Source: Acidobacteriota bacterium
GTDB lineage: Bacteria > Acidobacteriota > UBA890 > WLXD01
Reading direction: 5' to 3'
Length of the DNA: 64,000 nucleotides
NCBI GenBank assembly: GCA_965205505.1
Contig: CBDBHB010000009.1
Location: forward strand, 768,001-832,000
Both the position numbers and the translations under genes were made by a program. Positions 1 to 64,000 of the stretch are shown here, piece by piece (the stretch's first letter is position 1; every line of letters begins with the position of its first letter). Under the pieces are notes generated by a model. It had not been told where the DNA came from, did no database searches, and saw only the letters and a list, made by a program, of their open reading frames with translations.

Positions 1-1
1 G

Positions 2-166
2 AACCGGCGGCGATCGCCACCGAGCGCTCCTATTGGTGGAGCGTGCATTGTTTGCTTGATGCCGACGAAGGACAACCCGAACCAGATCACCTCGATGACG
101 GCGATGGTGCTGATGTTCGAGCAGGTCGCGTTGATCGCCGACACGCTACGCAACACAGGTCCGTGA
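2..166 (+). CDS. Partial CDS, C-terminus resembling agmatinase/ureohydrolase family
   Basis: Frame 2 reads ...GACIVCLMPTKDNPNQITSMTAMVLMFEQVALIADTL* and resembles the D-x-V-x-x-x-P...IT ending of ureohydrolases. The 5' part lies outside the window or is lost. Confidence 0.4.
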   Translation, partial: NRRRSPPSAPIGGACIVCLMPTKDNPNQITSMTAMVLMFEQVALIADTLRNTGP

Positions 167-173
167 GGCCAGC

Positions 174-2453
174 CTAGCGGGCGCCAGCGGGTAGGTTCTC
201 GGTTAGGTAGCGCGTCAACAACCCATACAGATGCCGCGTCGTTCCCCCGCCCTCGGAGATACCGTGGGTTCGGTTCGGGTAGGCCATCATGGTGAAGTGC
301 TTGCCGGCGGATACGAGGCGGTTGATCAACGCCTCTGTGCCCTGGTAGTGCACGTTGTCGTCGCCCGTCCCGTGCACGATCAGCAAGTTGCCCACGAGCC
401 CATGGGCGTGGGTAATCGGTGAGCCCTTGCGGTAGCCCTCCGGGTTGCCCTGCGGCGTCCCCATGTAGCGCTCCTGATAGATGGTGTCGTAGTAGCGCTG
501 GTCGGGCACCGGTGCTACCGACATCCCGATGCTGTAAATCTCGGGATGGCGAAACATCGCGTTTAGCGTCATGGAGCCGCCGCCACTCCAGCCCCAGATG
601 CCGATGCGGTCGGGGTCAACGTAGTCGCGGGTAGCGATAATCTGCCGCACCGCGTCGGCTTGGTCCTGCGAGGCCAGCGTGCCGATCTCGCCGTAGACGA
701 TCTTGCGCCAGTCGCGACCGCGTGGCGCCGGTGTGCCGCGGTTGTCGACGCTTACGACCAGGTAGCCGAGCTGGGCGACGTAGCGATGCCAGAGCATCCG
801 AGATCCACCCCACCGGTCGAGCACCGTCTGGTCCCACGGCTCGCCGTAGACGAAGAAGAGCACCGGGTACCTGCGGGCGGGGTCGAAGTCGGGCGGGTAC
901 AGCACCCAGGCGTCGAGGTCGAGATCAGGCTTGGTCTGGACTCGGAAGAACTCCACCGGCGGCAGGTCGAGAGCCTCGATTCGCTGACGTGCGACAGCGT
1001 TGTCGACCAACACACGCACCGAGGCGTGCTCCGGCAATGAGACCAGCTCGACCTGCGGCGGTGTGGAGAAGCTGGACCAAGTGTGGAATGCCCAACGGCC
1101 TCCTGGCGCGACGTCGTAGGTATGGTCGCCGCCGGTGTCTACTGGTGTCAGGGCCTCTGCGGTTGGCTGCGGACCCACGGGCGCCAAGGGCGTGCGGTAA
1201 AGGAAACGTTGGGACGGATCGGGGGTGGCCAGGTAGTAGAGCCAGCCGCCAGCCTCATCGACCCGTACTACTCCTAGAATGTCGGAACCTGTCGGAGTGA
1301 GCGCCACCACCGAGCGTCCATCGCGTGAGATCCGGTAGACACGTCGCCAGCCGTCGCGCTCGCTCACCCAGGTGAACGCGTTGCCGCCGTCGAGCCAGCG
1401 TAGGTCGTCGCGGACGTCGACCCACGCCTCGTCGGTCTCGACCAGCACCTCGAGAGCCTTGCCGGTACGGGTGTCGGCCAGATAGACCGTGTTCTCGTTC
1501 TGACGGCGATTCAGGTACTGAACCACGAGCTGCGTCGAGTTCGTCGCCCATTCCATCCGCGCGATGTAGTTGTTGCGCGGCGAGCCGGGCAGCGCTACCC
1601 ATACGGCGTCGCCGCCGCCTGCGGGAATGATCGCGAGGCGCGCCGCCGCGTTTACCTCTCCGGCTTTGGGGTATGGAATCTCGGTGAGCACCGGGTACAG
1701 CTGCGCGGTGTTGTTCGCTAGCGTGAACTTGCGCACTAGCGACTGGTCGAGCTGCCAGAAGGCGATGTGGGTGCCGTCGGGACTCCAGCGAAACCCGTCG
1801 CGCAGACCTAGCTCTTCCTCGTAAACCCAGTCGAATGTCCCGTTGATGATGGTGTCCGACCCGTCGTGCGTCAGCTGTGTAACCACGTCGTTGCGTAGGT
1901 CGTGCATGAACAGGTTGTTGTCCGTGACGTAGGCGATGCGGCTGGAGTCGGGCGAGAACTTGGCAAACATCTGCCGCGCGTTTCGCATCGTGCTGCCGAC
2001 CTTACGCAGGTCGCCCGAATCGAGATCCAGCACCCAATAGTCGCCGCGCGTGTTTCGGCGCCAGACGCGCTGCGAGTTGGTGAAGATGCTCAGCAGACGG
2101 CCGTCGGGTGACCAGTCGTAGTCGTCGATCGACAAGGCCTGTTCGCGATTGAACTCGGGAACAAGGCGCTCGGCGCCCACCAACACCTGCCGGTCGCCGC
2201 TAGCGGCGTCGTAACGCACGATGTCCTCGGCGCCGGGCAGGCGTGCGGATGGTTCGACGGTCGTGTAACTGTCGCCGTCCAGCCAGCGCGCCGGGCCGAA
2301 GGTGTCGACCGGGTAGACGTCGCTCGAGAAGATGGAATCGAGCGTCAGATCCTGCTGGACGGAGGCTGTTTGGCCTATAGCGGGGCTCGCCGTTGCGGCA
2401 AGCGACAAAACGAGAGCACCAACCGCGAGCCAACATTGACGACAGGGGACCAT
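174..2453 (-). CDS. S9B dipeptidyl peptidase IV family, secreted
   Basis: DPPIV_N motifs (NGTFDWVYEEE, YPKAG), GWSGGG nucleophile motif, HGTGDDNVH and catalytic His (RTHGI). Start moved to ATG 2453, ahead of a signal peptide. Confidence 0.93.
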   Translation of the reverse strand: MVPCRQCWLAVGALVLSLAATASPAIGQTASVQQDLTLDSIFSSDVYPVDTFGPARWLDGDSYTTVEPSARLPGAEDIVRYDAASGDRQVLVGAERLVPEFNREQALSIDDYDWSPDGRLLSIFTNSQRVWRRNTRGDYWVLDLDSGDLRKVGSTMRNARQMFAKFSPDSSRIAYVTDNNLFMHDLRNDVVTQLTHDGSDTIINGTFDWVYEEELGLRDGFRWSPDGTHIAFWQLDQSLVRKFTLANNTAQLYPVLTEIPYPKAGEVNAAARLAIIPAGGGDAVWVALPGSPRNNYIARMEWATNSTQLVVQYLNRRQNENTVYLADTRTGKALEVLVETDEAWVDVRDDLRWLDGGNAFTWVSERDGWRRVYRISRDGRSVVALTPTGSDILGVVRVDEAGGWLYYLATPDPSQRFLYRTPLAPVGPQPTAEALTPVDTGGDHTYDVAPGGRWAFHTWSSFSTPPQVELVSLPEHASVRVLVDNAVARQRIEALDLPPVEFFRVQTKPDLDLDAWVLYPPDFDPARRYPVLFFVYGEPWDQTVLDRWGGSRMLWHRYVAQLGYLVVSVDNRGTPAPRGRDWRKIVYGEIGTLASQDQADAVRQIIATRDYVDPDRIGIWGWSGGGSMTLNAMFRHPEIYSIGMSVAPVPDQRYYDTIYQERYMGTPQGNPEGYRKGSPITHAHGLVGNLLIVHGTGDDNVHYQGTEALINRLVSAGKHFTMMAYPNRTHGISEGGGTTRHLYGLLTRYLTENLPAGAR

Positions 2454-2687
2454 GCGTGTGTCCTCAGGAGATGCGCGGTGCCTGCGGTACCGAAGCACGC
2501 CAGGTGCCGGGCGCGGATGGTCCAACGCGTTGGATACCAACCCGAGCATAGCCGATGCCGGTGCACCGAGCACGAGTATGGTTGTAGGGTGTCGTCCACC
2601 GGGTTCAACGCCCGTGAGGTACGCTCTGGCGCTGCCCGGTTCGCACTTCGGCCACTCCAAACGCAAGGCTCCGAGTAGATTCACAGA

Positions 2688-4514
2688 ATGCTGATCCAAC
2701 GCACCCTCGTTGTCGCCGCGGTCGGTTGCACGCTTCTAGCGGGCCTGACAACGATTCCCTCTGCCGCGCAGGAAGCTGCGGGCTGGCGTCAATGGGGCGG
2801 CCTGGGCCGCGACTTCATCACCGACGTCACTGGCCTTGCCGACAGATGGCCGGCGGAGGGCCCGCCGGTTCTCTGGAGCCGCCCGCTCGGTACCGGCCAC
2901 TCGGCGATCCTCGTCGACGACGGACGCCTGTTCACACAGTACCGCGTCGGTAACGGCCGGGATCGCGGTGGGCCGTGGGATGAGGAAGAGATCGTCATCG
3001 CCCTCGCGGCCTCCGACGGCGCCACTCTGTGGGAATACACCTACCCGTCCCGGCACGAGAACTTCGACTACGGCGCCGGCCCACACGCTACGCCGCTGCT
3101 GGTCGGCGATCGGCTCTTCGCCGCCGGCACCAACAAGCAGCTGTTCGCCTTCGACAAGCGGTCCGGCGAAGTGCTGTGGTCACATGACCTGATCGCCGAT
3201 TTCGGTGCGCCAACCAACCTGATTCGAGCGATCGTCAAGACGGGCTTTGGCAGCAGCCCCATCGCGTACAAGGACATGGTGATTGTTCCAGTCGGCGGCC
3301 CCGGGCAGTCGTTGATGGCGTTCCGTCAGCGCGATGGCGAGGTGGCATGGCGCGGCGGCGATTTCTTGTTTTCGCCCTCGCCTCCGATCCTCATCGACCT
3401 CGATGGGCAGACGCAGCTCGTCTACCTGGCCGGCGCCAGCGTCGTGGGCCTCGATCCGGACGACGGCCAGGTGCTGTGGGCAGTGCCGCACGACCCCGGC
3501 AACGACCTCAACATGACGGCGCCACAGTGGGGCGACGACAACATCCTGTTCCTTTCCTCCGGGTACAGGGCGGGAAGCCGCGCCATTCGGCTGACGCTCG
3601 ACGGCCAGACCAGCAGGACCGAGGAGCTGTGGTTCACGTCCCGAATTCCGTTCATGTTCCTGAACACGATCCGGCGCGGCAGCTTCGTCTATGGAACCAG
3701 CGGGACCTTCGGGCCCGCATTCATGACCGCGCTCGACGTGCGAACCGGCGAGCCCGCCTGGCAGCAGCGCGGCTTCAAGCGCGCCAGCCTGCTGTACGCC
3801 GACGATAAGTTCATCGTCATGGACGAGGACGGCGACCTGGCGCTCACTCGCATGACGCCCGAAGGGATGACCGTGCTGGCGCGGGCGCCGCTCTTCGACA
3901 CCACCTCGTGGACCGTACCGACCCTGGTCGGCACCACGCTCTATGCGCGCGATCGCGAGAAGATCGTGGCGCTCGATCTTGGCGCAGCGGAGCCGCCGGC
4001 GGCTCGGGCGGTCGGTAGCGACGGGACATCGGCTTCCGGCGAGACGCAGTCGGGCGGGCCCAGCAGGACGCCGAGGCCAACCGCGCACACTCACCCGAAC
4101 CTCTCCGGCATCTGGCAGCTCGACCGCGATGCCAGCCAGATAGGTACCACGGCCGCTCTCGCCGGCCTCGGCGACGGCGGCGCTCCGCTGACGCTATTCG
4201 TTACTCAGGCGGCGAACGGTACCCTCCTGCTGTCGAGCGAGGACAACCCCACGCAGGCGCGTGCCTATGCCATTGGTGGCGAGAGCCCGGTGCCGATCCT
4301 GGCCGACGACGGCGAGCCGAACACCATGACGATCGCGTCGCGATGGGACGACGGCCGGCTGGTGAACGAAGGCAGGCACCAGCGCGGCGTCACGGTGATC
4401 GACGTGCGCGAGGTGATGTCGCTGAGCGCCGACGGGCAGACGCTGATCATCGAGGTGGAGATCGACGGATCTCCCTTGCAGGGAACGTCGCGACTGCTTT
4501 ATCGACGGAGTTGA
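2688..4514 (+). CDS. PQQ-like beta-propeller repeat protein (BamB-like) with extra C-terminal domain
   Basis: Signal peptide, WRQWGG start and repeated A-x-D-x-x-x-G-x-x-x-W blades. After a low-complexity linker comes an HPNLSGIWQLD beta-rich domain. Confidence 0.85.
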   Translation: MLIQRTLVVAAVGCTLLAGLTTIPSAAQEAAGWRQWGGLGRDFITDVTGLADRWPAEGPPVLWSRPLGTGHSAILVDDGRLFTQYRVGNGRDRGGPWDEEEIVIALAASDGATLWEYTYPSRHENFDYGAGPHATPLLVGDRLFAAGTNKQLFAFDKRSGEVLWSHDLIADFGAPTNLIRAIVKTGFGSSPIAYKDMVIVPVGGPGQSLMAFRQRDGEVAWRGGDFLFSPSPPILIDLDGQTQLVYLAGASVVGLDPDDGQVLWAVPHDPGNDLNMTAPQWGDDNILFLSSGYRAGSRAIRLTLDGQTSRTEELWFTSRIPFMFLNTIRRGSFVYGTSGTFGPAFMTALDVRTGEPAWQQRGFKRASLLYADDKFIVMDEDGDLALTRMTPEGMTVLARAPLFDTTSWTVPTLVGTTLYARDREKIVALDLGAAEPPAARAVGSDGTSASGETQSGGPSRTPRPTAHTHPNLSGIWQLDRDASQIGTTAALAGLGDGGAPLTLFVTQAANGTLLLSSEDNPTQARAYAIGGESPVPILADDGEPNTMTIASRWDDGRLVNEGRHQRGVTVIDVREVMSLSADGQTLIIEVEIDGSPLQGTSRLLYRRS

Positions 4515-4580
4515 CGATGTCGACCGCCCACACGCTGGGCGCGATGATCGCGAAATCAGAGCCGTTCCGGCTCGGTCGGC

Positions 4581-5105
4581 CTATTCCGCCGGCACGGTCT
4601 GGAAATGCAGGTGGACGATCTTCCATCCGTCGTCCTGCATCATCATGCTGGTCGACATCTGGATGTTCGACTGGGAGACCGAGCCATCCGCGCTGCGGTA
4701 GTCGGCCGTCAACATGTAGGACACTACCGCCGCGTCCCCCGACGGCGAGAGCTGCACTAACGCGTTCGAGACTCTCGCCGACGCCACGCCACCGCCGCTG
4801 GCGACGTACTCGGTCCACGATGAGTGATACGCGTCCCAGCTGCCGCGGCCGCCCGGACCCCACCACGTCAGCTCCTTGGCGTAGTGGCCCAGGTACCCGT
4901 CCACGTCGTTGGCTCGGTACGCATCGGTCATCGACTCGACGTGCGCCAGCGCCGACTGCTCGAGATCACTCATTTCCTGCGCCGTGGCCAGCGGCGTCGT
5001 GACGCCGGCGCCAACAAGCACAGCGACCGCGATCAGCGTCAAAATCCGTTGCCTTCTCCAAGAGCTCAACATGAACTGTTCCTCCGCTGTGTTCGCTTCG
5101 GTCAA
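4581..5105 (-). CDS. NTF2/SnoaL-like (DUF4440) secreted protein
   Basis: AYRANDVDGY...GDAAVVSY...GWKIVHLHF pattern and an N-terminal signal peptide. The true start may be ATG 5072. Confidence 0.8.
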   Translation of the reverse strand: MTEANTAEEQFMLSSWRRQRILTLIAVAVLVGAGVTTPLATAQEMSDLEQSALAHVESMTDAYRANDVDGYLGHYAKELTWWGPGGRGSWDAYHSSWTEYVASGGGVASARVSNALVQLSPSGDAAVVSYMLTADYRSADGSVSQSNIQMSTSMMMQDDGWKIVHLHFQTVPAE

Positions 5106-5263
5106 GATCTCGGCCGCACACTACTCCTGAGATCGAGAATCCGCAAAGGGCGAGGGCCGAATAGCCGTTACCGGTCAGGCGAGGCTCAATCGGGCCGGAT
5201 CTCGGTTTGGCCGGGCGACAGGACCGCGACGCCGGCGGCCCTGGCGGCGCGCGCCAACGCTAG

Positions 5264-5548
5264 GCCGGCTTTGATGCGGCGCGCGACATCGTCGCCATCG
5301 TCAACAACCGCTGGCCGCACGGTTATGCTGGCGCGTCGAACGATCTCTACGATCCCGAATGGGGCTACGACGAAGCGCCGTGGGTGGTGGGTCGCAAGCG
5401 CTTCGGCCGCATCGCCATCGCCAACTCGGATGCGGCCGCGACCTGCCTCACCCAGGCGGCCTGGGACCAGGCGCACCGGGCCGTGCAGGAGTTGCTGACC
5501 GATGTGATTCGGCCGGAGTTTCAATATCCGTGGGCGGAGAGGACCTAA
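5264..5548 (+). pseudogene. C-terminal fragment of spermidine dehydrogenase-like FAD oxidoreductase
   Basis: Start-less frame absent from the ORF track: AGFDAARDIVAIVNNRWPHGYAGASNDLYDPEW...GRKRFGRIAIANSDAAA...AWDQAHRAVQEL*. This resembles the SpdH-family C-terminus. An in-frame TAG lies immediately upstream. Confidence 0.75.
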
Positions 5549-5571
5549 CAGGGTGCTTCAGCACCCTGTTA
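5546..5571. terminator. Perfect hairpin between convergent genes (possible bidirectional terminator or IS-end scar)
   Basis: TAACAGGGTGCT-TC-AGCACCCTGTTA, 12-bp perfect arms. Confidence 0.55.
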
Positions 5572-5589
5572 AGCCAGCCGCCAGATTTC

Positions 5590-8306
5590 CTACTGCTGCC
5601 TGAGGGAGACCACGGGATCGACCTCGGCCGCTCGCCGTGCCGGCAACAGGTTGGCCATCACCGTGACCACCAGGAAGAGAGCCAGCACTCCGGCCAGCAC
5701 CGTCAGATCCACGGGTGCGACCTCGAACAGTAGGCTCGACAGCAGGCCGCCGGTCGCCATTGATCCCACGCCACCGATGACCAGCCCGGCCAGCGCCGGC
5801 GCCATGCCGGAGCGCAGCGCCGAAAGGACGACGTCGCTGCGGGTAGCACCTAGGGCGAGGCGCACGCCGAACTCGTGGGTGCGCTGGCTGACGATGTAGG
5901 TCATTACGCCGAACACGCCGATAGCTCCCAGCGCCAGCGCTAGCAGCGCGAACACGGAGAACAGCAGCGTCGTGGAGCGGGGGGTGGCCATCGAGCGGTC
6001 GAGCGGTCGAGCACCTGCTGCATCGTCGTTTCACCAGAGACTACAGCGTTCGGGTCGACCGACCAGATCGCCTCGCGCACGGCGGCAGCGACGTCGACCT
6101 CGCCGGCGAAGCGCACCGCGACGTGCATGGTGCTGAGCCACGATTCCTGGTCGTACGGAACGTACGCCTCGGGACCTGTCTCGGCGGACAAAGCGGTCTG
6201 GTGGAAGTCGCCGCCGACCCCGATCACGGTGAACCATGGGTCACCAGTTGACCAACTGACCTGCTCGCCGACGGCGCTTCCGTCCGGCCACAGCCGGCGT
6301 GCCAGCGCCCCGTTGATCAGCCCCGCCGGGGCGCCGCCCAAGCGATCCTCCGGACCGAGATCTCTGCCTTCCAGCAACGGAATCTGGAACGTGTCGACAT
6401 AGCCCAGTGTCACCGCTCGGTAGCTGATGAACTCGCGCTCGATGCCCGACGGCACCGGCAGGCCGTCTGGCGAGATGGCCACCCCCATCACGCCTTGGCT
6501 CAACGGCAACACGTTGACCAACCCCACCGAGACAACGCCCGGCAGGGCAGTGACGCGCTCCTCGACCTGTCGGTAGTACAGTCGGCGCTGTTCTTCGTCC
6601 GGGTAGGCTCCTGCCGGCGGGGCGATGTGCATGGTGGTTACGCTGCCGACGTTGAATCCGGGGTCGACCTGCTGAAGCAACCACAGGCTCTTGACCAGCA
6701 ATCCGGCGGCGACGACCAGGATTACCGAGATTGCCACCTCGGCGGCCACGAGCCCGTTGTTGAGGCGGAATCGATGCCGTCCCGCCGTGATCCCACGGCC
6801 ACGCTCTCGTAGGGCCGGCCGGTCAGCGCGGGTCACCCGGAATGCCGGTACCAGCCCGAACACCAGACCGGCGACGAGCGATATCCCCAGGGCGAACGTC
6901 AGCACCGTGGCGTCGATGCTGACCTCGTCGGTGCGCGGTATGTTGGCAGGTAGCAGACCCAGCAAGAACGACATGCTGCCCTGTGCGGCCGCCAGCCCGA
7001 CCAGGCCGCCGGTCACACCGAGCACGGCGTTTTCCGTCAGCAATTGACGAATGATGCGCCACCTGCTGGCGCCGATGGCGGCGCGAACAGCAACCTCTTG
7101 CTGGCGCACGCCGGATCGCGCCAGCAGCAGGTTGGCGACGTTGGTGCAGGCGACCAGCAACACCGCCCCCACCGCTGCGAGCAGAATCCAAAGGGTCCCG
7201 CGCACGCCGCCGACTCGAGACTCGTGGTAGGTGACCACTTGGGCGATCTCCGGCGCGTCGCGGTTGAACACCGGCGTCTCGCCCGCCGCCAGGCGAGCCG
7301 TGACGCCCTGGAGCTCTGCCTGGGCGTTGGTCACCCCGACATCCGACCGCAGGCGGCCGAGCAGCCAGAAGCGGTGCATGTCGTCGTAGTCGTGGGTGCC
7401 GGGCTCGACGATCATCGGAACGAAGATCTCCGAGTGCCAGGGGAACGGCTCGTACGCCGGCGGCATCACCCCGACGACCGTCCGCGAGAGCGCGCCTTCG
7501 CCCTCGACTGCGAGCGAGCGGCCGATCACGTCGGGGTCGGCGCCGAACCGGCGCACCCAGTAGCCGTTGTTGAGGATGGCTACAGGCGAGGCACCGGGCT
7601 CGGAGTCGTTGGGCTGGAAGGTGCGACCCAGAGCCGGCGGCACACCCAGAACATCGAAGTGGCCGGCCCCGACGACGCTGCCGCCGAGCTGCTCCGGCGC
7701 CCCATCGCCGATCGTCGTGAAGGTGCCCGGCGAGCCCGCCGCGATTGCCTCGTAGGAGGCGGTCTCCTGCTGCAGCGCGATCACCTGGCGGGCGGAGAAG
7801 AAGTGCGACGGCCACAAACGCGCGATGCGCGCAGAGTCAGGGAACGGAAGCGGTCGAAGCACCACCGCGTTGACCACACTGAAGATCGCCACGTTGGCCC
7901 CGACCCCGAGCGCCACGGTCAGCACGGCTACCAGCACGAAGCCCGGCGCCATCAGGAAGCCGCGCACGGCGTAGCGGATGTCCTGGAGAAACGACGCGAG
8001 CAGTTCGCGAAGAGACTGGCGGCGGTCCTCTCCGAGTCGGCGCCGCTCGGGGCCGATGCTTGCGAGCAGGTCCTTGGCCAGCTGCCACCACACCCGCATG
8101 GGATAGGTGCCGGGGTGATCGCGCTGCTCTTTGTGCCAGCGGTGCCGAAAGACCTGCAACATTTCCGCCCCGTAGCGCTGCCGGAACTGCGCCGGGTAGA
8201 GACGGAGGGCCAGCCGATAGACGCGGTAGGTCGCACGGTAGGTCCATCCAGATTCGCTCGGCGCATGCTGGCGCGGCGTCGATAGCGGATCGGGTAAGGT
8301 GCTCAT
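5590..8306 (-). pseudogene. ADOP/MacB-type duplicated ABC permease, frameshifted near the C-terminus
   Basis: QDIRYAVR...ALGVGANVAIFSVVNAV and LLVACTNVANLLLAR motifs. The C-terminal FtsX part (EFGVRLALGA...VDPVVSLR) is in another frame after an 8-bp duplication at 5991-6006. ATG 8306 overlaps the padR stop. Confidence 0.88.
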
Positions 8307-8644
8307 CGGCCGCGCCCCTCGAGAACGTCCTTTTCGCGCGCCACCCGCACCACCTGGGCCCAGCGCTGCGACTCGGCCTCGACGGCATGCCGTCCCGAGG
8401 ACGTGATGCGGTAGTAACGTCGCCGCGGGTCGTCGAGCTCCGGCGCCGGGCGCTCGGCAGTCTCCTCGATCAGGCCAACCCCGACCATCTTCTTGATCGA
8501 TCCGTAGAGGATCCCCGGCCCCAGCTTCAACTCGCCGTCGGAGCGACTCTCCACCTCCTCGACGATGCCCAGCCCGTGTCGGTCGGCGTCGGCCAGGGCC
8601 AGGAGGATGTGGAAGGAGGCGGTGGTGAGCTTCTTGTCGGTCAC
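8303..8644 (-). CDS. PadR family transcriptional regulator
   Basis: FHILLAL...HGLGI...LGPGILYGSIKKM...DDPRRRYYRIT; translationally coupled to the ADOP permease. Confidence 0.92.
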   Translation of the reverse strand: MTDKKLTTASFHILLALADADRHGLGIVEEVESRSDGELKLGPGILYGSIKKMVGVGLIEETAERPAPELDDPRRRYYRITSSGRHAVEAESQRWAQVVRVAREKDVLEGRGR

Positions 8645-8670
8645 GGTCAGATTCTCCTGGCGTCGAAAAT

Positions 8671-8700
8671 ATCAAGTTCTGATATATATCAGAAGTCGAT
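8671..8700. promoter_or_regulatory. Candidate PadR operator (palindrome)
   Basis: AT-rich ATCAAGTTCTGATAT/ATATCAGAAGTCGAT with a perfect 18-bp core TTCTGATATATATCAGAA (8677-8694), just upstream of padR. Confidence 0.65.
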
Positions 8701-8800
8701 AGTTCTGGCTAGGTCGATCCGCGGAGCGCAATTTGAGCGAGGCACTGAGGCCGAGTCGCCGGTGGGCAGGGAACCTGAAGCCGGCGGAAGTGCCGCGTGC

Positions 8801-10148
8801 CTACTGCAGATAACCCAGGGCCTTGAGCTGACGGAGCTCTTCCTGAGTCAGTTGCACGGGGCCGGCAACGTAGCCTGCTTTCTCCCACAGATCTTCGCGG
8901 ATGGCGGTCAGGCGGTTCCACATCTGTCGGCCCTTTAGCGGTCGCTCTGATGCCACGTCGACCAACTCGCCCGGATCTTTCTGAAGGTCGATGAGATGAC
9001 CGTTGGCGAAGATCTTGAAGCGGTCGATGATCAGGGTCGCGTCGTCCCAGTTCGGATTCTCGGAGAACACCTCCCGAGACTCCTGTTCTGAACCTGTCCA
9101 GATCGGCTCGAGGCTGCTGCCCTGCCACACCTCCGGGATCTCTAGGCCGGCCAGGCTCAGCAGGGTCGGGGCAATTATCGATGTTGCGGACCCGCTGATT
9201 GAACTCGCGGCCGACGGGCACGCCGGGCCCGGCGATGATCAACGGCGTGCGGATTACCTCGTCGTAGAGAGTCCCGTGACGTGCCATGTAGCCACGCTCG
9301 CCAAACTCCTCGCCATGATCCGACAGGACGACCACGAGGGTGTTGTCGCTGAGCCCGAGCCTGTCGAGCGAATCCAGGAACCGCCCGATGACATCGTCGA
9401 GATGAGCCAACTCGGCGTCATACAAGGCCACCACGTAGTCCCGATCGTCGTCGGTCAGCTCCTCCGCAGGATACCCTCTCGCGGCCATCTCCCGCATCAA
9501 GTTCTCCGTGATGTCGAGGTCGCGCAGTGGCCCGTCGTAGTACGGCGAGACAAAGCGCCGCTTGTATTTCTCCAGCGGCTTGTACCCGAGGTGTACCTGA
9601 TAGGTGTGCATGAATAGGAAGAACGGCTGGGCCTGTCTGCCGACCCACTCCTGCATCTCCTTGAGCGTCGACTCGAGGTCCCGATCGACGGGACCGGTCT
9701 CCCATTCCCCGTCGCGCCAGGTGTACTCGTCGAATCCCCTGCGGAAGCTGAGACCCAAGAACTGGGAGAACGCGACGGTGGCGTAGCCGTTGTCCTGCAG
9801 TACCTCCGCCAGCAAGGGGATTTTCGGGTCCAGGACCTGGCCCTGCTCGATGACCTGATGAACCGAGGCGTACATCGACGTGAGGATCGAGGTCTGGGAT
9901 GGTCCGGTCCAACCAGCCTGTGCGTAGTTCCGCAGGAAGAGGCTGCCACGCTCCGCTAAAGCATCTATGTACGGCGTGGTATCGAGCTTGTATCCGTAGG
10001 AGCCGAGGTGATCGGCGCGCAGCGTGTCAAGATCCAGAATCACGATGTTCGGCCGCTGGGGCGGCGCGGAGCAGCCGATGGCCACCGAGCCCATGAGGTA
10101 CAGGGCGAGCAGACCGGTGAGGCGTCGGAAGCCGCGCTCGCCGCTCAA
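8801..10148 (-). pseudogene. Sulfatase-like hydrolase (lipoprotein), +1 frameshift near 9176
   Basis: PNIVILDLDTLRADHL, WTGPSQ, YDAELAHLD and LSDHGEEF motifs. Removing one A in gat-A-att-gcc-ccg restores IDIAPTLL and joins the 8801..9130 ORF (…LKALGYLQ). Start uncertain. Confidence 0.85.
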
Positions 10149-10254
10149 TCCGGACGAGCTCGGTGGCGGTTGCTGAGGAGCGGGCGCATCGATCAGCCGT
10201 ATCAGCAATGGGAACCCTCCAACGACAGGGGTCCAAGCGAGAGCACCGATAATT

Positions 10255-10395
10255 CTACGACACACGAAACACCGATATGTGTTGTTGCCGACGGCTGAGT
10301 ACGCTCGGACCGGAGGTGGAGGTGTCCTCGGCCGGCAGGGCACAGCCGACTGCGAGCGCGGCACAAGCCATCACCAGCAGATGTGAGCTCTTCAA
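10255..10395 (-). pseudogene. Orphan lipoprotein signal-peptide fragment
   Basis: TTG-started MKSSHLLVMACAALAVGC... with a lipobox, ending after 46 aa. Confidence 0.3.
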
Positions 10396-10428
10396 GGGTC
10401 CCTCGGTTGATCTCGATGCCGATAGTGC

Positions 10429-11640
10429 TTACGCGTTGCCAGGCGAGCGGGATAGCACGAAATCCGCGTAAGCGCGGGCTGAGCTGCTGTACCACTGGAA
10501 CGCTCCTTCGCGCACGGTGCGCCACGAGTCGTAGATCTTGCGGTATCCGGCATCTGCTGCGGCATTTTCCTCGAACAGCTCGAACGAGCGATCGAAGGCC
10601 GCGTTGAGCACGTCGTCTGAGAACGGTCGAAGCTGTACGCCGGTGGCCAGCAAGCGTTGAAGCGCCGGCGGGGTGAGTGCCTCATAGCTGGCCGTCATGT
10701 GCGCCGCTACGTCGGCGGTGGCGCTCTCGAACATTGCCTGGTACTCCAGCGACAGCCCGTTCCAGCGGTCACGGTTGACGTAGAACGACAGCATTGGTCC
10801 GGGTTCCCACCAGCACGGGTGGTAGTAGTTCTTGGCGATCTCGTGGAAGCCGAGTTGCTCGTCGTCGTAGGGCCCGGCCCATTCGGTGGCGTCGATAGCG
10901 CCGCGCTCCAGCGCCGGGTACACGTCGCCGCCGGCGATCACCTGCACGATCACCCCCATGCGACGCATCACCTCGCCGCCGAGCCCGGGGATCCTCATCT
11001 TCAGCCCCTGCAGATCGTCCAGGCTGTTGACTTCACGCTTGAACCAGCCGCCCATCTGGGAGCCCGTCGACCCGGCCGGGAAGGTGATCGCGTTGAAATC
11101 GGCCAACACCTCGCGCATGAGCTCCAGCCCGCCGCCCCGATACAGCCAACCAAGCTGCTGCGACGCCATGAGACCGAACGGCATGCCGATCTCGAATGCG
11201 AACGCCGGGTTCTTGCCGGTGTAGTAGTAGCTCGCTGTGTGGCCGACCTCGATGGTGCGCTGCTGCACCGCGTCGAGTACTTGTAGTCCGGGAACGATCT
11301 CTCCGGCAGGATAGGGCCGCAGCTGAAACAGGCCGCCCGACAGTTGGTCCAGCCGCTCGGCCAGCCGCTCGTTGATGCCGTAAAGCAGGTCCAGTCCACG
11401 TGGAAAGCTCGACGTCAGTCGCCAGTGCACCCGCTCGCGGGTGTGGACCGCTGGGGCCGCTTGCTCCGAGCGACAGGCGGCCCCGGCTGTGGCGCTGGCC
11501 GCCGTGGCGACGATCGCCTGCCTGACGAAAGTCCTGCGGTCGAGGGGCGCCGTGGCGTTGGATCGACGACCCGAGCGAGATGTTGCTGTCGAGCTCACGC
11601 CGCTATGCGGCGCACGGCACCCTTTCTCGTCGTTGACCAT
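10429..11640 (-). CDS. TRAP transporter substrate-binding protein (TakP-like), Tat signal
   Basis: DRRTFV twin-arginine motif; WRLTSSFP, GSTGSQMGGWFKRE, GLKMRIPGLGG and DATEWAGPYDD motifs. Confidence 0.9.
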   Translation of the reverse strand: MVNDEKGCRAPHSGVSSTATSRSGRRSNATAPLDRRTFVRQAIVATAASATAGAACRSEQAAPAVHTRERVHWRLTSSFPRGLDLLYGINERLAERLDQLSGGLFQLRPYPAGEIVPGLQVLDAVQQRTIEVGHTASYYYTGKNPAFAFEIGMPFGLMASQQLGWLYRGGGLELMREVLADFNAITFPAGSTGSQMGGWFKREVNSLDDLQGLKMRIPGLGGEVMRRMGVIVQVIAGGDVYPALERGAIDATEWAGPYDDEQLGFHEIAKNYYHPCWWEPGPMLSFYVNRDRWNGLSLEYQAMFESATADVAAHMTASYEALTPPALQRLLATGVQLRPFSDDVLNAAFDRSFELFEENAAADAGYRKIYDSWRTVREGAFQWYSSSARAYADFVLSRSPGNA

Positions 11641-11744
11641 GGCGCGCCAGTTTCTCACGCCTTACCCGCAGGCCGCACTTGGCCCTCGGGGGACCCTCGG
11701 CCGAGCTTCCGGGCGGTCGATGCCGATGCTGCGAGTCGAGGGCC

Positions 11745-12047
11745 GGGATCGAGGGCGGCCTGCTGTTTGATTCGTCCGACGGGCAGGGCTTCAACAGCAT
11801 GTTCGCCTGGCGAGGCCCTTACATCACCGATGCCGTCGACCCCGACCCTTGGGGCAACCGCTACATGGCGAACGTGTTTGCTCTTCACGTACCGCAGGGC
11901 TGGGACGCCGACGGGTTCACCAGCGCTGTCGTGTGCTACTCGGCCGGCCCGGACGAGGAGGTCGACACCAGCTTCAGCCAGCCCGGCGGCTGGAGCACTG
12001 GCGATGACGACGTGACGGCGTTGCTCAACGCTGCCGGGAGCCGATAG
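11745..12047 (+). pseudogene. C-terminal fragment of a GspG/pseudopilin-like protein
   Basis: WRGPY...DPWGNRY...YSAGPD, typical of the T2SS G domain. No prepilin N-terminus is present. Confidence 0.6.
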
Positions 12048-12779
12048 GTGAGCAGGCGGCGGGCGAGTATCGGTCGGGTGATCATGCCGTGCCTGCTGGC
12101 GGTGAGTATGGTCGGTACGGTCGCCGATTCGGCCGGCGGTATGGAGGAGTATCGGGCGATCGATGGAAGTGGCAACAGCTACCTGAAGCCTGATCGTGGC
12201 GCGGCGGGAACGTACCTGATGCGGCTCGCGGGCCATGCGTATGCCGATCTGATGTCGGAGCCATCGGGTCCCGACCGACCCAGCGCGCGCGAGATCTCCA
12301 ACGAGGTAGCGCAACAGACGAAGCTCGCCTTGAACCACGCTCGCGGCACCGACTACATGTGGTTGTGGGGGCAGTTCCTCGACCACGACATCGATCTGTC
12401 GCCCGAAATGGGCCCCAAAGAGCCATTTCCTATCAAGGTCCCGGTAGGCGACCCGCATTTTGACCCCGCCAGAACCGGCACGCAGGTGATCGGTTTGAAT
12501 CGCAGCATCTACGACACCGGCACAGGCCAAACACGCAACAACCCGCGTCGGCAGACGAACATGATCACGGCGTGGATCGATGCCTCCAACGTCTATGGCT
12601 CCAGTCGCTCCCGCGCTGATGCCCTTCGCCGCCACAATGGGGATGGCCTGCTGAAGACGAGTGCGGGCGATCTATTGCCGTTCAACACCGCCGGCCTCGA
12701 TAACGCCGGTGGGCCCGGCCCGGCACTCTTCCTGGCGGGGGACGTGCGCGCCAACGAGCAGGTGGGGTTGACGGCACTG
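12048..12779 (+). pseudogene. Animal-type heme peroxidase, N-terminal half only
   Basis: YRAIDGSGN, WGQFLDHDIDL (distal His), NMITAWIDASNVYG and GDVRANEQVGLTAL. The sequence breaks just before the expected HT-x-F-x-REHN motif. Confidence 0.85.
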
Positions 12780-12938
12780 CCGCGGTGGTGCTGCCCGGTA
12801 AGTTGCTGGCATCCGACCTCGCCGTGCGCACCGAAGGGCGGCCGCTTCGCAGCGGCGTGTCCTCGGGGCGAAGGTAGCTGGGCCCACGGTATGGCCATCC
12901 CGGCGGAGTACTACCTGGATGAGAAGCACTACTTGAAC
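12780..12938 (+). pseudogene. Possible N-terminal fragment of a Rieske oxygenase alpha subunit
   Basis: WAHGMAIPAEYYLDEKHYLN resembles the LP-x-x-YY-x-D N-terminal motif of ring-hydroxylating oxygenases. No Rieske motif follows. Confidence 0.4.
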
Positions 12939-13030
12939 GCCGGACCTGAAGTCGGGACGACCCGCAGCGCAAGCCCCAGCAGGGACGCTCCGACGGCGGT
13001 CGGCGCTTGCTTGACTACGACAGGTCGGAT

Positions 13031-13969
13031 CTACGGTGTCGACTTCAGGAACACGCCCTCCTGAAGATCTCGGTACGCTTGGGCGAGCTCGGCACGGGTG
13101 TTCATGACGATCGGGCCGCGCCAGGCGACCGGCTCCTGCAGTGGCTTGCCGGACACGAGCAGGAAACGGAGCCCCTCCTCACCCGATTGCACAACGATCT
13201 CGTCACCGCGGTCGAAAAGCACCAATGAACGGTTGTCGGCGTGGACCACCGGCGTTCCGGTAGCTTCACCCTCGAGCATCGCCTCGCCGTTGTCCACGGC
13301 CACCCATTCGGTCGGAGCCGCCAGCGGATCCGACGCATTGAGAAACTGTCCGTCTCCGGCGAACACGTAGGCGAACGCGTGGCGCTGCGTTTCGACCGGA
13401 ATTCGCTTCTTGGTGTTCGGTGGGATCGATACGTCGATATAGTGCGGATCAGTGGCGATTCCGTCTACCGGACCTGTTGCTCCCCAAACGTTGCCGCAGA
13501 TCACGCGCACCTTGGTGCTGTCGTCGTCGACCACCTCGGGGATATCAGCGGACTTGATGTCCTGATAGCGGGGTGGCGTCATTTTGAGCGCGCGCGGCAG
13601 GTTCGCCCAAAGTTGGAACCCATGCATGCGCCCGTCGGCGTCGCCCTTGGGCATCTCCTGGTGGATGATGCCGCTGCCCGCTGTCATCCATTGGACGTCG
13701 CCCGGCGCAATCGCGCCCGAGTTGCCGAGGCTGTCGCCGTGATCCACGGTGCCCGCCAGCACGTAGGTGATCGTCTCGATGCCGCGGTGTGGGTGCCACG
13801 GGAATCCCGCAAGGTACTCTTCGGGCACATCGTTGCGGAAATCGTCGAGCAGCAGAAACGGGTCGAAGTCGTCGGTCTTGCCAAAGCCGAAGGCGCGTCG
13901 CAAGTGTACGCCGGCGCCCTCGATGTGCGGAGCGGCGCTGACGAGGTTTTTCACGGGCCGTATCGACAT
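13031..13969 (-). CDS. Pirin family protein
   Basis: DPFLLLDDF, GFPWHPHRGIETITY, VQWMTAGSGIIHQE and EPVAWRGPIVMN motifs. Confidence 0.96.
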   Translation of the reverse strand: MSIRPVKNLVSAAPHIEGAGVHLRRAFGFGKTDDFDPFLLLDDFRNDVPEEYLAGFPWHPHRGIETITYVLAGTVDHGDSLGNSGAIAPGDVQWMTAGSGIIHQEMPKGDADGRMHGFQLWANLPRALKMTPPRYQDIKSADIPEVVDDDSTKVRVICGNVWGATGPVDGIATDPHYIDVSIPPNTKKRIPVETQRHAFAYVFAGDGQFLNASDPLAAPTEWVAVDNGEAMLEGEATGTPVVHADNRSLVLFDRGDEIVVQSGEEGLRFLLVSGKPLQEPVAWRGPIVMNTRAELAQAYRDLQEGVFLKSTP

Positions 13970-14086
13970 GTAGCTTCGTTCCTGGTCTATTGAACGGACC
14001 CGGACAGCATAACGTTAGCTACGTACGTCGCGCCCCTCCATCGGTTGGCTGACGCGGGTGAGCACGACAATGACCAGGAAACCTCA

Positions 14087-15472
14087 ATGCGCGTCCTGCT
14101 GATCTCGACCTACGAGCTTGGTCGACAGCCGTTCGGTCTGGCGTCGCCGGCGGCGTGGATTCGCGCCACTGGTGCCGATGTGGAGTGCCTCGATCTGGCC
14201 TTGCAGGACCTCGACGAGGACGCCGTGCGCCGCTCCGACGCGGTGGGCTTCTATCTTCCAATGCATACCGCCACGCGGATCGCGCTGGCGGCGCTTCCCA
14301 AGCTACGCGATTGGAACCCCATCGCGAGGCTGTTCGCCTGGGGGCTGTACGCACCCGTTTGCGCGGCGGAGCTGCGTAGCCGCGGAGTCAGCTTTCTCGT
14401 AGGCGGCGAGTTCGAGCTCGATCTTCTCGACTTCTTGCAGAACCGTCATGGCGACGATTGCAGCGATGGTGTCAGGATTTCCCACGAGCGCTTGGACTTT
14501 CGGGTGCCAGACCGGACCGGGCTACCGCCCCTGCGGGAGTATGCTCACCTCTGCATGCCCGATGGCACCGAACGGATCGTCGGGGCCACCGAGGCATCAC
14601 GGGGCTGTAAGCACCTGTGCCGTCACTGTCCCGTGGTTCCCGTCTACGGCGGCAAGTTCCGCATCGTGCAGCCCGACGTCGTGCTCGCCGATGTAGCGCA
14701 GCAGGTCGAGGTCGGCGCCCAGCACATCACCTTCGGGGATCCCGACTTTCTCAACGGCCCCAAGCATGCGATGCGCGTCGTGGAGACGCTGCACGAACGG
14801 TTCCCAGATGTGACCTACGACGTCACCGTCAAGATCGAGCACATCCTCGACAACCGGGAATGCCTGCCGACGTTGCGCGACACCGGCTGCGTTCTGGTGA
14901 CGAGTGCGGTCGAGTCGATCGACGACGCCACCCTGTGGATCCTCGACAAAGGCCATACGCGCGACGATTTCGTGCGCGCGGTTGAGCTATGTAGGAACGT
15001 GGCACTGCATCTGCAGCCGACGTTCGTGCCGTTCAATCCCTGGACCAGCCTCGAGGGCTATGCCTCGCTGTTGGAGAGTCTGGTCGAGCTTGGTCTCGTG
15101 GGTCAGGTAACTCCTATCCAGCTGGCGATCCGTTTGCTGATTCCGCGCCGATCGAGGCTCATGGAGCTGCCGGAAGTTGCGTCGGATGTGGGCCCCTACG
15201 ACGAGGCGATACTGGGTTACCCGTGGGCGCACGCCGATCCTCGCGTAGATGCCCTGCAACTTCAGATTGAGCGGTTGGTCGCGCAGGCTGCGGCCGCCGG
15301 TCAGGAGCGCGGCAGCACGTTCGCGCAGGTATGGGAAGCTACGCGTGCGGCCGATCGCACCACGCGCCTTCCGGAGCTCCCGGACGTCCCGGCTCGAGCC
15401 ACGATCCCTTATCTCACCGAGCCGTGGTACTGCTGAGCGGAGCCCACCGCGGAGCAGTTAGCTCCGTACTAG
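14087..15472 (+). CDS. CUAEP-tail B12-binding radical SAM selenoprotein (TGA 15434-15436 read as Sec)
   Basis: N-terminal cobalamin-binding-like domain and CKHLCRHC (CxxxCxxC). The C-terminus reads EPWYC-TGA-AEPTAEQLAPY-TAG, with a SECIS-like hairpin downstream. Confidence 0.88.
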
Positions 15473-15475
15473 TGG
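15444..15475 (+). promoter_or_regulatory. Candidate bacterial SECIS element
   Basis: GCGGAGC-AGTTA-GCTCCGT upper stem (15449-15467) with a G in the apical loop about 20 nt after the UGA, plus a CCAC/GTGG lower pairing. Confidence 0.7.
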
Positions 15476-15498
15476 CACCCAGCTGCCGCAGCTCCGCG

Positions 15499-16830
15499 CT
15501 ACTGCTGCAGTTCCGCGGCCACCCGCTCCACCTGACGCAGCGCCCGCAACAGGTTCAGCCCGACGATCTTGCTGACGTCCTCGTCGCTATGTCCGCGGCG
15601 CAACAGCTCGGCGACCAGGTACGGATAGCGCGTCACGTCCTCGAGCCCTACGACCATCGACGGTGTGCCGCTGTCATAGAAATCCGAGCCGAAGCCGACG
15701 TGGTCGATGCCGGCGACCTCGATGATGTGCTCGATGTGGTCGGCCACATCCGAGAGGGTTCCGCGCGGGGCCGGGTTGGCCTCTGCCCATAGCTCGAGCC
15801 GGCGGGCGATCTCGGCGGCGTCGTCGAGCTCGGCGCGCAGGCGCTCGAGCATGTCGTGGCTGCGAACGGCCCACAGTGGCTCGACGCCCGTCAGCATGCT
15901 GATCATCGTTTCGCGCATCGTGTCGGCGCCGTAGGTGCGGTCCCACTCCGCCCGCGTCGGCGCCACGTAGCCGGCGATGAAGTTCACCATCACCACGCCG
16001 CCGTTCTCTGCCACCAGCTGCAGGATGTCGTCGGGCACGTTACGCCGGTGCGGGTTCACACCGCGAGCGCTGGAGTGCGAGTACAGCACCGGCGCGCGGC
16101 TCACCCGAAGCGCGTCGCGCATGGTGTCGTCGCTGACGTGCGACAGGTCGACGAACATGCCCAGTCGGTTCATCTCGCGCACCACACGCTCTCCGAACTC
16201 GGTGAGTCCGCCGTGCAGCGGCATGTCGGTTGCCGAGTCGGCCCAGTCGGTGCTGCGAAAGTGCGTCAACGTCATGTATCGGGCGCCGAGCTCGTAGAAC
16301 AAGCGCAGCGCCGCAAGCTGGTTGTTGATCATGTGGCCACCCTCGATGCCGATCATCGAGCCGATGCGACCGGCGGCGAAGATGCGCTCGACGTCGTCGG
16401 CGGTATCGGCGAGCTCCAAGTCGTAGTAGGCGGCGACGAACTGCCGTACCACATCGATCGCGGTGAGCGCCGTCTCCAGCTCGGTGTCGGTCCACATGGT
16501 GGCCGACTCGGAGAACGCAGCCCAGAATTGACCGCCGACCATGCCCTCGCGTAGCCGCGGGATATCAGCCGCCAGCATCGCCTGGCGCTGGTTCAGATCC
16601 ACGCGCGACGGTTCCGAATCGTGCTGTAGGGTGATCGTGTAGGCGAGGTCGTTGTGCCCATCGATCAACGGTACCCGTGCGAGAATCTCGCGGGCGCGCG
16701 TCAGGTACTCGTCTTCTTGTACCTGGGGGCCCGGCGCGGCGGCCAGAGCACCCGCCGTCAGCAGGAGCGCCGCGGTGATGGTGAGCACGCAGGGTGAGCA
16801 AATCGGCTCGAAACGGCGCCTGTTCCTCAT
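15499..16830 (-). CDS. Membrane dipeptidase (peptidase M19)
   Basis: LIDGHNDL, GGQFWA, IGIEGGH, YMTLTH, VDLSHVS and DHVGFGSDF motifs; signal peptide. Confidence 0.94.
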   Translation of the reverse strand: MRNRRRFEPICSPCVLTITAALLLTAGALAAAPGPQVQEDEYLTRAREILARVPLIDGHNDLAYTITLQHDSEPSRVDLNQRQAMLAADIPRLREGMVGGQFWAAFSESATMWTDTELETALTAIDVVRQFVAAYYDLELADTADDVERIFAAGRIGSMIGIEGGHMINNQLAALRLFYELGARYMTLTHFRSTDWADSATDMPLHGGLTEFGERVVREMNRLGMFVDLSHVSDDTMRDALRVSRAPVLYSHSSARGVNPHRRNVPDDILQLVAENGGVVMVNFIAGYVAPTRAEWDRTYGADTMRETMISMLTGVEPLWAVRSHDMLERLRAELDDAAEIARRLELWAEANPAPRGTLSDVADHIEHIIEVAGIDHVGFGSDFYDSGTPSMVVGLEDVTRYPYLVAELLRRGHSDEDVSKIVGLNLLRALRQVERVAAELQQ

Positions 16831-16942
16831 CGTCACCAAGCCTCCTGATCGCAGTCGCGGTTGGAACTATGTGGCGTCGAGAGAGTATCGTCTCAGCGGT
16901 CAACTATCTGTATTGCCAATTGTTCACAGTGGAGGTTTCAAC

Positions 16943-18259
16943 ATGTCGCGTCGAGTCGCCGCTCTGTTCGTCATCACTTTCTTCATCGCGGTGACGTCGG
17001 CAGCTGCCATCGCACAGCAGTGGACCCCGGACAAGCCGGGCAGCGACAACATCGAGGTGGTGTCGCACCTGCCGCTCGGTCCGGCGCTCAGCACTGCCGA
17101 CATCGAGATCGAGCAGGAGCTATCGCGACCCTACGCCTACGTGGCGCGCGAGATTTTCGGCGAGTTCGGTGAAAAAGGCTTGGACGTGATCGATCTCACC
17201 GATCCGGCCAATCCCAAGCGCATTCACGAATGGCGCATCGAGGACCAAGACCTACACGCCGGCGCCGGCGGCAAGGACGTCAAGTACTTCATGTGGGAGG
17301 GCCGCTACTACGTCGTGCTTTCCGTCCAGTTCGCTCAGGGCGGACCGAACCCCGACCTCGGCGCGATCATCTTCGACGTGACCGACCTGCCGGAGAAGAT
17401 CGTCGAGGTGGCGCGCATCCGCGAGCCGGAGCTCGTCGGCGGATTCCATAATATCTTCATCTATGCGCACAGCAACGGTCGCCCGCTGCTGTTCACCACG
17501 CTGCGCGGGCCCGGCGCCGGGGTCTATGACCTGGTGCATGTGCTCAACGGAGCCATGGACGATGCGCGTGTCGCCAACGTACCCGTCGGAACCGGCGCGG
17601 ATGGCGATCGCGGCTACCGCGGCTACCACGACTTCTACGTTGGCTGGCACGAGGACACCCAGACCGATCGTTTTTACGGCGGCGGCACCGACGGGTATTA
17701 CATCTACGACGTCACCAACCTCGAGGCCCCCGAGCTCCTGATATCGCTCACCGGCATTTCCGGGGTGCAATACGGCCACACGTTCACACCCACACCGGAC
17801 GGTCGCTACGTGATCGCCGAGACCGAGTACCAATACGCGCCGCTGCGGATCTTCGACCTGCAGCCGGCGCTCGATGGCGAGGTACAGAACATCCGTAGTC
17901 CGATCGGCGCGTGGACAGCCGACTGGCGCCACCTGGTACACAACCATGAGGTGCGTTGGCCCTACGTGTTCGTCTCGGGCTATTTGGATGGGCTGCAGGT
18001 GTTCAGCATGATGGACCCGGCAAACCCGGTGACGGTCGCCTATTACGACACCTATCTGGGATCGCCGAACCCCGGCGGTGGCACCGGCGCGATGTTCAAC
18101 GGCGCCTGGGGCGTCGACGTGCGCAACGAGGACGGCCTCATCGTAATCAGCGACATGACGACGGGTTTCTGGGCCTTCAGGATGGATGGCTTCAGCGGTT
18201 GGAATGGCGCCGACTGGGGCATGCCCGAGACCTCGAGCGCACAGGTGTGGACACGGTAG
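16943..18259 (+). CDS. Secreted LVIVD-repeat beta-propeller protein
   Basis: SD GGAGG, signal peptide, repeated GLDVIDLTDP/GLQVFSMMDP blades, His motifs (FHNIF, YHDF, GHTF, VHNH) and GAWGV. Confidence 0.75.
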   Translation: MSRRVAALFVITFFIAVTSAAAIAQQWTPDKPGSDNIEVVSHLPLGPALSTADIEIEQELSRPYAYVAREIFGEFGEKGLDVIDLTDPANPKRIHEWRIEDQDLHAGAGGKDVKYFMWEGRYYVVLSVQFAQGGPNPDLGAIIFDVTDLPEKIVEVARIREPELVGGFHNIFIYAHSNGRPLLFTTLRGPGAGVYDLVHVLNGAMDDARVANVPVGTGADGDRGYRGYHDFYVGWHEDTQTDRFYGGGTDGYYIYDVTNLEAPELLISLTGISGVQYGHTFTPTPDGRYVIAETEYQYAPLRIFDLQPALDGEVQNIRSPIGAWTADWRHLVHNHEVRWPYVFVSGYLDGLQVFSMMDPANPVTVAYYDTYLGSPNPGGGTGAMFNGAWGVDVRNEDGLIVISDMTTGFWAFRMDGFSGWNGADWGMPETSSAQVWTR

Positions 18260-18303
18260 CGTACGGCTGTCGCAATCGAGACTCTGCCAGAGCGGCGACA
18301 AGC

Positions 18304-19311
18304 ATGACCCTTCGCGTCGGGCGACTCTCCACGCTGGTCGTCGGCCTCGTGGGCGGCGCTGCTGTTCTCGGCGCCATCCCGGTCAGCAGCCCGACCTCTA
18401 CGTTCGAGCGGCTGTACTCCGATGACAGCCCGTTCAACCAGAAGATCGCAGTGGGCGCGCCCATCGACTCGAAGTCGGCGCACATGATTGGCAGCCTGGT
18501 GCGAGCGGGCCGTAAGCAGGGGTTTCTGATCGCGCTCAAGCGCTGGACGATTCCGATCTACTACGCCAGCGCCGACACTCCCCGCTACCGCGTGCGGATG
18601 ACCGCCAAGTGGGCGCCGGCGAGCTGGTTCGAGGGTGTGCCCATTCCCGACGGCGCGGCGCCAGACCCGGCGGCCGACGGGCACATGGTCATCATCGACC
18701 GCGACACCGGGTGTGAATACGACTTCTGGCGGGCCAAGAAGCGCAAGAGCGGCAAGTGGCGGGCGAGCTGGGGAAATAGCTTGCGAACCGACGGCGACGG
18801 CATCTTCCCGCGCGGGCTTTCGGCGCGCGGCTCCGGGTTCGCGCTCCCCGCCAGGATGATCTTCCCCGACGAGCTTGTCGACGGCCGCATCGATCACGCG
18901 CTGCAATTCAGCTACGACTACCCGAAGCGCGGCGGTCCGGTGGAGCCGGCTACCGAGAGCGATGGGCATTCGAGGCGATCGGACGCGATTCCCGAAGGTG
19001 CGCGCCTACGACTAGATCCGACGCTCGAGCTCGACTCACTCGGCCTCACTCGCTACGAGCGCATCATCGCCGAGGCGCTGCAACAGTACGGCATGATCCT
19101 CGCCGACAATGGCGGCGGCGTGGAGCTACAGGCCGTGCACCCGATGAGCTACGACGACGATGTCTATGCAGGCGTCCTGCCGGATCGGCGGTACGTGTAC
19201 TTGAACAACATTCCCCTCGATCGATTCGAAGTGCTGCAGCTGCCGCCGGAGACCGACCTCGAGAACGCCATCGTGCCCTCGGGCTGCGGCACGCTGACGC
19301 GCCGGCGGTAG
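18304..19311 (+). CDS. Secreted hypothetical protein (conserved uncharacterised family)
   Basis: Signal-like N-terminus; SPFNQ, DGHMVIID, EYDFW, IDHALQF, IPEGARLRLDP and ALQQYGMILADNGG motifs. Confidence 0.7.
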   Translation: MTLRVGRLSTLVVGLVGGAAVLGAIPVSSPTSTFERLYSDDSPFNQKIAVGAPIDSKSAHMIGSLVRAGRKQGFLIALKRWTIPIYYASADTPRYRVRMTAKWAPASWFEGVPIPDGAAPDPAADGHMVIIDRDTGCEYDFWRAKKRKSGKWRASWGNSLRTDGDGIFPRGLSARGSGFALPARMIFPDELVDGRIDHALQFSYDYPKRGGPVEPATESDGHSRRSDAIPEGARLRLDPTLELDSLGLTRYERIIAEALQQYGMILADNGGGVELQAVHPMSYDDDVYAGVLPDRRYVYLNNIPLDRFEVLQLPPETDLENAIVPSGCGTLTRRR

Positions 19312-19342
19312 CGTCGCAAGCGCGTCCAAATACGGAGAGCCG

Positions 19343-20920
19343 ATGCAGGTTCCATTGCTGGTCAACGACTTTCTGTCGCGCCCGGCGCTGCTGTATCCCG
19401 AAAAGACAGCGGTAGTCGACGGTGAGCGGCGCTTCTCGTATCGCGATCTTCAGGTGCGCGCCAACCGGCTGTCCAACGCGCTCGTCGGGCTCGACGTTGG
19501 CAAGGGAGATCGGGTGTGCATGCTCAGCCCCAACTCGCACTTCTTTCTGGAGAGTTTCTACGGCACCAGTCAGATCGGTGCGGTGCTGGTGCCGCTGAAC
19601 TATCGCCTCATGGCTGCCGATCACGAGTACATCCTCAACCACGCGGGTGTGACGGTAGTGCTCGTCGACCATGAGTATGTCGAGCTGGTCGACGAGATTC
19701 GACCGCGACTGCCGACCGTCCAGCACTGGATCGTGGCGCAAGACGAGGGCGACGCGCCGGAGGGGTGGGTTGCTTGGGAAGCGCTGATCGCCGCCGCCAG
19801 AGACGCATCGCCGACGGTGCCCGAGCTCGGCGAGAGCGACCTGGTGTCGATCAACTACACGTCCGGCACCACGGCTCGCCCGAAGGGCGTGATGTTGACG
19901 CACCGCAGCCTGTACCTGAACGCCTACAGCATGATCGCTCACCTGGGTATCGGCCACGACGACGTCGAGCTTTGGACGCTGCCCATGTTTCATTGCAATG
20001 GTTGGGGCGCCGTCTATGCGCTCACCGGAATGGGTGGCACCCACGTGGTGCTGCGCGCCATCGATGCCGAGCGGATCTTCAGCCTGATCGCCGGGGAAGG
20101 GGTGACCTTCGCCTGCATGGCGCCGGCGGTGCTGAACGCGATCCTGGAGTACCCCGACGCCGCCCGGCACGAGATCAGCACCAAGCCGCGCTTCGTGGTT
20201 GCGGGAGCCCCGCCTCCGGCGGCGTTCATCGAGCGCCTCGAGCAGGAGCTCGGCTGGGAGTTCATGCAGATCTACGGGCTCACCGAGACATCGCCGTACC
20301 TGACCGGCAACTTCGTGAGTCATGGTACCGCCCAGGACGACTATGATCGCCGCTCGCGTGTCGGTGTGCCGGGGCTCGGGGTGGACATCGTGCTGCTCGA
20401 CGACGACGGCAAAAAGGTACCGCGCGACAACGCCACCGTCGGTGAGATCTGCGCCCGCTCCAATGTAGTCTTCGAAGGTTACTGGAAGCAGCCAGAGGAG
20501 ACCGAGAAGGCGATCCGCGACGGCTACTTCCATACCGGCGACCTGGCGATCTGGGACGAGGTCGGCAACGTGAGCATTGTCGACCGCAAGAAAGACGTGA
20601 TCATTTCAGGCGGCGAGAACATCAGCTCCGCCGAGGTCGAGGACGCCCTCTATCAGCACCCCGCTGTGCTGGAGTGCGCCGTCATCGGCGTACCGCACGA
20701 GAAGTGGGGTGAGACGCCGATGGCGCTCGTCGTCCTGCGTGAGGGCGAGATCGCCGACGAAGACGCCCTGCTCGAGTTTTGCCGTCAACATCTAGCGCAC
20801 TTCAAGTGCCCTAGCTCGGTGCGCCTCATCGATGCGCTGCCGCGGACCGCGACCGGAAAGCTCCAGAAGTTCCGTTTACGCGAGGAGTTCTGGGAAGGCC
20901 AGGAACGCCGAGTGAACTGA
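19343..20920 (+). CDS. Acyl-CoA synthetase (AMP-forming)
   Basis: YTSGTTARPKG, YGLTET, FHTGDL, DRKKDVIISGGENI and PRTATGK motifs. Confidence 0.95.
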   Translation: MQVPLLVNDFLSRPALLYPEKTAVVDGERRFSYRDLQVRANRLSNALVGLDVGKGDRVCMLSPNSHFFLESFYGTSQIGAVLVPLNYRLMAADHEYILNHAGVTVVLVDHEYVELVDEIRPRLPTVQHWIVAQDEGDAPEGWVAWEALIAAARDASPTVPELGESDLVSINYTSGTTARPKGVMLTHRSLYLNAYSMIAHLGIGHDDVELWTLPMFHCNGWGAVYALTGMGGTHVVLRAIDAERIFSLIAGEGVTFACMAPAVLNAILEYPDAARHEISTKPRFVVAGAPPPAAFIERLEQELGWEFMQIYGLTETSPYLTGNFVSHGTAQDDYDRRSRVGVPGLGVDIVLLDDDGKKVPRDNATVGEICARSNVVFEGYWKQPEETEKAIRDGYFHTGDLAIWDEVGNVSIVDRKKDVIISGGENISSAEVEDALYQHPAVLECAVIGVPHEKWGETPMALVVLREGEIADEDALLEFCRQHLAHFKCPSSVRLIDALPRTATGKLQKFRLREEFWEGQERRVN

Positions 20921-20986
20921 GGCCTGGCCCCGCCATGAGCCACCGAGTGCACTGCCGCGCGACATGACCCGGCGTGCGGATCTCGT

Positions 20987-21054
20987 CCATGATATGCCAG
21001 TTATCATAAGAAATGTCATGAAATCTATTTCGTGACATTCTTGATATATCATGG
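20987..21054. promoter_or_regulatory. Nested inverted repeats upstream of the TA operon (autoregulatory operator)
   Basis: AATGTCATGAAAT-CT-ATTTCGTGACATT (21012-21039) nested inside CCATGATAT/ATATCATGG, in an AT-rich promoter. Confidence 0.6.
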
Positions 21055-21058
21055 GGAT

Positions 21059-21355
21059 ATGAGCGACTCGGTTACGAAGATCGGAAAGGGTGGCCGCGTG
21101 GTCATCCCTTCAAGACATCGGAAGGCGCTGGGAATCGAAGAGGGGCAACAGGTCATCGTGAGCCTCGATCGTGACGGAATCTGGATCAGAACTCCCGAGC
21201 AAGCAGTGGCACACGCTCAAAGTCTGGTGCGTGAGCATGTTGGCAAGGGCAAGAGCCTTGTCGACGAGTTGCTCCGTGAGCGCCGCCGCGAGGCGCTTGG
21301 TGACGATGCGTCAGACGTCCCGCGTCCGCGGTCGGATAACTCGCGTCGGCGATGA
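21059..21355 (+). CDS. vapB: AbrB/MazE/SpoVT family antitoxin
   Basis: KIGKGGRVVIPSRHRKALGIEEG AbrB motif and SLVDELLRERR; overlaps the toxin start. Confidence 0.88.
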   Translation: MSDSVTKIGKGGRVVIPSRHRKALGIEEGQQVIVSLDRDGIWIRTPEQAVAHAQSLVREHVGKGKSLVDELLRERRREALGDDASDVPRPRSDNSRRR

Positions 21356-21735
21356 GCTCGCCGGTCTTGGACGCCTCGGCGGTGCTTGCGTTGCTCAACG
21401 ACGAACCCGGTGCTCACGAGGTGGCGAACACGCTTCCGGGGGCCCTGCTGTCGACGGTGAATCTCGCCGAGGTCGCTGGCAAGCTCGTCGACCACGGGAT
21501 GGCGGACAACGCGCTACGAGCGGCGCTAGGTGGGCTGGGGCTCCGTATCGTGAAGTTCGACGAGGAGCTGGCGTACCGGGCGGGCTCACTCCGGCGTTCG
21601 ACGCGCCGTGCGGGCCTGGCCCTCGGCGATCGGGCCTGTCTATCGGTTGGCCAGGAGCTGGAGTGCACCGTCCTGACCGCAGATCGGCGTTGGTCCGAGC
21701 TGGATCTCGGGATCGATATCCGGGTTATTCGCTAG
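21352..21735 (+). CDS. vapC: VapC PIN-domain toxin
   Basis: VLDASAVLA, STVNLAEV, GLALGDRACL and VLTADRRW motifs. Confidence 0.92.
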   Translation: MSSPVLDASAVLALLNDEPGAHEVANTLPGALLSTVNLAEVAGKLVDHGMADNALRAALGGLGLRIVKFDEELAYRAGSLRRSTRRAGLALGDRACLSVGQELECTVLTADRRWSELDLGIDIRVIR

Positions 21736-21776
21736 CCGCTTTTCCCGTCGGTGCCGCCGACGCTGCTGGGCGTCAA

Positions 21777-22283
21777 TTATCGATCTTCGGGGTTATCTGA
21801 CCGCGCCGCGTTATCGAGCTCGATGAGGCGCTCCTCGATGCCGACATCCTTGGAGACCGGCTCGCCGAGGATGCGGTGCTCCATCGACTCCAAAGCGCGG
21901 GCTGCCAGTCGGTCGCGCACCCGCTCGATGTGGGCGGTGCTCTGGTGCGCCGAGAACAGCCGCTTCTCCAGGTTGGCAAGAGCGATCTCAGCGTTCCAGC
22001 GTTGGCTTGGCCACCGGAGCAACAGGTCTCGACCTGCGGCCGCGAGCACGACGGTCATCCCGACGAAGATCCACAAGACTGCAGCCAGCGCGATGTCGAC
22101 TGCTCCGCCGTCGAAGGGCGCCCGGGTGGCCGACCACACGATGCGGAATCCACTGAGTGCCGCATAGAGCAGCGCCGCGATCGCGATGATCGCCCAGGCG
22201 ACGAAGGTGCTCATCAGCACGCAGGCAGTCTTCGGGCCAGCCTCCGCAAGGTAGTGCTCGACCAAACGTCTGAGAGCCATCAT
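21777..22283 (-). CDS. Hypothetical membrane protein
   Basis: Two hydrophobic segments and a charged helical tail; no family recognised. Confidence 0.5.
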   Translation of the reverse strand: MMALRRLVEHYLAEAGPKTACVLMSTFVAWAIIAIAALLYAALSGFRIVWSATRAPFDGGAVDIALAAVLWIFVGMTVVLAAAGRDLLLRWPSQRWNAEIALANLEKRLFSAHQSTAHIERVRDRLAARALESMEHRILGEPVSKDVGIEERLIELDNAARSDNPEDR

Positions 22284-22426
22284 GGTCGGGCTACTTTTAT
22301 CCCCTCGATGGGCCAGAACAAGCCCTGGCGGCGCGATGGCCTGTGGAATGAAAGCTCCGCCTCGGTTGGCTAAGAACGCGAGTCCCCGCCGACCGACGAA
22401 GGACGAGGTACCGAACGGAGGCCGAC

Positions 22427-22705
22427 GTGATGGCGCAGTCTGCATCAACCACTCGAGCTCGAATCACTCTCGCACTGGGCGCGCTGGGGCTCATGCTCGC
22501 CTTTACTGCCTCATCGTTGGCACAGCGACCTCCGGGCGGAGGGTTGCACTTCGGTCCGGTGACCGACGCTCAGTATCGCGACGGTGGCCAGTTCAACGCC
22601 GATGCGGTCGAGCTCGGTCGACTGCTGTTTTTCGACCAGATTCTCAGCGGCAACGGCAATATCTCGTGCGCTACCTGCCACAACCCTGCCACCACGGCCT
22701 GCTAA
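22427..22705 (+). pseudogene. Di-heme cytochrome c peroxidase/MauG N-terminal fragment
   Basis: Signal peptide followed by VELGRLLFFDQILSGNGNISCATCHNP, then a stop within a few codons. Confidence 0.85.
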
Positions 22706-22834
22706 GGCTGCTCCACGGCGGGGCGTCTCGTGAACCGACTGCGCGCGGTTTTGCGGGGCGCCCCGTTGCTTGCTCCCCGAATCGCGGGTACATTCGCGAG
22801 CCGATTGCTAACTCGCTACGCGGAGGGCTCCGGA

Positions 22835-24622
22835 ATGTCGACGATGGGGGCGCGAGCGGCATCGGTCACGATGCTGGCGAGCGCGTTACTGACTGCTGGA
22901 GCACAAGGCCAGTCCGGGTCTCGGGAGGGCGCCACCATCGTTGCCCGCGAGGGCGAACGTTACTGGGAGCATGTGGTCGAGCGCAGCCTCTACCAGCGCC
23001 TGACGCTCGGGTTGCCGATCGAATCGCTCGACTATCCGACCGCGGCCGCCGCTGAGCGCTCGGCCGCCTTCGCCCGTTCGTTGCTACAGCGGCTCGATGC
23101 GGTGGATGTCGCGGCGCTATCGCACGCGGATGTTCTCAACCTCGAGACGCTGCGCTGGTTAGCTCAAAGTCTCGCCGACTCGGCGCCGTTCTATTGGTTT
23201 GGATTCGAGGTCACGCCCTACTCCTCGCCCCTGCCTGAGCTGCGACAGGCGCTGCTGTCCCGGCCGCTGGCGACACGGGAGGGCCGGGATCGATATCTGA
23301 GGCTGCTCGACGAGGCCGTGGAGTTCATCGACTCGTTGCATGCACGGCTCCGCGGGCAGGCGAATCGGGGGATTCGCGTACCGTTGCCCGAGCTCGACAC
23401 GGTGGTTCCGTTCGTCTCGGCGATGATCTCTGAGGGGTCGAGCAGCCCGTTCGGTGTTCACCGGGATCGGCTCGCTACCGTAGATGACGCCGAGTCCGAC
23501 GCGTTCCTCGCCGCGGTGGACGTCGGTATCGTCGAAGCGAATCGGGCGCTCCGTGAGATCGTCGAGCTGGTGGATGGAGCCGAGTACCGCAACGCGGCGC
23601 CGGTGGGGGTTGGGGCCTGGCAGTTTCCTGGCGGCGAAGATTGGTACCGGCACTCGGTGCGCCAGCGTACGACGCTCGACATAACGCCCGAGGAGGTTCA
23701 CGAGATCGGCGTCGAAGAGGTCGCGCGCATCGACTCGACAATGGCCACGCTACGCGACGATCTGGGCTATGAGAGCACCAAAGCCGACTTTCTCAGCTTT
23801 CTCAGGCCCGATCCGCGCTTCTTCCCCGAGACACCACAGCAGATCCATGACGTGTTGATGGGCTACGCCAATGAGATGGAGGACCAGCTGGACTCGATGT
23901 TCCTGCGTCGTCCCGAGGCGCCGTATGGGGTCAAGCGCCTCGAGCCGGAGCGTGGGCCCGGCATGACCTTCGGAACCTACGAGGTACCTACTCCCGCCGA
24001 GCCGACCGGCTACTACCGATACAACGGCTCCCAGCTCGACGAGCGCTCGATGCTCTTCTTCCAGGCGCTCACCTACCATGAGCTCGTGCCCGGCCACCAT
24101 TTCCAGATGAGCTTGCAGGCGGAGAACGCCGGACTGCCCGACTTCCGTCGCTTCTCGTCGTTCGACGCGTTCACCGAGGGATGGGGTGACTACGCCTCGT
24201 CGCTAGGGATCGAGGCCGGGCTCTACGATGACCCCTACGATGCCTACGGTCGCCATTCGATGGACATGTTCATCTCCGTGCGACTCGTGGTCGACACCAA
24301 CGGAATGAACCTACTCCGCTGGCCGCGCGCGCGTGCCACCCGGTACATGCTCGACAACGTGATCGAATCGGAGACACAGATCGCCAGCGAGACACTGCGT
24401 TACGCGGTCGACATGCCCGGCCAGGCGCTGGCCTACAAGGTGGGATCCCAGCTTTTCTGGGATCTGCGCCGCCGCGCCGAGCAAGCGCTGGGCGACCGCT
24501 TCGATCTGGCGCGTTTCCACGACGCGATCCTGAGTCAGGGCTCCATGCCGTTGCAGGTGCTCGAGCAGCATGTCGCCTGGTTCATCGAGCAGGAGCAGGG
24601 CGAGGGCGGCGCGATTGAATAG
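22835..24622 (+). CDS. DUF885 family protein
   Basis: TPEEVHEIG, LTYHELVPGHHFQ, AFTEGWGDY, RLVVDT and PGQALAYKVG motifs. Confidence 0.92.
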   Translation: MSTMGARAASVTMLASALLTAGAQGQSGSREGATIVAREGERYWEHVVERSLYQRLTLGLPIESLDYPTAAAAERSAAFARSLLQRLDAVDVAALSHADVLNLETLRWLAQSLADSAPFYWFGFEVTPYSSPLPELRQALLSRPLATREGRDRYLRLLDEAVEFIDSLHARLRGQANRGIRVPLPELDTVVPFVSAMISEGSSSPFGVHRDRLATVDDAESDAFLAAVDVGIVEANRALREIVELVDGAEYRNAAPVGVGAWQFPGGEDWYRHSVRQRTTLDITPEEVHEIGVEEVARIDSTMATLRDDLGYESTKADFLSFLRPDPRFFPETPQQIHDVLMGYANEMEDQLDSMFLRRPEAPYGVKRLEPERGPGMTFGTYEVPTPAEPTGYYRYNGSQLDERSMLFFQALTYHELVPGHHFQMSLQAENAGLPDFRRFSSFDAFTEGWGDYASSLGIEAGLYDDPYDAYGRHSMDMFISVRLVVDTNGMNLLRWPRARATRYMLDNVIESETQIASETLRYAVDMPGQALAYKVGSQLFWDLRRRAEQALGDRFDLARFHDAILSQGSMPLQVLEQHVAWFIEQEQGEGGAIE

Positions 24623-24705
24623 GACCCTTTGCAGAGCCGCTATGGGGTGTTGCCAGAGCCGGGCGCGCCGGCGAAGCTAACCGAAAACGAGCCGCGAGGA
24701 AGCAG

Positions 24706-25689
24706 ATGACCGCTACCCATGCCATACGAATCCACGAGTACGGCGGACCGGAGGTGCTTACCTGGGAGGAGGTCGAGCTTCCCGAGGTCGGTCCTGGCGA
24801 GGCGCTTGTTCGGCATACGGCGATCGGGCTGAACTATATCGATACCTATCATCGATCGGGCCTCTATCCGGTTGCTGAGCTACCGGCCGTGCTTGGGGTC
24901 GAGGCGGCGGGCATCGTCGAGGCGGTCGGCGAGGGCGTAGAGCACATCGCAGTGGGTGATCGGGTAGCGGAGGGAACCGCGTCGGGCGCCTACAGCGAGC
25001 GCCGCGTGTTGGCGGCCGAGCACCTCGTCAAGCTGCCGGCCGATGTCGATGACGAGCAGGCGGCAGCGATCATGCTCAAGGGCTTGACCGCTCGCATGTT
25101 GTTGCGCCAGACGTACTGTGTCGAGCCTGGCGACACGGTGCTGGTTCACGCTGCCGCCGGTGGCGTTGGCACCATTCTCTGTCCCTGGGCCAAGGCGCTC
25201 GGGGCCACCGTCATCGGCACCGCCGGCACCGATGAGAAAGCGGCAATGGCGGCGGCGAACGGCTGTGACCACACCATCGTCTACACGCGTGAGAGCTTCG
25301 CCGAGCGCGTTGCCGACATCACCGAAGGGAACGGCGTCCAGGTGGTCTACGACGGTGTCGGCAAGGTGACCTTCGACGAGTCGCTCGAATGCCTGGCACA
25401 CAACGGACTAATGGCGAGCTTCGGAAACGCGTCGGGGGCTGTCGAGCCGTTCAGCATCCTGCGGCTGCTTCCCAAGGGTCTCTACCTGGCGCGCCCGTCG
25501 ATGTCCAGCGAGATCATTCCGGGCGAGGGGCTACGTCCTGCCGCCACCGAGCTATTCACTGCGGTTGCCGACGGCATAGTCACCCCCACCATCGGGGTGC
25601 GATTCCCGCTGGCGGAGGTCGCCGCCGCCCACCGGTCGCTGGAGTCACGCGGCACGACCGGCTCGACTGTCCTGCTGCCGCATCTCTGA
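24706..25689 (+). CDS. qor: NADPH:quinone oxidoreductase (zeta-crystallin family)
   Basis: GGPEVL, GLNYIDTYHRSG, VHAAAGGVG, VVYDGVGK and TTGSTVL motifs. Confidence 0.93.
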   Translation: MTATHAIRIHEYGGPEVLTWEEVELPEVGPGEALVRHTAIGLNYIDTYHRSGLYPVAELPAVLGVEAAGIVEAVGEGVEHIAVGDRVAEGTASGAYSERRVLAAEHLVKLPADVDDEQAAAIMLKGLTARMLLRQTYCVEPGDTVLVHAAAGGVGTILCPWAKALGATVIGTAGTDEKAAMAAANGCDHTIVYTRESFAERVADITEGNGVQVVYDGVGKVTFDESLECLAHNGLMASFGNASGAVEPFSILRLLPKGLYLARPSMSSEIIPGEGLRPAATELFTAVADGIVTPTIGVRFPLAEVAAAHRSLESRGTTGSTVLLPHL

Positions 25690-25795
25690 GCGAGCGCGCC
25701 GCTGCAGGGTGGAGATGGGCTGGCCCCTCTCGCCACCACCGTGTAGATGGGGCCAACGATGTCGGCCACTGTCTTGGTGACGGTTGCGCATCATA

Positions 25796-25817
25796 AGTAT
25801 GATGAAATATACATACT
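25796..25817. promoter_or_regulatory. Candidate TA operator
   Basis: AGTATG-N10-CATACT inverted repeat in an AT-rich segment upstream of the antitoxin. Confidence 0.45.
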
Positions 25818-25855
25818 AACTATTCTTATTCCGTGTGCGACCAACTGAGGCTCCC

Positions 25856-26071
25856 ATGCGAAAGAAGCGCATCACGGTAACCGTCGACCCGGATATCGCC
25901 GACTACCTGGACTCGGTGCCCAACAAGAGCCGGGTCGTTTCCGAGGCGGTGCGAAGCTACAGCACTGCAGAGCTCGAGCTCCAGCTCCAAGACGCGTATC
26001 GCAGAGACCACGAGGACGCCTCCCGGCTCGCCGCGGAATGGGAGCCGGCTGACGCCGCGGTCGAGGAATGA
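25856..26071 (+). CDS. Ribbon-helix-helix antitoxin
   Basis: KKRITVTVD...NKSRVVSEAV, acidic tail, ATGA overlap with the toxin. Confidence 0.8.
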   Translation: MRKKRITVTVDPDIADYLDSVPNKSRVVSEAVRSYSTAELELQLQDAYRRDHEDASRLAAEWEPADAAVEE

Positions 26072-26427
26072 AGCGTGTGCTCGAGCGCGGCGACGTCGTG
26101 CTCGTCAGACTCGATCCCGCCGAAGGTAGGGAGATCCGGAAGACGCGTCCCGCCGTGTTGGTGTCGAACGGCGCCGCGTGTCGTTTCGACGCGGTGCTCC
26201 AGGTGGTCCCGGTGACGGCACTTCGCGATCGGCCCCTCCGGCCTTACGAGGCGCAGCTCGGTTCATCTCAGTGCGGGCTCGCGAAACTTTCTCGTGCGGT
26301 CGCCAATCAGCTTCGAACTGTTACCCGGCAGCGCGTCATCGATCGCCTGGGTAGGCTGACGCCGACGGAGCTCAGAGCAGTGGATCAAGCTGTCTCCATC
26401 CAGCTCGGCCTCTGGCGCGCGCCCTGA
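26068..26427 (+). CDS. mazF: PemK/MazF family toxin
   Basis: RGDVVLVRLDPAEGREIRKTRPAVLVSN and QLRTV motifs. Confidence 0.92.
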   Translation: MKRVLERGDVVLVRLDPAEGREIRKTRPAVLVSNGAACRFDAVLQVVPVTALRDRPLRPYEAQLGSSQCGLAKLSRAVANQLRTVTRQRVIDRLGRLTPTELRAVDQAVSIQLGLWRAP

Positions 26428-26432
26428 GGAGG

Positions 26433-27407
26433 CTACTTCGGTAGATACCGCTTGGGGAACTTCGCTACTACCGTGTAGATCGGGTCGACGATGTTGGCCA
26501 CCGAGCTCTCGCCGAGCTCTCCGACGAGATGGTACGCGTCCCAGCGGTCGAAGCCGTAGTCGGCTTCGAGCCACTCGATGAGCTCGACGTGGGCGAGCCG
26601 AAACGCATCGATCAGCGGCCGGGCGCTGCCGGCGACCATGATGTACTCGTCGTCCTCGAGCCGAGGCCAGTCGATACCGGTGTCCTTGATCAGGTCGATG
26701 CGCAGCACCACGTCCATCGCCGTCTCCAGCCCGGTGCCGTTGACCTCGCCCTCGCCTTGGCGGGCGTGACCGTCGCCGAAGTAGAAGTACGCGCCTTCGT
26801 GGAACACCGGTAGGTATACGGTGGTTCCCGGGGACACCTCCTGGGCGTCGAGGTTACCGCCGAAGTCGCCCGGCCAGAGGCCGGCGAATGCCTCCTCGCC
26901 ACGCGGGGCCACTGCAACCCGGCCGAGCATCGGCTTGAGGTCGATGGTGATGCCGCCGCTCTCGCTGTTGGGCAGGTCAACGGTGCCGGTCATCGCCTCG
27001 CGATCGAGCCGCCACTCATAGCGCCGAAACGGAATCGGGTCGTTGAGCAGCCGCAGCCGGGAGTCGCTAGCGAGGCCGCCGAAGCCAGGACTTATCTGCG
27101 CCCCCGCAGTGTCCATGTTGGGCATGACCTCGATGATCTCGACGACCAGCGTGTCCCCCGGCTCCGCTCCCTCGACGTAGAACGGGCCCACCTCGCCAGG
27201 GAAAGCCCCGCCGCCCGGCTCGTAGTAGGGGCCGTTGTTGGTGCGCGAGTGCAGCTCGGTGTTCGGCTGTATGAGCAGCACCGGCTCACGCACCGCGAAC
27301 GTCGGGTAACCGACGGTGGGCTCGAAGTGGACGACTTCTTGCCCCAACGCCGTAGCCGGCAACACGATTAGCAGGGCCAATAGGGTGAGCGAGACAGCGT
27401 TACGCAT
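26433..27407 (-). CDS. Acetamidase/formamidase family protein, secreted
   Basis: GPFYVEGAEPGDTL, GGNLD and FGDGHARQGEGEV motifs. Confidence 0.9.
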   Translation of the reverse strand: MRNAVSLTLLALLIVLPATALGQEVVHFEPTVGYPTFAVREPVLLIQPNTELHSRTNNGPYYEPGGGAFPGEVGPFYVEGAEPGDTLVVEIIEVMPNMDTAGAQISPGFGGLASDSRLRLLNDPIPFRRYEWRLDREAMTGTVDLPNSESGGITIDLKPMLGRVAVAPRGEEAFAGLWPGDFGGNLDAQEVSPGTTVYLPVFHEGAYFYFGDGHARQGEGEVNGTGLETAMDVVLRIDLIKDTGIDWPRLEDDEYIMVAGSARPLIDAFRLAHVELIEWLEADYGFDRWDAYHLVGELGESSVANIVDPIYTVVAKFPKRYLPK

Positions 27408-27478
27408 GGCGTTCTCCGAACGATGACTTGAGGTAGGGCTGCGGCAACGTACGTGGCGCCGAGCGAACAGTCAACAGA

Positions 27479-28683
27479 TCAGCTGCGCTGAGGTCCGATT
27501 GCGGCTCCGGAGCTCAGCATCGCCTCGATCTCGGCCTTGTCGTAGCCAGCCTCGCTCAGCACCTGCCGGGTGTGTTGTCCGAACTGCGGCGCCGGGCCGC
27601 GAACCGACGCGGGGGACTCACTCAGCTTGATCGGAGGCCCGATAGTCGGCACACGACCGGCAGTGGGGTGGTCGACATTCGTGAGCATGCCGCGTGCAAG
27701 GCTCTGCGGGTGATGCAGCGCCTCTCCCACCGAAAGCACCGGCCCTGCGGGTATGCCTGCGGCGCCCAGGGCAGCGAGCCAATCGGCGGCGCCCTGCTGC
27801 TCGAGTCGCTTCTGCACGAGATCCACGAGCACCTGGCGATGCTCGAGCCGACCGGCATTGTCGGCGAAGCGCTCGTCGTCGAGTAGCTCCGGCATTCCGA
27901 GAACCCCCGGGAGTCGCTCCCAATTCGTTTGGGTGGGTGTGCCCAGGGTGATCCAACCGTCGGCGGTGCGGAAGGCCTCGTAGGGTGCCGAAAGCGGATG
28001 CGCACTGCCCATCGGACCAGGGGACTTGCCGGTGGCGAGCGCAATGGCCGCCTGCCAGAGGGTGGTCAGGAGGCCGGCTTCAAACAGCGACGTCTCGACC
28101 TGCTGGCCGCGGCCGGTCTGGTTGCGCCGGTGTAGCGCCGAGACCACGCCAAGGGCTGCGAGGATGCCAGCGCTGATGTCAGTGAGCGGCACGCCGACCT
28201 TCACCGGCGGACGCCCCTCGCCCTCACCGGTGATGCTCATGATGCCCGAGTACCCCTGTGCGACGAGATCCAGGCCACCTTCTTCGGCCATCGGTCCGCT
28301 ACTGCCGTAGCCGGTGATACTGCAGTAGATGAGCTCCGGAAAGTCGGCCTCGAGCGACGCGTAGTCGAGGCCGAGGCGTGCCAGGCTCCCGGGACGATAG
28401 TTCTCGATCAGGACGTCGGCGTCGCCCAGCAGCCGCAGCAATACGTCGCGTCCGTCGGCACTCTTGATGTCGAGCGCGATGCCCCGCTTGTTGCGGTTGA
28501 GCATCAGGAACGCTGCCGCTTCGCCGCCCTGCTCAGGCGGTACGAACTTGCGCGTCGGGTCGCCAGTTGGACGCTCGACCTTCACCACGTCGGCCCCCAG
28601 GTCGGCAAGCATCAAGCCGCACACCGGGCCCCCATGACGTGTGCCAGCTCGATCACGCGGACGCCGTCGAGGGGGCCGCTCAT
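27479..28683 (-). pseudogene. CaiB/BaiF class III CoA transferase, 1-nt deletion near 28630
   Basis: MSGPLDGVRVIELAHVM and CGLMLADLGADVVKVE lie in different frames; adding one base restores the M-x-GPVCG motif. NRNKRG and ENYRPG motifs present. Confidence 0.88.
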
Positions 28684-29468
28684 CGACCTTCGAACTTCGG
28701 CGTGCGCTTGTCGAGGAACGCTTGAAAGCCGGTACGGTAGTCCTCGGATCCGAAGCATGCGTAGCCTTCGGCGATCTCCACGTCGGTCAGCGGTGCCGGA
28801 TCCTCGAGCCGGCGAATGAACTTCTTGTGCCAGCGATTGACCAGCGGTGCGCGGGTGACGATGAGTTCGGTCAGGGTGGCCACCTCGCTGTCGAGCTGGT
28901 CGTCGGGGACGACACGGCCCACGAGGCCGAGCGCCAGGGCCCGATCGGCGCCGAACACCTCCCCCGACAAGAGGATCTCCGATGCGGCGGCGGGGCCAAC
29001 CGTGCGTTGAAGCAGCGCCAGCTCCCCGTAGGACATGGTCAGGCCGAGCTGGTTCACTGGCACCCCGAAGCGGCTCGATTGTGCGCACACCCGCAGGTCG
29101 CAGGCCAGGGCCACCTCGAGCCCGCCGCCGACGCATACGCCGTGAATCTGGGCGACGGTCGGATGTCGGCAGGTCATGGCCGCCTCAATGCCGGCGAGCT
29201 CGATTTTGCCGTAGGCCGTGGCCCGTTCGATATCGGAGCGCTGCTCGGCGAACTCCGCCACATCGGCCCCGGCGCAGAAGGCTCGATCGCCGGCTCCGCG
29301 CACCACGATGCAGCGCACTTCGTCGTTCGCATCAAGAGCTTTGAACGCCTCGCCCAGCAGGCGCCACGACTCCTTGTCGAGCGCGTTGAGTCGCTCCGGA
29401 CGGTTCAGCGTCACCGTCGCCAGCGGCGTCGTTGCGTCGACCAGGATCTTGTCAGTCATGCGGGCCAC
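28680..29468 (-). CDS. Enoyl-CoA hydratase/isomerase
   Basis: LNRPERLNAL, AFCAGAD and GGGLEVALACDLR motifs. Confidence 0.93.
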   Translation of the reverse strand: MARMTDKILVDATTPLATVTLNRPERLNALDKESWRLLGEAFKALDANDEVRCIVVRGAGDRAFCAGADVAEFAEQRSDIERATAYGKIELAGIEAAMTCRHPTVAQIHGVCVGGGLEVALACDLRVCAQSSRFGVPVNQLGLTMSYGELALLQRTVGPAAASEILLSGEVFGADRALALGLVGRVVPDDQLDSEVATLTELIVTRAPLVNRWHKKFIRRLEDPAPLTDVEIAEGYACFGSEDYRTGFQAFLDKRTPKFEGR

Positions 29469-29478
29469 CGGTTGCGCG

Positions 29479-30768
29479 TCAGGCTGCTCCGAAGAGCAGT
29501 CGCACCAGACTGAGCGGTATGGCGGGAACGTACGTGACCAGAAGCAGCGTTACCAGCAAAGCGCCGACGAACGCGACGTTCACTTTGCTGACCTCCCAGA
29601 TGTCGGCCTTGGCCACCGAGCACGCGGTGACCAGAACCGACGCCACGGGTGGTGTTTGCTGCCCGATCCCCAGATTGAGCGTCACCACTAGCCCGAAGTG
29701 GACCGGGTCGATTCCGACGGCGTGCACCAGGGGCATGACGATCGGTACGACCAGAATGATCGCCGCCGCCGAGTGCAGGAACAGCCCGATGACCAGCAGC
29801 AGCAAGTTGAGCAGCAACAGCACCATCCAGGGGCTGTCGGTAAGCCCGGTGATCCCGGCGGCGAGCTGCTGCGGCACCTGCGCCTGGGTCAGGAAGGTAC
29901 CGAGCAGTGCCGATGTACCGACCAGCAACATGACGACGGCAGTCTGCACGCCACCCTCGAGCATGGCGCTGCGCAGGTGCATCCAGTCGAGCTCGCGATA
30001 GACGAGCCCGCCAATGAGGATCGCTGCTACCACCGCCAGCCCGGCGCCCTCGGTAGCGGTGACGAAGCCGCCGAATATGCCGCCGAGGATGATCGCCGGT
30101 AGCGACAGTGCCCACATCGCGTCACGGAAAGTCTGCCGCAGGCGTCGTAGCTCGAATGCCTCCTCGACCGGGAAGTCGTGGCGGATCGCCATGCCGTAGG
30201 CAATGCCCATCATCAACAACCCGCCGATCAAGCCCGGGATCACCCCGGCGACGAACAGCTCGATTACCGAGGTGCCCGACATCACGGCATACAAGATCAT
30301 CGGGATCGACGGCGGAATGATCACCGCCAACGTCGCCGAGGACGAGGTCACCGCCGCGGCGAACTCACGCGAGTAGCCCTTGCGCTGCATGGCCGGGATG
30401 AGGATCGAGCCCAGCGCCGCCACGTCGGCCACTGCCGATCCGGAAATCTCGGCGAAGAACAGCGAGGCGCCGATCGTCACCATCGCCAGGCCACCTCGAA
30501 CGAAGCCTAGCAATGCCGAGGCGAACGCAACCAGGCGTCGGGAGATGCCCGAGGCGTTCATGATCGCCCCTGCCAGAATGAAGAGTGGAATGGCAATGAG
30601 CGGGAACTTGGTGGTGCCGTCGAACAGCACCAGCGCGACGTTGGGCAGTATCGCCACCCCAGAAGTCGCCAGCATGGCGGCCACTGCCACCACCCCCAGC
30701 GCCACGGCGATCGGCACATTCAGGAGCACCAGCCCCACCAGCCCGACGAGCATCCAAAGCAGCGTCAC
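29479..30768 (-). CDS. dctM: TRAP large permease DctM
   Basis: LIAIPLFILAG, ISGSAVAD, IIPPSIPMILY, TATEGA and GIDPVHFG motifs. Confidence 0.94.
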   Translation of the reverse strand: MTLLWMLVGLVGLVLLNVPIAVALGVVAVAAMLATSGVAILPNVALVLFDGTTKFPLIAIPLFILAGAIMNASGISRRLVAFASALLGFVRGGLAMVTIGASLFFAEISGSAVADVAALGSILIPAMQRKGYSREFAAAVTSSSATLAVIIPPSIPMILYAVMSGTSVIELFVAGVIPGLIGGLLMMGIAYGMAIRHDFPVEEAFELRRLRQTFRDAMWALSLPAIILGGIFGGFVTATEGAGLAVVAAILIGGLVYRELDWMHLRSAMLEGGVQTAVVMLLVGTSALLGTFLTQAQVPQQLAAGITGLTDSPWMVLLLLNLLLLVIGLFLHSAAAIILVVPIVMPLVHAVGIDPVHFGLVVTLNLGIGQQTPPVASVLVTACSVAKADIWEVSKVNVAFVGALLVTLLLVTYVPAIPLSLVRLLFGAA

Positions 30769-31292
30769 GGTGCGCCTGCGGCGGACGGGCCAGATGGTGC
30801 CTCGGGTCGCGCCGAGGTGCCGAGCGACCAGGCTTCGGCGGCCGCCGACAGCTCTGCCATCACGAACAGCAGCGCGCCGATCGGTATCACCGACTGACTC
30901 AGTGCCACCGGTACCCACGGCAGCCCAACCAGGTAGGTGCCGGCCAGCGCGCGCACCACCTGGGCGCCCGAAACGGCCACCAGTAAGAAGAAGCCGATCA
31001 CGATGATCTCGCGCAACGCCCAGGCGATTTTCTGTCGGAACGGCGCCAGCCCTTGGATGAGTGTCGGGAAGCCGATGTGGCGCCCGTTCACCGCTGCCAG
31101 TGCGGCACCGTAGTAGGTCAGCCAGGCGAGGAGGATGGATGCCAGCTCGTCGTACCAGGCCAACGCCATGCCCGCCTTGCGGAAGCCCACCCCGAGCAGC
31201 ACGACGATCGCGAGGCTGCCGATGAGCCCGAGCACGATGCTCTCGAGCAGCCGCTGCAGGGCGCCACGCCAGCGCCCCAGATCAGTCGGCAC
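30765..31292 (-). CDS. dctQ: TRAP small permease DctQ
   Basis: Four TM segments and WYDELAS...WLTYYGAA...HI; lies between dctP and dctM. Confidence 0.9.
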   Translation of the reverse strand: MPTDLGRWRGALQRLLESIVLGLIGSLAIVVLLGVGFRKAGMALAWYDELASILLAWLTYYGAALAAVNGRHIGFPTLIQGLAPFRQKIAWALREIIVIGFFLLVAVSGAQVVRALAGTYLVGLPWVPVALSQSVIPIGALLFVMAELSAAAEAWSLGTSARPEAPSGPSAAGAP

Positions 31293-32328
31293 CGAGTTCC
31301 AAGACCGCGCCCAGGAGCTCGTCGCCGCCCTCGACCTCGGCGGCGAACTCCGCGTAGATTGAACGGCTGGCGCTGCTGAAGGCCTGGCGATCGACGTCGT
31401 TGACCTGTAGCCCGTCGCCGCGGAGCTTGTCCAACAACTCGGCATCGAGGCGGGCGGCGGTCTCGTGCACGAAGAGCTGCATGTCACGCGCGATCCGTGC
31501 CACGTCCTCGCGAACGCCGGTGGGAAGAGCGCCCCAGCGCCCGGAGCCGGTGGTGACGTAGGCGGGAGTGTAGACGTGACCGGTCAACGACAGATACGTC
31601 TGTACCTCCTGGAACTGCTGGCTGTCGATCTGCGTGAGCGGGTTTTCTTGCCCGTCCATCACCCCGGTCTGCAACGCCACGAAGACCTCTGCCATCGGCA
31701 TCGGGCTGGGGTTGGCGCCAAAGGCCTGAAACATCTTCACCCGCCACAGGCCCCGCGGTGTGCGCAGCTTGATGCCGCGCAGATCGTCGGGTGTGTACAC
31801 CGGGCGCACGTTGCTGGTGACGTGGCGAAATCCGTTCTCCCACACCGCCAGGATCTCGAAACCGTGTCGCTGCGCCTGCGGGGCCAGCCGATCCCAGAAC
31901 ACCGCTGCTTCGATCTGACGCATGTGCTGGCGATCGCGCACCAGGTAGGGCAACTCGAACAGACCGAAGACGGCCACATTCGATGACATCACCGTCGACG
32001 GGAGCGCCATGTCGAGCGTTCCGAGTCTGAGTTTCTGCAGCATCACCTCGTCACCGCCGAGCTGGCTGGAGCCGAACACCTGGAGGCGGAGGCGATCGCC
32101 CATCTCGGCCTCGGCGCGTCGGGCGAGCTCATTGGCGGTGAGAGCGTATAGCGAACCCGGGGCGCCGACGTGGCCGAAGCTCAGAACCAGGGGGCCGGCC
32201 GGCGCGCCGCCGGAACAGGCAATTGCCCCAGCCGTGGCTACGAGCACAGCCAGGGTCGCCAGACGTCTCGCTGCCGGACGCGGCGTCGCCGCGGCACCGA
32301 AGCGAGATCCACAGGCGCGGGCGCGCAT
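31282..32328 (-). CDS. dctP: TRAP substrate-binding protein DctP
   Basis: SSQLGGD, WENGFRHVT, DLRGIKLRTP and ALQTGVMDGQENP motifs. Confidence 0.93.
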   Translation of the reverse strand: MRARACGSRFGAAATPRPAARRLATLAVLVATAGAIACSGGAPAGPLVLSFGHVGAPGSLYALTANELARRAEAEMGDRLRLQVFGSSQLGGDEVMLQKLRLGTLDMALPSTVMSSNVAVFGLFELPYLVRDRQHMRQIEAAVFWDRLAPQAQRHGFEILAVWENGFRHVTSNVRPVYTPDDLRGIKLRTPRGLWRVKMFQAFGANPSPMPMAEVFVALQTGVMDGQENPLTQIDSQQFQEVQTYLSLTGHVYTPAYVTTGSGRWGALPTGVREDVARIARDMQLFVHETAARLDAELLDKLRGDGLQVNDVDRQAFSSASRSIYAEFAAEVEGGDELLGAVLELGAD

Positions 32329-33515
32329 CAGCCAGTGCCCGCGGCACCGGTCGGTGCCAGTGACTCGAGCGCCGCGGTTACTCCGCCGGAGCGACACGGC
32401 ACGCCCGCCAGGCGCAGCCCCATCTCCACTCCGCTGAGGGCACCGGCAAGGGCCAACTCGTTGATCTCCCCCAGGTGGCCGATGCGGAAAACCTTGCCTT
32501 GGAGCGGTCCGAGGCCGGTGCCGAGCGACATGTCGAAGTTGTCGAGGATCACCTGGCGCACCTCGTTGGCGTCGACCCCTTCTGGCGTCATGACTGCGGT
32601 AAGCGAGCTGCTGGCGTTCGCCGGATCGGCGCAGTACGTCTCCAGCCCCCACGCCTGCACCGCCGCCCGGGTTGCCGATGCCAGGCGATCGTGTCGCGCG
32701 AAAACCGCCGCCTCGCCCTCTTCACGCAACATAGCGAGCGCCTCTGACAACCCGAAGAGCAGGTTGGTGGCCGGCGTGTAGGGAAAGAAGCCCCGGGCGT
32801 TCTGGGTGCGCAGTGCGGCCCAGTCCCAGTACGCACGCGGCAGGCGGGCATTGTCGTTGGCGGCGAGCGCCTTGGCGCTGACCGAGTTGAACGACATGCC
32901 TGGTGGGAGCATGAGCCCTTTCTGGGATCCGGTTACCACCACGTCGACGCCCCACTCGTCTTGCGGCAGTGGCATCGACGCCAGCGACGACACCGCATCC
33001 ACTAGCAACAGCGCGCTGTGCCCGGCGGCGTCGATTGCGGCCCGGATGGCAGCCAGGTCCGACCGCACACCGGTGGATGTCTCGCTGTGGACGACGGCGA
33101 TCGCCGCGTAGGAACTGTCGGCCTCGGCTCGGAGCCGCTCCTCAACCGAGGACGGATCAACGGGCTGGCGCCAGTTACCCGGCACCATGTCGACGTCGAG
33201 CCCGAGGCGCTCGGCGATGCCACACCAGCCACGGGCGAAGAAGCCGTGATCGAACATCAGCACGCGGTCACCCGGCGACAGAGTGTTGGCGAGCGCCGCC
33301 TCCCAGGCGCCGCTGCCCGATGCGGGGAAGATCATCACCTCGCCGTTGGGGTTGTGGAAGAGCTCCTTCAGACCGTCGAGGATTTCGCCGGTGAGGCGCG
33401 CGAACTCGGAGCCGCGATGGTCGATCGTGGGGCGGGCCACGGCTCGCAGCACCCGCTCGGGCACGTTCGTGGGTCCGGGGATCTGAAGAAAATGTCGTCC
33501 GCCGGCAAAGCTCAC
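32328..33515 (-). CDS. Class V aminotransferase (serine/alanine-glyoxylate type)
   Basis: GRHFLQIPGPTNVP, VHSETSTGV, VDAVSS, GSQKGLMLPPG and FRIGHLG motifs. Confidence 0.93.
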   Translation of the reverse strand: MSFAGGRHFLQIPGPTNVPERVLRAVARPTIDHRGSEFARLTGEILDGLKELFHNPNGEVMIFPASGSGAWEAALANTLSPGDRVLMFDHGFFARGWCGIAERLGLDVDMVPGNWRQPVDPSSVEERLRAEADSSYAAIAVVHSETSTGVRSDLAAIRAAIDAAGHSALLLVDAVSSLASMPLPQDEWGVDVVVTGSQKGLMLPPGMSFNSVSAKALAANDNARLPRAYWDWAALRTQNARGFFPYTPATNLLFGLSEALAMLREEGEAAVFARHDRLASATRAAVQAWGLETYCADPANASSSLTAVMTPEGVDANEVRQVILDNFDMSLGTGLGPLQGKVFRIGHLGEINELALAGALSGVEMGLRLAGVPCRSGGVTAALESLAPTGAAGTG

Positions 33516-33676
33516 CCGAGATCCTCTGGTTGCGCCCGACTTATCGTGGGAGCGTCGTTTCCTGAAGTGCGCCGCGATCGGCGGCACAATGGTACCGCTC
33601 CGGTCCGCGTGACACGGACGCGGGCGGCCCGGAAGCACGGCCTGCTAGACTCCCGAGCGCGACGACACTACGGAAG

Positions 33677-36600
33677 ATGAGCGCGACCATCCGACCTCGA
33701 GCACCCTACGACGACGCCAGTCGTCGACGAGCCGCCGGCACGCGGGCGTCGCGCATTGGCGACTCTGCGCTGGCGGCGCGGCTGCGTAGCGAGCTGCAGG
33801 GCGAGGTGCGCTTCGGCGCGCTCGATCGTGGGCTCTACTCCACCGACGCTTCGATCTACCAGATCGAGCCGGTCGGCGTGGTGGTGCCCAAGAGCGCCGA
33901 CGACGTGACTGCGACGCTGTCGATCGCCCGCGACGAAGGTGTACCGGTATTGCCGCGCGGCGCAGGCACATCACAGGGAGGACAGGCGATTGGCGAAGCG
34001 ATCATCATCGATACCAGCAAGTATCTGTGCGCCGTCCGGCGACTCGACACCGATGGCCGGCGGGTGGTGGTTGAACCCGGTGTCGTGCTCGATGAGCTGA
34101 ACCGGGCGCTACGTCCGTCCGGTCTGTTCTTCCCGGTGGATGTTGCTACCTCGAGCCGGGCGACCCTCGGCGGCATGGCGGGCAACAACAGCGCCGGCGC
34201 ACGGTCGATCCGCTACGGGCTGATGGTCGACAACGTGCGCGCCATCGAAGCCACTCTCGCCGATGGCGCGCCTGCCTGGTTTGGCCCCTCGGGCTCGAGT
34301 CCGGCGAGCGATCGCGGCGCCGGCGTTCCGCCCGCCGCCCGCCGCACCGACCCGCGCCACACCGCGCCGGTCGAGCTGACTCGCGCCATTGCGGCCGTCC
34401 ACCAGAGCCACGCCGCCTCCATCGAGCGCGTTGCGCCGCGCGTGCTGCGCCACGTGGCGGGCTACAACCTGACGCGCATCGATGACCAGGCCTCGAACAT
34501 GGCGCCGTTGCTCATCGGATCCGAGGGCACCCTGGCCTTCTTCACCCGGCTGGAGCTCGAGCTACAACCGATTCCGGCCCACAAGGTTCTGGGCGTATGT
34601 CATTTCGCGACATTTCGTTCCGCAATGCAGGCGGTGCAGCACCTCGTCGAGCTGGGGCCTGCGGCTGTGGAGCTGCTCGATCACAAGCTCATCGAGCTGG
34701 CGCGTGCACGCCCGGCCTTCCGCGGCCCGCTGTCGCGCTTCGTGCACGGGGAGCCCGGAGCGTTGCTGCTCGTCGAGCTCTCCGGCGACGACCTCGACGA
34801 GCTGCGGCGCAGCCTCGATCGGCTCGACGACCTCATGGGACAGCTTGGCCACCCCGACGCTGTGCACCGGGCGATCGAGCCCGCCGCGCAGGCCGAGATC
34901 TGGAGCGTGCGCAAGGCGGGCCTGAACATCGCGATGTCGATGAAGGGCGACGCCAAGCCGGTGTCGTTCGTCGAGGATTGCGCCGTGCCTCTGGAGCACC
35001 TCGATGACTACACTGCCGAGCTCGGCGAGATCTTCGAGCGTCACGGTGTCGAGGGCACCTGGTACGCGCATGCCTCGGTGGGCTGCCTGCACGTGCGGCC
35101 GACGTTGAACCTCAAGGAGGCCGCCGGGGTGGCGAAAATGCGCAGCATCGCCGAGGCCACCCATGCGCTGGTGCGCAAGTTCGGTGGCTCGCACTCCGGC
35201 GAGCACGGCGACGGGCTGGTGCGTAGCGAGTTCCTCGGCTCGATGCTCGGGCAGGAGGCGGTGGATGCCTTCGAACAGGTGAAGTCTGCCTTCGACCCCA
35301 CTGGACTGTTCAATCCTGGCAAGATCGTGCATCCGCCACGCATGGACGATCGGCGTCTGTTCCGTTACCGGCCGGAGTACACCACCGTCTCGCCGGCGAC
35401 GGCGATGCAATGGCCCGACGCCGGCGGCCTGCCCGGCGCTGTCGAGATGTGCAACAACAACGGCGCCTGTCGTCAGCTGGTGGGGTCGATGTGCCCTTCG
35501 TATCAGGCGACGCTCGACGAAACCCACACCACGCGTGGACGCGCCAATGCGCTCCGCCTCGCGCTCAGCGGGCAGCTGGGCGTGCCGGGGCTCGACTCGC
35601 GATCTCTCTACGAGGCGCTCGATCTGTGCGTTGGCTGCAAGGCATGTCGCCGCGAGTGCCCCACCGGGGTCGACATGGCGCGCATGAAGATCGAGTTCCT
35701 GAGCACTTACCGCGCTCGTCACGGCGTGCCGGGGCGCGAGCGTCTGTTCGCCTACCTACCGCGCTACGCACCGATCGCATCCCGACTCGGTGCGGTCTGC
35801 CGTACGGCCGACTGGCGACCGGCCCGCTGGCTGATGGAGAAGCTCATCGGAGTCTCTGCCCAGCGGCGGTTGCCAGTGTTCAAGCGCGAGCCGCTGTGCT
35901 CGGGTGGCCGCACGACCAGTACGTCGACGCGACGCGCCGCCCTGTTCGTCGATACGTTCAGCAGACACTTCGAGCCTGAGAATGCACGTGCGGCGGTGCG
36001 CGTGCTGCGCGCCGCCGGCTACGACGTGGAGCTGATCGAGCCGCCGCCCGGTGAGCGGCCGCTGTGCTGTGGGCGTACGTTCCTGAGCGCCGGCCTCACC
36101 GACGAGGCGCGCGTCGAGGGTGAACGGCTGCTTGCGGCCACCATGCCGTTGGTTCGCGACGGGGTGCCGGTGGTAGGCATCGAGCCGTCCTGTTTGCTGA
36201 CCCTTCGCGACGAGCTTCCGGCTCTGGTTCCCGGCGCCGAGAGCGAGTCGCTGAGCGCCTCCGCCGTGCTCTTCGAGGAGCTGCTGATGGCCGGAATTGC
36301 TGCCGGCGATGTCGCGTTACAGCTCCGAACGCAGCCTGTGCGGCGCGCCCTGGTGCACGGCCATTGCCATCGCAAGGCGTTTGGCGCCCTGCAGCCGATG
36401 ATCGAGGCGCTGCGTCTGGTACCCGATTTGCGCGTCGATCCGATCGTCGCCGGTTGTTGCGGCATGGCGGGCTCGTTCGGCTACGAGGCCGAGCACGTCG
36501 ACGTGTCGCTACGCATGGCGGAGCTGGCGTTGTTGCCCCAGATTCGGCAGGCTGAGCCCGACACCTGGATCGTCGCCGACGGCACCAGCTGCCGCCGACA

Positions 36601-36679
36601 GATACTCGACGGCACGGGCCGCGAGGCTATCCACCCAGCGGTGGCGTTGGAGCGCGCCCTGCCCATCAACCAAGCCTGA
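33677..36679 (+). CDS. FAD-linked oxidase fused to Fe-S/CCG domains (GlcD-GlcF/YdiJ-like)
   Basis: YSTDASIY, PRGAGTS, GSEGTL, SGEHGDG, CNNNGAC, CVGCKACRREC and CCGMAGSFGY motifs. Confidence 0.93.
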   Translation: MSATIRPRAPYDDASRRRAAGTRASRIGDSALAARLRSELQGEVRFGALDRGLYSTDASIYQIEPVGVVVPKSADDVTATLSIARDEGVPVLPRGAGTSQGGQAIGEAIIIDTSKYLCAVRRLDTDGRRVVVEPGVVLDELNRALRPSGLFFPVDVATSSRATLGGMAGNNSAGARSIRYGLMVDNVRAIEATLADGAPAWFGPSGSSPASDRGAGVPPAARRTDPRHTAPVELTRAIAAVHQSHAASIERVAPRVLRHVAGYNLTRIDDQASNMAPLLIGSEGTLAFFTRLELELQPIPAHKVLGVCHFATFRSAMQAVQHLVELGPAAVELLDHKLIELARARPAFRGPLSRFVHGEPGALLLVELSGDDLDELRRSLDRLDDLMGQLGHPDAVHRAIEPAAQAEIWSVRKAGLNIAMSMKGDAKPVSFVEDCAVPLEHLDDYTAELGEIFERHGVEGTWYAHASVGCLHVRPTLNLKEAAGVAKMRSIAEATHALVRKFGGSHSGEHGDGLVRSEFLGSMLGQEAVDAFEQVKSAFDPTGLFNPGKIVHPPRMDDRRLFRYRPEYTTVSPATAMQWPDAGGLPGAVEMCNNNGACRQLVGSMCPSYQATLDETHTTRGRANALRLALSGQLGVPGLDSRSLYEALDLCVGCKACRRECPTGVDMARMKIEFLSTYRARHGVPGRERLFAYLPRYAPIASRLGAVCRTADWRPARWLMEKLIGVSAQRRLPVFKREPLCSGGRTTSTSTRRAALFVDTFSRHFEPENARAAVRVLRAAGYDVELIEPPPGERPLCCGRTFLSAGLTDEARVEGERLLAATMPLVRDGVPVVGIEPSCLLTLRDELPALVPGAESESLSASAVLFEELLMAGIAAGDVALQLRTQPVRRALVHGHCHRKAFGALQPMIEALRLVPDLRVDPIVAGCCGMAGSFGYEAEHVDVSLRMAELALLPQIRQAEPDTWIVADGTSCRRQILDGTGREAIHPAVALERALPINQA

Positions 36680-36689
36680 GGAGGGTTCC

Positions 36690-37658
36690 ATGAGACTGAC
36701 GATCGCCGTGCTTGCGCTGGCGTTGAGTGCCTGCGCGCCTGCCCCCGCCCCCCAGCAGAATGAACCCGAGGGCCCAGCACCGTGGGACTGGACCGAGGAG
36801 TACATACGCGAGGGAGTCAACCGGGTGCGTGCCGGCCGCGACTTGACTCCGAGCGAGTGGCCCGGTGGTGCGCGCGTTGCCGTGCTGCTGTCGTTCGACG
36901 TCGACAACGAGACGGTCGAGGGCCTGCGCGACGGTACATTCAGCGTCGGCCCCCTGTCGCAGGGTGAGTACGGGTCGCGGGTGGCCCTGCCGCGCGTCGT
37001 CACGCTGATGGATCGCGAGGAGATTCCGGCAACGTTCTTCTTCCCCGCCTGGAGCCTGAAGCTGGCGCCCGAGCAGGCCGAGCTGATCCAAGCCTCCGGC
37101 CGCCACGAGATCGGCGTGCACGGCTGGATACACGAGCGCAACACACAGCTCGACGCCGCCACCGAGCGCCGTCTGCTCGAGCAAGCCATCGACGCGATCA
37201 CCGAGATCACCGGCAAGCGCCCGGTCGGTTACCGGGCTCCGTCGTGGAACTTGAGCCCGGCAACACTCGATATCGTGCGCGATCTGGGCCTGCTGTACGA
37301 GAGCTCGCTGATGGCCGACGATCGGCCCTACGAGCTCATGGCCAACGGCGAACCCACCGGCATGGTCGAGCTGCCGGTGGAGTGGATACTCGACGACGCG
37401 CCGCTGTTCGATCCGCTCGGTGGTGGCTACAGCCCGCCGCGCGAGGTCATGCAGGTGTGGATCGACGAGTTCGACGTCGCCTGGGAGGAGGGCACCATGC
37501 TGCTGCTCACCATGCACCCGCACATCACCGCCCACCGGTCGCGAATCGTCGCCCTCAAGGGCCTGATCGAACACATCAAGGCGCGCGGCGGCGCCTGGTT
37601 CGGTACCCACGAGGCAGCGGCGCGGTATGTCAGACAGCAGGCAGGAATGGACAGCTAG
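36690..37658 (+). CDS. Polysaccharide deacetylase (CE4, PuuE/PgdA-like) lipoprotein
   Basis: LSAC lipobox; SFDVD, HEIGVHGWIHE, GYRAPSW and TMHPH motifs. Confidence 0.9.
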   Translation: MRLTIAVLALALSACAPAPAPQQNEPEGPAPWDWTEEYIREGVNRVRAGRDLTPSEWPGGARVAVLLSFDVDNETVEGLRDGTFSVGPLSQGEYGSRVALPRVVTLMDREEIPATFFFPAWSLKLAPEQAELIQASGRHEIGVHGWIHERNTQLDAATERRLLEQAIDAITEITGKRPVGYRAPSWNLSPATLDIVRDLGLLYESSLMADDRPYELMANGEPTGMVELPVEWILDDAPLFDPLGGGYSPPREVMQVWIDEFDVAWEEGTMLLLTMHPHITAHRSRIVALKGLIEHIKARGGAWFGTHEAAARYVRQQAGMDS

Positions 37659-37686
37659 TCGGACGGCCAGCTGGCAGCCCTGGGGT

Positions 37687-38103
37687 CTACAGTCCGAGTA
37701 CCGAAAAGCTGTTGGCCCGGGCGGCGAGGCCCTGTCGCGCATCATGGGTCGCGAACACCAGGGCTACGTCGCGCTGCTCTCGAAACAGCAGCGCGCTCCA
37801 CAGGTGAAGCGCGTCGAGCGTCCCCAGCGAGGTCGCCATTGGTTGGCCGGCGCGACGAAGCACCGATGGCGTGATGCGAATCCAACCCAGCGACTGCTCG
37901 ATCCAGCCGAGTTGTTCATGCGCTTGGGCGACGCCCTCGTCGTCGAGTGCCCCCTGGAGCCGCAACCGATCGATTACCCGACGTGACTCCACGCCGAGGA
38001 GCTCGCTAGAGTAGGCGGTCTCCCACTCCTCGAAGTCGTTGATCGCACGAGGTTGACCGAGAACGACGCGGAGAATGACGCTCGTATCGACGTAGACGTT
38101 CAC
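37687..38103 (-). CDS. vapC: VapC PIN-domain toxin
   Basis: VYVDTSVILR, LGTLDALHL and FATHDARQ motifs. Confidence 0.9.
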   Translation of the reverse strand: MNVYVDTSVILRVVLGQPRAINDFEEWETAYSSELLGVESRRVIDRLRLQGALDDEGVAQAHEQLGWIEQSLGWIRITPSVLRRAGQPMATSLGTLDALHLWSALLFREQRDVALVFATHDARQGLAARANSFSVLGL

Positions 38104-38357
38104 CGTCGATCGCGATCTTCCCGGAGCATCTCGATCGGATCGACCGCCGTCAGCAAGCGCACCGGCTTGCAGTCCGCGATCTTGGCCGGCCTCCGTTTCG
38201 GATCGTCGACGTCGAGATCGGTTGCTCTTGAATCCAGCGGAACCAGGCGAGCGATCGGGGTGCGTCGATCGCATACCACTATCGTCTCGCCGCGGCGAAC
38301 GGCGGCCAGGTAGGCGCTGAGTTTGGCCTTGAGCTCCGAGGTGTTTACCATCGTCAT
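38100..38357 (-). CDS. Phd/YefM family antitoxin
   Basis: VNTSELKAKLSAYLAAVRRGETIVVCDRRTPIARLVP; ATGACTA direct repeats at the start region. Confidence 0.9.
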   Translation of the reverse strand: MTMVNTSELKAKLSAYLAAVRRGETIVVCDRRTPIARLVPLDSRATDLDVDDPKRRPAKIADCKPVRLLTAVDPIEMLREDRDRR

Positions 38358-38408
38358 GACTAGATGATGACTATATTAAGTCTACTCATGCAAGCCCTCG
38401 CCGACGGG

Positions 38409-39128
38409 TCAGGCTCCGAGCAAGCTATATGCGACGGCCGCCAGCACCCCGCCTGCCACCGGGCCGACTACCGGAATCCAGGCGTAGCCCCAGTCGCTGT
38501 CGCGCTTGCCGGGGATAGGCAGTAGCGCGTGCATGATGCGCGGCGCCAGGTCGCGGGCCGGGTTGATGGCGTAGCCGGTGGTGCCGCCGAGCGAAAGCCC
38601 TATCGCCAGCACCACCAGGCCGACGGGGAGGGCATCGAGGGCGCCGAGTCCCACGTCCGCGCTGGTCATGTAGAGCACCGCAAACACCAGCGCGAACGTG
38701 CCGATCACCTCCGAGATGAAGTTCGACAGAGGATTGCGAATCTCCGGCCCGGTGCAGAAGACCGCGAGCTTCAGATCGGCGCTCTCGGTGACTGCAAAAT
38801 GGTCACGGTACTGGAGCCACACGAGCGCGGCGCCGATGGCCGCACCGATCATCTGCGCTGCAACATAGCCGGGTACGTCTGCCCAGGCGAAGTTGCCGGC
38901 TGCGGCCATCCCGAGCGTCACCGCCGGGTTGATGTGCGCGCCGCTGAATCGCCCGACCACAAACACGGCCACGAATACCGCCATGCCCCAGCCCATGCTG
39001 ATGACCATCCAGCCAGACTCGGCGCCCTTGGTGCGTTTCAGGATGACGTTGGCTACTACGCCGTCGCCCAGTAGCAGCAGCAGCGCGGTTCCGACGATCT
39101 CGGCGGGTAGTGGGCTCATGCGGCTCAT
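38409..39128 (-). CDS. glpF: MIP family aquaglyceroporin
   Basis: SGAHINPAVT and GYAINPARD motifs. Confidence 0.93.
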   Translation of the reverse strand: MSRMSPLPAEIVGTALLLLLGDGVVANVILKRTKGAESGWMVISMGWGMAVFVAVFVVGRFSGAHINPAVTLGMAAAGNFAWADVPGYVAAQMIGAAIGAALVWLQYRDHFAVTESADLKLAVFCTGPEIRNPLSNFISEVIGTFALVFAVLYMTSADVGLGALDALPVGLVVLAIGLSLGGTTGYAINPARDLAPRIMHALLPIPGKRDSDWGYAWIPVVGPVAGGVLAAVAYSLLGA

Positions 39129-39310
39129 CTCGGGTTGGGCGGCGAGGCGCGGATGTGTCGGGAGTGTATTGGAAGTGCTGGCGGCGCAAGGAGAAGGCGA
39201 GGCGACCGTCGCCGAGCCTGGGCGCAGCGCCAGGCAACAGCGTCCGGGAGCGCCTCATCGGGGCCTGGTAGACTCTGGCCCCGAAATTCCAGGCACGAGG
39301 GAGTGGAGTG

Positions 39311-40453
39311 ATGAAGATCGAACAGTTCGAGATGGAGCGCATGCAGTCGCTCTACGAGCACGCGGTGGATCACAACCTCGCCGAGAGCGGCGTGTCGCCC
39401 TTGAGCGTGAACGACCTACTGTCGCCTGAGACGCTGGCGGAGCTCGCCTCGACCCCGCTGTGCTATCCGGAGGGTATGGGATCGGAGCTGCTACGCGAGC
39501 GCATCGGGCTGTTCTACGACAACGCCACCGCTGACAACATCGTGGTCACCAACGGCGGCTCCGAGGCCAACTACATTACCCTTCAGGCGCTGCTTGAACC
39601 GGGGGACCGCGTCGCCTGTATGATCCCCAACTACCTGCAGACCTGGGGTTTGGCGCGTGCCTATTCGGAGCGCACAGACGCCTTTCACATGGTCGAATCC
39701 AGGGACGGCGACGGCGCCCGTTGGGCCCTCGACCTCGACAGCCTGGCCGCGGCGGTCTCGCCTGCCACCGGGATGATCACCGTCACCAACCCCAACAACC
39801 CAACCGGGGCGCTGCTCAACGAGGCCGAGCTCGAAGCGCTCGTCGAGGCGGCGCGGCGAGCCGACGCCTGGCTGGTGTTCGACGAGATCTATCGCGGTAC
39901 CGAGCTGGAGGGTGACACAGGGCCGAGCATCTGGGACCGGTACGACAAGGCGATCGTCACCTCGGGGTTGTCAAAGGCGTTCGCGATGCCGGGGCTGCGT
40001 ATCGGCTGGACGGTGGCCCCGGAAGACGCGACCCAGCAGCTGATGCGCTACCGCGACTACACTACCCTCACCCTGAACTTGCTCGCCGATCGCCTGGCGC
40101 GGATCGCCATGGAGCCCACCAAGCGCGATGAGATTCTCGACCGCAGCAAGTCAATCGTACGGTCGCAGCTTCCACGTCTGGTGGAGTGGGTGGATCGCCA
40201 CGAGGAGCTGAGCATGATCCCACCGGCGGCGGCGGCCATCGGGATGATCGCCTACGATCTGCCGATCGAATCCGGGGAGCTCTGCGAGAAGCTCCGAACC
40301 GAGCGCTCGGTGCTCATCACCCCGGGGTCGCATTTCGGGGTCGGCGACTATATCCGCGTTGGTTACGGCTACGACATCGACAAGGCGTGCCAGGGGCTGG
40401 CGCTGATCAGCGAGGCGATGGCGCAGCTGCGGCCGGTGACCGCGACTCCATGA
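39311..40453 (+). CDS. Class I/II PLP aminotransferase
   Basis: NPNNPTG, DEIY and [15 protein letters not shown] motifs. Confidence 0.93.
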
Positions 40454-41232
40454 AAATCGCCGGCAAGGTCGTCGTCGTTACCGGTGGGGCGAGCGGCATC
40501 GGGCGCGCGCTGTGCCGGCGCTTCGCCGCCGAGGGAGCGCGCGGCGTTGTTGTCGCCGACCGTTCCGCCGATGGTGCCGTCGAGGTGGCGGCGGAGATCG
40601 GTGGTCTGGCAGTGGAGGCGGACGTAGCTGTCGAGAAGCAGGTGCAGCGCGTCGTCGCCGAAGCTCGCGAGCGCTACGGCGAGATCGACTTGTTCTGCTG
40701 CAACGCCGGCGTGTTCAGCGAAGGCGGAGTGGAGGTCAGCAACGAAGAGTGGAAGCGCGTCTGGGACGTTAACTTCATGTCGATCGTCTACGCCGCGCGG
40801 GCGCTCTTACCGTCGATGCTCGAGCGCGGCAACGGAGCGTTCTTGATTACAGCTTCGGCTGCCGGGCTGCTCACCCAGGTTGGCTCGGCGCCCTACTCGG
40901 TGACCAAGCACGCCGCTCTGTCGCTGGCGGAGTGGCTGTCGATGACCCATGCCGACGACGGTATCGAGGTATTCTGCCTGTGCCCGCAGGGGGTAAACAC
41001 GGCCATGATGAACGAGTTCGAGGCCGACTCCGCGATCGGCGGTTATCTGAGGAGCGTGGCCCTGGAGCCCGATGATGTGGCTGGCGCCGTGATCGACGCC
41101 ATGGCCGCCGGACAGTTCCTGGTGTTGCCACACCCCGAGGTCGCCGATTTCTTTCAACGCAAGGCAGCCGACTACGACCGTTGGCTTGGCGGCATGCGTC
41201 GCTTCCAGGCCAGCGTAGGGTCGAACGCCTGA
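40450..41232 (+). CDS. SDR family oxidoreductase
   Basis: [11 protein letters not shown] and YSVTK motifs. Confidence 0.93.
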
Positions 41233-41306
41233 CCCCGAGACCCGAAGCCTGGAAATACTCGAACCAAACAAGCTCGAAGCGTCACACGCGAGCGAACGGA
41301 GCGAAC

Positions 41307-42581
41307 GTGAAGCTGACACGCGTCCTTGCAGGAACCTTGCTACTGGCCCTGGTCGCCATGCCCGTCTGGGCGCAGGGGCTACCGATGTCTTCGCCGGAAG
41401 ATGTGGGGCTGTCGAGCGAGCGGCTCGAGCGCATCGGTCCGTTCCTTCAGCGGCATATCGACTCGGAGCTGATCTCCGGATCCGTGGTGATGGTTGCCCG
41501 TAACGGACGGGTCGCCTACCACGAGGCGTTCGGTGAGCTCGACATGGATGCCGACACGCCCATGGCGAAGGACTCGATCTTCCGCATCTACTCGATGACC
41601 AAGCCCATTACCTCGTTGGCGGTGATGATGCTCTGGGAGGAGGGCCTGTTCCTGCTCAACGATCCGGTGTCGAAGTACATTCCCGAGCTCGGTGGGCTGC
41701 AGGTGGGTACGGATGGAGTCGGCGCCGATGGTCGGCCCGAGTTCGCCACCATGCGCTCGAGCCGCGACATGACCATTCGCGATCTACTGCGCCACACCTC
41801 CGGCTTGACCTACGGGATCTTTGGCGCCTCCACCGTCGACAAGATGTACAACGAGCAGGAGCTGCTCAATTCGGGGTCGTTGGCCGAGTTCGTCAACACG
41901 CTGAGCAAGTTGCCGCTGCGCTACGACCCGGGCACTACGTGGAACTACAGCGTGTCCACCGATGTGCTGGGTCGTTTCGTCGAGGTGATCTCGGGCATGC
42001 CGTTTGATCAGTTCCTCGAAGAGCGCATTTTCCTGCCCTTGGAGATGAACGACACCGCGTTTTGGGTGCCGGAGAGCAAGGCCCACCGGCTGACGACGCT
42101 TTATACGCCGAACGGTGTCGACGACCTCACGCTGAAGGAAATGGAGACTGACGCTGTTGCACGCGACTATCGCGAGCCTCCTCCGGCGCCCTCGGGGGGC
42201 GGGGGGCTGCTGTCGACCGCGACCGACTACGTGCGCTTTTGCCAGATGCTGCTCAACGGCGGCGAGCTCGGTGGCGTCAGGCTGCTAGGTACGCATACCG
42301 TAGAGATGATGACGCGAGATCATCTCGGCGACATCGAGATGGGCCTGGGCGCGGAAGGCCACGGCTTCGGTCTCGGCTTCATGATCAACGCCGACCTGGG
42401 CACGATGGGTGCAACTGCACACGAGGGTACGTTCTCGTGGGGCGGCTACGCCCACACGCGCTTCTGGGTCGACCCGGTAGACGATCTGATCGGCATCTTC
42501 ATGATCCAGATCCTACCGTCTTCGGCGGTGGACTACGGCGACAAGTTCAAGAGCCTCGTGTACCAATCGATTCTGGAGTAG
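41307..42581 (+). CDS. Serine hydrolase (beta-lactamase class C-like)
   Basis: SMTK, LLRHTSG, WNYS and FSWGG motifs; signal peptide. Confidence 0.92.
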   Translation: MKLTRVLAGTLLLALVAMPVWAQGLPMSSPEDVGLSSERLERIGPFLQRHIDSELISGSVVMVARNGRVAYHEAFGELDMDADTPMAKDSIFRIYSMTKPITSLAVMMLWEEGLFLLNDPVSKYIPELGGLQVGTDGVGADGRPEFATMRSSRDMTIRDLLRHTSGLTYGIFGASTVDKMYNEQELLNSGSLAEFVNTLSKLPLRYDPGTTWNYSVSTDVLGRFVEVISGMPFDQFLEERIFLPLEMNDTAFWVPESKAHRLTTLYTPNGVDDLTLKEMETDAVARDYREPPPAPSGGGGLLSTATDYVRFCQMLLNGGELGGVRLLGTHTVEMMTRDHLGDIEMGLGAEGHGFGLGFMINADLGTMGATAHEGTFSWGGYAHTRFWVDPVDDLIGIFMIQILPSSAVDYGDKFKSLVYQSILE

Positions 42582-42590
42582 CGCAGCGGC

Positions 42591-42660
42591 GGCCCGCGAC
42601 GCGATGGCCCGCGACGCGATGGCCGGCGTTGCGCCCACCTCGACGTAGCGGATCTACGTC
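42591..42660. repeat. 15-bp tandem repeat followed by a short hairpin in a convergent intergenic region
   Basis: GGCCCGCGACGCGAT x2 (42591-42620), then GACGTAG-CGGAT-CTACGTC. Confidence 0.6.
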
Positions 42661-42709
42661 TGCGTCGGCGCGCCTTGGCCCCCGCGCCGCGTACTCGGCC
42701 GGCTGTGGT

Positions 42710-43855
42710 CTAGCCAGCAGATTTCTTGCGCGGTACGAACGGGGTCGGAATGACCGTCGCCTGAGCCTCGCCGAACGGGCCTCGGACGGTGAAGGTCGAG
42801 CCCTCATCGGCAAGCGCGACAGGGATGTTGGCGAAGCCGATGTTCTTGTCGAGCCGCGGCGAGTGGATGCAGCGGGTGATGCGGCCGATCTGCTCGTCGC
42901 CGTCGACGATCGGCAGCCATTCCTCGTTGAGGCGAGGCAGTGGGTCACAGTCGATCTCTACCCCCACCAGCCGGCGCTTCACCCCCTTCGCCGCGATGCG
43001 CTTCAGAGCTTCCTTGCCGATGAAGTCGGCCTCCTGCTCCAGGTCGACGAGACGCTCGTAGCCCAACGTGAACGGGTTGTCGTCGAGCGTGATGTCGGAG
43101 CGGTAGTCGAGGTTGCCGGCCTCGATGCTGCGGATCGCCGAGGGACAGATGGCGGCGATGTCCCACTCGGCGCCGGCCGCCATGATCATCTCCCACAGCT
43201 CGTCGCCGCGATCACTGCTGTGCGGCAGAATCTCGAACCCGAACTCGCCGCTCCAGCCTGTACGCGTGAGCACCAACGGGATGCCTTCGAGCTCGGTCTC
43301 GCGCAGGCGGTAGAAGCCCAGCTCCTCGACCCAGTCTCCGAACAGCCTTCGTGCCACATGGATCGAGCTCGGGCCCTGCAGCTGCATCGGCCACACGTCT
43401 GGCTCGCGCACGGTCACGTCCATGCCTGAGCTGACGGCAGCGCCCATTGCCCACAGCAATGTGTCGCCGTCACCGGGCGAGAACCAAAAGCGATCCTCCG
43501 CCAATCGATACAGCACCGCATCGTTGACGATGCCGCCGGCCTCGTTGGTGAGCAGCACGTACTTGCACTGCCCGACTGCGCAGCTCGCCAGGTTGCGCGG
43601 CGTCAGGTACTGGGTGAAGCGCGCCGCCTCAGGGCCGCTGATCTCGACCTGACGCTGGCAGCCGACGTCCCAGAGGGTCACCGTCTTGAGCAGCTTCCAG
43701 TACTCATCGACGCTGTCGGTGTACCAGATGGGCAGTAAGGTGTGGTTGTAGATCGAGAAGCCCTTGGCTCCCCAGCGCCGGGTGGCATCGAAGTACGGTG
43801 ACTTCCGGACCCGTGGTCCGATGGCAATCTGTGCGGCAAAGCCATCGTCGGTCAT
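42710..43855 (-). CDS. GcvT-family THF-dependent methyltransferase, DmdA-like
   Basis: RVRKSPYF...FSIYNHTLLP...LWDVGCQRQVEISGP and RTGWSGEFGFE. The N-terminus resembles DmdA more than canonical GcvT. Confidence 0.85.
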   Translation of the reverse strand: MTDDGFAAQIAIGPRVRKSPYFDATRRWGAKGFSIYNHTLLPIWYTDSVDEYWKLLKTVTLWDVGCQRQVEISGPEAARFTQYLTPRNLASCAVGQCKYVLLTNEAGGIVNDAVLYRLAEDRFWFSPGDGDTLLWAMGAAVSSGMDVTVREPDVWPMQLQGPSSIHVARRLFGDWVEELGFYRLRETELEGIPLVLTRTGWSGEFGFEILPHSSDRGDELWEMIMAAGAEWDIAAICPSAIRSIEAGNLDYRSDITLDDNPFTLGYERLVDLEQEADFIGKEALKRIAAKGVKRRLVGVEIDCDPLPRLNEEWLPIVDGDEQIGRITRCIHSPRLDKNIGFANIPVALADEGSTFTVRGPFGEAQATVIPTPFVPRKKSAG

Positions 43856-43915
43856 GGTGCTCTCCTTCAGCAGGCAGTGGTGGAAGTGTGATAGGTAACT
43901 GCCTGCTAGACAGCG

Positions 43916-44335
43916 CTACTCGAGCGCCCCGGGCGGTCCCGGATCGGTAATCATGAAGCTGGCGTAGCACTGGGCAACCAGGCTGCCATCGTCGGCGCGC
44001 AGGGCGCGTCCCTCCAGCTGTGCCAGCTTGCCCCTCAACTTGGTCAGTCGCCCCTCGAGCAACACGTCGGTACCGGTTGGCAGTGGCTGCCGATAGCGCA
44101 TCTCGCAACGTGCCGTGTGGCCGCGCGCACCGCGCAGGAACAGCCAGTTCGCCATGACGTCGTCGAGTGCGCTGTAGAGAATGCCACCGTGCGTCTGGCC
44201 GTCGAATCCGCAGTGGTTGTCGCCAGGGGTGAACTCGCCGCGGCAGACTTCGTCGTCGAGACGAAAACGGATCCCGAGCCCGATCGGATTGTCGGGGCCG
44301 CAAACGAAGCAGCGTGGCGCGTCGGCTCTGGACAC
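43916..44335 (-). CDS. PaaI/hotdog thioesterase
   Basis: CFVCGPDNPIGL and HGGILYSALDD motifs. Confidence 0.9.
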   Translation of the reverse strand: MSRADAPRCFVCGPDNPIGLGIRFRLDDEVCRGEFTPGDNHCGFDGQTHGGILYSALDDVMANWLFLRGARGHTARCEMRYRQPLPTGTDVLLEGRLTKLRGKLAQLEGRALRADDGSLVAQCYASFMITDPGPPGALE

Positions 44336-44811
44336 TACCCTTTGGCCGGCGGCGCGTACATCGTCAGCTGCTCGTAGAGCATGGCGGGTTTATCCGCGCC
44401 TTCGACGCGGATCTCCACCTCGTGGATCAGCACGGTTCCCTTGGGCTTGGCAACGACGTCGGTAAGGCGCTGCCGTAGGCGCACGCGACTGCCGACGGGA
44501 ACGGGATCGATGAACCGCAGCCGATTGGCCCCGTAGTTGATCGTCATCTCCGCACCGGTGAGCTCCAGCTCGGATCCGTCGCGCAGCGAGGCGGTCAGGC
44601 TGAGCATCAGGAACCCATGGGCGATCGTCGTGCCGAACGGCCCTGCCTCAGCGCGCGCGATGTCTTCGTGGATCCACTGGTGATCGTCGGTGACGTCGGC
44701 GAAGGTGTTGATGCGTTCCTGGGTGATCTCCAGCGCCGGGCCATAGTTGCCGAACTCATCGCTGATGAGTTCGCGGAGCCCGTCGATATCGTCGAAACGG
44801 ACTTGAGTCAT
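44335..44811 (-). CDS. MaoC family dehydratase
   Basis: FADVTDDHQWIH, TIAHGFL and NYGANRLRF motifs. Confidence 0.9.
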   Translation of the reverse strand: MTQVRFDDIDGLRELISDEFGNYGPALEITQERINTFADVTDDHQWIHEDIARAEAGPFGTTIAHGFLMLSLTASLRDGSELELTGAEMTINYGANRLRFIDPVPVGSRVRLRQRLTDVVAKPKGTVLIHEVEIRVEGADKPAMLYEQLTMYAPPAKG

Positions 44812-44901
44812 CGAGGTACTCGGTTTCTGAGCTGGTGGCCTGCGTGGCGGCCAGCCATAATGCCATCCCTTCCATACAGGTTCCATCTGCGGGTGTTGAC
44901 G

Positions 44902-46641
44902 ATGAACGAGAATGACCGAGCGGCAAGCGGGCGTTGGCGAGCCCATCATGAGGGTCGAAACCTGCTGACTAGCGCCGCACCGTGGTCGAGACCGTGGCTG
45001 TCGGTAGCGGCCGTGGCGCTGGCGTTGGCGCTGCCGGTGGCCTGCGGCCCGGCTTCACCGGCGGCAGCCGAGGGCGAAGGGTCGGTCGCCACCAGTGTGT
45101 CCATCGCCACGCCCCCGCGGGTCGAGGCCGACGGCGAGACCCTCGAGGGCGACTACTTCGGCTCCGACGCAAGCCAGGCGGTGTTCAAGGGAATTCCGTA
45201 TGCGCTGCCGCCGATCGGCGAGCTTCGATGGCGACCGCCGCAACTGCGCGAGCCGCGCGAGGGGCTGCAGTCGGCCACTACCTTTCCGCCCGCCTGCCCG
45301 CAGACCGACGGCAACCTGAGCTGGTATCGGTCGCAGGCCACCGCGCTAGGCCAGGATCCGAGCGTCGTCTTCGGTATGCCGCCGGTCAGCGAGGACTGTC
45401 TCTATGTCAACGTCTGGACCACGAACTGGCAGGGCGATACGCCACAGCCGGTGATGGTGTGGATATACGGTGGTGGCAACACCGTCGGGTGGTCCACGGA
45501 GCCGCCGTATCTCGGCCACCGCCTGGCGCGCCGCGGGGTGGTGGTGGTGTCGCTGAACTACCGCGTCAACAACTTCGGCTTCATGGCGCACCCGGAGCTC
45601 ACCGCGGAGTCGGAGAACGATGCTTCGGGTAACTACGGTCTGCTCGACCAGATCGCCGCCTTGGAGTGGGTGCAGCGCAACATCGCTCAGTTCGGTGGCG
45701 ACCCTGATCGAGTCACCGTCTTCGGCGAATCGGCCGGCGGAGCCAACGTGGCTTTCTTGCTGGCGTCGCCGCTTTCCGAAGGGTTGTTCCACCGGGCCAT
45801 CTCCCAGAGCGGCGGCTATCCCGTGCGCTCGTTCTATGACCTCGAGCAGGCCGAGGAGAGAGGGCGGCAGCTCGGCAAAGTGCTGGGCGGTGCGGCGGCG
45901 AGCGAGGACCCGGCCGCATCGCTGGCGGCCATGCGAGCCGCCAGCATTGAGGAGATCCTCGAAGCCAGGCTGCCTCGAGGTAGCGGCGGGGGCGGACCGA
46001 ATGTCGACGGCTGGGTCGTGCCGCGCTCGCTGGCGGAGACGTTCGCGTCCGGCGAGCAGCACGCCATCCCGCTGCTGATCGGCTTCAATGCCAATGAGGG
46101 TGCCATGGGGGCGCAGCGCGAGCTCGATGCGCAGCGGGTTGAGCAAACCATCCGCGACACCTACGGCTCGCTTGCTGATCGGGCCATGGAGATCTATCCG
46201 GTGGACGGCGACGAGGAGCTCGCCGACGTTCTCGATCGGTACAGCACCAACACGACGTTCGGCTGCAGCTCCAAGTACGTCACCGCGGCGACCCCGCAGA
46301 CCGGCGCCAACGCCTGGCTGTATTTCTTCACCCGCGTGCAGCCGGCCGGAAAGCTCGGCGCCTACCACGGGGCCGAGATTCCCTACGTGTTCAATACCCC
46401 GGATTCGTGGATGCCATGGGATACCACCGACGCGGCGCTGGCCGATGCGGTCGGTGGGTACTGGACACAGTTCGCTGCCACCGGTGATCCGAACCGTGAT
46501 GGGCTTCCGCAGTGGCCGGCCTGGGAAGAATCGACCGACGCCTACATGGAGCTCGGCGATCGGGTCAGGGCCGGTGAGGAATTGCGTCAGGACGCCTGCG
46601 CGCTCTACAACGAGGCGCTGGCGATGTGGGCACAGGAGTAA
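44902..46641 (+). CDS. Carboxylesterase type B
   Basis: FKGIPYA, SEDCLYVNVW, FGESAG and GAYHGAEIPY motifs. Start uncertain. Confidence 0.93.
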   Translation: MNENDRAASGRWRAHHEGRNLLTSAAPWSRPWLSVAAVALALALPVACGPASPAAAEGEGSVATSVSIATPPRVEADGETLEGDYFGSDASQAVFKGIPYALPPIGELRWRPPQLREPREGLQSATTFPPACPQTDGNLSWYRSQATALGQDPSVVFGMPPVSEDCLYVNVWTTNWQGDTPQPVMVWIYGGGNTVGWSTEPPYLGHRLARRGVVVVSLNYRVNNFGFMAHPELTAESENDASGNYGLLDQIAALEWVQRNIAQFGGDPDRVTVFGESAGGANVAFLLASPLSEGLFHRAISQSGGYPVRSFYDLEQAEERGRQLGKVLGGAAASEDPAASLAAMRAASIEEILEARLPRGSGGGGPNVDGWVVPRSLAETFASGEQHAIPLLIGFNANEGAMGAQRELDAQRVEQTIRDTYGSLADRAMEIYPVDGDEELADVLDRYSTNTTFGCSSKYVTAATPQTGANAWLYFFTRVQPAGKLGAYHGAEIPYVFNTPDSWMPWDTTDAALADAVGGYWTQFAATGDPNRDGLPQWPAWEESTDAYMELGDRVRAGEELRQDACALYNEALAMWAQE

Positions 46642-46707
46642 TGGTCCGGGTTTCCAACACGGGCCACCAATCCACGGCGTGGCGCGAGCTACTGCCCGTA
46701 CTCGGAG

Positions 46708-48174
46708 CTAGCGCCTCTCGAATACGATGCCCCGCTCTGAGCCCGAGCTCAGGCCGAAACCGGTGACGTTGCCGGCACGGTTGCGGTTGAACTCCAGGCT
46801 CGCCGGCTGCGGCCCCGACAGTCCCTGATCGCGGAACCTGATCTCGAAGCGGTCATCGGCCACCGGCGTGACCTGCAGCGGCGGCTCCTGCTCGATGCGC
46901 ACCACCAGGCCACCGTCGGCCACCGCGAAACGGTAGGTGGCGTCGAGCTCGGGCGCGAAGAAGGTACCGGCGTACTCCGCGAGCCGGTCGGATGTCAGAG
47001 CCGGTGGCGCGGAGGTCTCGGCGACAGCTTGCCGGCCGCTCGAGCGGTCGTCGTCGACCTCTTCGGGCCCCAACCGGTCAGCCAGGTAGTGGTCGGCGAC
47101 ACGCTGCGCGAAGCGCCCGGGGGTGGCGTCGTCGTCGTTGCACGAGACGGCGATCGACAGGCCGGGCTCGACGAAGCGCACGAGCTGCGTGCGGAATCCC
47201 CAGGAGCTACCGCTGTGCCCCACCGTGCTCAGGCCTCGGTAATCAGCGAGCACGAGTCCCTGCGCGTAGCCTAGCGGATCGCCGTTGTTGAGGTGCCCCT
47301 CGGTGAGCATCAGTGGATGAATGGCGGGCTTGTCGTCGCCGTGCAGGTAGTCGTCCCAGCGCAGCAGGTCCTCCATCGTTGCGTAGAGCTGCCCGTCGCC
47401 GGCGACGTCGAAGTTGTAGTTGTGCACGATGCGCAGGCGGCCCTGATCATCGCGCGCATAGCCGGTGGCGCGGCGCGGGACGATCCTCTCGAGGTTCTCG
47501 TACATGAAGCTGCCTTCCATCCCCAGCGGATCGAAGATGCGCTCCTGCGCCATCTCGCCCAGCGACTGGCCACCGGCGCGTTCGATCACCTGCGATAGCA
47601 GCATGAAGGCGGTATTGCTGTACCGGTAGCGCTCGCCGGGTTGGAAGATCAGGGCGCGCTGTCGCGACATCATTGCCCGGATCTGCGCGTGCGAGATGGG
47701 GTAGTAGTCACCGCGCCCGGCGAGCGGGAACAGGTTCAGATAGTTACGCAGGCCGCTGGTGTGGTGCAGCATGTGCCGCAGGGTGATCGGCCAGTCGTAC
47801 TCGGGGATCTCGGAGAGCCACGTCTGGATCGTGTCGTCGAGCGACAGCTTGCCTTCCAGCGCCAGCATGCTGAGGGCGGCGGCGGTGAACTGCTTGGTCA
47901 CCGAACCGACGTCGAACACCGTCTGCGGCGTGATGGGGATGTCGTAGTCGAGGTTGGCGTAACCGTAGCCGCGCGAGTAGATCAGGTCGCCATTTTGCGC
48001 CACCGCGATCGCGCAGCCTGCCGATCCCGGCTGCTCCCAGGAAGCGAAGACAGCATCGATCGCGGCATTGTCGGCGCCGGTCTCGACACCGGCATGCGGG
48101 TCATCCGGGGTGGCGCAGGCGCCGGTGAGGGCAAGGCACACGACGAGAGCTGCCAAGCGAGGGGAGGGAATCAT
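46708..48174 (-). CDS. Serine hydrolase lipoprotein (D-aminopeptidase-like)
   Basis: SVTK, HHTSGL, YSN and HSG motifs, with a C-terminal beta domain. Confidence 0.9.
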   Translation of the reverse strand: MIPSPRLAALVVCLALTGACATPDDPHAGVETGADNAAIDAVFASWEQPGSAGCAIAVAQNGDLIYSRGYGYANLDYDIPITPQTVFDVGSVTKQFTAAALSMLALEGKLSLDDTIQTWLSEIPEYDWPITLRHMLHHTSGLRNYLNLFPLAGRGDYYPISHAQIRAMMSRQRALIFQPGERYRYSNTAFMLLSQVIERAGGQSLGEMAQERIFDPLGMEGSFMYENLERIVPRRATGYARDDQGRLRIVHNYNFDVAGDGQLYATMEDLLRWDDYLHGDDKPAIHPLMLTEGHLNNGDPLGYAQGLVLADYRGLSTVGHSGSSWGFRTQLVRFVEPGLSIAVSCNDDDATPGRFAQRVADHYLADRLGPEEVDDDRSSGRQAVAETSAPPALTSDRLAEYAGTFFAPELDATYRFAVADGGLVVRIEQEPPLQVTPVADDRFEIRFRDQGLSGPQPASLEFNRNRAGNVTGFGLSSGSERGIVFERR

Positions 48175-49460
48175 GGTCTCTCCGTGAGCGCCTGGTAGGC
48201 GAGGATGCGGATCTCGGCGCGGAGCGGGTAACGATCCGATGGCGATATCTGGGTCAGCAGCAACCCGACGAGCTCCTCGGTTCGGTCTACCCAGAAATAG
48301 GTACTGCGAGCGCCGCCCCAGGAGAACGAGCCGGCGGAGCCCATCAACGACGATTGCGCTACGTCGGTGATCACCGCACCGGTGAGCCCGTACCCCACAC
48401 CGCGTGGGCTCGATTGCAGCGAGGTGGCCATCGCCGCCATCGGCTCCGGGCCGAGCGACGGGTCGAGGTGGTTCATCATCATCAGGTCGACGGTCTTGCG
48501 GCCGAGAATGCGCACTCCGTCGAGCTCGCCGCTGTTGGCGAGCATCTGAGCGAAACGAAGGTAGTCGGCAGCGGTCGACACCGAGCCACTGCCGCCGTAG
48601 GGCACGCGGTCCGGATCATGAATCCCCGGTCGGCTCGGCGCCCGCTCCATGCCGCGTTCCGGGGTAGCCCGGTAGCTGGCGGCCAGGCGGTCGGCGTTTT
48701 GCTCAGGAACATAGAAGGCGGTGTCGGTCATTCCGAGCGGTTCGAAGACGCGCTCGGCGAGGAACTCGTCGAATGGTTGTCCCGACAGCACCTCCACTAG
48801 CCGCCCGAGAACGTCCTGCGAGATGCTGTACACCCACTTGCTGCCGGGCTGGCGCGCCAGCGGTATCGACGCGACACGCTCGACGAAATTCGCCAGCGAC
48901 GGCGCCGCAAACAGCTGTGCCTCACTGTACAGCTCTCCGACCGGAGTCTCGTCACCGCCGTAGATCAGGCCCGAGGTGTGGGTCAGCAGATCCTTGACCG
49001 TCATTGTACGGGCCGGCTCGGTTTGCGGGTTTGCGGCGGTGCCGCCGATCCATACCTCGGTGTCGGCAAACTCCGGCAGGTACTGAGATACTGGATCGGT
49101 GAGCAGATAATGCCCCTCCTCGTAGAGGATCATCATCGCCACGCCGGTCATCGGCTTGGTCATCGACGCCATCCGAAAGATGGTGTCCTCGCGCAGCGCC
49201 TTGCCCTGCTCGACGTCCATCATGCCGACCTGGTCGAAGTGGACCAGTTTGCCGCGACGGGCGACGGCGGTGATCACTCCCGGCAGCGTGCCGGCGTCGA
49301 CGTAGCGCTGCATGGCCGGCCGGATGCGGGCCAGGCGCTCGCTCGACATACCCACCTCTTCGGGAGCGGCGCGCGGCAAGCCCTGCGCTGAAGCGGTGAG
49401 CGTTGCACCTGCCACCAATAGCGTCGTCGTTGTCGCGATGACGGAGATCTGTTTGTTCAT
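48171..49460 (-). CDS. Serine hydrolase (beta-lactamase class C-like)
   Basis: SMTK, LLTHTSG and FSWGG motifs; paralogous to 41307..42581. Confidence 0.9.
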   Translation of the reverse strand: MNKQISVIATTTTLLVAGATLTASAQGLPRAAPEEVGMSSERLARIRPAMQRYVDAGTLPGVITAVARRGKLVHFDQVGMMDVEQGKALREDTIFRMASMTKPMTGVAMMILYEEGHYLLTDPVSQYLPEFADTEVWIGGTAANPQTEPARTMTVKDLLTHTSGLIYGGDETPVGELYSEAQLFAAPSLANFVERVASIPLARQPGSKWVYSISQDVLGRLVEVLSGQPFDEFLAERVFEPLGMTDTAFYVPEQNADRLAASYRATPERGMERAPSRPGIHDPDRVPYGGSGSVSTAADYLRFAQMLANSGELDGVRILGRKTVDLMMMNHLDPSLGPEPMAAMATSLQSSPRGVGYGLTGAVITDVAQSSLMGSAGSFSWGGARSTYFWVDRTEELVGLLLTQISPSDRYPLRAEIRILAYQALTERP

Positions 49461-49608
49461 CCGGTTCCTCCAGCAAACACGGCAGTCTAATCGCCGTGCA
49501 ATGCTGTCTAGATGAGATGAGAAGGCCAACCTCCTGAACGCAGTAGCCTGACGGCTCTGCAAACGTTTCTTCAAACGTAACGGGCTCGAAGCCCAAGGAG
49601 GTTGGCCG

Positions 49609-50654
49609 ATGACAAGTGTAACGATTGGACTGGACGTAAGCGACCGGTACAGCCGTATGTGCGTGCTCGACAGTAAGGGCAGGGTGATGGAGGAAGGGCG
49701 GGTGAGGACGAGCCCGGAGGGGCTGGCGAGGCGGTTCGGGTGCGAGGAGCCCGCTCGAGTAGTGCTGGAGGTTGGAACGCACTCGCCGTGGATGAGTGAG
49801 CAGTTGAAGCAACTGGGTCATGAGGTGCTGGTGGCTAACCCGAGGCGGCTGAAGCTGATCTATGGCGAGCACGACAAGACCGACCGGTTGGATGCCGAGC
49901 ACCTGGCACGAGTGGGCAGAATGGACCCAAAGCTGCTTAAGACGGTGCAGCATCGAGGCAGACAAGCGCGAGCGGATCTAGCCGTGATTCGGAGCCGAGA
50001 TGCTCTGGTAAAGAGCCCACGCAGTTGGTGAGCCATGTGCGTGGTGCGGTCAAGTCGGCCGGTTGTCGTATTCCCAGGTGCTCGACGCCGGCGTTCGCGC
50101 GCACCGCGCCAGAGCACATACCGGAGCGGCTCAAGGGAGCGCTCGAGCCGGTGCTTGAAACGATCGCCATGCTGACGGGCAACATCCAGCAATACGAGCG
50201 TCAGATCGCGCAGCTGTGCCAGGGGCGATACCCGGAGACACAGCAGCTCCAGCAAGTGGCCGGGGTCGGAGCTCTGACCGCACTGGCGTATGTGCTGACG
50301 CTTGAGGAGCCGGAACGGTTCAATACCTCCAGAGCCGTGGGCCCGTACCTGGGACTGAGACCGAAGAAACGGCAGTCGGGGGACAAGGACCCTGCGCTAC
50401 GAATAACCAAGGCGGGCGACAAAATGCTCCGACGCCTGTTGGTGGGCTCGGCGCATTACATCCTGGGCCCCTTCGGGCCCGATACTGAGCTCAGACGCTG
50501 GGGGCTCAAGCTGGCCGGACGCGGTGGTCCTCATGGCAACAAAAAGGCAGCAGTTGCTGTCGCCCGTAAGCTCGCCGTTGTGCTGCACCGACTGTGGCTG
50601 AGTGGAGACGAGTACGAACCGTTGCGCGCACCTGTAGAGGTTTCAGCAGCATGA
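49609..50654 (+). pseudogene. IS110 DEDD recombinase, 1-nt deletion near 50017
   Basis: GLDVS, VLEVG and KTDRLDA in ORF1; GVGALTA, GLRPKKRQSG and KKAAVAVARKL in ORF2. AAG-AGC-CC-ACG-CAG lacks one base relative to the expected K-S-R-T-Q. Confidence 0.92.
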
Positions 50655-50701
50655 ACTAACCCGCAACCAGGAGGTCGGTAGGGCGACGCGACCCAACGGT
50701 T

Positions 50702-50864
50702 ATCGATCTGACCGCCCGGTCCGGGCGACTGCGAAGGTCACTACGAGCTTCGAGCTCGGCAGCTAGATTGCAGCGCCTCGAATCGGGACGGACCCCAGAA
50801 TGCACCGGACGACCTGAATCCTCGTCCACCAGAGTGCGAATAGGAGCATGGCGTGCAGATCGAT
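50702..50864 (+). ncRNA. Candidate bridge/seek RNA of the IS110 element
   Basis: Closing stem ATCGATCTG/CAGATCGAT; arm GGTCCG/CGGACC; internal loop flanked by CTGCGA/TTGCAG and CGAGCT/AGCTCG; second arm GCAC/GTGC and GGACGA/TCGTCC. The loop strands match the insertion site. Confidence 0.72.
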
Positions 50865-50897
50865 TCTTCGCTGGGCACCACATTGCCCTTGACCGAA

Positions 50898-51470
50898 CTA
50901 CGCCTTCTCATAGAAGTGGCCTCTGAGAAGTTCCATCGGGTCGCTGCGTAGGGCTCGCCAGGCGGGGACCGCACAGGCAAGAACCGCCATTCCGACCAGC
51001 ACCAGCAACGCCAACAGGTAGGTGAGCGCGTCGAGCGGACCGACGCCGAAGAGAGCGCCGCGCGCCAGATTCGACCCGAGCGTTGCAATCGAAATTCCGA
51101 CGATCAGGCCCAAGCCGAGTCGCTTCGCCCATGGCGACAGGGCACCGCGCAGCAGGTCGTGCCGACCCGCACCGAGTGCTCTGCGGATGCCGAACTCGCC
51201 CATCCTACGGCCCACCGAGATAGAGACCACGGCGTAGGTACCGACTGCCGCCAGCAGGTAGGCGACGACCGCGAAGGCGGTCATCAGCTGGGTGGCGAAA
51301 CGCGGCCGCGCGATTCGCAGATCGAGCATTCGCCGCATCGTACGGGAATCTACCGGCAAGCCAACGAAATGTCGCCGGATCTCGTCGCGTGCGCTGGCGA
51401 CATAGTCGATAGGCGAGCCACTGACTCGCAGGATAGTGCTGGTCCACGCGTTGGTTCCGTATCCCGCGCT
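50898..51470 (-). pseudogene. C-terminal fragment of an ADOP/FtsX-like permease
   Basis: RFATQLMTAF...EFGIRRALGA...ACAVPAWRALRSDPMELLR; the N-terminal bulk of the gene is absent and the 5' limit is approximate. Confidence 0.75.
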
Positions 51471-51698
51471 GACGCCCTGCGCGGGTGTCGAAGTCGCCGA
51501 ACGCCGTGGCGTACATCCGTCAGCAAGGAGGCGAATCGCATGGGCCTCGACCAAGGGTACAGTGGGACCGAGCTCCCGACCTCAATACGCCCGGGCGCAT
51601 CGCTTGAACTCTATAGCAGTGCTCGGCACCATAGCCCATCTGGGCACACGCCCCGCCCGTTGGTGGCGTGTCTTCCCGCCCCTGGTGAGGAGTTGATC

Positions 51699-53216
51699 AT
51701 GCGTCGTTCCGTGTCCCGAATCACCCTCGTGGTCGTGGCGATTGCAGCCGTCGCCTGCGCGCCGTCAATCGACCCACCAAGCGCCGTCAACGGCGTTCGC
51801 GAGATCGATCTCGACGTACTACGCGACAAGGTGCGCGGTGGTTGGGCTGGCCAGATGATCGGCGTCAGCTACGGGGCACCGACGGAGTTCCGCTACCTGG
51901 AGAGGCTCATTCCCGAGGCCGACCTGCCGGAGTGGATCCCGGAGATGGTGCGCGGTGCGCTCGATCAGGACGACCTATACGTGGAGATGACCTTCGCGCA
52001 GGTGCTCGACGAGGTCGGCCTCGACGCCACCGCCGACGACTTCGGCGCCATGTTCCGCAAGGCCGACTACCGGCTGTGGCACGCCAACGACATCGACTTC
52101 CAGATCGAAGCCGACTTCGTCGGCCTGATGACCCCCGGAATGCCGAACGCGGGAATCGACCTGTGCTGGCGCGCCGGCCAGGTGATGAACTACGGCGACG
52201 GCATCTACGGCGGCATGTTCGTTACCGGTATGTACTCCGCGGCGTTCTTCGAGACGGACGCGCGCGCCGTCGTCGAGGCCGGCCTGGCGACGTTGCCGGC
52301 CGGAAGCCCCTACGCCATGGTGATCTCCGACGTGTTGGCCTGGTCTCGGGAGCATCCCGGCGACTGGGAAGCCGTCTGGCAGCTGATCGAGGACAAGTGG
52401 AACGATCGCGAGCCCTGCCCGGCGGGCGCCATGCGCGCGTTCAATATCGACGCCAAGCTCAACGGCGCCTACATCGCGCTCGGGCTGCTGTACGGTGAAG
52501 GCGACCTCGATCGCACCCTCGATGTCTCCACCCGCGCCGGCCAGGACTCTGACTGCAACCCGTCGAACGCACTCGGGGTTCTCGGCGTCATGCTCGGGTA
52601 CGATGCGCTGCCGACGCGCTGGACCAGTGGCATCCCCGCCATCGCCGATGAGAAGTTCTCGTACACCGAGTTTTCCTTCAACGGCATCATCGACAGCACC
52701 ATTGAGCGCGCCATCGCCATGGCCGAGCGTCACGGCGGTGGCGTGGAGGAGGGCGTATTACGGGTGCCGATGCAAGAGGCTGAGGCCGCCGAGCTCGTCG
52801 TCTGGGACGACTACGGGAGCCCGGTTGAACGCGTCAACACCGACGACGCGCGGTTCAGCTTCAACGAGGCGTGGCAGCGCGATGTACGTCAGTCCTGGCG
52901 TGCTGGCGACCGCCCGTTTCGTGTGTCGGCCGAGCAGGGAGCCGAGATGACGGTGACCTTCGAGGGCACCGGCGCCATCCTCGTCGGCCCCTGGCTGCCG
53001 GACGGCGGCATGGCCGACGTATATCTCGACGACGAGCCGGTGCGCACCATCGACGTGTATTCCGACGAGGTTGACGCCAAGGGGTCCGAGACCGTCTGGC
53101 ACGCCTTCGGGCTCGAGGACGCCGGCCACACGGTGCGGCTCGTAGTGCGCGGCGAGCCTTACGGCGAGTCCGCCGGAGCCCAAGTGGTGATCGAGGACCT
53201 CGTGATCTTCCGATGA
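51699..53216 (+). CDS. ADP-ribosylglycohydrolase-family lipoprotein with C-terminal beta-sandwich domain
   Basis: SD GAGGAG, lipobox, DKVRGGWAGQMIG, DQDDLYVE and GQDSDCN motifs; probable internal in-frame deletion at 52080-52088. Confidence 0.85.
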   Translation: MRRSVSRITLVVVAIAAVACAPSIDPPSAVNGVREIDLDVLRDKVRGGWAGQMIGVSYGAPTEFRYLERLIPEADLPEWIPEMVRGALDQDDLYVEMTFAQVLDEVGLDATADDFGAMFRKADYRLWHANDIDFQIEADFVGLMTPGMPNAGIDLCWRAGQVMNYGDGIYGGMFVTGMYSAAFFETDARAVVEAGLATLPAGSPYAMVISDVLAWSREHPGDWEAVWQLIEDKWNDREPCPAGAMRAFNIDAKLNGAYIALGLLYGEGDLDRTLDVSTRAGQDSDCNPSNALGVLGVMLGYDALPTRWTSGIPAIADEKFSYTEFSFNGIIDSTIERAIAMAERHGGGVEEGVLRVPMQEAEAAELVVWDDYGSPVERVNTDDARFSFNEAWQRDVRQSWRAGDRPFRVSAEQGAEMTVTFEGTGAILVGPWLPDGGMADVYLDDEPVRTIDVYSDEVDAKGSETVWHAFGLEDAGHTVRLVVRGEPYGESAGAQVVIEDLVIFR

Positions 53217-53346
53217 AGCACCGCACCGTTCTGTCGACGACATGCCTGCTGGCGCTGCTGACCGTCTCGTCGACTAGCCGGTTGCGACGGACCATCCACG
53301 AGCATTCGATGATCGACACGGCAGACGTGAGTCCGGAGACTGAGGC

Positions 53347-53829
53347 ATGAGGTTTGGTCGTTGGATGCGAAATCGTCCTCGCGCGCTCGAGTGGTCGTAT
53401 CGGCTGATGCTGGCGCTCATGAAGCCGGCTCGCGGCCTGGCCTCGGGCGGCGAGCTGCGCTGGCTCGATCGGCTGCTGCGCCCGGTGGAGCGCCTGAGCA
53501 AGGGGCTGGTGTTCGACTGCCGCATGTGCGGTCAGTGCGTGCTGCACTCCACCGGCATGACCTGCCCGATGAGCTGCCCGAAGAACTTGCGCAACGGCCC
53601 CTGCGGCGGCGTGCGGCTCAACGGTAACTGCGAGGTACTGCCCGACGAGCCCTGCGTATGGGTCGAGGCCTGGGAGCGCTCGAAGAAGATGAGCCACTAC
53701 GGCCCCGCCATCCACGAGCTGCGCCCACCTCTGGACTGGGCCCGGCAGGGGAGCGCTGCTTGGGTCAACGAGATGAAGGGGATGGGCGAGCCCGAGCCTG
53801 AGGGCTGGTCGACCGGAGCAGATCAATGA
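53347..53829 (+). CDS. MTHFR C-terminal domain / MetV-like Cys-rich protein
   Basis: CRMCGQC...CPMSCPKNLRNGPCGG...CE...CVW; adjacent to metF. Confidence 0.88.
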   Translation: MRFGRWMRNRPRALEWSYRLMLALMKPARGLASGGELRWLDRLLRPVERLSKGLVFDCRMCGQCVLHSTGMTCPMSCPKNLRNGPCGGVRLNGNCEVLPDEPCVWVEAWERSKKMSHYGPAIHELRPPLDWARQGSAAWVNEMKGMGEPEPEGWSTGADQ

Positions 53830-53839
53830 GTACCGGACA

Positions 53840-54769
53840 ATGAGCCCCTCGAGGTTCGAAGAACGCCTTCGGTCTGGCAAGTTCTGCGTCACCGCCGAGC
53901 TGAGCCCGCGTGACAGCGCCGATCCCGAGGTCATCCTGGCGCCGGCCCGCACGCTCGCCGCGGTCGTCGACGCCATCAACGTGCCCGATTCCACCGGCGC
54001 CAATGTGCACATGTCGCCGCTGGCCTGCTCGATCATGCTGCACCATGCCGGTATGGAGCCGATCATGCAGCTGGGCTGCCGCGATCGGAACCGCATCGGC
54101 CTGCAGGGTGACCTGCTTGGAGCGGCGGCCAGCGGCATCCGTAACGTCTTCCTGATCACCGGTGATGACACCAGCGTCGGCAATCAGCCGGACGCCAAGC
54201 GCGTGTTCGACCTCGACTCGGCGCAGCTGCTGCACACCGCCGAGATGATGTGCGACCAGGGGCAGTTCCTGAACGCTACTCGGCTCGATCCGCCACCGAG
54301 CTTCTTCATCGGCGCCGCCGCCAACCCGTTCGTTCCTCCCTACGACTGGCGCCCGCACCGCCTCGGCAAGAAGGTCGAGGCCGGCGCGCGCTTCATTCAG
54401 ACGCAGTTCTGCTTCGACGTTCCGCGCTTCGTGAGCTTCATGGAGCGAGTGCGCGATCTCGGTCTGCACGAGCGCGCCTTCATTCTGATCGGGGTGGGGC
54501 CATTGCCCTCGGCGCGAGTGGCGGACGTCATCCGCACCCGGGTTCCCGGCGTGGTGATCCCGGATGCCATCGTCGACCGCATGGCCGGTGTGCCCGGAGC
54601 GGTTCAGGGAGAGGAGGGCATTAGGATCTGTCTGGAGATCATCGAACAGGTCCGACAGATCGAGGGGATTGCCGGGGTTCACCTGATGGCACACCGGCGC
54701 GAAGATCTGGTTGCCGAGGTTGTGCGTAGAGCCGGCTTGCACGATGAGCCGGTGCAGGACGCCGGCTGA
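53840..54769 (+). CDS. metF: Methylenetetrahydrofolate reductase
   Basis: VTAELSP, DAINVPD, CRDRNRIGLQGDL, ITGD, KVEAGARFIQTQ and GVHLMA motifs. Confidence 0.92.
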   Translation: MSPSRFEERLRSGKFCVTAELSPRDSADPEVILAPARTLAAVVDAINVPDSTGANVHMSPLACSIMLHHAGMEPIMQLGCRDRNRIGLQGDLLGAAASGIRNVFLITGDDTSVGNQPDAKRVFDLDSAQLLHTAEMMCDQGQFLNATRLDPPPSFFIGAAANPFVPPYDWRPHRLGKKVEAGARFIQTQFCFDVPRFVSFMERVRDLGLHERAFILIGVGPLPSARVADVIRTRVPGVVIPDAIVDRMAGVPGAVQGEEGIRICLEIIEQVRQIEGIAGVHLMAHRREDLVAEVVRRAGLHDEPVQDAG

Positions 54770-54788
54770 CAACAAGAACGAGGAGCGT

Positions 54789-55700
54789 ATGGCCGCGAAG
54801 ATCGTCGTCGTCGGAAGCTTCAACACCGATCTGACCGCCTATGTGCAGCGCATGCCGCGGCCGGGTGAGACGGTTGCGGGCGATCGTTTCGTCACCGGTC
54901 CGGGCGGCAAGGGGTCGAACCAGGCCGTTGCGGCGGCGCGGCTGGGGGCCGAGGTCACCTTCGTGGGGCGGATCGGCGACGACGTGTTCGCCCCGGTGGG
55001 GCTCGATCTGTGGCGCGCCGAGGGCATCAACACCGACCATGTGGTGCAGGATCCGGATGTCGCCACCGGCGTGGCGCCGATCGTGGTTGACTCAACCGGC
55101 GAGAACAGCATCTGCGTGATCTTGGGGGCGAACCTACGGATCAGCCTGGACGATATCGATGCGGTGGCGGAGGCTATTGCCAGCGCCGATGTCCTGCTGA
55201 CGCAGCTGGAAACCAATCACGACGCCGTTGTCCGCGCGCTGCAGCTGGCGCGCAGCAGCGGCGTGCGGACGATCCTCAACCCGGCTCCGGCGAGCGTGTT
55301 GCCACCCGGGATGCTGGCACTCGCTGACTACCTAACCCCCAACGAGACCGAGCTGGAGGTCATCAGCGGTCTCCAAGGAGGCTCCCTCGACGACGCCATC
55401 GCTGCCGTTCGGATCGACGACCAGCAGGTGGTGGTGGTGACACTCGGCTCCAAGGGAGCGCGCTTCGTGCAGCGCGCCGATGAGGGGTTCGTCGGCGGGT
55501 TCGAGGTCGACGTGGTCGATACCACCGGCGCCGGCGATGCCTTCAACGCCGGGCTGGCCGTTGCCCTGGCCGAGGGCAACGCGCTGCCGGACTCGATTCG
55601 CTTCGCCAACGCCGCGGCGGCGCTCAGCGTCACCAAGCCGGGGACCGCAGCGTCGATGCCGAGGCGCCGAGAGGTAGAGTCGTTGCTGGAGACTGCGTAG
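54789..55700 (+). CDS. rbsK: Ribokinase
   Basis: GSFNTD, GGKGSNQA, PNETE and DTTGAGDAF motifs. Confidence 0.92.
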   Translation: MAAKIVVVGSFNTDLTAYVQRMPRPGETVAGDRFVTGPGGKGSNQAVAAARLGAEVTFVGRIGDDVFAPVGLDLWRAEGINTDHVVQDPDVATGVAPIVVDSTGENSICVILGANLRISLDDIDAVAEAIASADVLLTQLETNHDAVVRALQLARSSGVRTILNPAPASVLPPGMLALADYLTPNETELEVISGLQGGSLDDAIAAVRIDDQQVVVVTLGSKGARFVQRADEGFVGGFEVDVVDTTGAGDAFNAGLAVALAEGNALPDSIRFANAAAALSVTKPGTAASMPRRREVESLLETA

Positions 55701-55708
55701 CGGCGGCC

Positions 55709-56244
55709 ATGGCCGACTCGCGGAACATCCTCGTCGTGTGCTATGGCAACCTCTGTCGCAGCCCCATGGCGGAGGGGCTGTTGCGCGATCGGTTGCCCCT
55801 CGAGTACGAGGTTCGTTCGGCCGGCACGCACGCTTACGGTGGCGACCCGCCTATGGGCACCGCGCGCGAGGTCATGCAGCGCGAAGCGGGCATCAGCGCT
55901 CGCGTAGGCTCGACGTGGAGATCATCGAGTGGGCCGGCCACATTTTCACGATGTCGGCGCAGCAGGCTCAGCTCGTTGCGGCGCTCGATACTCGCGCCAG
56001 CGATCGGACGCGTCTGTTCGGGGCGTTCGCCCCGGACACGAGCTGCAGTGGAATGAGCGCTGATCCGGGTGGTGGCGCAGCGAGCTTGCTCGAAGTAACT
56101 GATCCGATGGGCGGTAGCTACGGCGAGTACCTCACGTGCATGCGGCGGTTGGAAGAGGCGACGGAGCGTTGTGTGGCGTGGCTGGTGGCGGGCGCCGATC
56201 CAGCAGCCGGACCGCCCTTGGCCCGCTCGAGAGCGGGCGAGTAG
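55709..56244 (+). pseudogene. Low-molecular-weight protein tyrosine phosphatase, frameshifted near 55900
   Basis: VCYGNLCRSPMAE P-loop and VRSAG in one frame; IFTM...EVTDPMGG in another. Confidence 0.82.
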
Positions 56245-56280
56245 ATGTCGGTCGGCTGGCGCTTCCTCTTCCTGCGTGAG

Positions 56281-57528
56281 TCAGAGATCGCCAGCATTCC
56301 CGACCGCTTCACCGCCAGCGGCTACTTCCGCGGATCGCTGCAGCCTTCCGTGGATTGGCCGCGCCCGGAGGCCTCCGCTTCGTTCTGGACCGACTCGCCT
56401 TGCCGAGGCTGCACGCCCACCGACTAGCGCCCGGATCCCGTGTACCAACAGCCGTGGGCGTCGTCGGAGCAGGTGCCAGAGCAGCCGCACAGTGTCGTCG
56501 CGGCTGTAGCGCGCCAGCGAGCCGCGTGCCGTAGCGTCGAGCTCTTCCAGCAGCACCCGGTAGTCGGTCTCGTCGAAGCAACTGAGCACCGTGCGAATGA
56601 GGCGATGCAATCCGAGCTCGACACGTAACCCGGGCAACGCACGCCGGCTGCCTCCGAGGATCGCGTCGGCCACGCCCTGCGCCCCCCACAGGCCGTTGAC
56701 CACGCCGCCGACGGTCGTCACCTTCGCCTGTCCAGCCGCATCGCCAACCAGGTAGACGTAACCGGGGCCGAATCGGCGCCGCGGTGGGATCCAGCGCCGG
56801 TACTCCGGGATCCGCGCCCCCTGATATCCCAATACCTCGAGCTCCTGGCGGCCGGCGAAGCGGTCGAGCGCGGCGCGGGAGTTGATCCTCTCGGTACCAA
56901 TGATCCCCAACGCTCCGAGGCTCTCTGACTCCGGTATCAGCCAGTAGAAATACGGCGTGTCGGCAGGTACGAAGCAGACGCGCGCCGTTTGCGGCGACAG
57001 CTCACGGGGCCATCGCACGATCGCCTGCACCAGCGGTACCAGCGGCTGCCGGGGCCACCCGGCTTCGCGCGCGACCGTGCTGACCGCGCCATCGGCACCG
57101 ATCACCGAGCCCACGCAGACATTGACTTCGCCGTTGTTGCGGAACCTCAGATCCAACCCGCGATCGGTGGCCACAATGCGCTCGAGCCGATGACCGAAGA
57201 CAATTTGGGCCCCGGCATCGGAGGCGGCACGGGCCAGCTCCCGCACCAGAACAGCGCGCTCGATGATCAGGTCCGGGCGGTCGATGGGGACCTCGAGCAC
57301 CTGACCACCGGCGTGCAGCTCGAAGCGGTCGACCTCGTTGCGCACCGCGGGCTCGACTCGGTCACCGAGCAGGTCGCGGATCGCTCCGGTGACGATCAAG
57401 CAGCGCGGTACCGGATCGAACCGGGGACTGGACTCGTACACGCGCACGTCGCGCCCGCCGCGTGCGAGCAACCAGGCGGCGTGCAGGCCTGCAACCGAGG
57501 CACCGATGACACCAATCGAGTCAGACAC
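56281..57528 (-). CDS. FAD-dependent oxidoreductase, geranylgeranyl reductase-like
   Basis: VIGASVAG, IGADG, YWLIP and LVGDAAGQAK...GGV motifs. Confidence 0.85.
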   Translation of the reverse strand: MSDSIGVIGASVAGLHAAWLLARGGRDVRVYESSPRFDPVPRCLIVTGAIRDLLGDRVEPAVRNEVDRFELHAGGQVLEVPIDRPDLIIERAVLVRELARAASDAGAQIVFGHRLERIVATDRGLDLRFRNNGEVNVCVGSVIGADGAVSTVAREAGWPRQPLVPLVQAIVRWPRELSPQTARVCFVPADTPYFYWLIPESESLGALGIIGTERINSRAALDRFAGRQELEVLGYQGARIPEYRRWIPPRRRFGPGYVYLVGDAAGQAKVTTVGGVVNGLWGAQGVADAILGGSRRALPGLRVELGLHRLIRTVLSCFDETDYRVLLEELDATARGSLARYSRDDTVRLLWHLLRRRPRLLVHGIRALVGGRAASARRVGPERSGGLRARPIHGRLQRSAEVAAGGEAVGNAGDL

Positions 57529-57664
57529 GTTCGATCGCAGCGGCAAAGACGGGTACGACGGGACAAAAGCGTGGGCCCGAGCCAGAGCCGGGCCATTATA
57601 TCCAGCGGCCCGTGTCCACGCCCCCGCGGAGGCGGCGCCGGCGGCCGCAGATGGAGGCAGGATC

Positions 57665-58876
57665 TCAGCCGCGCCAGTCGCCCTGGGCCACCGGGCCCGG
57701 GTTGTCGTTCCGGAACGAGCTGAACACCAGCCCCCGTACCGGGTCGCGGCGCACCAGATCGGCCTCCCCGTGCGATGAGCGATCGTCCCACTGCCGGGCG
57801 ACGAACAGCTCGACCGCCGCGTCGGCGAGCTGCGGCCGGTAGTCGCGTTCCAGTTGCTCGTGCAACCCTGCCATGCCGGAGCCGTCGAGGTAGCTCTGCA
57901 GGTATCCCGTACCCCGGTGCATAGGCCACAGGTCGTGCCACATCGACGGGCAGCGCGACGAGCTCTGGTTGATGATCAGCTGATCGATGAGGCCTTCGGA
58001 CACCCATGTGCGCCACTGTAGCGTCGCGTTGCCGAGCGGCGGCCCGATGACATCGCCGCGAGGTGCGCCCACAGCCAGCCGCAGCCCGCGGTGGGTGAGC
58101 GCTTCGCGCAGCTGGCGCAACAGCATGGTGAAGTAGTCGCCGCACAGATCGCGCCAGGCCTGCAGGCCCGGATCCGTGCTCAACGTTTCGCGGTCGGTAG
58201 GGATAACCGGGAGGCTCTCGAGCGGGTGCCCACACCGGGCACTGTAGTCGCGCCGTATGGGCTCGTTGAAGCCATACTGATCGCCAAACGCCGCCGACCG
58301 CGATTGCGAGCGCAGGCACACGAACATGCGGTCGAAGTCGCCGTGTCCGAGCAATTCCACGAAGCGTTCCACCAGATGCTCGCGCACCTCGGGATAGGCC
58401 AGGCACAGCACCCCGAGCTGCGGGTTGCCGTCGCGGTCGATGACGAGCAGGTGCGGACGGTCGCGTGCGAAGCTCGTTTGCCAGGCGACGTGCTGGCAAT
58501 GCATCGCATTGTGGTAGCTGCGCTGGCGCTCGGCGGCCGTGGCCAGCGGCCAGCCGTCGTCGAAGACCGACGCATACAGGTAGGCATGTAGCCCGGCCGC
58601 GTGCGCCAACCGCGGAGCCGTTTCCAGATCATCCCAGTCGACCCCGTGAGCAGCTCGGAGGGTCGGATGCTGGTAGCCGGGGGCGGCGAAGAACTCCGAC
58701 GCAAGATGGGTTCGCAGCAGTCGCCAGTGGATCGTGCCAGCGCCGAGTTGGTCGCGCCAGGCATCGAGCCGGCGCGCCAGGGCATCGGGCGTCAGCAGGC
58801 CCCCGTCGCCCTCGCCGAAGCTCAGATGGTCAGGCCAGGAGACGCTGGCGATGTTGCCCCCGACACTTCCACTCAA
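57665..58876 (-). CDS. Hypothetical protein, glycoside-hydrolase-like TIM barrel
   Basis: AHAAGLHAYLY, LCLAYPEVREH, FDRMF, YGFNEP and WRTWVSEGLID resemble GHL10-type proteins. Confidence 0.6.
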   Translation of the reverse strand: MSGSVGGNIASVSWPDHLSFGEGDGGLLTPDALARRLDAWRDQLGAGTIHWRLLRTHLASEFFAAPGYQHPTLRAAHGVDWDDLETAPRLAHAAGLHAYLYASVFDDGWPLATAAERQRSYHNAMHCQHVAWQTSFARDRPHLLVIDRDGNPQLGVLCLAYPEVREHLVERFVELLGHGDFDRMFVCLRSQSRSAAFGDQYGFNEPIRRDYSARCGHPLESLPVIPTDRETLSTDPGLQAWRDLCGDYFTMLLRQLREALTHRGLRLAVGAPRGDVIGPPLGNATLQWRTWVSEGLIDQLIINQSSSRCPSMWHDLWPMHRGTGYLQSYLDGSGMAGLHEQLERDYRPQLADAAVELFVARQWDDRSSHGEADLVRRDPVRGLVFSSFRNDNPGPVAQGDWRG

Positions 58877-58879
58877 TCC

Positions 58880-60415
58880 TCACCGGCCCTCGAGACCCAC
58901 GCTGTGCAGAACCGTCTTGAGGATGATGACGATGTCCAGCGGGATGGACTGATGCTTGATGTAGTACAGGTCGTACTGCAGCTTGCGCAGGGCGTCGGCC
59001 ACGGAGGAGCCGTAGCCGCAGTTCACCAGCGCCCAGCCCGCCATTCCCGGCTTGACCGCGTGCCGAACTGCGTAGAAGGGAATGTCGGCCGCCAGCTGCT
59101 CGAGGAACTCCGGCCGTTCGGGGCGCGGCCCGACGGCGCTCATCTCGCCGCGCAAGATGTTGACGAACTGCGGGAACTCGTCCACGTGCGTGGCGCGCAG
59201 GGCCTTGCCCACCCTGGTGACCCGCGGGTCGCCGGCCCGCGACCAAACCGCGTCGCCCTCCTCGGCATCGCGCCGCATCGAGCGAAACGTGAAGACCCGG
59301 AACACGCGGCCTCCCTTGCCGATTCGGGCCTGCGTGTAGAAGATCGGGCCGGGCGACTCGAGCTGGATCGCCAGCGCGATAAGCGGCACGAACGGCGCCA
59401 GCAGCAGTACACCGAAGCTGGCCATGAGAATGTCGAACCCACGCTTGAGCATCGGTTGCAGGGTGCCCGTGCCAGGGTGTTCGAGCGGCATCGCTAGATG
59501 CCAGTCGCCGCCAACGTGCTCCACCGGAACCCGGCCGGTCAAGCGCTCGTACAGACTGCTCATCGGCACGATCTCCACGCCAAGCTCCAGGCAGTCCGTA
59601 AGGATCCGGAACAGCTCGGGATCTAGCTCATCGGTAACCGCCAAGACCAGAGTCCGAATCCCGTGTCGCCGGACCAACGACTTGAGATCGTTCCGTGTAC
59701 CGAGCACGCGAGAGGCCTGCGCATCGATCGGGGCCACGTGCGCCCCGCCGAGCCCGGTGACCGGGGTCGGCACCCGTCGGCCCAGCATCTCCGGATCGTC
59801 GTCGACGAAGCCCACGATGCGATGGGTCCCGTCGTCGCTCTCGAGCAGTACCTGGGCGATTGTCTGCCCTGCCCACCCAGCACCGACGATCAACGCCGGG
59901 CGCCGGAAGACAGCCCGACCGAGCGTCAGAACGTACAAGCCGCGCGCTGCCAACAGCAGGCCGAGGGTGGTGCCGAACAGGATCAGCCAGTAGCGGCGCG
60001 ACGGGGGCAGCGTCGGGGTCAGATACGGAATTGCCACGTACAGCAGCAGCACCACCACGACGCTCTTGAGCGCTGCGGCGGCCGACCGCAGATACCGTCT
60101 GGCGATCTGCAACCGGTACGCATCGAAGGCCTGTGCAACGATCAGCCAGAGCGCCGTCGGAACCAGGAACCACAGCGGTCGTAACCACAACAGGGCGCCG
60201 AACGGTGCACTAGCCGAAAGCCCGAGTCCTGCTATGTCGCGCGTTTGCAGGTATAGAAGCAACGCTGTGTTCAGCGCGATCAGATCCACCGCCACCAGGA
60301 GCAGCCGCCGCTCGGTACGATGCAGGCCGAATTTTGACACGCGCGGTGCAGGCGCGGGATGTGTGGATCCGGTCCGGTCGTGGGTCACATCGTCAGCAAT
60401 GCGCTCGGTAGGCAT
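58880..60415 (-). CDS. Polyprenyl-phosphate sugar-1-phosphate transferase (WcaJ-like)
   Basis: KRGFDI, FRSM, DPRVTRVG, DEFPQF-x-NILRGEMSAVGPRPE and KLQYDLYYI motifs. Confidence 0.93.
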   Translation of the reverse strand: MPTERIADDVTHDRTGSTHPAPAPRVSKFGLHRTERRLLLVAVDLIALNTALLLYLQTRDIAGLGLSASAPFGALLWLRPLWFLVPTALWLIVAQAFDAYRLQIARRYLRSAAAALKSVVVVLLLYVAIPYLTPTLPPSRRYWLILFGTTLGLLLAARGLYVLTLGRAVFRRPALIVGAGWAGQTIAQVLLESDDGTHRIVGFVDDDPEMLGRRVPTPVTGLGGAHVAPIDAQASRVLGTRNDLKSLVRRHGIRTLVLAVTDELDPELFRILTDCLELGVEIVPMSSLYERLTGRVPVEHVGGDWHLAMPLEHPGTGTLQPMLKRGFDILMASFGVLLLAPFVPLIALAIQLESPGPIFYTQARIGKGGRVFRVFTFRSMRRDAEEGDAVWSRAGDPRVTRVGKALRATHVDEFPQFVNILRGEMSAVGPRPERPEFLEQLAADIPFYAVRHAVKPGMAGWALVNCGYGSSVADALRKLQYDLYYIKHQSIPLDIVIILKTVLHSVGLEGR

Positions 60416-60418
60416 CGC

Positions 60419-61384
60419 TCAGAGGTCGCTGGAGTCAGGCGGCTCGTTGGCCGGGGCGGAAGATGCCGTCGGGGTGTCCTCGGGTCGGAACCGCTGCGCC
60501 CCCTTGCGGGTGCCGGCGCGGCGCTTCCCTGCCAGTAGCAAGGCCGAAGACAAGCCTAATCGCGCCCCCAGCATCAGGAGCACGAACCAGGAATACAGGT
60601 GGAACACACGACTCGTATTGTAACGCCGGAAAATCAGCCACAGGGAACGGTGGAAGTAGTAGATCGACCGCACGACACGGATGTTGGTGCCGCCCTGCCC
60701 GCCGTGATGGACAATCCGTGCCTGCGGGTCGTACACTAGCTCCCAGCCGGCGTTGCCGACGCGATAGCACAGATCGAGATCCTCGCCGTACTGGTGCAGG
60801 CTCTCGTCCAGGCCACCGTGCTGCTCGAGAACAGTGCGCCGGAACATCATGCAGCATCCCGACAGGGCACGAACCGGCTGGACCTCATTGTGGTCGGTGT
60901 ATCGCATCAAGTACTCGGCTACCGTGCGATGGTGTGGAAACATCCGGTCGAGGCGCAGCGAATAAGTCAGGCCTGTCAGCGGCGTGAGACGACCGCGCCG
61001 ACATTGAGGCTGGAAGCTGCCGTCGGTATTGAGCACCATCGTCCCGACGGCTCCGGCCTCCGGGTGCGCATCCAGATAGCCGACCAGCTCATCGAGAGCA
61101 CCCGGCAGGACATTCGTGTCGCTGTTGAGAAACAGCATGTGCTCACCGGCCGATTGCTCCCAGGCAACGTTGTTGGCGCCGGCGAATCCGAGGTTGACGG
61201 CGTTGCGAATGACGCGGGCGGAGGGGAAGATTTCCGCCACCGCGGACCCGTATGGGTGCGAAGAGGCATCGTCGACGATTATCACCTCGTACTCGCACCC
61301 TGGGGGGTTGGCGGCGATCGACTCGAGGCACTCGAGCAGGGGCTCGAGCGCGTTGTAGTAGGTCAGACAGATCGACAGCTTCAT
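60419..61384 (-). CDS. Glycosyltransferase family 2 (WbbL-like)
   Basis: VDDAS, NLGFAGANN, FLNSD and YGEDLDLC motifs. Confidence 0.92.
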   Translation of the reverse strand: MKLSICLTYYNALEPLLECLESIAANPPGCEYEVIIVDDASSHPYGSAVAEIFPSARVIRNAVNLGFAGANNVAWEQSAGEHMLFLNSDTNVLPGALDELVGYLDAHPEAGAVGTMVLNTDGSFQPQCRRGRLTPLTGLTYSLRLDRMFPHHRTVAEYLMRYTDHNEVQPVRALSGCCMMFRRTVLEQHGGLDESLHQYGEDLDLCYRVGNAGWELVYDPQARIVHHGGQGGTNIRVVRSIYYFHRSLWLIFRRYNTSRVFHLYSWFVLLMLGARLGLSSALLLAGKRRAGTRKGAQRFRPEDTPTASSAPANEPPDSSDL

Positions 61385-61387
61385 CGC

Positions 61388-61906
61388 TCAGAGCACCGCC
61401 TGGTGCGGGTCCGGCTCATCCGCCCCGGGTCGAAGTCGACCGATGTCGCGCTCCGCCGGATAGATGAAATCATCGCCCTCGAGGATCCCGGCACAGATGA
61501 CGTCGAGGCCCAGGTGGTGCCCTGGTCGCAGCTCCTCGAGGTCGTCGATCTTCAGATCGAAGGCAAGCGAGCGATTCGATCCCTGATGCACGAACTGCAA
61601 CGGGATCATGCGGCGAAAGAAGTAGTGAAATGCATACTTGCGCGCCCTGCTGATTTGCTCCGCCGGCATCCGCTCCCCCAACGGCAACCGCTCGAGGATT
61701 CGCCGATACTGTTCCGGCGAGCCGGCATCGAGACTGAATCCCTTGCCCCGAATCCAGGCCTCGCCGGCTACCACCGTGGGGATGCCAGTGGCGGTGAGCT
61801 CGATTCCCATCTTGGTGGCGTAGATAAGCGCCGCGTCGCAGTTCGCGAGCACGACGTAGCTACTGATCGTGCTGGCAGCCGGTATCACCACCACGTTGGC
61901 TGGCAG
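61388..61906 (-). pseudogene. C-terminal fragment of a capsule polysaccharide biosynthesis/export-like protein
   Basis: LPANVVVIP...YATKMGIEL...GIPTVVAGEAWIRGKGF. The 5' part is replaced by an oppositely oriented gene. Confidence 0.7.
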
Positions 61907-61909
61907 ACC

Positions 61910-62318
61910 TCATGTGGACGCCATGCTCGAGGAGCTCGAGCGCAGCTATGCCGCCATGGACGCAGATGGCTTCTTGGCGCTGTTCACTGAGGACGTCGTG
62001 CAGCACGACGTCAACCGGCGAGTGCTGATCGAGGGTATCGACGCCTGGCGGGAGCAAACGGAGACCATCAACTCGGCACATCGCGCCATGACCCGGATAC
62101 ACCATGGGCGCGTGCTCACCGGCCAATGGCTCATCGTTGAGATCGAATGGACCGGAACCGTGATCGGAGCGGCGGTCGGGGCGAAAGAGGACCGTGACTA
62201 CAACTATCAAGGGATGCGGCTGCTGGAGCTCGCCGATGGCCGAATCCGGCGTCAGCTCATCTACAGCGACTATGTGACCCTGGCCGAACAGCTCGGGCTC
62301 GGTGGCCAACCGCGGTGA
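61910..62318 (+). CDS. NTF2/SnoaL-like protein, probably 5'-truncated
   Basis: YAAMDADGFLALFTEDVV...GMRLLELADGRIRR; abuts the capsule fragment with no intergenic space. Confidence 0.7.
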
Positions 62319-62371
62319 TGAGACGGGTCTGGCTGCTCCTGTTCGCGACGATCCGCGGGTGAGAGTTGATC

Positions 62372-62597
62372 TCAGGGTAGCAAGGGGTTGGTTACCTTCA
62401 GCTCCGGGAACCTGCCGAAGTCGCGGTCTGCGCTCCAGAGCTCGCTGACCCAATTGCTATCCACCGCGATCAAGCGCCGCGGCCCTCGTAGGCCAGCTCC
62501 ATCAAGGGCGGCGCGAAGGCCTTCGTCGATGAGTGCGCGGAGCGTAGTTCTCTCGTCGGCAGCTACTTTCTTGGCGCGTTTCAGGAGATCAGGAGCA
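62372..62597 (-). pseudogene. Collapsed vapBC toxin-antitoxin remnant
   Basis: Antitoxin pieces PDLLKRAKKVAADERTTLRALIDEGLR and MELAYEGRGA*. The toxin is reduced to MIAVDSN joined to VSELWSADRDFGRFPELKVTNPL. Confidence 0.75.
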
Positions 62598-62736
62598 CTA
62601 GTCGGGATGAGACGGACCCGGGTCGCGACGAAGTCGGCCGGAGTCGCCATCGGACCGGCAGGGGGGTATCCTGTGATCGCCCATCTGACCGGCCGTGATC
62701 GCGGCCCCCAACCCGTGTATCTGACGAGGTTCGTCG

Positions 62737-64000
62737 ATGGGCTCGCCCGACGGTCTCTACGTAATCGGCCTGGACCAGCTGGACCGCACGGATGTCGACC
62801 GGGTGGGCGGCAAGAGCGCGTCGCTCGGCGAGATGGTGCGCCTGCTGTCAGGGTCGCCCGTTGGCGTTCCACCGGGGTTCGCGGTGACAACGGCGGCGTT
62901 CACACGCATCCTCGACGCGGCGCCCGGCACCCGCCGGCAGATCGTGAGCGAGCTAATGGCGATCGACTACGACAACTTCGAGAGCCTGTTCCGCGGCGCC
63001 AGCCACTGCCGCGACTTGGTGATTAACCTCGACATCCCCGGCGACGTCGCCGAGGCGGTCACCGAGGCCTACGCGGCACTCGAAGAGACGGCCGACATGA
63101 AGAACGTCGACGTGGCGGTGTGTTCGAGCGCGGTGTCGGAAGACTCAGCCGAAGCCTCGTTCGCCGGTCAATACGAGTCGTTCTTGGGCGTGCGCGGGCG
63201 CAGCAATGTGCTCAGCGCCTGCCGTGACTGTTTCACCTCGTTCTTCACCAGCCGCGGCGTCGATTACCGGCATCGCTGTGGCTTGCCCGACGATACCTTC
63301 GACTTCGCGGTGACGGTGCAGCGCATGGCGCGCAGCGACCAGGCGTGCTCTGGGGTGATGTTCACCATGGACCCCGACAGCGGCGCTCGCGACTTCCTCC
63401 TGCTGACCGCTAGTTGGGGGCTCGGCGAGCCCATCGTCCAGGGTCAGGTGAGCCCGGACGAAGTCTTGATCTTCAAACCCACGCTGCTCAAGGGCCCGCC
63501 GCTGGACCCGGTGATCTCGCACGAACGCGGTGCCAAAGAGGTCAAGATGGTTTATGCCTGGGGCGGTACGGCCACCACAGAGATCATCGAGACTACGCCG
63601 GAGGAGCGCGACGTGTTCAGCATCGAGCGATCAGACGTGCTCGAGTTTGCCACGGCCGCTTGCCGACTCGAGGAGGCCTACGGAGTCCCGCTCGACATCG
63701 AGTGGGCCAGGGACGGCGTGGTCGATCGCCTGTTCTTGGTGCAGGCGCGCCCCATAACCGTGCACCGCGAGCAAGTGCAGACGACCCTCGAGCGCTACCG
63801 GATCGGCGACAACGGACCTCCGCTGGTCATCGGTCAGGCGGTGGGCAACAAAGTGGCGGCGGGGGCGACGCGCGTAATCCATGACATCCATGGGATCGAT
63901 GCCTTCCACGAGGGCGAGGTGTTGGTGACCGAGCGCACCGATCCGGACTGGGAGCCGGTGATGAAGCTGGCCGCGGCCATCGTTACGGATACCGGCGGAC
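62737..64000 (+). CDS. ppsA: Phosphoenolpyruvate synthase, runs off the window end
   Basis: Not in the ORF track because there is no stop. VGGKSASLGEM, VPPGFAVT, ASFAGQ, SGVMFT, WGLGE, DIEWA, VQARPITV and LVTERTDPDWEPVMK...IVTDTGG motifs. Confidence 0.92.
   Translation, partial: MGSPDGLYVIGLDQLDRTDVDRVGGKSASLGEMVRLLSGSPVGVPPGFAVTTAAFTRILDAAPGTRRQIVSELMAIDYDNFESLFRGASHCRDLVINLDIPGDVAEAVTEAYAALEETADMKNVDVAVCSSAVSEDSAEASFAGQYESFLGVRGRSNVLSACRDCFTSFFTSRGVDYRHRCGLPDDTFDFAVTVQRMARSDQACSGVMFTMDPDSGARDFLLLTASWGLGEPIVQGQVSPDEVLIFKPTLLKGPPLDPVISHERGAKEVKMVYAWGGTATTEIIETTPEERDVFSIERSDVLEFATAACRLEEAYGVPLDIEWARDGVVDRLFLVQARPITVHREQVQTTLERYRIGDNGPPLVIGQAVGNKVAAGATRVIHDIHGIDAFHEGEVLVTERTDPDWEPVMKLAAAIVTDTGG

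What the first reader, a model, noticed from the sequence alone, without database searches (positions are those of the whole stretch)
50702..50864. Candidate IS110/IS1111 bridge (seek) RNA whose guide loop matches its own insertion site
Seen: downstream of the recombinase stop, nested stems can be paired by eye. One arm is the stem CTGCGA/TTGCAG (50729-34/50768-73), a 9x9 internal loop, and the apical hairpin CGAGCT-TCG-AGCTCG. Removing the element reconstructs an empty site that reads ...G-AGGCCACT-TCTAG-ACAGC on the minus strand. The 5' loop strand AGGTCACT (50735-42) equals AGGCCACT at 7/8 positions, and the difference would be a G-U wobble. The 3' loop strand CTAGA (50763-67) is the exact complement of the adjacent TCTAG. 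The two loop strands therefore cover 13 contiguous target bases on opposite DNA strands. Known: IS110-family recombinases use an element-encoded RNA with target- and donor-binding loops, located in the right-end non-coding region in IS1111-type elements. Inference: this is a new programmable-recombinase ortholog with predicted target AGGYCACT-TCTAG. The two guides abut rather than overlap at a core, which may be a variant geometry. I could only partly find a donor loop (ATAGG at 50840-44 could pair with the donor TCTAT).
Basis: partly seen in the sequence, partly recalled or inferred. Interest (0 to 1): 0.85.

Follow-up and report, generated by a model that had tools for sequence, protein, structure and literature searches.

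The report
IS1111-type bridge RNA, confirmed
The non-coding tail of this insertion sequence very likely encodes a bridge (seek) RNA whose loops match both its 10-bp insertion site and its own ends, making it a well-supported new example of an already known kind of RNA-guided recombinase system.

Summary
Some details are wrong.

- **Element:** window 49512-50914 is a 1403-bp IS110-family, IS1111-type element with a frameshifted transposase. It is one of 27 full copies in this genome, 11 of them intact.
- **Target:** all 27 sit in one orientation in the same 10-bp site, CTAGTGGCCT. This is usually the tip of a small repeated element.
- **Corrected empty site:** unoccupied sites in the genome and an empty orthologous site in a same-genus relative show a 2-bp AG present at both junctions.
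- **Guides:** with the true site, AGGTCACT (50735-42) and CTAG (50763-66) overlap at the AG core, which is the canonical geometry. They do not abut.
- **Family evidence:** I examined the 80 best homologous loci, from several phyla. A covariance model of the RNA hits 78 of them.
  - Stems show compensatory changes at 12 of 21 pairs.
  - Among 31 distinct target loops, the guides match their own flanks far better than others' flanks (p about 1e-18 and 1e-13).
- **Donor guides:** 50794-97 and 50840-46 lie in a multiloop closed by the helix 50702-10/50856-64.
- **Not shown:** expression and activity.
- **Novelty:** new member of a known kind.

The parts
49508..49511 (+). Left half of the target with the left copy of the core: CT plus AG (core = 49510-49511)
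   Evidence: C 25/27, T 26/27, A 27/27 and G 27/27 over 27 unique insertion sites. The empty-site alignment ends at 49511.
49512..50914 (+). IS110-family, IS1111-type insertion sequence, 1403 bp (the window copy is one base shorter than the intact copies)
   Evidence: 27 full and 6 partial copies at 98.4-100% identity in the own genome. Boundaries come from the empty site.
49512..49516 (+). Right-donor terminal extension ATGAG, between the core and the left subterminal repeat
   Evidence: The equivalent 5 bases in homologs covary with the donor guide.
49517..49526 (+). Left subterminal inverted repeat ATGAGAAGGC
   Evidence: Reverse complement of 50902-50911. The same motif pair occurs in 48 of 80 homologous loci.
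49609..50654 (+). Transposase/recombinase gene, frameshifted here into ORFs 49609-50031 and 50025-50654
   Evidence: PF01548 (E 1.3e-15) and PF02371 (E 3.2e-17). The intact 348-aa form occurs in 11 of 27 copies. NF033542 scores 206.9 bits against a cut-off of 140.
50702..50716 (+). 5' strand of the closing helix P0: 50702-10 pairs with 50856-64, and 50713-16 pairs with 50850-53
   Evidence: Cognate upstream/downstream duplexes are stronger than non-cognate ones: 13 of 29 lie below the 5th percentile, p 2.6e-5.
50719..50856 (+). Core of the bridge RNA as matched by covariance model R1 (target arm plus donor arm)
   Evidence: The only hit in the 64-kb window, 98.7 bits, E 2.7e-24.
50723..50732 (+). 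5' strands of P1 (50723-27) and P2 (50729-32), with bulged A 50728. They pair with 50774-78 and 50770-73.
   Evidence: RNAalifold. Helix 1 is 98.9% paired, and 5 of its 9 pairs show changes on both sides.
50735..50742 (+). Right target guide (top-strand guide) AGGTCACT. It is complementary to the top strand at 50915-50922, with one G-U pair.
   Evidence: In homologs this position carries the reverse complement of core plus right flank. 23 of 31 score above the 95th percentile of non-cognate pairs.
50744..50758 (+). Apical hairpin P3 of the target arm (6 bp, loop TCG)
   Evidence: The base of the helix covaries in 3 of 4 pairs.
50763..50766 (+). Left target guide (bottom-strand guide) CTAG, the same sense as 49508-49511
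   Evidence: In homologs the equivalent bases equal left flank plus AG. 18 of 31 score above the 95th percentile of non-cognate pairs.
50768..50778 (+). 3' strands of P2 (50770-73) and P1 (50774-78)
50794..50797 (+). Right donor guide CCCA in the multiloop. It pairs with 3 of the 4 bases at 49513-49516 in this copy.
   Evidence: By eye, 18 of 29 family members pair 4 of 4 with their own end, 9 of 29 pair 3 of 4 (this copy among them) and 2 of 29 pair 2 of 4.
50802..50837 (+). Donor arm: P4 (50802-05 with 50834-37), and an inner hairpin at about 50807-12/50822-27
   Evidence: P4 is invariant in 29 of 29 sequences and P5 covaries in 4 of 4 pairs. The window's inner hairpin was read, because the MAFFT row is misaligned there.
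50840..50846 (+). Left donor guide ATAGGAG, the same sense as left-donor end plus core at 50910-50916 (one G-U pair)
   Evidence: The guide has A at its third base in all 3 elements whose end has A there, and G in all 26 whose end has G.
50850..50864 (+). 3' strand of the closing helix P0
50888..50893 (+). Conserved CTTGAC just inside the right subterminal repeat. It may be a -35 element of a circle-junction promoter (inference only).
   Evidence: Conserved in most of the 23 aligned right ends. The promoter scan found nothing in the linear element.
50902..50911 (+). Right subterminal inverted repeat GCCTTCTCAT
50912..50914 (+). Left-donor terminal extension AGA (GGA in most homologs)
50915..50922 (+). 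Right copy of the core AG (50915-16) and right half of the target, TGGCCT
   Evidence: 27/27 at every position except one G-to-A change (26/27). The empty-site alignment starts at 50915.

Best explanation
Window 50702-50864 is the bridge (seek) RNA gene of an IS1111-type insertion sequence at 49512-50914.

**Structure.** The RNA folds as a three-way junction.
- A closing helix joins 50702-16 with 50850-64.
- The target arm has an internal loop that carries two guides.
- The donor arm's flanking single strands, in the multiloop, carry two more guides.

**Target recognition.**
[quoted passage not shown] - Together they specify the 10-bp site CTAGTGGCCT.

**Donor recognition.**
- CCCA (50794-97) and ATAGGAG (50840-46) recognise the element's own joined ends on either side of the same AG core.

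**Reaction.** The DEDD/serine recombinase would then exchange strands at AG and insert the circular element in one orientation.

**Shown here:** the anatomy, the target, the AG overlap, the conserved covarying structure, and the covariation of guides with flanks and ends.

**Inferred from the IS621 and ISEc11 studies:** that the RNA is made, that it binds the recombinase, and the reaction chemistry.

The window copy has a broken recombinase gene but an intact RNA and intact ends. It could move only with recombinase from one of the 11 intact copies.
For: **Recombinase**
- PF01548 plus PF02371.
- NF033542 'IS110 family RNA-guided transposase', 206.9 bits against a cut-off of 140.
- Matches to the solved ISCro4 and IS621 recombinases, E 4.7e-9 and 4.5e-8.

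**Target**
- 27 of 27 full copies lie in one orientation in the same site.
- Conservation spans exactly positions -2 to +7.
- Unoccupied sites exist in the genome. An empty orthologous site shares only AG with both junctions.

**Structure**
- 21 consensus pairs, 12 with compensatory changes.
- 94.2% of cells paired against 82.3% in shuffles, with 0 of 500 shuffles reaching any of the 5 measures. Slid controls gave 26-47%.
- The model hits 78 of 80 homologous loci, in every locus on the strand of the recombinase gene and downstream of it. Two loci (L067, L068) carry a further hit upstream. It hits the 64-kb window once.

**Guide and target covariation**
- 47 of the 48 loci with both subterminal repeats share the frame.
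- Among 31 distinct target loops, the top-guide median score is 8.0 against a non-cognate mean of 1.17 (Mann-Whitney p 2.9e-18). For the bottom guide p is 5.9e-13.

**Donor guides**
- They track differences in the element ends.

**Agreement with published work**
- For IS1111-type seekRNAs, the top-strand match lies 5' of the bottom-strand match and the two overlap in the target (10.1101/2024.04.26.591405, section 8).
- Donor-binding nucleotides lie in a multi-loop in many IS1111 orthologues (PMC11208160, passage).
Against: **No direct evidence of an RNA**
- Contigs from two metatranscriptome runs of one study cover the recombinase gene and the whole non-coding region. DNA carry-over cannot be excluded, and contigs show no ends or strand.
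- No sigma-70-like promoter was found in 49450-50960.
- Rfam 15 has no matching family.

**Weak points in the window copy**
- The left target guide is only 4 nt. On an 8-nt measure it scores 0 in the window.
- The right donor guide has one C-A mismatch with its own end.
- The right target guide has a G-U pair with 26 of the 27 sites.

**Limits of the comparisons**
- The donor-guide tally was made by eye, in a fixed frame. Most ends are alike, so its power is low.
- Homologs are related, so the p-values overstate independence.
- The distal part of the closing helix is clearly supported in only 13 of 29 sequences.
Confidence: 0.88

Rival explanations
1. The recombinase protein itself reads the 10-bp site. 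The conserved 3' region is only a structured 3' untranslated region or a recombinase-binding end sequence, and its complementarity to the target is coincidental.
For: The element's ends and subterminal repeats are strongly conserved across the family, as expected of protein-binding sites. No transcript has been demonstrated.
Against: Coincidence cannot explain why loop strands change together with the flanks in 31 distinct loops while the surrounding stems stay fixed. It also cannot explain why site conservation stops exactly at the edges of the guides.
Confidence: 0.05
2. The match is a by-product of how the boundaries were drawn. On this view the conserved 'flanks' are really part of the element, so that the element simply carries internal repeats of its own ends.
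For: Similarity between copies extends 4-5 bases beyond the left end and about 7 bases beyond the right end.
Against: The same 10-mer occurs uninterrupted 109 times in the genome, mostly at repeat ends without the element. A same-genus relative has the orthologous locus uninterrupted, sharing only AG with both junctions. In homologs the flanks differ completely between elements yet still match their own loops.
Confidence: 0.02
3. The region once encoded a bridge RNA but is now a fossil. The element family in this genome is no longer mobile, and the RNA is neither made nor used.
For: 16 of 27 full copies have broken recombinase genes. The window copy is one of them.
Against: The copies are 98.4-100% identical and the 3' region is almost invariant across all 27. 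11 copies keep a full 348-aa frame. All of this indicates recent activity.
Confidence: 0.05

Closest known systems
IS1111-group seekRNA elements (ISEc11, ISKpn4, ISPa11, ISPst6; Siddiquee et al., bioRxiv 10.1101/2024.04.26.591405; abstract and sections 5, 8 and 12 read)
   Same: - The long non-coding region lies downstream of the recombinase gene.
- Subterminal inverted repeats carry short terminal extensions.
- The recombinase has 348 aa (their range is 330-350) and carries the GL-P----SG motif (GLRPKKRQSG in P0001).
- The top-strand match lies 5' of the bottom-strand match, and the two overlap in the target.
   Different: - Sequence identity to those elements was not measured here.
- The target differs (CTAGTGGCCT), and the hosts are different phyla.
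- The left guide is very short (4 nt including the core).
- There is no experimental evidence for this element.
IS621 / ISCro4 bridge RNA systems (IS110 group; Durrant et al. 2024, PMC11208160, passages; solved structures 8wt6 and 9t56)
   Same: One RNA carries both target-binding and donor-binding guides. Each guide pairs with one strand, and all of them include a 2-nt core. The recombinase is of the DEDD plus serine type.
   Different: - The RNA is encoded in the right end here, not the left end.
- The order of the guides is reversed.
- The donor guides sit in a multiloop closed by a long helix, not in a simple internal loop.
- The subterminal repeats are long (10-11 bp).
- The core is AG here. 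IS621's CT core is recalled, not taken from a call.
- The proteins are only remotely similar: E 4.5e-8, aligned over residues 188-339.
IS1111 members that target the ends of other mobile or repeated elements (IS4321/IS5075 at Tn21-family terminal repeats; ISPpu9 at REP sequences)
   Same: Insertion is orientation-specific, into a short sequence at the tip of another repeated element. 21 of 27 sites here are ends of a repeat of about 270 bp with inverted termini (counted by eye).
   Different: The target here is the repeat tip plus its flanking TA/CTA. Six of 27 sites lie elsewhere; the window copy is one of them and overlaps a stop codon. For IS4321/IS5075 I saw only the title in a reference list. 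For ISPpu9 I saw only the abstract in a search listing.

Membership tests
IS110 family (DEDD recombinase) | An N-terminal DEDD/RuvC-like domain and a C-terminal Transposase_20 domain, scoring above curated cut-offs | tested here: met
   PF01548 scores 57.9 bits (cut-off 29) and PF02371 scores 63.1 bits (cut-off 21.3) on the two window ORFs. NF033542 scores 206.9 bits (cut-off 140) on the intact P0001.
IS1111 group | Subterminal inverted repeats of 7-17 bp with terminal extensions | tested here: met
   49517-49526 is the reverse complement of 50902-50911, with extensions of 5 and 3 bases. The same pair occurs in 48 of 80 homologs.
IS1111 group | The long non-coding region lies downstream of the recombinase gene, and the left end is short | tested here: met
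   260 bases lie downstream (50655-50914) against 97 upstream (49512-49608).
IS1111 group | A recombinase of about 330-350 aa with the GL-P----S(T)G motif | tested here: met
   P0001 has 348 aa and contains GLRPKKRQSG. G249, L250 and G258 are invariant, and S257 nearly invariant, among 19 homologs. The criterion comes from 10.1101/2024.04.26.591405, section 5.
Bridge / seek RNA | A conserved structured RNA element in the non-coding end, supported by covariation | tested here: met
   12 of 21 pairs show compensatory changes. 0 of 500 shuffles reach the observed values. The model hits 78 of 80 loci.
Bridge / seek RNA | Two loop strands complementary to opposite strands of the target, overlapping at a core dinucleotide that is found at both junctions | tested here: met
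   50735-42 matches AG+TGGCCT and 50763-66 matches CT+AG. AG is present once in the empty site and at both junctions.
Bridge / seek RNA | Guides covary with the insertion site across orthologs | tested here: met
   31 distinct loops were compared. 23 of 31 top guides and 18 of 31 bottom guides score above the 95th percentile of non-cognate pairs.
Bridge / seek RNA | A second pair of guides complementary to the element's joined ends (the donor) | tested here: met
   In the fixed frame, the right-donor guide pairs 4 of 4 with its own end in 18 of 29 members, 3 of 4 in 9 members (the window among them) and 2 of 4 in 2 members. The left-donor guide's third base follows the end in 29 of 29 members (tallied by eye). 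Power is low because most ends are alike.
Bridge / seek RNA | The RNA is expressed and binds the recombinase | tested here: inconclusive
   Contigs from 2 metatranscriptome runs of one study cover 49692-50922 and 50200-50909. DNA carry-over is not excluded, and no ends or strand are visible. Binding cannot be tested with these tools.
Bridge / seek RNA | The RNA is needed for transposition, and changing the guides retargets it | not testable with these tools
   This needs a recombination assay.

The most novel reading that the evidence does not exclude
This clade may be a distinct structural subclass of bridge RNA.
- It is a compact three-way junction in which the whole target arm is inserted into the 5' strand of the donor loop.
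- It works with an unusually short left guide: 4 nt including the core, giving 10 bp of total specificity.
- Some members (L069, L070) carry an additional target-loop-only module with different guides.

If those extra modules are functional, one element could choose between two targets. That would be a natural multiplexed bridge system.
Probability: 0.15. Interest if true: 0.6.

Novelty: new member of a known kind. Interest (0 to 1): 0.4.

Why it matters
The finding adds a well-documented natural example to the RNA-guided recombinases of the IS1111 type, and the key quantities are defined from sequence alone.

**What is defined**
- The exact 10-bp target.
- The AG core.
- All four guides and the scaffold.

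**What the clade offers**
- Homologs occur in MAGs labelled Gemmatimonadota, Acidobacteriota, Actinomycetes, Dehalococcoidia (Chloroflexota) and others.
- It supplies 31 naturally different target loops on one conserved scaffold. This is a ready-made set for learning the guide rules of IS1111-type systems, which are less studied than IS621.

**For annotation of this genome**
- It explains why about 30 copies sit at the tips of one small repeat family.
- It explains why one copy overlaps the stop codon of a permease-like ORF.

It does not change what is known about how these systems work.

Tried and rejected
**Leads that gave nothing or were inconclusive**
- **Rfam 15**, searched with permissive E-values on 49300-51100, gave only three chance-level matches (E 1 to 6.2) and no bridge RNA family.
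- **The promoter scan** of 49450-50960 found no sigma-70-like site. It found one terminator-like site on the minus strand at 49595-49581. How the RNA is transcribed stays open.
- **An exact longest-common-substring search** missed the window's own guides, because of the G-U pair and the 4-nt left guide. A wobble-aware score found the right guide.
- **My fixed 5-base frame** for the left extension is off in some loci (L035, L057, L072, L077). I left these uncorrected in the counts.
- **32 of the 80 homologous loci** lacked one or both subterminal repeats under my pattern, or were cut by contig ends. They were not used for flank tests. A further 8 of the 48 were dropped for missing flank, a different extension or a poor anchor, leaving 40 loci and 31 distinct loops.
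- **L070 and L045** were left out of alignment A2: L070 for its length of 249 nt, L045 because it lacked the donor motif pattern.
- **Sequencing runs.** Coverage in RNA-library contigs is no proof of transcription. No joints (circle junctions) were seen, and parts without cover mean nothing. Runs with small shares (X18-X20) say nothing about habitat.
- **Searching relatives with the right flank** gave only one useful locus, L112.
- **** was an empty script, a slip.
- **Supplementary tables** of the two papers could not be opened. They may list this element or its clade among the predicted bridge RNAs.
Full report
**What is at the coordinates**

- CTGCGA at 50729-34, pairing with TTGCAG at 50768-73
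- the hairpin at 50744-58
- AGGTCACT at 50735-42
- CTAGA at 50763-67
- ATAGG at 50840-44

They lie in the 260-base non-coding stretch between the stop codon of a recombinase gene (50654) and the right end of an insertion sequence. The gene is split into two overlapping ORFs, 49609-50031 and 50025-50654. The first carries PF01548 and the second PF02371. Rfam 15 has no family for it.

**The element and its true target**

The window's genome holds 27 full and 6 partial copies of the element at 98.4-100% identity.
- Eleven of the 27 full copies have an intact 348-aa frame, kept as P0001.
- The window copy is one base shorter than the intact copies and is frameshifted.
- The 3' non-coding region is almost invariant across the 27 copies.

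Every full copy has the same few bases on both sides and sits in the same orientation. TAGAAGTGGCC is found 34 times. Thirty of these are at right ends of this element and 4 are in unrelated places.

The sequence to the right of most copies is the tip of a repeat with inverted termini. About 100 such tips exist, and many form inverted pairs about 270 bp apart. At unoccupied tips it reads CTA followed by GTGGCCT.

A same-genus genome (G004) holds the window's own locus uninterrupted:
- L112 8-1501 aligns to window 48023-49511.
- L112 1500-1551 aligns to window 50915-50965.
- The two alignments share only the two bases AG.

The element is therefore 49512-50914. The target is CTAGTGGCCT, and AG is present once before insertion and at both junctions afterwards.

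Over the 27 unique sites, conservation covers exactly positions -2 to +7 relative to the A of the core:
- C 25/27, T 26/27, A 27/27, G 27/27, T 27/27, G 27/27, G 26/27, C 27/27, C 27/27, T 27/27
- Position -3 is free (T9, A7, G10, C1).
- Position +8 is G in 23 of 27, which reflects the repeat context.

The 10-mer occurs 109 times in the genome on both strands. By my count, 21 of the 27 sites are repeat tips. The window copy is one of the 6 that are not. There the TAG of the target is the stop codon of a permease-like ORF on the minus strand.

**How the loop strands relate to the true target**

- AGGTCACT (50735-42) is the reverse complement of AG+TGGCCT on the top strand, with one G-U pair. 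The single site that reads TGACCT would pair perfectly.
- CTAG (50763-66) equals CT+AG, so it would pair with the bottom strand.

The two guides overlap by the AG core and together cover 10 bases. These are the same 10 bases that are conserved across the sites. The 'abutting guides' geometry is an artefact of the wrong junction.

This layout matches what Siddiquee et al. report for IS1111-type seekRNAs: the top-strand match lies 5' of the bottom-strand match, and the matches overlap in the target. They also report that the order is reversed relative to IS110-type elements (10.1101/2024.04.26.591405, abstract and section 8). In the terms of Durrant et al. (PMC11208160, passage), 50735-42 is the right target guide and 50763-66 is the left target guide.

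**Evidence from homologs**

The protein has thousands of relatives at about 60-93% identity in public data. An alignment of 19 of them was used to fetch loci from species-representative genomes.
- 520 stretches encoded a relative, and the best 80 were kept (L031-L110).
- These have 49-61% identity. Their record titles name MAGs of Gemmatimonadota, Acidobacteriota, Actinomycetes, Dehalococcoidia and others.

In 48 of the 80, my pattern found both subterminal repeats. The layout is always flank-AG, five bases (mostly ATGGG or ATGGA), ATGAGAAGG ... CCTTCTCAT, three bases (GGA or AGA), then AG-flank. The AG core and the ends are thus family traits, while the flanks differ.

In 47 of those 48, the non-coding region contains the same frame:
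- a 5-bp stem of variable sequence
- a bulged A
- CTGC, then G
- a variable strand
- a hairpin of variable length
- a second variable strand ending in AG
- A-T-(T/G), then GCAG
- the complement of the 5-bp stem

The first variable strand is the reverse complement of core plus right flank, with exact matches of 7-11 nt in many loci. The second equals left flank plus core, with matches of 5-8 nt.

I compared each loop with its own flanks and with the flanks of every other element, for 40 usable loci collapsed to 31 distinct loops:

| Guide | Cognate | Non-cognate | Above non-cognate 95th percentile | Mann-Whitney p |
|---|---|---|---|---|
| Top | median 8.0 | mean 1.17, 95th percentile 4.5 | 23 of 31 | 2.9e-18 |
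| Bottom | mean 4.68 | mean 1.38 | 18 of 31 | 5.9e-13 |

Some non-cognate pairs are related elements that share a target, which works against the test. The window's top guide scores 7.0. Its bottom guide scores 0 on this 8-nt measure, because only 4 nt match. That agrees with only CTAG being conserved on the left of the 27 sites.

**Structure**

An alignment of 29 sequences (A2) gives an RNAalifold consensus of 21 pairs in four helices, and 12 pairs have compensatory changes.

Counting on that structure gave:
- 94.2% of cells paired, against 82.3% in shuffles
- 81 cells with changes on both sides, against 23.8 in shuffles
- a covariation score of 0.370, against 0.137 in shuffles
- 0 of 500 shuffles reaching any of the 5 measures
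- 26-47% paired when the partner columns were slid

A covariance model built from A2 (R1) was searched against all 80 loci and the window.
- It hits 78 of the 80 loci; L091 and L102 have no hit.
- Every hit is on the strand of the recombinase gene, and each of the 78 loci has a hit downstream of the gene. L067 and L068 also have a second hit upstream of it.
- It hits the 64-kb window once, at 50719-50856, with 98.7 bits and E 2.7e-24.

**The donor side**

A second conserved module lies downstream of the target arm. It consists of:
- a single strand (consensus GGACCCCAACAT)
- an invariant 4-bp stem (GCAC/GTGC)
- a covarying hairpin
- a strand reading G-A-ATGGAAG-C

ATGGAAG equals the last five bases of the element's right end plus the AG core. 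The three elements whose end reads ATAGA (the window, L035 and L076) have A at the corresponding guide position.

The four bases at 50794-97 lie opposite the last four bases of the left terminal extension. Reading by eye in a fixed frame:
- 18 of 29 elements pair 4 of 4.
- 9 of 29 pair 3 of 4, the window among them (CCCA against TGAG, a C-A mismatch).
- 2 of 29 pair 2 of 4. Both are frame slips on my part.

Informative cases include TAAT with ATTA, TGGC with GCCA, TGGT with ATCA, and TGAG with CTCA in 4 of 5.

Both donor strands lie outside the invariant stem. They are enclosed by a helix between the region upstream of the target arm and the region downstream of the donor guide:
- In the window, 50702-10 pairs with 50856-64 and 50713-16 pairs with 50850-53.
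- The inner CGCC/GGCG part recurs across the family.
- The outer, variable part is more stable between cognate halves than between non-cognate ones: 13 of 29 fall below the 5th percentile, p 2.6e-5.

The RNA is thus a three-way junction with the donor guides in the multiloop. Durrant et al. state that in many IS1111 orthologues the donor-binding nucleotides lie in a multi-loop rather than a simple internal loop.

**Expression**

One search found 20 runs that hold the element. Three of them are recorded as RNA. Contigs from two metatranscriptome runs of one study cover 49692-50922 and 50200-50909 and carry the intact-copy form. The unique flanks have no cover in those runs.

The element is about 25-fold repeated: depth in a DNA run is 186, against 8 for the flanks. 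DNA carry-over would therefore give the same picture, and contigs show neither ends nor strand. I count this only as a weak hint. No promoter-like site was found.

**Comparison with what is known, and novelty**

The recombinase meets the curated thresholds for the IS110 family and matches the solved ISCro4 and IS621 recombinases remotely. The element meets the IS1111-group criteria:
- subterminal repeats with terminal extensions
- a long downstream non-coding region
- a 348-aa protein with the GL-P----SG motif

The RNA meets every sequence-level criterion of a bridge/seek RNA. Expression, binding and programmability remain untested. Durrant et al. predicted bridge RNAs in 93.0% of the IS1111 elements in ISfinder. 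This is therefore a new member of a known kind, not a new geometry. I could not check ISfinder or the papers' supplements to see whether this clade is already listed.

**Verdict**

- Confidence that this is a bridge RNA gene is about 0.88.
- Interest is 0.4. It is solid and useful, but it is what a specialist would expect in the right end of an IS1111-type element.

Noticed in passing
own genome, e.g. G000:C6:142646-142917 and C6:206056-206327; in the window, only the right flank at 50917-50922 resembles it: There is a family of about 100 repeat tips. Many form inverted pairs about 270 bp apart, flanked by TA within CTA...TAG, so it looks like a MITE of the TA-duplicating (IS630/mariner-like) kind. 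It is the main landing site of the insertion sequence. No parent transposase was sought.
   Followed up: partly
L069:1185-1999 and L070:2252-2495: Two Acidobacteriaceae elements carry a target-loop-only module upstream of the full RNA module, with different guide strands. L069 also shows three identical full modules spaced 286 bases apart. This may be a tandem duplication or an assembly artefact.
   Followed up: partly
window 50888-50893, and the same position in 23 aligned right ends: CTTGAC is conserved about 8-12 bases inside the right subterminal repeat. It could be the -35 half of a promoter completed when the ends are joined in a circle. No matching -10 half was identified.
   Followed up: no
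window 50898-51554 (minus strand) and L112: The permease-like ORF next to the element has only an FtsX C-terminal domain. In the same-genus relative, about 620 bases of it are missing (L112 1551 to 1588 against window 50965 to 51590). It may be a gene remnant. The insertion changes its last residues and its stop codon.
   Followed up: partly
own genome, G000:C9:68586-69990: This is the one copy whose right target half reads TGACCT. It would pair perfectly with the guide at 50735-42, whereas the other 26 sites need a G-U pair. The guide may have been selected on a slightly different original target.
   Followed up: no
own genome, G000:C9:2702239 (left junction) and C8:914026: Two copies have atypical left junctions. 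One has a short duplication of the element's first bases. The other reads TTAG instead of CTAG.
   Followed up: no
L067:356-515 and L068:133-272: The RNA model gives additional hits upstream of the recombinase gene in two loci. These are probably the right ends of neighbouring copies.
   Followed up: no
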